This document shows, in pieces, positions 1 through 64,000 of a DNA stretch of 64,000 nucleotides; the first letter of the stretch is position 1; every line of letters begins with the position of its first letter. Under the pieces are notes generated by a model. That model made no database searches and was not told where the DNA came from. It was given only the letters and a program-made list of their open reading frames with translations. This DNA is from Octopus vulgaris (taxonomy: Eukaryota): contig CATOCA020000001.1 of NCBI GenBank assembly GCA_951406725.2, positions 6,696,001 to 6,760,000 on the forward strand, written 5' to 3'. The position numbers and the translations under genes were made by a program.

Positions 1-559
1 GAATTAGTACAGATTGCGACTCCACGTCACTGATTCGTTTTTTATTTCGCTTTTTCACATTTCCAATTCTTTACTTTTCCTTTCACTCTGCCTGCAATCA
101 TCACACAGTTTGCATGGTCGCTGGAGTGAAGTGGCTTAGAGGTTAGGGGTATTCGGCTTAGATTTGGGGTGATATATTAATATATGCTGAGGTGGGAGAG
201 AGAGGATTTTCTAAGTACCCTTAATTTTTATATGAGTGACAACACAAAACTTTTATATACCTGGCTGTTATTTCTAGCATCACGTAGGACCACCAATTGT
301 GTATTATTCCTCCGGATGCTTCTTAAGGTCTACTTCAATCTTTCATGAAAAACAATGCAGAATATAATGTACTGAACTGTTATTTCTACCATCTTACCCG
401 ACAACCTGTAGGACAATATGTTTGATAGACGCTTCGTCAAGCGTCCTGCTTTTATAAAATAAAAACTTTAGAAATTTCAAGGTGTTTGGTTGCTGTTTCA
501 CGAATGATGCGAGACAATAGAGAGGTGAGATTCTTTTATAAAAGTCGAAATGGTTTTGG

Positions 560-632
560 GAGGGAAACAATGAGATTAAGGGAAAGAAAGAGAGTGAGAG
601 AGAGAGAGAGTAAAAGGAAGGAAAGAATGAAA

Positions 633-674
<42 letters not shown>

Positions 675-770
675 GAAAGAAAAGAGAAAAAAAGAAGGAA
701 TGAAAGAAAAGAGAAAGGAAGGAATAAAGTAACGTGATTCTGTAATAATGCATGAAATCAGAGCGGAAGT

Positions 771-801
<31 letters not shown>

Positions 802-3150
802 GAAGGAAGGCTGGAGGAAGGAAGGAAGGAAGGAAGGAAGGAAGGAAAGAAGGAAATAAGGAATGAAGGAAATAAGGAAGTAAAAGAAGGAAGGAAAGAA
901 TGGCAGTAAGGAAAGAAAGAAAGAGAGACAGAAACAAAGAAAGAAAGAAAGAAAGAAAGTAAAAAGGAAAGAAAGAGAGACAGAAACAAAGAAAGGGAGA
1001 AAGAAAGGAAGAAAGGGAGAAAGTAAGAAAGAAAGGGAAACAGAAAAGAAAGAAGGTTAGAAGGAAAAAGAGGGAAAGATAGAAAGAATGAAAGAAAAAA
1101 AGAAAAAAGAAAGACAGAAGGAAAAAAGAAGGAAAGAAAGTGAGAAGGATAAGAGCAGGGTGAGAGCGAGAGAGAGAAAAAGGAGACAAGGAAAGGAAAC
1201 GAAGCAACGACAGAAAAAAGAAAGGAAGAAAAATGAAAGACAGATTGAAGAAGGAAAGATGAGAGGGAAGAAAGAAAAAAAGAATGAAGGTAAGAAGAAG
1301 GAAATGAAAAACAGAAAGAAAGAAAGAAATAAGGAAAATAAAGGAAGGAAGGAAAGAAAGAATGAGAGAATGAAGGGTAAGAAGAAGGAAATGAAAAAGA
1401 GAAAGTAAAGAAAGAAATAAGGAAAATAAAGGAAGGAAGGAAAGAAAGAAAGAAAGAATGAAGGGTAAGAAGAAGGAAATGAAAAAGAGAAAGTAAACCA
1501 AGAAATAAGGAAAATAAAGGAAGGAAGGAAAGAAAGAATGAGAGAAATGAAGGAAGAAAGAAAGAAAGAAAGAAAGGAAAGAAAGAAAGAAATGAGGGAA
1601 ATGAAGGAAGGAAAGAAAGAAAGAATGAGAGAAATGAAGGAAGAAAGAAAGAAAGAAAGGAAAGAAAGAAAGGAAAAGGAAAAAAGAAATGAAGGAAGAA
1701 AGAAAAAAAGAATGAAGGGTAAGAAGAAGGAAATGAAAAAGAGAAAGTAAAGAAAGAAGTAAGGAAAATAAAGGAAGGATGGAAGGAAAGAAAGAAAAAA
1801 AGAATGAAGGGTAAGAAGAAGGAAATGAAAAAGAGAAAGTAAAGAAAGAAATAAGGAAAATAAAGGAAGGAAGGAAAGAAAGAAAGAAAGAATGAAAGGT
1901 AAGAAGAAGGAAATGAAAAGAGAAAGTAAAGAAAGAAATAAGGAAAATAAAGGAAGGAAGGAAGGAAAGAATGAGAGAAATGAAGGAAGAAAGAAAGAAA
2001 GAAAGGAAAGAAAGAAAGGAAAAGGAAAAAAAGAAATGAAGGAAGAAAGAAAGAAAGAAATGAGGGAAATGAAGGAAGAAAGAAACAATCAAACAAACAA
2101 ACAAACAAATAAGAAAATTAAAAAAAGAAAGAAAGAAAGAAAGAAAGAAAGAAAAAATGAGGGAAATGAAGGAAGAAAGAAAGAAACAAACAAACAAATA
2201 AAGAAGAATGAAAGAAAGAAAGAAAGAAAGAAAGAAAAAAGAAAGAAAGAATGGAAAAGGAAAGAAAAAAAGAAAGGAGGAAAGAAAGGAAAATGAAAGA
2301 AAGAAAGAAAAGAGAAAGTAAGTAAAGGGAAACAAAAAGAAAGAAAGAAAGAATGAGAGAGAGAAAGAGAGGAAGGCGACGTAATTCTGTAAAAATGATG
2401 AGAAGAAAGAGAGAGAAGGAGGGAGAGAAGGGGAGGAAGGAGGAGGGATTAGAGAAATAAATGTTAAGAAGAGAGGAGGAGTATGAGATGAGAGAGAAAG
2501 AGTAAAAAGGCGGAGCATTAATATATAATAAGGTAATAGAGAGAGGGAGAGGGAGAGAGGGAGAAAGAGAGAGACAGACAAACAGAGACACGGAGACAGA
2601 GAGAGAGACATGAGAAGCGAGAGGGAGAAAGAGAGAGACTGAAATAGAGAAATCGAGAGAGCAAAGAGAGAGAAAGACAGACATAGAGAAAGAGAGGGAG
2701 AGGGAAAGGGAGGAGAAAGGGAGGGAAAGAATGAGGTAAGAGAATGAGAGAATATTATATAAGGAGGTGGAGGGAGAGAGAGAAGGATACATAGGTTTAG
2801 AAAGAGAGGGAGAGTGTGACGTGGGGCGGAGCGCAAAAGAGGTAGAGGGAGAGTATGACATATGAGGTGGTAAAGCGGGAGGGGGAGAGACAAAAAGTGA
2901 GGGAGGGGGAAGGAGTCAGAGATGATGTATGAGATATATGCTTTGTGAGGGAGGGAGAGTAAGAGTTGAGAGAAAACGAGGGATGAGGGAGGGGGGTTAA
3001 GCAATAACATAAATAAGTGAAAGAGGGGGAGGGAGAGGAGTAGAGAAGGAGAGGGTATGATGTGTGTGATAAGAGAGGGAGTCTATCTTGTATTAGAGAA
3101 AAGAAGAGGGGAAGGATGAGATATTAATACAGAATGAGGAAGGAGAGAGA
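560..3150. repeat. Polypurine (GA-rich) low-complexity tract with an internal ~80-bp tandem unit (gaatgaagggtaagaagaaggaaatgaaaaagagaaagtaaagaaagaaataaggaaaataaagg) at ~1280-2060
   Basis: Direct inspection. Confidence 0.9.
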
Positions 3151-3719
3151 AGAGTTTCGAAGTGTCCTTCATTTTCATATGAAACACTAAACCAAACTTT
3201 AACATACTTGGCTGTTATTTCTAGCATCACATTTGATCCCCAATTGGACTATATTTCCTTAGAAGCTCCTTAAAGTGACCTTCATGATAACAATGTAAAG
3301 TATAGCGTAATGGGCTGTTATTTCTAGCAAGATACCACACCACCAATACGTTTTATAGACGCTTCTTCACTTGGTTTCTCATCCGATGAAGAAGTCTGAC
3401 CAGATCCGGGAAAAAGTTTTATAAATGCTTCTTAAATTGTCTTTCAATTTCGTATGAAAAACAAAGCAACTTTGAGTGTAGTGGGCTGTTATTTCTAGCA
3501 TGATGTCAAACCAGGTGTAGGAGGATTCTTTGAATAAATGCTTCTTAAATTGTCCGTCAATGTCTCGGCTATTTAATTTGCTCAATTAAGAACTACACAG
3601 TAATTATGTAATTAATGGTTAGTTAAATAATTAGCTTCTGGTAAAATAATTAGCGAGAGAGAAATTTGAAGGTAAATCTGAAAATATAATTTATTTGTAA
3701 GAAATTAAGGTTTCTTAGG

Positions 3720-4266
3720 GATAAAAGGAGAGGAAGAGGGAGAGGGTAAGATATAAGGAGGTGGGAGAGATAGAGAGAGAAAGAAAGGAAGAAAGAGTGA
3801 GAGAGAGAAAGCCCAGGGAAGGGGAGGAATATATTAATGTATGAGGAAGCAGAGAAAGAATGAGAGTGAGAGAGAGAGAGAGAGAAAGAAAGGAAGAAAG
3901 AGTGAGAGAGAGAAGGCTTAGGGAAGGGGAGGGATATATTAATGTATGAGGAAGCAGAGAAAGAATGAGAGTGGGAGAGAGAGAGACAGAATGCGTGAGA
4001 GAGAGTGAGTGAGAAAGAAAGGAAGAAAGAGTGAGAGAGAGAAAGCCTAGGGAAGGGGAGGGATATATTAATGTATGAGGAAGGAGAGAAAGAATGAGAG
4101 TGGGAGAGAGAGAGAGAGACAGAATGCGTGAGAGAGAGAGAGAGAAAGAAAGAAAGGAAGAAAGAGTGAGAGAGAGAAACCCTAGGGAAGGGGAGGGGTA
4201 TATTAATGCATGAGGAATCAGAGAGTGGGAGTGAGAGTGGGAGAGAGAGAGAGAGAGACAGAATGC

Positions 4267-4306
<40 letters not shown>

Positions 4307-4374
4307 GAAAGAGTGAGAGAGAGAAAGCCTAGGGAAGGGGAGGGATATATTAATGTATGATGAAGCAGAGAAAG

Positions 4375-4409
<35 letters not shown>

Positions 4410-4560
4410 ATGCGTGAGAGAGAGAGGGGAAGAGAAGAAGAGAGAAAGAAAGGAAAGAGAGAAAACCTAAGGAAGGGGAGGGATATATATTTATATATGA
4501 GGTAGCAGAGAGAGTGTGTGAGTGAGTGCGTGAGAGAGAGATAGAGAGAGAGAGAGAGGG
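3720..4560. repeat. Purine-rich minisatellite, ~90-130 bp units (gaaagcctagggaaggggagggatatattaatgtatgaggaagcagag plus variable (GA)n)
   Basis: About six recurrences of the core. Confidence 0.85.
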
Positions 4561-5094
4561 GGAATTGATATATATACGTTTAGGAAGTGAGGGAGAGGAT
4601 GAGGTGAACGATATAGTAAGGCAGGCGGGGTGGTTAAACATGAATATATAATGAGGTGCAGAGAGAAAGGAGAGAAAGAGGGAGAAGTGGGAGGATATGT
4701 TTTGAGGGAGGGAGAAAGAAAATGCTATTTGTGTTTAATAAGAAAGAGAGAAGGGGAGGGGGGAAGCATTGGGTAATTTATGATGAGGTGAGAGGCGGAG
4801 GAGAAGAGAAAGAGAGAGAGAGAGAGACATAGAAAGAGGGAGAGAGCGCGAGAGAATAATGAATATATTTACCAATAGAGGAAGAGTATGAGTTAATAAA
4901 GGAAGCAAAAATGGGCGGAGTCACGTATACGATGTAGTGGGAGGAGTCAACGTTGAAACGGTAAGAATAATAACTCTTATTAGATCCCTTTTACTTTAAA
5001 TTCTATTGTTTTCTTTTATGCGAAATAAAATCTGTTTTTCTGCGCAGTTTGTGAAGATTTCCAAATATGATTTCATGCAAATAATAGATCGAAG

Positions 5095-5580
5095 TGTTAG
5101 ACATACAGCATCTCGAAAGAGTCCAGAAGCTGGCTACCCGCATGGTTCATGGTCTCAAAAATTTGTCCTACGAAGAAAGGCTGAGGACGCTCGACCTTTA
5201 TTCTCTTGAAAAACGCCGCCGCCGTGGTGATCTCATTCTCGCCCACAACATCATAAGCGGAAAGTGTAACCTCTCGAAAGAGCTGTTCTTCACTCCTGCT
5301 CCAGAGCGTCGGCTGCGGGGTCATTCCGAAAAGCTCTACCTGCGACGATTTCATCTCAATCGAAGGAGAGGAGCTTTCTCCGTCCGGGTTGCGGATCCGT
5401 GGAACAAGCTGCCAGACGAGATGGTGAAGATGCCGACGACCGCTTTGTTCAAAGCCTCCCTGGACCTCAAGTGGCCTGAACTCTTTACATGAACACCACC
5501 CTGTACTTAACTCCATGTCCCCCTACATGGCCTTGCTATTTGCTTTTGAGCCAAATTAACTAACTAACTAACTAACTAAT
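5095..5580 (+). mobile_element. 5'-truncated CR1-type LINE 3' end with (TAAC)n tail
   Basis: LERVQKLATRMV..LSYEERL..LDLYSLEKRRRRGDLI..RGH..KL..FSVRV..WNKLP; GC-rich versus flanks; taactaac tail at 5557-5578. Confidence 0.9.
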
Positions 5581-6419
5581 ATATTATCAATAAATATCGA
5601 ACACTTCTCCTCATCACTAATTCGTTTTTCGTTTGACATCTAAAAATTTCGCTTTTTTTAATATTACGATTCTTACCCCTTAGCTTCACTCCTCCCTGCA
5701 ATCGTCACACAGCCTCGATTGTGGTTGTACCTGCTAGAAGCAACAGCCAAATCTCACATGATAAAATATGAAACGTTTTTATCATTTTTTATCTTAATTT
5801 CTTGAAAATAAATTTATTTTCTATTTTCTGATTGGCGTTTGGTCAGAAAACTCCAAAGATAAGCCAGTGCCTGAGCAATACAAAGAGGGGAGAGCAAGAA
5901 TATGCAAGGCTAGTACAGTTTAGTGCAGCCGTGCACCGGTTGTCGTCCTATTTTAAGCTGCAAAAATGTGAGAGTCAAATACGAGAGGAAAGGGATCAGA
6001 CCGGAAGGGATGTGAATGGAACAGGAAAGAAGTGAATGCCATGGAATAGAAAAAATGTGGACGAAATCCTAAAATTTGCGAATATATTTAGGTAATAGGG
6101 AAAAAAAGTATGTTTAATTTAAAATGTAATTTCCATTTTTAAAAGAAAGAACATTCTCGAATACATGTTTCTTATAGTTGAACGTCCGCGTGTATTTATG
6201 GAGAGAAGAGGTCGGTTTGTTCCTGCTGTGGGCGAGAGTTTGTTTATTTTAATTTGGCTGACATCCATCTCGATAATGTGTTGCTTTAAGTAGCCTAGGG
6301 TTGAAAGCACGAATCCCGATAAAACCGCTGACAAAATAAAATAAAATCGATTTTCTGTCCCAATTGGAATATGCATGTCAGGTGATCGTCCTGTTTTCTG
6401 GAAGAATTATGTTGCTGAA

Positions 6420-7960
6420 GAAAATATGCACCAGAACAATGAAGAAATCGTCTCTAAACGGAAAGTGAACATTTTTCTTATAAATATCCAAAGGAAGCTT
6501 GAAGTTGACAGCTTCGATATCTACAGCCACAATGGTCTTCCTTGACCAGATACAAGAATTGTTGAAGTAGCTAATATTCCAATTGGGCTTAGAGAAGAAA
6601 CCATTTTTAAGGTGAAAAAATGTATTAATAAACTTCTTCTGCCAACTTTAGACATTGAACAACGACTAGATTTTGATAAAGCTATCAGGTCCATAAATAG
6701 TAAAAGAAGGAAGAATTCTGTTCTTAAATGCAAATGGTGGCACAGGGAAAACCTATGTGATCAACATCATACTTGATAGTTGCTACTGCCACGTCTGCTA
6801 TTGCAACCACTTTGCTTCTGAAAGGGAGAGTTCTTCATTCTATGTCCAGGATTTCTCTCAGTGAGACTACAAAATCAACATTAAGACTCACAAAGAGAGA
6901 CGCCACAAGAGAATTTGTGCCTCAATCTGGTCTCTTAGTTATCGATGGGACCAGGATGGGGCCTAAGCATCTCTGTGAGTGCCTTGAAAGGAGATTGCAT
7001 GATGTGTGAGACTGTAACAAACCTGTTTGTGAATTTACTATATTACTGTCTGGTGATAGAAAACAAATTCTTGCAGTTATGTCATCTTGGAAGATTATAA
7101 TTTGTTGATGCAGATCCTTTCTTGAGGATTGAGTAGAAATAGTGAAGATAGGAACCAATCTAAGACTTCTTACAAAAGGTCATTCTGATGAAAAAGAGTC
7201 TGTTAATCACCATTTTGATGCTGGAAATGGTGATATTTCTGTCGAACAAAGTCTAGGTGCATCCAAAATCAACCTGCTTTACAACTTTGGCCTGTCAAGT
7301 TTATGTGATGTTGTCTTGCAAATAATTTCAGAGACCCCATGTGGCTTGCAAACAGACCCATTATTACTCCAACAAATGAAATATCACAATTTGTAAATGA
7401 ATTCATGTTGACCAGGATCCCTGGTGAGGTAAAGATATGCAGAAGCTCAGATACAGTTGATAATGAAGCTCTGTACCTAATCAAATTCATCAACAAACTC
7501 CTACCATCAGCGTTTCCATGGACATATCCTCACACTAAAGACAAGAGGCTGCATTAGGTTTTTGAAGAATTTAGATGCTAAACAAGACCATTGCAATGAC
7601 ACAGGCTACGTTATTATCTGCTTCCAAGATCTTATTATTGCTGCCGGGGTTGCTTGTGGTTCTTTTGCAGGATCAATCTCAGGGATTCCAAATGGGTCTC
7701 AAGGAATGGAGTTCCCATTCATAGTTACCATACAAACAATTTCCTGTGGAACCACTCTTTGCCTTGACATGCAACAAAGCACAGGGACAGACATTTAAAC
7801 AAATTGGAATATATCTTCCAACACAATTCTTCTCCCGTGGTCAGCTGTAAGTTTCACTTTCTAGAGTTTGGATGAAGCCTATGTAAAACTATTGGCTGAG
7901 AGAAATAGAAACTGTATATTTACTAACAATCGTGTCTATAAGGAGGTTCTATTTGACAGC
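6420..7960 (+). mobile_element. Degraded Helitron PIF1-like helicase region
   Basis: Ordered motifs with stops and frameshifts: NGGTGKTY (6733), ATATSAIATTLL, LLSGD..QIL, IITPTN, KNLD....HCN.T, QFPV..FALT.NKAQGQT, GQL.VSLSRV, terminal TNNRVYKEVL. Confidence 0.85.
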
Positions 7961-8082
7961 AAAATATACATTTTAAGTAAGTTTCACAAAATGGAATTAC
8001 ACTTTTCTTTTTTGGGAAAATTTCACAGGATATTTAAACTGTTTATATAACAATGGAAGTATTTAGGGAGATGCCGGGGCTT

Positions 8083-8124
8083 ACAACAACAACACCAATA
8101 ACAAATGAAATTTCAATCTTTATT
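8083..8124 (-). terminator. Probable polyadenylation signal of gene A (AATAAA at 8119-8124) with GU-rich downstream element
   Basis: tttatt on the + strand, preceded by an (aac)-rich tract; same arrangement in the gene B 3' UTR. Confidence 0.6.
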
Positions 8125-8358
8125 TCCAAAGTTAATCTCCAACAAAAAGGGAGCTAAACAAATAAAGAGATCTCCATGTGGTAAATAGATCTGCTAGAAT
8201 TAGTAGCCGAATCCTACTCCATTCATCACTTATCATCTTAAAGAATGACACATTAGACAAGGAAAACATGATGGTCCTGGATGGAAGGCATTTAATCATA
8301 TGCCTGTGTGTGGTGAAGGTAAACTTGGCGTTAAACAACAGCAATATTTACAAGAAAC

Positions 8359-8564
8359 TCAACTGAAGTCTGATAATAAACATTCAGCTGCCGTGTAACA
8401 TTCGGTTTCTAAAAGTGCTTCTTTTAATGTTTGAGGTGTACGTTTCGCTGGATCGCAACTTTGGAACCATTTGAGAAGCATCTGAAAGCCTTGTTCCATA
8501 ACACTGTACGAATGGTCAATCTTGATGATTTCCAGGTCATCTTGTGTAATTTCTAATTCCCTTC
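8359..8564 (-). CDS. Gene A terminal death domain exon: GRELEITQDDLEIIKIDHSYSVMEQGFQMLLKWFQSCDPAKRTPQTLKEALLETECYTAAECLLSDFS*
   Basis: ttttgcag acceptor at 8565-8566, TGA at 8359-8361; DD motifs EQxxQMLxxW and TLxxAL. Confidence 0.92.
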
Positions 8565-8889
8565 CTGCAAAAGATACAATAAGAAATAATTGCAAAAGCA
8601 TTAACGATAATATAAAACCTGTGAACTGTAAATTATAGATCTGACAAAGAAATTATGTGAATAGACGAATGAGAAATACTGAAGAAACACGGAAAATAGA
8701 AGACATTGTTATCTGTTTCTAAAGAGTTTGAGAAAAATAAGAAACAAGTTGAAATAAAAGCTGGAATTGGAGAAAACATTTAAAGATCGAATAAAATTGA
8801 AAGTTACACATGAGAAATCTTCTGGTAAACAACTGGCAGGAGAAGTGTTTGTGTGGGCAGCAGTATACGAAAAGCTCAAGAATCAACAA

Positions 8890-9350
8890 AGACTACCAAT
8901 AGTTACACCATTTCATCTATCCATTCATTTTCTTTGCCCTCTCTTCATAGGAGGGTTATAAGGGTAGAGTCCTCAGGCACCTCCTTCATACGATTCTATC
9001 TAAAGTAACCTTGATTAGAAATTCTGAGAGAATTTCCAAGCACAACCAATTGAAACTATGGTTTTTATGCAAAAATTTATTCTTGGTTTAGCCCCAGGTC
9101 TTCTGTCAGTTGGCTCAGCTCGATGAATCCCTCTTTTGATTCTTTCCTGAGACATTTTAATCACATGCCGGTAGTATTGGAGCAGCTGTGACCTCTCAAT
9201 GCAGAGAAGCAGTCGTTTGGCCTGGAGAGACACCCAAATTTCGAAGCTGCACGCGTTACTCCAGGACTCTCAGAGGAACTCAATTTCAGTCGTTTTGATA
9301 ACATCCCATATTCAAAGACTGAAATAGTCACCTGTGATGTGGTCCCTCCT
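8890..9350 (-). mobile_element. Old RTE-like LINE 3' fragment in the last intron of gene A
   Basis: LLLCIERSQL..Y.HV.KM...R.......P.DRRPG.KPR; absent at the matching place in gene B. Confidence 0.55.
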
Positions 9351-11442
9351 ATGATTAGTAAATAATAAAAGATTATCAAAATTCAGAAATATCTCGAAAG
9401 TGGGATATGACTTCAACGGCACAAAGTAAAAATATAACACTGTTAGGTACATATCACATATTATAGAAGATACCAGCTGAAAAGTTAGTCTTGGAATACT
9501 GACTCCTAAAAAGGAATTCCTTCACTGGCTGAAGGCCACAATTTCAAAAGAATCTCCTACAGGAGAGGCCCAAGAGTAAGCAAAGCAATGGGAAGAGTTT
9601 TAGTTTGTAGGCAATAACAGAACATCTACACCATACACCTACAACACTTGGGTCCTGAAAGAATCCCTGCATCCTCAAACATCTACATCATCTGGAAAGT
9701 TATCACAATTTATATGCAGGGGAGAGAAAAGGGGTTAATAGGAATTCTATATGGTATATCTAATGTACGCAATAGGTGCAGTGGTATCACAGGCAAGTTT
9801 ACAGGGAGGACGGGTTAGGGTTGGGGAAGGAGTTTTTAAGTAGCAGATACACGGGATTAGTTTGTAGTAAGAACAAGTATGAAAGACATATAGTTTCTCT
9901 AACCTAAGAGACATAATTAGAAGTGGGTGGGTGGGGGTCTATTCTCAAAGTGCAGTACTTTGAGGAAAAATGGGATGGAAAATGTACAGGGAACTGTTAT
10001 GTCTACTGGCAACTAAGGGATTCTGTCTCCAAATGAAGGAGAGATTGCATGAGGTGTATTTGTAAAGTGCAATGTTGCATTTAATGTAGAGGATGCAGGA
10101 AAACTGGCAAGAAATGAGGTGAGCATACATCACTAGAAGTGTAATGTTAATGTGTTGAAAACCTGGGGTTAGGGAAAACTGGGTCTCAGAAGAATCTGTG
10201 ATAGTGCACAATATAGTATAGATTTAGAAGGGATATGGTAAATGAAATTTGGATAAAGAAGTGCCTGGAATTCAAGTGGAAGAAAACAAGCGATTAAACC
10301 TGACAAACAACCACAACGACTGTGGGAGAAGTCGTCTGACACATACAAACTTGGAGAAATGAACGTAAGATGTTGATTATATTGGACTGGTGTTAATGGA
10401 TTGATTTTTACCCCAGTATATGACTGGTACATTTTGTATGACTGCTAGAGAAATAACAAATTAGCAATGTCACAGATGATGTCCTCTCTTAATTTAGATA
10501 AATCATTTCTATCAGCTGACTGAGGGGATAATGTTACGACCTCTTGAGTCAGGGGTGAAAGGTTCAAATCTAGTCCCCCAACACAGCTCAATGTCCTGGT
10601 AAAGACATCTCTCTTCTGGTTCAGTCTACGAACCACGATAGGGAGGATATTGCTGTAAATAATAGGAATATTGTATAAATGATATTTTATGTTGTTAAAC
10701 TTTCAGACAAGAGGAAATGGGATACTGTGATGTTCATGCCTTTCCAGTAAAGGAGAGTGAAATGATTTCAATTGATAAACAAAATCAAGTTGAGTTTGAA
10801 TTTTCGGATGAAACGTGAGTTTCATTAATTTACAATACTTTAACGCCATGAGTTTCATTAATTTACAATACTGAGTTCAATCCAGCCATGGACACAGTCA
10901 ACAATGGGGGACTGTTTTCTATAGAGACTGGCACTATATATTGACCAGGGACTAAAGAACTACAATCAAAGAGAACACAGCATGTCACACATAATGCAAA
11001 CTCTCGTGTTTAAAAAGGTTGCATTCGATAATGTGGTCCTCTTCATCCAAGAGAAAGAATGATGTCACATCTGGAAACCTTCCCTCTTAACTCTGCCAGA
11101 TTAAAACAGATATCTGCCTCAGCAACAACAACAATAACAACCAATCTGTGAACTTTCCAAAAACGTAAACAAACTAAAACATTGTCATTAACTCACCTGT
11201 TTAGTCTTTAACACCATTATTCTTGAGTCCCCTTTTACAAACGACAATATTAACTCGACTGTATCTTCTAATTCAAATATTTTACACCTGTGCTGACCTC
11301 GGTGGATATTTTATGAAATTTCAGTGATATCTTTACTTTATAGCTAAACTTTCAATTGGAAACTAGGAATGGAATCTGTTCTCAGTCAAAAGTTTAACTG
11401 AAAGCAAAATTTATAGAAATCAATTAGGTATTTTATACTCAC

Positions 11443-11514
11443 CAAGTTGCTGCCATTTACCGGCCAACTTTTTGGACACCCGATGTAGATGCTTCACCTC
11501 TAGCGTTAGTATAT
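11443..11514 (-). CDS. Gene A death domain exon 1 (72 nt): (D)ILTLEVKHLHRVSKKLAGKWQQL
   Basis: Canonical splice sites; joins in phase 1 to give the death-domain signature L..V...LxxxWxxLGRxL. Confidence 0.9.
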
Positions 11515-13366
11515 CTGAAATAAATGTTTCCACATTTTACACTTCATAGTATAATTTCCCTATCTCTGTTAATGGTTTATATCTTATTATTGTAAGACAT
11601 TCCTATCATCAATGGCCAACTGCTGACCACTATAGGTTTCGTCGACAGTTTTATACTTTCTACAGTGGTCTTATAAAATGGCTCAATATTTAGGTCCATA
11701 ACAAAATAGACTGATCTTCCTAAACCTCCTTTTTCTATTAAGACAACCTTCTTGATCTATCAATGTTGCATTCATCTCATTTAATTATCACATGTTAACA
11801 CCTTTTATTTCTTTTCTTTTTTTATAGCTGGGCTAAACCTATGAGATAGCATTGTTCCCTCATCAGTAGACTTCACTAATCCAGTGTTAACCATGTTGGT
11901 TATAAATGCTCTTGACACAAACTCATGTCATACCATTTGAAGCAGGATCAACACACACCTGTTTTCTTTGTTTTAACCTTTAATTTTATCTATGCAACTC
12001 ACAGTTCACCAGAATTTCATCTGATTCATAAAATATTTTAAGACTCCTTAATGAAATGCTTTTCTTTCCTGATGAGCAATGATTAGTTTTACAGAGGTGA
12101 AACAGAAAGTGATAACAAGTGTCCTAAAACACTGTATACTTGCACAAAACATCTTTAACAACATGCAAATGTTTATACACAGATTATTGCAAAAGAAAAA
12201 TATTTGAAAAGGTACAAAAGAAGTGATATTCAAGAATATATAAACAAGATGGTGATATAGATCAAACTTCAAGCACCAAATCTTGTTTTTGCCCAGAAGT
12301 TTTGACTTGGCAAATGCTTATCGCCCATCCTCGGTTTCTGCAATGACATCAATGCCTCTACTCTTATTAGACAATGTGGGATTGTAGCATCGTCCTCAAT
12401 TATTTTTAAACTTTTGGCATAGTTTCTCCTACTATTTTGAACTTTACCTGTTTCTGTTGACCTTTGACATATGTCAGACCGCATCAAGTAGTTGCTTTAG
12501 ACAGCATTCTTGACCAAGTAATTAGTCCATCCAGTCTATCCAGAACTAATTGTATAAACATTTGATCTCTTCTTCTTATTTTTATGTCATCCATAAATGC
12601 CTTCTTAAGTGATTTCCCTTGAGTAATTTCTTCTGATAAATCTGCTAATCCCCATAAAAGCATCCCCATAACAAGCACAAACCAAGTAACGGATATTGTG
12701 CAATCTACAGCTATTCTAGTTCCAATGTTGGGCACACGAAAATCTTTTTCTAGTGCTTTTGCCACATTAAAATGTACTCAGGACCCTTTATAAAGTGGTT
12801 GGTGTTAAGAAAGGCATACTACCATAGGAAAGGTGGAATGTTTAAGGGAGATGTGTTTCTCAAGCAATCGAGGTGGACAGTAATTCTGAATAAGGACATG
12901 GATAGTGACCACCCAGCCAATTCGATGATGAAGACACTATAATCGATTGCATTGTATCTTGCACCCAATCTTGAGGAGAGAGAAAGAGAGCAATTGTCTC
13001 AGCAGCAGACCAAAGTCTCCTACTGGGATAAACACAACGTTTAGGGGATGTAATGATAGATTTACTATCAGTGAAAAAAAGAGAGTGTGTTCACACTTGT
13101 AACAATTTTCAACTTAGTCACCTTGTTAAAAATGACCGACAACAACAACAACAATTAGGAAACTTATTAAAATGTACAACAAACAAGCTCTCTCATTATC
13201 TCATCTGTTTTTGCCTTTAAACGACAAATTGCTTTCCTTTATTCCAAAGACAATATGAAGTCTGTTGTGTTTTCTAATTTAGCCATTTTACCAACAGCGC
13301 CAACACTGCTGGACATTTTATTAAATTTCAAATCAGTAATATCAATGGGCTTGTAGATGCATCCAT

Positions 13367-13408
<42 letters not shown>

Positions 13409-13725
13409 GACAATATGGCAACGAGATGATAGAAAGGAGAGAATATTCCCCTTAAGGGGAGCGAACCGCTTCAGGTTTTATATTTTATCTCTTGTATTTT
13501 TCCTTATCGTGTGAGATCTTTTTCCTGTGTCTCATGTTTCCCTATTTCTGTAAAATCCCTTTATTGGATATTCCTGCATTTGTAGTAGAACAGAATTACT
13601 TTGTAGCTAACCATTCGAATGAAATATAGCAATAGAACCGCTTCTCAGTGATTCACACAAATTATGTAGTTCAGGTGGAGGTAAAATTTGTAGAAGTCAA
13701 TTAGATACAGTTATTTTATACTCAC

Positions 13726-13776
13726 CAAGTGGCTGAGCCTCTGTCTGGGATGCCTTGTCTTCAACCTTTGGACGCA
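13726..13776 (-). CDS. Gene A 51-nt phase-1 microexon 3: (V)RPKVEDKASQTEAQPL
   Basis: tttatttcag acceptor, gtgagt donor, open frame. Confidence 0.78.
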
Positions 13777-15578
13777 CTGAAATAAACATTTCCAAGTTTT
13801 ATACTTCATAGTAAAACTTCTTTATCTTTATGAATAATTCTGTATTTTATTATTGTGAGACATTCATGTAATCAATGGTCAACTGGTGAGTAATATGGCT
13901 TTGGTCAGCATTTTTACACTCTCTACCATGGGACCGTGTAATATACCCAATATATAGGTCTACTACTAAATAGACTGACCTTCCTCAATCTCCTCTCTCT
14001 ATTAAGACATCCTACATAATCTAACAACATTGCACTTATCTCATTTAATAATCCCTTGTTAACACTGCTAATCTCTTTCTTATATTTAATCTAATCTATG
14101 ACATGATTGTCCTCTCATCTCTAGACTTCACTAATCAACATTCTTCTCGTTTTCTACTTAATTCCATGACAACCAAATTGGTCCTCAAAAATCGGACCAC
14201 AAAACCATGACACATCGTTTCAGGTAGGATAAACATAACCCCGCTCTCTTTTTTAAAGGTCACTGTTGGCAATCTTTAATTTTAACTGACCACATCACAC
14301 TTCATCAGAATATAATCTGATTAAGGAAATGTCAATCATCCTCCTTAATAAGCGACTTTTTTCAGGTGAACAATGATTAGTTCTACACAGGTGGAGAGGT
14401 AAGCGATAACAGGTATCCTGAAACACTACTTTTGTACCAAACCTACTTAACTACAAAATAACTGTTCATTTACACATTATTACAAAGGGGTTATATCCAA
14501 ATTGAGAACAAACAATTTATTCTGAAGAATATATAAATCGAACTGGAAACATGAAATTTTGCATTTTCTTTAGTAGATTTGAATTATCAGTTGTTTTCTG
14601 TCCATCTTCAGCTTTGCCATGGTCTCACTGCCCCACCATATATCAGTCAACAAGATAGCGTACCACCATCTTTAACTTTTGGTTTGTCTTTAACTTTTGG
14701 CATGAGTTCTCCTGCCGTTCGTAACTTCCTTGCTCCAGCTGACCACTCACAAATTATAGACTGCATTACTTATTTGCTTGAAACCACATTCTTGACTAAG
14801 TACTAACTCTATCGAGTCTACTAACCAGAACTATTTGCATATCCTTTTAGTCTCTTGTTAGTATTGTTATGTCAGCCATGAATATCTTTCCGTTGAGCAA
14901 TTTCTTCTGGACATTCTGTTAATCTAAGTAGCATAACTATAAAGATCACCAACCAACTGATATTGTGCAACCTACAGCTATTCCAGATCCAGAACCTGGC
15001 AGTCTTTTGTGAAATTCTATCCTATGAAACACATTTTGAAACTGTTATAGCATCTCATCATCAGATCCTTAATCTCCTCCCATTTATGAAAGAAATTCCT
15101 TGTTTCCATCAACAATGTGTGTGGTACAGAACAATAAGCATTAGCCAGATCAAGCCATACTACATCCGAATCCCTTTTATTCTTCTTTGCTTTTTATATG
15201 GTATCCCAGATTTAAAATACATGTTCTACACACACAGACATTCTCCGGATTCTAGTCTTCTGGATATTTTCAGTCATATAACTATCCTTTCTTCTTTCAA
15301 CCCGTCCGATGTCTCTTTGAATGTATTTGATTGTATTGTATCATACAGCCTCTATGAAGTTTGAAGAAAGGGAAAGAGACAACGGTTTTCTGAGCAGCAA
15401 ACCAACGTCTTCCACTTGAATAAAGACAATGTTTACTGGATGCAATGATAGATTTATTATCAGTGAAAAATATGAGGGTGGTCATATTTGGAACCCGTTT
15501 CATTGTAAGTCTGCCAGATTATGAGAGACATCAGGTAAAATAACAAGAATATCTTGTCAGTAAACATTTTAAAAATAC

Positions 15579-15962
15579 AGGCGTAGGAGTGGCTGTGTGG
15601 TAAGTATCTTGCTTACGAACAGATGGTTCTGGGTTCAGTCCCACTGTGTGGCACCTTGGGCAAGTGTCTTCTACTATAGCCTCGAGCCAACCAAAGCCCG
15701 TCGTATGTATGTTGTATGTATGTATGTATATATGTATGTATGTATATATGTATGTATGTGTGTATGTGTTTGTCCTCCCAACATTGCTTGACAACCGGTG
15801 CTGGTGTGTTTCCGTCCCCGTACCATAGCAGTTTGGCTAAAGAGACAGATGGAATAAGTACTAGGCATACAAAGAATAAGTCCTAGGGTCAATTTGGTCG
15901 ACTAAAAAGGTGTTGCTCCAGCATGGTGACAGTCAAATGACTGAACCGAGTAAAAGAGTATA
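15579..15962 (+). mobile_element. tRNA-derived SINE with central (TATG)n
   Basis: Pol III-like head (ggctgtgtggtaag...ggttcagtccc), gcaccttgggcaagtgtctt core, tail aataagtac...gcatgg..cagtcaaatgactgaa. Confidence 0.8.
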
Positions 15963-15992
15963 AAACAAACAAAACCTTTGTCATTACCTCAC

Positions 15993-16037
15993 CTGTTAAA
16001 CCACAACATATATTATTTGGCTGTTCCAAAAGAGAAC
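15993..16037 (-). CDS. Candidate 45-nt phase-1 microexon: (G)SLLEQPNNICCGLT
   Basis: gatttcag acceptor, CAG|gtgagg donor, open and frame-preserving; identical copy at 62738-62782. The polypyrimidine tract is weak. Confidence 0.35.
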
Positions 16038-16266
16038 CTGAAATCTATTTTGCTTCTAATTTATCCATTTCACCAACCGTGCTAACCTGATTGGATACTT
16101 TATTAAATGTCAATAGTATCGATATGTTTAATATGATTAGTTTAATGCTAAAACTTCCCATTGACAGGTAAGAATGGAAGCTGATCTTTATCATTCTGAT
16201 ATCAAAATAGTTCAGCAGAGGATAAACCTTACAGAAATCAATCAAGTGCTGTTATTTTATACTCAC

Positions 16267-16316
16267 CAACAGGTTCAGCCATGTCTGTGTTTCCTTGACT
16301 TCAAATGTTCGATTCA
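16267..16316 (-). CDS. Gene A microexon 2: (V)NRTFEVKETQT..., 50 nt with a 1-bp deletion relative to the intact copy at 63012-63062
   Basis: Same splice sites as the 63 kb copy; cagccATG here versus cagccAATG there. Confidence 0.65.
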
Positions 16317-17634
16317 CTGAAATGAATATTTCCAAGTTTCAAAAATTTTAGAAAACATTCTCTATCTTTACTAATAATCTATATTTTATATCAGAGATTT
16401 CTTTCATAGATAATCAACTGTTGAAGACAATGGTTTTGGTTAGAATGTTTATAGTTTCAACAGGATTACCCTGTAATAGTTCAATATTTACACTGCTTTC
16501 CAAAATTTCCTTTATCTTTTGAGACATTCGACATAATCTAACAACTGTGTCATTATTTCATTTAATTATCACTTGATAACACCAATCTTTTATTAGGTTT
16601 GTCTTTCCTTTCTTATATCTGCACTGAACATATGACGTGAAATTGTGCCCTCACTTCTGCCCTTTTCTAACCAACATTATTCTCATCTTTGCTTAATTCC
16701 AATGGCAACCAGTTTGGTTATCCATGATCTAACCATAAACACATTACACACACCACTTTAAGTGGTAGAATGGAAGTGATTCTGAAAACTCTAGGATATC
16801 TCTGACAACCCGCTTCTATATATCAACCAAACTTTCACCTCTCCTTTGACGTCCCCTTAATCAATGCGATGCCTCTGAATGGGCTGAAAACTCAGTTCAA
16901 TCAAATCTGAGGGGACGAAATGGACATCTCTGTAGAAATATTTACCTGACAGAAACCATCTTCCTGATGTTGTAGTTAACAACATTACAAGGAATATGAA
17001 ACCCTGCTCACACCCCATTCCACCATCACTGTTTTACCACATTTGTCACTAATGATCATTGACGTCAACTAATTGAAAATGTTTCTAAAATATTTTATAA
17101 AATACAACTAATTAGTGTCAAATACGTATACAGAAATGTTCCACAACATAGTGTTTCCTATGAAATGAGGCAAAAACACAATACCATCAAAACATACTGA
17201 AACATAGGGACCATAATCACGGTTCGTATGGATGTGGTCATGTAACCAAGGAAAATTGTAAAACTACAGAGAGTAATAAGGTGTAGAATGTTACTCGAAG
17301 ATGCTAAGTTCTGTTGAGGTTCTACAATTTGAGAAATGATCTACCAATGAAAAGAAGATTCACAATATACAATATGATATTTAGAGGCCTCTGATATTCG
17401 TTCCGGGTGTAAAAATCGTGTTTTTGACAATTTTCAACTCGCCACTTCACCATGTGTCCTATTCAACAATGGATCGAAACTTATTCTCCAAGATTGTATA
17501 CATCTACACTTTATTCGTTCAAAATTTCAAAGTCTGTTCTTAACTTCTTCACAGTTAATTTTATTTTTCCAATATGTGTTTTTTAACAAAATTGCACAGT
17601 TCTCTGACAGAACTTTTATCACACAAGGTCAATA

Positions 17635-18035
17635 AAAGTGACAGGACCAGCAAGTTCAGGGAGGGAATACATTGATTACATCGACCCCAGTGCACAACTG
17701 GTATTTTCCTATTGACCCTGAAGGAGGGGTGAAAAGGCGAAGTCAACCTCGGCAGAATTTGAAATTAGAACCTAAAGACGGACGAAATGCAGTTAAGTGC
17801 ATTAACGATTCTGCCAGGGGTCACCTTATCTATTATTTAATAATATTAAAGCGGCGAACTAGCAGAATCGGTGGCGCGCCGAACAAAATGCCTAGTGGCG
17901 TTTCGTCCGTCTTCACGTTCTGAGTTTAAAATTCCACCGAGGTTGTCTTTGCCTTTCATCGTTTCAGCGTTAATAAAATAAGTACCAGTTGTGTACTGGG
18001 GTCAATATAATTGACTCATTTCCTTCCCTGAAAAT
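17635..18035. mobile_element. Two SINE-like fragments in opposite orientation
   Basis: cgaccccagt..actggta...ctcggcagaatttgaa followed by its reverse-type tttaaattccaccgaggttgtctttgcctttcat..taagtaccagtt. Confidence 0.6.
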
Positions 18036-18289
18036 GATCACACAAGATCAATAAAAGGGCAGATATAAACCTATTTGGTAAAAGGATCTTATTTTACATA
18101 TAAAAATTTATATTTTAAATCATATTATTTTCATACTGAAATGCTTATGGTATTAAAGTAAAACTCCTAATTACAATTTGAGATGTTATTGATTTACAAT
18201 TCATTGATTACATATTAACAGACAATTATCTAAATAGATCATTATTATACGTTTTGTATTTTTGATTGTAAAAATAACTAGATATAAAC

Positions 18290-19530
18290 GATGACAACCT
18301 CTTCTGGATGAGAGCAGATCCTCAGGGCCAGCTTATAAAACCTGGCTCTCTGTCCCAGGTTCTCAAACCAATCAGATAATGTTTGGTTAGGGCACCCGAC
18401 AAGCATTGCTACAGATCGAGGAACGCCATGACCGAAGTCATGCGTTTGATTGGTGCATGAAATTAATAAATCTTGGTTTTCATCTGAGAGTTCAATGATA
18501 CGACCAATGTACCAATCATTTTCATTCGTGTATCCAACATATTTTCAGGACCTTAACTTTGAAATATCTTGCTCAGATGCTGGCCTCTCCTCACCTACAA
18601 GAGTGAAATTGTCATCAGCTGATATCTTCTTCGTTAGAAGATCAGATCTTGAAGAAGGTACGAAGCGGTGATGGGATCGTGTGCCAACTAATTTCACTGA
18701 GCTGCTGAATCGTGAAAGTAAGTCGAAGCTGTTTTCATTTTGGATGACATCGGCTGCCGACATGTCAAAGAACATTATCTCTGGAATGCTTGCACATGCT
18801 CAGCCATACATCTTGCAACCTGTGAGAAAATGTCTTTCCTGGTTGCTTGTAGACTTGCTTTTTCAGCAACACATTTCTTCATCCTACTGATTCCCTCATA
18901 TGTACTTTTTCCACATGACATGGCAAAGAAAAACGACTCCGCTTCAAGTCCTTGATCATTCTGATGATGACAGAGATTTGTTTGCTGTCTCTAGTTCTTG
19001 TATTGGTCACTGAAGTACAGGAGATGGTTTATGAATGGAAGTTCTGTCTTTATATGCGATATCACCCTCGTAATAAAAGCATGCACTGTGGTATTGTCAT
19101 GTTTCAAACAATCAGATATGACACAGATTGAAGTGCATTGAGGGTTTGAACCAGTCTTATAGTAGATCGTGAATGGATGAATATATTGGCCTGGGAGTTG
19201 TTCCAATGAAACCCTTGATCCGAATCCTTTTCTACAAAACTATAATTTTCTGCCAAGTCTGACAATACTGTTGCTTGATTTGATGTCAGATCATCTTTCT
19301 GATAAAAAAGGAGACTAGTTTGAGCCTTTGCTATGAAATGGGGTTGATGCAGAGTATCAAACACATTTTTAGCGGTTTGAAGGAAATCATTCACTGGAGA
19401 AGTTAGGCACATCAGGAAGGCCCAGTCCACATAAATCCTCGTTACTAAATCCTCTGAGTCAAAATCACATGATTAAAATATGTCCAACACTTCAGTCCAC
19501 TCAGCTGGCGAAAATATGTAATTTTACAGC
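18290..19530 (-). mobile_element. Degraded DDE-type DNA transposase remnant (superfamily not assigned)
   Basis: HFIAKAQ..DLAENYSFV..QGFHWNNSQA..HPF..CVISDCLKHD..VHAF..YFSD.QYKN..FFAMSCGKS motifs, many lesions. Confidence 0.6.
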
Positions 19531-19534
19531 GGAC

Positions 19535-20035
19535 TAAATCAAAATCAAAATCGATCAACATCAATGGAAATTGTAGCTGTGATACCAGTGCCGGTGGTAC
19601 GTAAAAGAACCATCCGAACGTGGCCGTTGCCAGCCTCGCTTGACCCCCGTGCCGGTGGTACGTAAAAGAACCATCCGAACGTGGCCGTTGCCAGCCTCAC
19701 CTGGCCCCCGTGCCGGTGGTACGTAAAAGAGCCATCTGGACGTGGCCGTTGCCAGTGCCGCCCGTCTGACCTCTGTGCCGATGGAACGTAAAAAAGCACC
19801 ATCCGACCGTGACCGTTTGACAGCCTCCTCTGGCAACTGTGACGGTAGCACGTAAAAGCACCCACTACACTCACGGAGTGGTTGGCGTTAGGAAGGGCAT
19901 CCAACCGTAGAAACTTTGCCAGATCAGACTGGGCCTGGTGCAGCCTTCTGGCTTCCCAGACCCCAGTTGAACCGTCCAACCCATGCTAGCATGGAAAGTG
20001 AACGCTAAATAATGATGATGATGAATGATGATGAC
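19535..20035 (+). mobile_element. RTE-family 3' UTR / derived element with ~60-bp internal tandem repeats and (GAT)n tail
   Basis: gtgccggtggtacgtaaaagaaccatccgaacgtggccgttgccag about 5 times, then gttggcgttaggaagggcatcc; the same sequence follows the RTE ORF at 49030-49250. Confidence 0.8.
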
Positions 20036-20138
20036 TAGCGTCCTGTTCATGGAAGAATATATACCTCGGGGGAACCGGGAAACCAACCCTATGCTTCTTA
20101 TGGTCTTACATAATTAGGTACAGTTATTTTCTACTCAC

Positions 20139-20189
20139 CAGGTGGTTCTGCTAACATCTGGACTTCCGGCTTTGACGACTTTGGACCCT
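20139..20189 (-). CDS. Gene A 51-nt phase-1 microexon 1: (E)GPKSSKPEVQMLAEPP
   Basis: tttatttcag acceptor, gtgagt donor, open frame, flanks homologous to the other cassettes. Confidence 0.75.
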
Positions 20190-20771
20190 CTGAAATAAAC
20201 AATTTCATGTTTTAAACACTGTAGAAAAAGTTCTTTATCATTGTTAATAATCGATATTTTATTATTGTTAGACAATCCTATCAACATTGGTCAACTGGTG
20301 ACCATCATGCTTTTGGAGAGCATTTGTATAATTTCTTGAGTATTACTATGTAACGATTCAAAATTTAGGTCCACAACAGCATAAACTACACTTAACAACC
20401 CTTCTCTGTCTCTTAAGGCATCCAGCAATTCTAACAATTCTGAAATTATCTAATTTAATTATCACCTAATAACAACAGATTCTCTCTTGGTGATTTATTG
20501 GTATTTAGTCACCATTTATAATTCAGTATTCTTTATAAATTTTATGTTGCAGAAAGTAACCATCTTGAAGTGTGACAAGTCTTCTAATTGGACAAGAACA
20601 ATGTTTAGTGGGAGTAGTGAGAGACATAATATGACAGAGAAAAGACACCTGGAACATCTTTTATCAAAAGTGTGCTTGATTAAGGCAGAATTGGATCTAC
20701 ACAACATGAAATACAATATTCCACACCATAAAGCCCATGAGACAAACAGACAGATCATACAGTATTCTTAC

Positions 20772-20915
20772 CCAAACTATTTTTGCTCGTTATATTCTGT
20801 CCACACTTGAGGCATTGTTTAGGTATCTTTTGGGGGACAGCATTTCTTACACAGCGAAAGATGTTTACATGGAAAGAACGTCTCTGTGGCCACTTCGTCT
20901 TCACAAAACACACAT
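20772..20915 (-). CDS. Gene A RING exon: CVFCEDEVATETFFPCKHLSLCKKCC(P)QKIPKQCLKCGQNITSKNSL, +1 frameshift in the C5 run (20832-20836)
   Basis: CxxC...PCxH...CxxC...CxxC spacing like the first RING of Mind bomb. cctcag acceptor, gtaaga donor. 144 nt observed versus 143 needed for phase 2 to phase 1. Confidence 0.85.
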
Positions 20916-21082
20916 CTGAGGAACAAAAACATGAACACATCCCATTAATAACATTCATTTATAACAAATATTACATTGTGTGCATATTTACAGTAGAGAA
21001 TATTATGCGACACCACAATTAAACAATTACATATGGGCGAATTTGTGAGTATATAAATGCAGACACAGACACACAGACACAG

Positions 21083-21119
<37 letters not shown>

Positions 21120-21237
21120 AATGGACACAAATATTAATAAGTATATGTCATGACATTGATACATCACAAAAACTGATTTACGCAAAGTGAACAACATATA
21201 TTCCAGAAATATAATTCACTTATATATATATATATAA

Positions 21238-21277
<40 letters not shown>

Positions 21278-21457
21278 GAGTCAGTCGCCATGATAGATTG
21301 TTAGCCGCTACACACATTTTTTTCTCTCCTTGTTTCTATCCTTGTTTTTTTTCCGTGTCCCTTTCTGTAGAAGAGCGAAGGCTCGAAACGTAAAAGACTT
21401 TTTCTATTCCTTCAATACCACCTGTCATCGTCTTTTGTTTTTTTCGTAAACTCTCCC

Positions 21458-21488
<31 letters not shown>

Positions 21489-21495
21489 GTATGTG

Positions 21496-21527
<32 letters not shown>

Positions 21528-21529
21528 CG

Positions 21530-23181
<1,652 letters not shown>

Positions 23182-23670
23182 ATCTATGTATGCATGTATA
23201 AATACGTATGTATGTATGTATTCATGTATGTACACTCATTGTATGTGTTTGTAGGTGATTTTCTCAGGATAGCTCACATGGACATGACTGGCTGGGACAG
23301 AGAAGACAGAGGAATAATCTGTTGGTAGAGAGATAAATTCCATCACTTCACTATTTACTTCTACATTTTCTCATTGGTCCCAAATCTTTAAAATAGGGAA
23401 TTGAGAGAGGTGGGTGGGGATTTTAGGAGAGGTATAACAGTCAACGCAACCAATCATTTGAATGTAATCAAAATAGTGTTCTTTCTTTTAATTAGCTTAA
23501 CATCTGCATATTGTTTATTGTTCTTCTTACTGTTGTTGTCTAACCTTTCATTAAGCCTCTAAGACAGTATAATGTATCAGTAGAATTAAAACAATATAAA
23601 CATATAAACACGGTTATATACAAAACAGAAAATGTAATGGTTTATCTTGTCATTGCCAGTGAATACTTAC

Positions 23671-23849
23671 TGCGTTGGTGGGAATAACATATTTAACGTC
23701 TTTTTTAAATTTTCCTTTTCTATTAGGTCCAATGGTGTTCTGCCACTTTTGTTTTTACAGTAAAAGTTGGCCCCGTGGTGGGCTAGGTAGCTGGCAACTA
23801 CCACACCAGAGTACCTTTCTTTCTTTCCCAGTTTCAGATCTTTTAAGTA
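23671..23849 (-). CDS. Gene A last ankyrin exon: YLKDLKLGKKERYSGVVVASYLAHHGANFYCKNKSGRTPLDLIEKENLKKTLNMLFPPT
   Basis: Open 179-nt exon, tttgtag acceptor, gtaagt donor. Resembles the final split ankyrin repeat of MIB1/MIB2 as recalled (S/A..IACFLA..GAD...N.KG.SPLDL). Confidence 0.9.
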
Positions 23850-24356
23850 CTACAAATGATGAAATATAAAATGATGAGTTAAAGATTACACAAACATATA
23901 CTAAAGATGCCCCAAATTACACAACAGTTCAACTACATTTTCACATAGTTTTGTTTCCCCAGTGATTAAACTATTCACACAGCGTTGATTTCTTACATCA
24001 TCTCTTAGTTGAGTCCACTTTTCATTATCATTTGTTTTACTTTACGTTCTACATTAAGACAAAAATTATGATCATTATATTGAACAAAACGCACATTAGT
24101 GGTCAACGTTATTGCTTAACAATGATATTTAATGAGTAAATATTTACTTGCCAATCACAAATGTCACAAACTATTCAATAAAAACACAATATAAAGTTAT
24201 TATAACATCAAGTCAAATATACAAAATATAAGGACAGAAATGTCACAATAATGAAAGACAACAAACCAACAAGAACCTATCTCTACAACTGGCTTGATAA
24301 AGCCAAATGGCCACAGCAAGAGAAATACTTACGGAAGAGTATTGTACATATAAGTA

Positions 24357-25410
24357 CTAGCTTAAGGTGACCCGCTCTACGCGTGGGTGAGGGTGTGATT
24401 GTTACTTTCTGTTGCTTCCTTTGTTTCTTATCGCCATATTCACCTTCTTTGTTCCTCTCTGCTTTCTCTCTCGCATCCCCACTCTCTTACTCTTCATTTA
24501 TCTCGGACTCTCCCTCACTTTCTCTTGCTTTTTATCTTTCTCTATCTATCTATCTCCCATTTATAAAAAATTAGATTTCCGTGCTTAAATTACAAATCTT
24601 CTACTTTACCATGTTGAAAATTTGATTGAAATCGGGCAAAAGGTGTCCAATCTAAACCCCCAATTGTCCCCCAAAATCAATAAAATCCCTATTTTCACAC
24701 CAAAACGACCACAGTAGCGCCCCAAAAGTCTCTCAAACAATTTCTCACCGCAAGTTACCCCCTCTTCTAAATTGTAATCTCCTTCCAGGCCCAATTACAC
24801 ATATTTTTACATAAAAATCCAATTTGTATCATCGTTCGCCTTCTTCATTTGATAGATTAGAAATACATACCCGGCCTTGTTCGGAATTAAAATAGTTTAT
24901 TATTGTTTTACTCGTTTTGGTATTATAACCCGATTTCATTCGGGTCTAAGCGGGCCACATTTTAAAAGATGAGGAATTTTGCCCTAGAGTCCATGCCTTT
25001 CAATTGAGCAAATTCGAAGTTCCAATACAAACTCGCTAGCACTTTTAACATAGGTGTGCATATTTTTAGCACAAATCCAACCACATATGCACACAGTATA
25101 TATATAAATTAACACAATATATCTGTTTAATAATATCTGTTATGACTGTGCGATGGAGGTGGGCGATATTAATTCACCGTTCTAAAAGACCTGTGGCGAG
25201 AATATTTAAACTTTTGCGGTTGTCATCGCTTTCTGTCTATAGATACAGACAGATGTACAGTGAGAGAGGTGGTGCAAGAAAGAGTGACAGAGAGACATCG
25301 TTATAGAGGGATCAAAAAATCACTCTTTTTGCCATAGCAACCACATCTTATAGCTTGCGAATTTTAACCATCGCGGGTCTCATTCTCACCACGCATTTAG
25401 TATCCTTGCC
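24357..25410 (-). mobile_element. Non-autonomous Helitron-like element (3' end at 24357; far boundary approximate)
   Basis: Minus strand reads cccacgcgtagagcgggt (hairpin) ... CTAG|T. Confidence 0.5.
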
Positions 25411-25639
25411 TCGGTTTGGCTGCCATTAACCTCCAAAGCAAAATGTGCATAAAATTTTCGTCAAAGGACTGTCTTATAGATATGAATAACACCACAAATA
25501 ATATAAGTTATACCAGAAAAGAGAACAGCAACAACATAGCAAGGCCTTCAGACATAACAACTAAATCAACACCACATAGACATATCCACGCAGATCAATA
25601 ATGTTTCTTTAATTAAGTGGATTGGAGAGAAAAACAGGG

Positions 25640-26220
25640 TATATAAGGCATCGGATTTTGTGCGCAAGAGAGAAGTCTACCATGGTATGGTTATGTGATG
25701 CATATGGATGAAGATAGCTTCATCAAGAAGTGGTGATCTCTCATTGTGGAGGGAATGTGTGGAGGGGGTAGACCCAGAAAGACGTGCAATAATGTGGTGA
25801 GAAAGGACCGTCAGACGTTGGGCCTCACAGAGGGGATGAAATGGGAGCGATACTTTTGGCAGTCTGCTGTACTTGAGATGATATGCCAAGCTAAGTCGTC
25901 GTTGTCCTTGCATACTGTCATGACCCCTGTATCATTCTTCGTCTGAGATATCCTAATCTTGTGGGATCATGGGTGCTGATGCTTCGGAAAAATCACCCAT
26001 GCTGGTGTCACATACAAATATCCGTGTCGGTGCTGCAGAAAAGCACGCAGTACATTATGTAAATTGGGTGGCATTAGGAAGGACGTCCAACTGTCGAAAC
26101 CATGCGTAAAGAGATATGGAGCCCAGGTAGCTTTTCAGCTGACCAGCTTCTGTCAAAGCGTCGAACCCATGCCAGCTTTGAAAACAGTCGATACATTATC
26201 ATGATGATGATGATGATGAA
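25640..26220 (+). mobile_element. Old RTE LINE 3' fragment with (GAT)n tail
   Basis: QERSL.WYG.V..MDEDS..KK...VEG.C.GRPRKT; family 3' UTR. Confidence 0.75.
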
Positions 26221-26299
26221 TTAATAAGGAAACATCTTTTGATGAAGAAAGTAAGGGAAGTAAGAATCGGTGTCACAGTTGAGGCAGAACACCAACGCA

Positions 26300-26800
26300 T
26301 AGTTGATAAATTGTTCAGTGTTAGTCTGATGGACTATTCCAGTAGGTGGGGAGGTCGCTGGCTGTCAGAGTAGGTTCCTCTCACCAAAGTAGACATTACA
26401 ACAATACACAGATGACCATCAACTGCCTGAATAGTAGTCAGTCATCTGTAGTGAGCTTTATTCATATGGGAATAGCCCAATGTCATAATTCAAAACTAAC
26501 GCAGCGAAAATTTTGAAAAGTTCCCCCAGTTCTGAAAAAAATCGATAAATTCGACATGGAGTCGAGAATCTAAACTTTTTATATGCAACACATCTTCTGT
26601 CTAGAGGACGCAACTCGACCTTTTTATCGCCCAAAGGGACAGCTAGGAACATCGTATACACAGAAGTATTCGAGTGAAGAGAAGATATTGCAACCTACAC
26701 ACGCACCTTCGTTCCCTAGAGGGAAAGGACTAGATTGGGATTAGTCGTTGCCTACTAGGGGCTCTTACATACCCGGGCAATGCCGGGCTATGCTGCTAGT
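26300..26800 (+). mobile_element. Helitron-like 3' terminus (5' boundary approximate)
   Basis: acccgggcaatgccggg hairpin followed by tgCTAG|T at 26796-26800. Confidence 0.55.
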
Positions 26801-27258
26801 ATTATATAAAAGAAATGTGACAGAGAGCTGTTTCAGGCAGAATTCTTCATGGAATGGACAAGATGTATTTATTATCATGGCCCCAGCACTATAAATGTTA
26901 CTGTCTATCATATGAACCTCTCTTCTACCCAGTATCATTGTTAATTCAGAATAATATCTCCTGTCTTGAATAGATCATTTCTCCTTCAAATTTTGATGAC
27001 CGTGTTTGTATGGCCAACATTCGAGATGGATCACCTTCTCTACCATGGAGAGGTCGTGCCTTTGAGGACGGAAGGGGACGGAATAGAGAATAGTGTTTGT
27101 TACATAATAATATAACTAAGGGTTACCATTGTGACTGGATCAGGAAATGGTAATGGAGGATGGGGTTGGTAGGTGAGAATTGCGATATAAACAATGTCTG
27201 TTTCTGTCTGTCTTTCTCTGTCAGTTTGTCTATTTTACACACACACAGACGCACAAAT

Positions 27259-27308
<50 letters not shown>

Positions 27309-27360
27309 CACACACACACACACACACACACACATAGTCACAAACAATGTGAAAACTTAC

Positions 27361-27571
27361 CTGATCTAACATGGTCATGTGCTCCACCTCAGAATGAAAG
27401 TTGTTTTCTCTTTTTAACGCCAGATGCAGGCAATTATTTCCTCCATGTTCGACAACATTTACATTCGCCCCTGGCTATCAGCCGCTGCATTATTCCGAGG
27501 TGACCGTTCGAAACAGCTTCAAGCAATGGTGTCCTATATTCTTTGTTCACAATTTCTAAATTCACCGAATC
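27361..27571 (-). CDS. Gene A ankyrin exon: DSVNLEIVNKEYRTPLLEAVSNGHLGIMQRLIA(x)GANVNVVEHGGNNCLHLALKRENNFHSEVEHMTMLDQ, frameshifted in a G run near 27468-27471
   Basis: Ankyrin consensus TPLxxAxxxGHxxxxxxLxxxGANVN and GNNCLHLA. Polypyrimidine-aag acceptor, CAG|gtaagt donor. 211 nt, not a multiple of 3. Confidence 0.85.
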
Positions 27572-52200: not shown

Positions 52201-53308
52201 CCCCTTTCTTGCTTTCTCTCTCCCCCTCCCTCCGCTCTCCCACCTCATTATATATTACTGTATGCTCCCCCCTTTCTTGCTTTCTCTCTCCCCCTCCCTC
52301 CGCTCTCCCACCTCATTATATATTACTGTATGCTCCCCCTTTCTTGCTTTCTCTCTCCCCCTCCCTCCGCTCTCCCACCTCATTATATATTACTGTATGC
52401 TCCCCCTTTTCTTGCTTTCTCTCTCCCCCTCCCTCCGCTCTCCCACCTCATTATATATTACTGTATGCTCCCCGCTTTCTTGCTTTCTCTCTCCCCCTCC
52501 CTCCGCTCTCCCACCTCATTATATATTACTGTATGCTCCCCCCCTTTCTTGCTTTCTCTCTCTCCCCCTCCCTCCGCTCTCCCACCTCATTATATATTAC
52601 TGTATGCTCCCCCCTTTCTTGCTTTCTCTCTCCCCCTGTCTCCGCTCTCCCACCTCATTATATATTACTGTATGCTCCCCCTTTATTGCTTTCTCTCTCC
52701 CCCTCCCTCCGCTCTCCCACCTCATTATATATTACTGTATGCTCCCCCTTTTCTTGCTTTCTCTCTCCCCCTCCCTCCGCTCTCCCACCTCATTATATAT
52801 TACTGTATGCTCCCCCTTTCTTGCTTTCACTCTCCCCCTCCCTCCGCTCTCCCACCTCATTATATATTACTGTATTCTCCCCCTTTCTTGCTTTCTCTCT
52901 CCCATTCCCTCCTCTCTCCCACCTCATTATATATTACTGTATGCTCCCCCTTTCTTGCTTTCTCTCTCCCTGTCCCTCCGCTCTCCCACCTCATTATATA
53001 TTACTGTATGCTCCCCCTTTTCTTGCTTTCTCTCTCCCCATCCCTCCGCACTCTCACCTCATTATATATTACTGTATGCTCCCCCTTTCTTGCTTTCTCT
53101 CTCCCATTCCCTCCGCTCTCTCACCTCATTATATATTACTGTATGCTCCCCCTTTCTTGCTTTCTCTCTCCCCCTCCCTCCGCTCTCCCACCTCATTATA
53201 TATTACTGTATGTTCCCCCTTTCTTGCTTTCTCTCTCCCCCTCCCTCCGCTCTCCCACATCATTATATATTACTGTATGCTCCCCCTTTCTTGCTTTCTC
53301 TCTCCCAA
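49250..53308. repeat. Minisatellite, ~67-68 bp unit, roughly 60 copies (cattatatattactgtatgctccccctttcttgctttctctctccccctccctccgctctcccacct)
   Basis: Unit starts at e.g. 50421, 50489, 50556. Confidence 0.97.
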
Positions 53309-53525
53309 TAGAAGCAAGGTTCGAGTCAACGGAACGTGCAAGGGAGTACTCGACTGGAACCTTGCAAATGGGAAATATTTTATTTTTACCTTTATATCTG
53401 GGAGGTAGGACGTTCCGGATTAATATTAAAAATGTCCCCTCAGAAGTAGAGGTAGGCTGGATTGTAGCCACACTTCTATACAAGAGCGAGGACAAGATAC
53501 AATTGATCGAAATTACAAGAGACGG
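53309..53525 (+). mobile_element. Protein-like fragment (EARFESTERAREYST...RINIKNVPSEVEVGWIVATLL), possibly LINE ORF1
   Basis: Open complex sequence with an I.I.NVP.E motif reminiscent of L1/Tx1 ORF1; no splice sites identified. Confidence 0.3.
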
Positions 53526-53710
53526 GCCTACAATTCCAGTGTGTTATATATTTTGAGTATTATCACTAGCGATATCAAGACATAGCTTTGTATTTTGTAT
53601 TTTATGTGTAGATGTATATATATAGATGTACATGTAATATGTACACATATATATACACATATATACATGCACTAGCACTATGAGCCAGCAACGACGGGTC
53701 ATAGTGCTAG

Positions 53711-53764
<54 letters not shown>

Positions 53765-53920
53765 GAGGCGCAATAGCCTGGTGGTTAGGGCAGCGGAATC
53801 ACAGTTTCGATTCTGAGACCGGACGTTGTGAGCTTTTATTTAGCCAAAACATCTAAAGCTCCACGATTCTCGGGCAGTGCTTGGTGGCGACCCCTGCTGT
53901 GCTCTTTCGCCACAACTTTC
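53765..53920 (+). mobile_element. tRNA-headed SINE 5' fragment
   Basis: ggaggcgcaatagcctggtggttagggcagcgg...gtttcgattc (A and B box-like). Confidence 0.55.
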
Positions 53921-54859
53921 TGAAATTCGATCCCATTTTGTCACAAAAGAGGCAACTATGGGGTGCAAGAATTTCAATAATGTTAATAACTTTAGCTGTT
54001 CCTTGTAACACTACAACCTGATCTGCAGAAATTTTGTGTGACACAAACAACTCTCAGCGAATTATGCGACGAGTGAAAGAAATAAGTATTTCATTCTGTC
54101 CCTCACAGATTCCTTCTGTGAATTGAAGGATTCCAATATACTTTCAAAACAACTGTATATGATTAATTCTATAAAACGGAGACAAAATGTTTTAAATTTG
54201 TCTAGTGTTCATACATTCAGACACCAAACAATTCTTATAAATTAAACGAACGGGTATTCTTTTAATATTTTATCAACTCAATTCATTACATTTCCTCTTT
54301 TTCATGTGAAATTGTGTCGTTCTGAGAGGATTACTTATTTATGAATGCATGATACACGTTGAGGTTTGTGACTCTCCTCAGTTACATCATCATCATTATT
54401 TCCTCTGGTTTTATTCTTTGATTGACTTGACCAATCAGGGGCAATATATTTTCTCATTAATTAATATATGCTAATAACTGTCAGAATCTTTGCGCAAAAC
54501 AAGATGAATTGATTTGGGTCATCACAGTTGAAAGTTAAACATTTTAGTTTTATAGAATCAGTAAAAGAATTATATTTTCTCAGGTTTTCACACCTGGCCC
54601 TTTTAGAAATACATTTACTGCTACTGATTAAATTCGATACTAAATATGTTTCTCTTAGCTTATATAAAGAGTCACTTATTTCGTACAACTTTCAGGAAAA
54701 ACAATCATGTTTATATTTTTCTTCTGTTTTAACATCACAAATAATGTTTGAATATAATTTCGCTACCAGGTTTTGGAACTAAAAATCAGTGAAATATGTT
54801 AACAATTTATTTGAAATAATTTTATACAGAATTTGATACCAAATAATTTGTTTTAATAC

Positions 54860-55225
54860 TAATAAGTACCCTGCGCGTAAGCGAAAGTAAGGTATTGTGG
54901 TCGCTCGTCGTGGTCTGTTTGTGTTTTAGAAACAATAACTGGACAACAGCTGAACAAATTTTCACGAAATTAAGCAGAATTACGCAGTGGATAAATGACT
55001 AAACTTGATGAAAATCTGGTTTGATTATCTTCAAAACTGGCGGACGGGTGAATCAAAATGTTTTGACTGTGAATATGTTTTGCAAAAGAAATTATGAACG
55101 CAGGTTATGCATCGTTGTGGCAAGTTCTCAGTACAAGAAGCTAATAGCAGCACAGAAAAAAAAACATGTATTATGTTTATTAAATACTATTTTTCACTCA
55201 CCAGATGGGGCACGGAATAGTACAC
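54860..55225 (+). mobile_element. Helentron-associated (HINE/DINE-1-like) non-autonomous element
   Basis: taccctgcgcg..aaggtattg..tctgtttgt..aataact..aattttcacgaaatt resembles the HINE 5' layout. Confidence 0.4.
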
Positions 55226-56759
55226 AATATATATATGTGTGTGTGTGTATGTGCGTGTGCGAGTGAGTGTATGTATGTGTTTGTGTGTGATTTGAATCGA
55301 CCATTGTCTTCATGTGTACAGATCATGGTGTATCTAAGTACGTAGACACGTGTAGGTACACACATACATAAATACATACACAGATATGCGACTCTGTGTG
55401 TGTGTGTGTGTGTTCAGTGATGGATGCGAGAGTTTCGTTTATTTACGAGTTGATTTCTTAATTTCACCAGAATGTATATACCTATAATGGTGATACTTAA
55501 AACAAAAAAATGAAATAAAATCGAGCTTACGAATTTCCCGATCAGCAAGTAGCCATATTATTTATATCCTGCGTTTGATTCTCTTGCCTTCATTGAAAAA
55601 CGTTGAAAACACTTCTGAAATTCTATGCAATATTTTCTATACTTATTTCATTTTGTTCACTTTCGTTTTCATAATCATGATTTTTATTTGAATAACCATT
55701 TATTTAGTCATTTGCAAATTTTACTTTTACGGTTTGCCGTAGACATCGGTCAAGTCCACTTTTAGCTGTCATCTTCTTAGACTTTCAATCGTCTTTTAGG
55801 CAAACAATTACAAAGCTTAAGTTAGTTCAATGCAAAAGTATGTCTAAGAAACGCATTGTAAGCCATACTATAATTTGAGAAAAAAAAACTTTATCTGCGC
55901 ACAGGGTATGCATACTCCTCAAATGCCTTTTTTCTTTTCCCTCTCAATAGCAATTTCTTATCAATTTCCGAAATAAAATTGAGGCAATTTAAATAGTTTT
56001 GTATTTAATTTCCAAATTAAACCAGATTTATTAACTCCTATCAGAAAAGAATCCTACAACCAGTGGATAATGACTATGTGTCTTACAATCTTGTTTCATT
56101 AAATTATGTACGGTAGAGCTTTCTGTCACATCCCACAATTTTATAGACAAAGGAAGTCCACCAAGGAAGCTTCAAGTGTTTTACTTCTTTAAAACATTTT
56201 CTACGTCTATGCTGCAAAGAATTATGAAATTAAAATAAAAATTAAAATGCGATAACATCCGAGTAGTATGATGTTAAAAATTGTTGGGCAAAATAGAACT
56301 TTTCCATTATCTCAATTTATTCCGATACTGTGGGCTCACTGTGACTTTTCCTCAATCACATGAAATTACAGTAACAAATACTGTGATGTTATTTCATTAT
56401 GACAGTTATATTTAAACTTAAATTTATTAAAACTCGGTAGCTAGTAAATAAAGAGCAGCCTAGAGCTAGAATACAAAATATAATGATTCTTAATTGCACT
56501 CACAACCCCATGAAGTTTTATACAAGCATCCCCACTTTAAACTGGTCTTAAACCATAACAGAACAAAGAGAGATATCATTTATTATATAGAAATACTATC
56601 TCTATGTGATATATATTCATAGAAAAAAAAGACATCAATGTATGTATACCAGAAATTTTGTTCTAAGCTATAAATGAAGGTAGATAACTATTAATTTGGC
56701 AGAGGATATTAAAACTGTCTAAATAACAATGAAAGTGTTTAGGGAAGTGATTATATATA

Positions 56760-56807
56760 CAACAACAGCAACAACAACGAACGGATATTTCAAAGTTTAT
56801 CTTTATT
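56760..56807 (-). terminator. Probable polyadenylation signal of gene B (AATAAA at 56802-56807) with GU-rich element
   Basis: Position-conserved with gene A; the 3' UTR block atagatctgctagaattagtagc is shared. Confidence 0.55.
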
Positions 56808-57035
56808 TCAAAAGCTAATTTCTAACAAAGGAACCAAACCAGTGAAGGGTATCTCTTATGTGAGAGATAGATCTGCTAGAATTAGTAGCTAAATCCACTG
56901 CACTCCACACCTCATCATTGTAAAGGAGGACAAATTGGAGAATGTGGTTCTTGGTTCTCTATACTTTGGTCAAAGGTCTCTCTCTTTGGTCAGCATTCAC
57001 CTGGGAGTAAACAACAGTAGAATTTACACAGAAAT

Positions 57036-57240
57036 TCACCGTTCATATAATGAGAGATACTCAAGGGCAGCAAAGCACTCAGCATCTTTAAGGCCTCTTC
57101 TGAGGGTCTCAACTGTACGTTCCTCTGGTTTACAATTTATAAACCACTCACAAAGCATTTGATAACTCTGTTTTACTGTGTCACAAGGAAATCATTCTTG
57201 ATAATATCCAGATTAATTGCTGGAACTCCTAGAAAACGTC
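57036..57240 (-). CDS. Gene B terminal death domain exon: GRFLGVPAINLDIIKNDF(P)CDTVKQSYQMLCEWFINCKPEERTVETLRRGLKDAECFAALEYLSLYER*, 1-bp deletion near 57187
   Basis: 205 nt versus 206 nt in gene A; restoring one base gives a gap-free alignment with the gene A domain. Confidence 0.85.
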
Positions 57241-59597
57241 CTGCAAAAGATACAACGACAGAAAATAACAGCAACAACAACATTAACAATGATACAAAGA
57301 CTATGTACTGTAAGTTATAAATATAACAAAGAATCTACATCAATAGAGAAATAACGAAATAAATAAGAAACATGAAAACTATAAGACATTGTTCTCTATT
57401 TTTAAGAATGTTGACAAAAATAACAAAGAGGTTAAAATAAAGAAGTAAGAAGAAGAAATATTAAAAAGAATGAAGGATTTGAGAAAATGTATGGTAAACA
57501 GCTGACAGGAGCAGTATTTGTGTGGAAAATATGCTTTTTTAAGGAAGGCTTTGAAAAACCATCTGATAACATCAACGCTGGAAATAATGATGTGTGATAC
57601 CCCTTCCTCGTCTGGAATATCAACATTTAGACATATCTGGAAAGTGGGGACTGGGTTGACAAACATTACCTGTAATATTCGGTACACGGTGACCAATTAA
57701 ATAACAAATAGACAAGATACCAGAATGATCACAATTACACAAAAATATAATATTTCTAGTTCTCCTCAAATATTATAGAAGACACGAAATTAATTTTCTT
57801 GGTTCATGACTCATAATAAGGATTTCTTTCACTGGATCAAGGCCACAATGGAGAGAGATGTCGATATTGGAGTAAACCTAGCAATGAATAGAGTTTTAAT
57901 TAACAGGAAAGAGGTGGGTAAGTAGGAATTCTATAAGCCAAGGTAATGCAGTGGGACCAGAGGTATGTTCACAGGGTAGAGGAAATACTTTGTCATTAGC
58001 AGATATACGGGGGTCGCTATAGTAAGAACAACTATGGAAGTTGTAGTTGATGGTTTCTGTTACCTTGGTAACATAATTAAAAGTGGAGGAAACTATTTTG
58101 CATTCATACTATTTAGAGAAAAATATGAGGTGAAAATGAATAGTTAGCTATTATGGCTGTTGGTAACAAAGAGGTTCCGTTTCCAAATGAAGGGCAGATT
58201 GTATGATGCAATGATGCATTGAATATGGAGGATGTATGAAAACTGGCAAGAAATTAAGAGAGCATTCTTTACTGGATGTGTAATGCTAATGTGTAGAAAT
58301 CACAGAGAAAAAAATGAACTGGAAGAAAAACTAGGTGGTGCAGATATGGGAGGCGTACGGAAGATACAAGCTGGATGAAGAAGTACCAGGAAATCCAGAT
58401 GGAAGTAAACAAGAAGTTAAATCTGTCAAAGGACGACAACAGCTGTGAGATAAGTAGTCTAACTCATTCAAACTTCGAGAAATGAAAACAAGATGAGGAT
58501 GATGATGATGATGATGATGATGAACCGTTGTTTGTGGATTGATTTTAGCCCAGTATATGACTGTTAGATTTTATATTAATTACAAAGGTATAACATGTTC
58601 AACATGTCATAGATGATATCCTCTCTTAATTTAGATAAACCATTTCTATCAGCTGACTGACAGGATATTGTCATGACTTCTTGTATCCAGGCTGGAAGGT
58701 TCAAATCTAGTCCCCGGCACTGCTCTATATCCCTGCTAAAGGCGTCTCACTATGATGCAGTCTACCTAGATGCATATAGGTACCATGGGAAGGCATTTGT
58801 GTAAATAATGGGAACATTGTATAAATGGTATTTTATGTTGTTACACATTCAGACAAGGGGAAGTGGGTTATTGTGATGTTCATGCCTTTCCAAATGACTT
58901 TTATAATGTAATGAAGAGTGAAGTGATTTCAAGTGAGAAACAAAATCAATTCGAATTTACATATGATGGCATAATTATTTTATAATTAGGAAGTGCTTCA
59001 TTAACTTATAAGTACTGAGTTCAATCCAGCAATGAAGACAATCAACAAAGTGACTTGTCTGTTTAGAGACAAGACAATAGGTTGACCTGGCGCTAAAGAA
59101 TTACTATAAATATAGGAAAACAGACTGGCGAAAGGGCAGACTACAACATGTCACATAAAATGCACACTCTCCTGTTTAAAAAGTTCCATTTGGTAATTTG
59201 GTCCTTGTCTCCCAGGTGAAGCAGTTATGTCACACCTGGAACACCTTTCTTCATAATATTGCCAGATTAAGTCTACACAACAACAACAACAATCTATCAT
59301 TAAATTAAGTAGAAACGTAAACAACGTAAACAACAGAAGCGTCGCTATTAACTCACCTGTTTACCTTTAAATAACAAAAGAACTTCGTTCCTTGTATCAA
59401 CTCTATTGTATTTTCTAATTTCACCAAGTATGCAAAACTATGATAATTTCGGTGAATATTTTATGAAGTTTCAGTAATATCTTTAGCTAACATTTCAACA
59501 GGAAATTACGAATGGAACTTTTTCGTTGTCATTTTAACAAACAAAACTTCAAGTAATGGCAAAATTTATAGAAAGCAATTATGTATTCTATACTCAC

Positions 59598-59669
59598 CTG
59601 CTTGCTGCCAGTTGCCCCCTAACTTCTTTGCTGCTCTTTGGAGATACTCCCCATTCAGTTTTAGAGACT
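59598..59669 (-). CDS. Gene B death domain exon 1 (72 nt): (E)SLKLNGEYLQRAAKKLGGNWQQA
   Basis: Same size, phase and flanks as 11443-11514; CAG|gtgagt donor. Confidence 0.88.
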
Positions 59670-59934
59670 CTGAAATAAATATTTCCAAACTTTACACTTC
59701 ACAGTACAATTTCTTTGTCTCTGTTAATTGGTCTTTATTTTATTAGTGTATTTTATATTGTAAGACATTTCTATTATCAATGGTCAATATTTAGATCCAC
59801 AACTAAATAGACTCACCTTCCCTAAACTTCTTGTATCTATTAAAATATCCTACATTATCAATTAACTTAGCAGTTATCTGATTTAATTATTACTCGACGA
59901 ACTAGTTTACTTCTATACCACAATTCTCTAAGTC

Positions 59935-60790
59935 GTACGTAAAGCTTATAACAGAATCCTGTACAAATACTTGTACACCTTCTATGGTATACTATCACCT
60001 TCTGGGGCACCCATTGCTCTTGCCTTCTTCACACAGCTATCTGATTGGTGTTGGTTGAAATCACTTTGCTGAAATTTGATTCCTAGCTTCATTCGATATT
60101 TCAAACCCTCCTTGAGCTGGAACTGCTGGCCTTGCTGTGGGTCACTGTAGGGATCCTGTATATACCTGTCCAGTTCATCCTCAGTACATTTTACACTACT
60201 TCACATAGCATCTGCATTTAGATTCCTATTAACATCATAAGGGTTCTGAAGGAGTTTTTCTCTAATCCAACCTCATTTCCTGTTTCAGTTGTTGCGGTCA
60301 GAGCGGATGGTCTATTTTTCAACTCTGCTCCAGACATAATAATCCATGGGATTACAATCAAGGCAATTAGGAGGCTAAACATGGGTCCATGGAAGCCGTA
60401 TAAATTCTCCGACAGTCACTTCTGATTCTTCCTGCTGGTATGGAAAGGAACTGCATTCTGCTGTCATGTATAAGGCCTTCGAACAGCGACCATGTCCAGC
60501 CAGATTTGACCACCGTCTCTAGGAGCATTAACAGCCATTTGAATTGAACTTAAGGCTGCGTTCAAAGACGTCAGCTTCAATGGAGACACATCTGAAGACA
60601 TGCTGGTCACTGCTTCGTAGACTCCGTTGCAGCTTTACAATGTTTACAGAGTATTGAACAGCAGACATGATGTTGACATTTTGATACATGGTATTTGTGC
60701 ATCATAATACACTTTGGCGTATCTACTGCTTATAATTCTTACATCTGTGACAAGGTATGTATCAATTCCTCGTTTCCTACCAGACAGCAA
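59935..60790. mobile_element. Insertion specific to the gene B intron, probably a decayed non-LTR retrotransposon
   Basis: Interrupts the cassette-intron homology; higher GC; no clean motifs. Confidence 0.35.
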
Positions 60791-62267
60791 GCTAGCACAC
60801 CATCGTCCTAATCTTTATATAGGATTGTCTTTTACATTTGGTCTCGTTTCTCCAGTTATTTTTGAAATTTACTTGCTTCTGCTTAAATATGACAAATGAT
60901 AGACTGCATTACGTATTTACTTTAACCTTCATTATTCACCAAGTAATTAGTTGATCCAGAACTATTTGCATATCTTTGGGTCTCTTGTTAGTATTGTGAT
61001 GTCATCCATGGAGTCTCTTTAGATGAATCCACTTGAGCCGTTTCTTATGATCAACCTGCTGATCATAAAATCTCCATCATAAGCAGAAAACAAATGCTGT
61101 ACAAACTACAGCAATTCCAATCTCAAGAAGGTGCCAGTCTGTTGTGAAGTTTTCTTTCATGAAGCACATTTTGAAGTTGTTATAGCAACACCTCATCACA
61201 TGCTTAATCTTTTCGCATATATAAAAGAAGTCTATTGCTTCCATCAATAATTTTTGTGGTCATTAACTAAGTTTTGTGCCACTTTCTCAAGGGGCTGCTT
61301 TTGTGGCACTCGAGTCTTGTAAAATTTCTTTATTTGTATTGATAATCCTTTCTACAATGCGCAATGAGAAACCACTATGGCTTCGGTTAACATTTTCATA
61401 TTTTCTACAGATTTCCTATGTAATAGCTCAATATTATGTCCACAACAAAATGGACCAACCTTCCTAAATCTCCTCTTTCTATTAAGATGCTCTACATAAT
61501 CTAACACTGTGGTAATTATCACATTTAATTATCACTTGACAACCCTGCTTTTCTCTTCTGTTTTTCCTTTCTTACATTTGGGCCAAATCTAAGACACGGC
61601 ATTTTCCTCTCACTTTCATATTTCACCAAACAATATTCTTCTCAGTTTCTGCTTAATTCTGATGTCAATCAATTTGCGCATCACATATTTCACCGCAAAC
61701 ACACGACTCAACACTTCAACTAGGATAAACACAGAGTTACAATAAAAAAGGGGAACTCGTGGCAAGGTGAGTACACAGCAGGAGAGATCTTCAGTAGAAG
61801 AACTCCCATTCCACAAGCGTTTCGGCCCTTATACCTAACAAGCTAAAGGAACCGGGCACACCCAGCTCATAACTTCTAGGTGTCATCATGATTAGTTTAC
61901 TGCTAAAATTTCCCAATGAATCCTGGCACCGTAAGCAGGGTTCTTAAGGAGCTGCTATCTAAAGTGTTCACTATCCTTTATTTTTTCAACCCGTCCACTG
62001 TTTCTTTGAATGTATTTCATTGTATTGTATCATACAGCCTCTATGAAGTTTCAAGAAAGGGAAAGAGACAACGGTTTTCTGAGCAGCAAACCGATGTCTT
62101 CCACTTGAATAAAGACAATGTTTACTGGATGCAATGATAGATTTATTATCAGTGAAAAATAAGAGGGTGGTCATATTTGGAACTCGTTTCATTGTAAGTC
62201 TGCCAGATTATGAGAGACATCAGCTAAAATAACAACAATAACTTGTCAGTAAACATTTTAAAAATAA

Positions 62268-62708
62268 AGGCGTAGGAGTGGTTGTGTGGTAAGTAGCTTG
62301 CTTACGAACCAGATGGTTCTAAGTTCAGTCCCACTGTGTGGCACCTTAGGCAAGTGTCTTCTACTATAGCCTCGAGCCAACCAAAGCCTTGTAAGTTGCT
62401 TTGGTAGACAGGAACTGAAAGAAGCCCGTCGTATGTATGTATGTATGTATGCATGTATGTATGTATGTATGTATGTATGTATGTATGTATGTATGTATGT
62501 ATGTGTGTATGTGTTTGTCCTCCCAACATTGCTTGACAACCGGTGCTGGTGTGTTTCTGTCCGTGTAACTTAACTGTTTGGCTAAAGAGACCGATAGAAT
62601 AAGTACTAGGCTTACAAAGAATAAGTCCTAGGGTCGATTTGGTCGACTAAAAAGGTGGGGCTCCAGCATGGAGACAGTCAAATGACTGAACCGAGTTAAA
62701 GAGTATAA
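62268..62708 (+). mobile_element. Same SINE insertion in the duplicated block; keeps ~40 bp that is deleted in the 15.6 kb copy
   Basis: Same flanks and body as 15579-15962. Confidence 0.8.
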
Positions 62709-62737
62709 AACAAACAAAAACTTTGTCATTACCTCAC

Positions 62738-62782
62738 CTGTTAAACCACAACATATATTATTTGGCTGTTCCAAAAGAGAAC
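62738..62782 (-). CDS. Candidate 45-nt microexon (G)SLLEQPNNICCGLT, gene B copy
   Basis: Identical to 15993-16037. Confidence 0.35.
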
Positions 62783-63011
62783 CTGAAATCTATTTTGCTT
62801 CTAATTTATCCATTTCACCAACCGTGCTAACCTGATTGGATACTTTATGAAACGTCAATAGTATCGATATGTTTAATATGATTAGTTTAATGCTAAAACT
62901 TCCCATTGACAGGTAAGAATGGAAGCTGATTTTTATCATTCTGATATCAAAATAGTTCAGCAGAGAATAAACCTTACAGAAATCAATCAAGTGCTGTTAT
63001 TTTATACTCAC

Positions 63012-63062
63012 CTACAGGTTCAGCCAATGTCTGTGTTTCCTTGACTTCAAATGTTCGATTCA
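63012..63062 (-). CDS. Gene B 51-nt phase-1 microexon: (V)NRTFEVKETQTLAEPV
   Basis: attcatttcag acceptor, TAG|gtgagt donor, intact frame. Confidence 0.78.
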
Positions 63063-64000
63063 CTGAAATGAATATTTCCAAGTTTTAAACATTATAGAAA
63101 AATTTCTCTATCTTTATTAATAATCTATATTTTATATCAGAGATTTCTTTCATAGATAATCAACTGTTGAAGACAATGGTTTTGGTTAGAATGTTTATAG
63201 TTTCAACAGGATTACCCTGTAATAGTTCAATATTTACACTGCCTTCCTAAATTTCCTTTATCTTTTGAGACATTCGACGTCATCTAACAACTGTGTCATT
63301 ATTTCATTTAATTATCACTTGATAACACCAATCTTTTATTAGGTTTGTCTTTCCTTTCTTATATCTGCACTAAACATATGACTTGAAATTGTGCCCTCAC
63401 TTCTGCCCTTCTCTAACCAACATTATTCTCAGCTTTGCTTAATTCCAATGGCAACCAGTTTGGTTATCCATGATCTAACCATAAACACATTACACACACC
63501 ACTTTAAGTGGTAGAATGGAAGTGATTCTGAAAACTCTAGGATATCTCTGACAACCCTCTTCTATATATCAACCAAACATTCGTCTCTCCTTTGATGTCC
63601 CCTTAATCAATGCGGTGCCTCTGAAGGGGCTGAAAACTCAGTTCAATCAAATCTGAGGGGACGAAATGAACACCTCTGTAGAAATCTTCCTGATGTTACC
63701 CACATTACAAGGAATATGAAACCCTGCTCACACCCCATTCCACCATCACTGTTTTACCACATTTGTCACTAATGATCATTGACGTCAACTAATTGAAAAT
63801 GTTTCTAAAATGTTTTATAAAATACATCTAATTAGTGTCAAGTATGTATACAGAAATGTTCCACAACATAGTGTTTCCTATGAAATGAATCGAAAACACA
63901 ATAACATCAAAACTTACTGAAACATAGGGACTATAATCACGGTTCGTATGGATGTGGTCTTGTAACAAAGAAACACTACGTCCTCTTATGTCTCCCGTAT

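Follow-up and report, generated by a model that had tools for sequence, protein, structure and literature searches.

The 64,000-nt window analysed here, a stretch of Octopus vulgaris contig CATOCA020000001.1, holds very short exons between a RING exon and the exons of a death domain (DD). The initial annotation read them as microexons encoding docking motifs for LC8 (DYNLL), which raises the question of what these cassettes do and where they came from. The reading that we prefer, with a probability of about 0.6, is that they are spliced, frame-keeping homologues of the first DD exon, which probably arose by its duplication and were probably selected as docking sites for LC8 that would pair two chains.

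Gene layout and splicing of the cassettes

Two genes, A and B, were recognised, both on the minus strand. Gene A is of the octopus ankyrin-RING-DD type, with the cassettes placed between the RING exon and the DD exons. An ankyrin-repeat exon was located by tblastn with family proteins at 27361..27574, and the exon between ankyrin repeats and RING by tblastn at 23670..23849 (ends approximate in both cases). The same family proteins detected no upstream ankyrin exons, corresponding to the first ~140 codons, within the window. The RING exon (zf-C3HC4_3; 20772..20915) was identified by Pfam, tblastn and transcript joints. Homology, Pfam and the joint 13726>11514 define DD exon 1 (11443..11514; 72 nt, phase 1/1), and DD exon 2, which contains the stop codon, was placed at 8359..8564 by tblastn and Pfam.

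Cassette 1 (GPKSSKPEVQMLAEPP; 20139..20189) and cassette 3 (RPKVEDKASQTEAQPL; 13726..13776) are both 51 nt long, of phase 1/1 and bounded by AG/GT ends, the former supported by transcript joints and the latter by one such joint. Cassette 2 (16267..16316), which carries KETQT and was recognised from a transcript joint, paralogues and the complex model described below, is 50 nt long and frameshifted in this assembly. Its expressed counterparts and the paralogues have 51 nt, and the extra base is present in the contigs of 4/4 runs. The arrangement annotated earlier, three phase-1/1 cassettes of 51 nt between RING and DD, stands as regards exons, phases and AG/GT ends, the exception being the assembled length of the middle cassette.

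The joints 20772>20189, 20139>16316 and 13726>11514 were found in the contigs of all four runs (four studies), which are RNA by the tool's guess, none being recorded as RNA, and the splicing call rests on their being GT-AG joints. Four introns are predicted in the linker of gene A, and these joints account for three of them; the first joint also occurs in a one-base-shorter form in 4/4 runs. The microexons are thus present in transcripts, a check that the initial annotation had suggested. Of 94 joints, the 15 listed included neither the one from cassette 2 to cassette 3 nor any that skips a cassette.

Gene B carries the intact 51-nt copy that had been reported for it (NRTFEVKETQTLAEPV; 63012..63062, by homology), and two further cassette copies lie just outside the window. 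Its DD exon 1 (59598..59669; 72 nt) was found by homology and its DD exon 2 (57036..57240, end approximate) by tblastn, the latter with a one-base frameshift inside a short C run.

There is a serious chance, somewhat short of even, that gene A is a pseudogene or partial duplicate whose three cassettes are relics within a family that is still functional. As assembled it has three frameshifts, near 27470 inside a G run of the ankyrin exon, near 20830 where one extra base falls in a C/A run of the RING exon, and in cassette 2; the 5' ankyrin exons were not found within the window, and neighbouring gene B is frameshifted too. However, each of the four indels in the two genes coincides with a short homopolymer run, and the aligned exons showed no nonsense codon. 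Among close copies in the same assembly, 3/6 have a frameshift at the RING C/A run, of differing kinds, which fits assembly error, and an N gap (45104-45203) and a 9.7-kb satellite lie upstream of gene A. The family-level result is independent of whether this copy is intact.

Cassettes across the family and their probable descent from DD exon 1

The octopus family gave at least 137 DD-exon matches and comprises more than 100 paralogues. The upstream 10 kb was taken for 60/137 matches, mostly the strongest, so that divergent subfamilies are under-sampled. Of the 146 cassettes, 138 were of triplet length, and these contained no in-frame stop in the coding frame (0/138), while the two alternative frames gave 77 and 128. 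The cassette frames are open beyond chance. With phase 1/1 and these lengths, the cassettes can be skipped without a frame change, as the initial annotation had stated, and copy number, to which it had given a possible role, does vary, with 0 to 7 cassettes per 10-kb stretch. In two Octopus species, one of them O. bimaculoides, RefSeq lists sets of isoforms that have or lack entire cassettes; these isoforms are predictions, and reads from near-identical paralogues could mimic skipping.

The claim of one motif per exon did not survive the census. A [TVIS]QT anchor occurs in 32/83 distinct cassette peptides, the majority form being VQT rather than TQT (V at -1 in 13/16 lineages), and in 31/60 of the stretches examined ahead of a DD no cassette with an anchor was found, the numbers of anchored cassettes being lower bounds. 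The youngest copies, in 166-bp arrays, shed the motif freely: Q0 is replaced by K in 19/38 of their peptides, and the arrays include 36-nt exons from which the motif is deleted.

A descent of the cassettes from DD exon 1, overlooked in the earlier note, is suggested by several features. A unit made of the upstream intron, DD exon 1 and the downstream intron (11333..12724, minus strand) aligned by blastn with the cassette-3 unit (13596-14991) at 65% identity over 1470 columns (E 2e-100), and the alignment runs through the exon. DD exon 1 and the cassettes share one codon register, ungapped across 13 codons, as well as their acceptor and donor contexts. The RING donor is unlike the cassette donor and the DD exon 2 acceptor unlike the cassette acceptor, as tandem duplication of the exon predicts. 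Moreover, helix-1 E-K-x-L-x-x-V of DD exon 1 corresponds to D/E-K-x-V-Q-T in the cassettes, four 72-nt VQT lineages retain the length of the DD exon, and a further class of 72-nt exons consists of DD exon 1 in decay, its frame retained. By sequence comparison the cassettes are homologous to DD exon 1 and likely tandem duplicates of it.

The direction would be from DD exon 1 to cassette. K at -3 and, in 6/30 DD exon 1 peptides, Q0 pre-exist in helix 1, so that replacing L by V at -1 and R, K or D by T at +1 would suffice, and a motif could be born by as few as two base changes. A flank-only tree (253 columns; 16 representatives of the cassettes, 15 of DD exon 1 and two ungrouped rows) required 8 changes and left one versus several origins undecided (p-AU 0.09 and 0.12). 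As the test did not reject that the VQT cassettes arose once (p-AU 0.09), shared ancestry accounts for part of the match among them.

Motif constraint and modelled docking on LC8

The three window cassettes were scored against the six-position LC8 consensus of PMC3078936. Cassette 1 (PEVQM) matched at 2 positions, cassette 2 (KETQT) at 4 and cassette 3 (KASQT) at 5, with shuffle P values of 0.27, 0.029 and 0.003, respectively. The literal TQT of the initial annotation is found in one of the three, cassette 2, cassette 3 having SQT and cassette 1 VQM. K/R at -3 followed by [T/V/I/S]-Q-T is present in cassettes 2 and 3 and in the 32/83 anchored family peptides, and absent from cassette 1. Cassette 3 is free of proline from -4 to 0 and has a non-hydrophobic +2, while cassette 2 has L+2 like BMF. 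Cassette 1, which has proline at -3 and methionine at +1, is predicted to be probably a non-binder and inert.

The motifs of several cassettes are near-identical to validated binders, namely gephyrin EDKGVQCE, ZFPM1 SDKGVQTP, BMF EDKATQTL and Dync1i1 YSKETQTP. Validated binders and non-binders are tabulated in Table S4 of PMC6607443, and according to that paper many anchor-bearing peptides fail to bind LC8. By a count made by eye from that table, V+2 occurs in 1/79 binders versus 4/32 non-binders; inherited from the helix, it is the commonest residue at that position in the cassettes (47/83 peptides).

Octopus LC8 is present, and its complex with a KETQT-bearing partner, modelled as the initial annotation had proposed, scored 0.83 as against 0.17 for the best of three controls. 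The linker has no Pfam domain, and the pLDDT of the modelled partner is about 50. Residues 341-350 were bound with KETQT in the canonical groove and register, Q349 lying against LC8 35/36; the runs had at least 78% of contacts in common, with a partner pLDDT of at least 48. The mark applied is reached by 51/78 solved and 2/108 mismatched pairs (39/65 and 2/126 among eukaryotes), in calibration sets that hold neither peptides nor disordered chains. The pass may be a product of likeness to solved LC8-TQT complexes.

Selection was measured on 86 of the 92 unique exons that were aligned from the 146 cassettes. Left out were duplicate sequences, rows that contained N or had short flanks, a single 66-nt exon that looked unrelated, the five 72-nt DD copies in decay and all 36-nt and non-triplet exons. 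In the old lineages, the groove positions -3, -1, 0 and +1 had an omega of 0.20 versus 0.73 for the other nine codons (11 N/15 S versus 69 N/26 S; Fisher P about 0.005), and this core ranked 2/715 among four-codon subsets with one representative for each of 16 lineages. With 43 unique exons of lineages 1-15, the values were 0.24 versus 0.73 and the rank was 9/715. The range across old-lineage tests was 0.20-0.24 in the core and 0.67-0.78 elsewhere, where the core positions were picked from PMC3078936 after the frequency table had been seen and the lineages were delimited by hand. The V-1 codon uses all four synonyms (third-base identity 0.28), position -2 is free to vary, and introns between cassette lineages are about 63-66% identical (57% when shuffled). 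The motif core of the old lineages is under protein-level constraint while synonymous change is free. In the young 166-bp arrays no core constraint was seen (omega 1.31 versus 1.32 elsewhere), and conservation of the Q/T positions above their neighbours, another of the suggested checks, holds for the old lineages and fails for these arrays. Taken together, groove-position constraint, near-matches to validated binders and modelled docking argue for cassettes as candidate LC8 sites, as first annotated, although not every cassette would be one.

Alternative readings and place of the family

It is unlikely that duplication of DD exon 1 simply produced in-frame spacers, tuning the distance between RING and DD or drifting, with an LC8 look inherited from helix 1 (E-K-x-L-Q) and retained by ancestry or splicing signals. 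Such a view draws on the presence of K-3, E-4/-5, V+2 and A+3 in DD exon 1 already and of Q0 in part of its peptides, on the young arrays, with omega about 1.2-1.3 and motif-less 36-nt exons, on the unrejected single origin, and on codon -8, whose invariant third base hints at nucleotide-level constraint near the acceptor. However, the amino acids at -3, -1, 0 and +1 are retained, with synonymous sites changing, across lineages whose introns have diverged to the identities given above; the anchor is found in 0/30 DD exon 1 peptides versus 25/45 non-array cassette peptides, and the departures from the helix run towards the LC8 consensus at -4, -1, +1 and +2. S/T-Q is a kinase site and P-K-x-E a SUMO-type site, and a selected short motif for another partner or modification (one of these, the latter at -8 to -5, or self-ubiquitination lysines) is very unlikely. 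P-K-x-E is present in many cassettes, codons -8, -7 and -5 being partly conserved (omega 0.3-0.5), and S/T-Q is found in 2/3 window cassettes. On the other side, P/K/E at -8/-7/-5 is shared with DD exon 1, and the codons under the strongest constraint agree with the contacts in the LC8 groove that PMC3078936 names. The S/T-Q phosphosite was dropped as the main explanation because VQT, which is no S/T-Q site, dominates.

We consider it quite improbable that LC8 docks for transport or sequestration (tethering to dynein, myosin or the cytoskeleton, a role proposed for BIM and BMF), or keeps the DD inactive, instead of activating by dimerisation. PMC3613824 discusses how Bim and Bmf are sequestered in dependence on LC8, and the present data are neutral on the direction of effect; yet in PMC3078936 LC8 is portrayed as an engine of dimerisation, with its motifs located beside domains that dimerise, and multi-site arrays suit ladder-type clients, as described in PMC12803091. 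As regards binding, this view overlaps with our preferred explanation.

If the cassettes are LC8 docking sites, one LC8 dimer would clasp two chains at their equivalent cassettes, and a series of cassettes would form a ladder with a 17-residue period. The ladder may pre-dimerise the RING and keep two DDs next to each other, so that ubiquitin ligation and assembly of a DD scaffold would start at a lower threshold. The gain, loss or skipping of exons, together with decay of the motif (Q>K, T>R/A/M), would set avidity and linker length per paralogue or transcript, motif-dead cassettes serving as spacers. We advance tentatively, as an idea that may well prove wrong, that a DD first exon became a plug-in LC8 site by about two base changes, and that copy number, combinatorial splicing and on/off mutations of the motif program the dimerisation threshold of >100 ankyrin-RING-DD proteins, a splice-coded avidity dial of a lineage-specific cell-death or immune repertoire.

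Pfam scans of six family proteins found ankyrin repeats and one RING, with Death above cut-off in 4/6. In P0015, Death (PF00531) covers residues 380-448 (profile 2-71; 34.4 bits versus a cut-off of 22.6) and begins within the 72-nt exon. Mind bomb E3 ligases combine an N-terminal MIB_HERC2/ZZ/mib-repeat region with multiple C-terminal RINGs. The octopus proteins resemble MIB1/MIB2 in having ankyrin repeats followed by a zf-C3HC4_3 RING, and differ in having one RING, then cassettes and a C-terminal DD. Membership was rejected, as MIB_HERC2, ZZ and mib-repeat are absent from the six scanned proteins, and the database name MIB2-like is a best-hit label that mislabels a family of at least 137 DD-exon matches, to which we draw attention. 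The best solved relative of the DD is that of PIDD (2of5_H, 9tuf_A; E about 0.001, a weak match), whose LRR, ZU5 and UPA are lacking in the octopus proteins by Pfam scan.

LC8 multivalency itself is already known; the new element is the probable descent of the cassettes from DD exon 1. In multivalent clients (ASCIZ/ATMIN, KANK1 L2, 53BP1, GKAP), several graded [D/S]-K-x-[T/V/I]-Q-[T/V]-[D/E] motifs likewise lie in a low-complexity linker, and weak sites can bind cooperatively, according to PMC12803091 and PMC6607443 (Table S4). In octopus each predicted motif occupies a separate symmetric exon that was probably copied from an exon of a folded domain, copy number varies among >100 paralogues, and the site lies between RING and DD. 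Exon B of myosin Va, an alternatively spliced three-residue microexon (DDK) needed for LC8/DYNLL2 binding according to PMC3613824, is similarly a microexon contributing to an LC8 site; it is part of one site in one gene, whereas the octopus cassettes are whole candidate motifs, in tandem and of probable DD-exon descent. If binding holds, the birth of a short linear motif from a duplicated folded-domain exon can be traced through surviving genomic intermediates, from the intact DD exon by way of its decayed 72-nt copy and the VQT exons of 72 nt to derivatives of 51, 57 and 78 nt, and a natural series of 0 to 7 graded LC8 sites at fixed spacing would make valency versus client output testable.

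Literature searches found no paper on the octopus ankyrin-RING-DD family, and the part available of bioRxiv 2023.09.15.557927, supplements aside, contained no passage on exons or splicing. Among the best 60 of 494 matches of the whole protein in the PDB, all were to ankyrin. In a profile search of 1.84 billion representatives with an alignment of the whole protein, 2/150 best matches covered the RING-DD part as judged by match range, the rest being ankyrin-dominated and uninformative on distribution beyond Octopus, and word-limited homologue searches gave no non-Octopus relatives among the named matches. The cassette motif was also found in O. bimaculoides.

Gene family and cassette structure

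Two genes of a single family, gene A and gene B, lie partly within the window on its minus strand; their closest named proteins are Octopus 'MIB2-like' proteins. Pfam recognises ankyrin repeats, a single RING (zf-C3HC4_3) and, at the C terminus, a death domain (DD) in the family proteins, and the Pfam scan found no Mind bomb N-terminal domains in them. DD exon 2 has at least 137 matches in the assembly, mainly on contigs C29 and C31. The best solved relative of this DD is that of PIDD (E about 0.001), a likeness that weakly hints at a cell-death or immune role. In some family proteins (P0023, P0194, P0027 (O. sinensis)) the DD is swapped for a serine-rich repeated tail after the cassettes, and some members (P0206, P0214, P0218) have an additional precomputed Pfam domain, PF18571.

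As the initial annotation had proposed, three small phase-1/phase-1 exons, or cassettes, lie between the RING exon and DD exon 1 of gene A: cassette 1 (20189-20139, 51 nt, PEVQM), the middle cassette 2 (16316-16267, 50 nt, KETQT) and cassette 3 (13776-13726, 51 nt, KASQT), all on the minus strand and with common acceptor and donor contexts. The middle cassette has an intact 51-nt counterpart in gene B. GT-AG joints from the RING exon to cassette 1, from cassette 1 to 2 and from cassette 3 to DD exon 1 were found in contigs of all four runs, from four studies, matched at 90% likeness. Neither a joint of cassettes 2 and 3 nor any skipping joint was present among the 15 of 94 joints listed. Splicing of such cassettes is supported at three joints. 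Relative to the window, the run contigs are one base longer in cassette 2 and one base shorter in the RING exon. These contigs may derive from paralogues rather than gene A, since the cassette-3 query has 100% identical matches at three further places.

As assembled, gene A carries three frameshifts and gene B one, every one in a short homopolymer run, and these are probably assembly errors. The RING homopolymer run of gene A is also frameshifted in 3 of 6 close copies. Less probably, the frameshifts are real and mark a pseudogene. Just past the right end of the window, gene B has three tandem KETQT cassettes (fetched stretch L124:1071-7547). Among these cassettes, DNA resembling the RING region (68% match) gave no tblastn match, and no clear RING exon was found within 20 kb.

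Relationship of the cassettes to DD exon 1

A scan for shared splice contexts, covering the window and fetched loci that included a 10-kb upstream stretch for 60 of the 137 DD matches, yielded 190 distinct units, of which 146 are cassettes and 44 are DD first exons. It requires similar splice flanks and is therefore biased to recognisable units. In 138 of the 146 cassettes the length is divisible by three (36, 51, 54, 57, 66, 72 and 78 nt). The coding frame of these 138 is free of stops, whereas stops occur in 77 and 128 of them in the other two frames. Per stretch (n = 60; lower bounds), no cassette was found in 12, one in 21, two in 12, three in 8 and four to seven in 7. Arrays with a 166-bp period occur on contigs C29 and C27. 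A pattern search alone returned a further 72-nt class with KQVQT, which does not enter into the selection test (G000:C31:3165487, 4688579, 10499696 and 11739789, where G000 is this assembly; one copy is 2 nt shorter).

DD exon 1 (72 nt, phase 1/1) is flanked like the cassettes, and an alignment of its unit with that of cassette 3 runs across the exon for 1470 columns at 65% (E 2e-100). Neither the RING donor nor the DD exon 2 acceptor belongs to the shared context types, which fits tandem exon duplication. The first 13 codons align ungapped: E-E-K-x-L-[H/Q/L]-x-V-A in DD helix 1 corresponds to E-[D/E]-K-x-V-Q-T-[V/E/D]-A in the cassettes. We take the DD exon to be ancestral, because Pfam Death starts inside DD exon 1. 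Intermediates were found, namely a decayed in-frame 72-nt DD copy and 72-nt VQT exons. Cassettes and DD exons are intermixed in a flank-only tree, which is compatible with one or several origins. This probable origin in DD exon 1 was overlooked in the initial annotation.

Multivalent LC8 (DYNLL) clients are already known, as is splice control of one LC8 site by myosin Va exon B (PMC3613824, in part). No paper describing the octopus family or the cassette arrangement was found among those listed in mostly open-access literature. What appears new is an array of putative LC8 sites, one per exon, recycled from a death-domain exon.

Selection on the cassette core

The LC8 consensus is [D/S]-K-x-[T/V/I]-Q-[T/V]-[D/E], with groove contacts at -3, -1, 0 and +1, counted from Q = 0 (PMC3078936, in part). 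Hand-sorting of 92 unique exons gave 18 lineages, two of which were set aside, and one representative of each remaining lineage (n = 16) was analyzed by parsimony on a tree from intron flanks alone. The four contact codons showed 11 replacement and 15 silent changes, against 69 and 26 in the other nine (omega 0.20 vs 0.73; Fisher P 0.005; rank 2 of 715 subsets), P values being approximate because the core positions were fixed after frequencies had been seen and gene conversion distorts parsimony. The 43 unique exons of lineages 1-15 gave 0.24 vs 0.73 (rank 9 of 715). V-1 is encoded by all four codons, which counts against a splicing signal. Of all cassette peptides, 32 of 83 carry the anchor [TVIS]QT, among them 25 of the 45 from outside the arrays; none of 30 DD first exons has it.

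Preferential conservation of the motif held in the old lineages but not in the young 166-bp arrays (n = 43 exons), where omega is 1.31 vs 1.32 and K replaces Q0 in 19 of 38 peptides. The cassettes could be neutral spacers, as the young arrays would suggest, but the constrained core of the old lineages speaks against this there. In the young arrays (L016-L030, L072-L087; C29/C27) a C-P-x-C pair recurs (CPKC, CPRC) as the LC8 anchor is lost; these include 36-nt exons that retain C-P-x-C but no longer have the LC8 motif. This is possibly a second recruitment, metal- or redox-related.

LC8 as a candidate partner

Canonical LC8 is encoded in the assembly. Cassettes EDKGVQTD, EDKCVQTE, EDKASQTE and KDKETQTQ are close to the listed binders gephyrin EDKGVQCE, ZFPM1 SDKGVQTP, BMF EDKATQTL and Dync1i1 YSKETQTP (PMC6607443 Table S4). 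Cassette 1 and the K0/R+1 variants are unlikely to bind, because that table, counted by eye, lists no binder with K at 0, M or R at +1, or P at -3. The numerous VQTV cassettes are likely to be weak sites, since V at +2 is rare among binders (1/79 vs 4/32 non-binders, also by eye). Many anchor-bearing peptides fail to bind LC8 (PMC6607443, in part), and weak sites together can bind strongly (PMC12803091, in part).

Two LC8 chains modelled together with two copies of the linker of family protein P0015, which has three cassettes, scored 0.83 vs 0.17 for the best control, with at least 78% of contacts shared between runs and partner pLDDT of at least 48. Residues 341-350 (cassette 2) were docked, placing Q349 next to LC8 residues 35/36 and T348 next to S64. 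Among solved pairs, 51 of 78 attain the score mark, as do 2 of 108 mismatched ones (eukaryotes, 39/65 and 2/126), in a calibration without peptides. The modelling with octopus LC8 suggested in the initial annotation put cassette 2 in the canonical register, but its pass may be owed to likeness to solved LC8 complexes.

RINGs of the zf-C3HC4_3 type and death domains act through self-association. In the reading we favour, with a probability of roughly 0.6, LC8 dimers would bind intact cassettes and zip up two parallel chains along the linker from RING to DD. Avidity and spacing would then depend on the number and quality of cassettes, those with dead motifs acting as spacers. Less probably, the core is another motif than that of LC8; its constrained codons are those of the LC8 groove contacts. 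LC8 could also bind but act as a tether or brake. Compared with LC8 zipping, tuning of avidity or spacing by splicing within a single gene is less certain, and we propose it tentatively.

Isoforms and other elements of the window

Annotated isoforms, which are predicted models, differ by entire cassettes: 430/447/464/481 aa in O. sinensis, at least eight isoforms of 315-366 aa for another gene, and 528/545/563 aa and 407/424 aa in O. bimaculoides. A decayed 72-nt DD exon 1 copy (SLNLEENRSHST...) lies in frame ahead of the true DD exon 1 in three fetched stretches (L104:4009, L107:4112, L111), and is included or skipped among annotated isoforms.

An intron of gene A holds a Tc1/mariner-type element (21458-23172) with a broken transposase and inverted ends of ~316 bp (85% alike). 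The window also contains an extremely GC-skewed trinucleotide array (ATC-type, ~3250 units) that spans 9.7 kb (34793-44546), an N gap (45104-45203) and a 67-bp satellite of ~55 copies (49251-53306). Retrotransposon-like reading frames at 5088-5489 and 48399-48920 (both plus strand) had no Pfam match, while those at 31784-32923 (minus strand) and 45703-46515 (plus strand) matched zf-RVT and, weakly, RVT_1.
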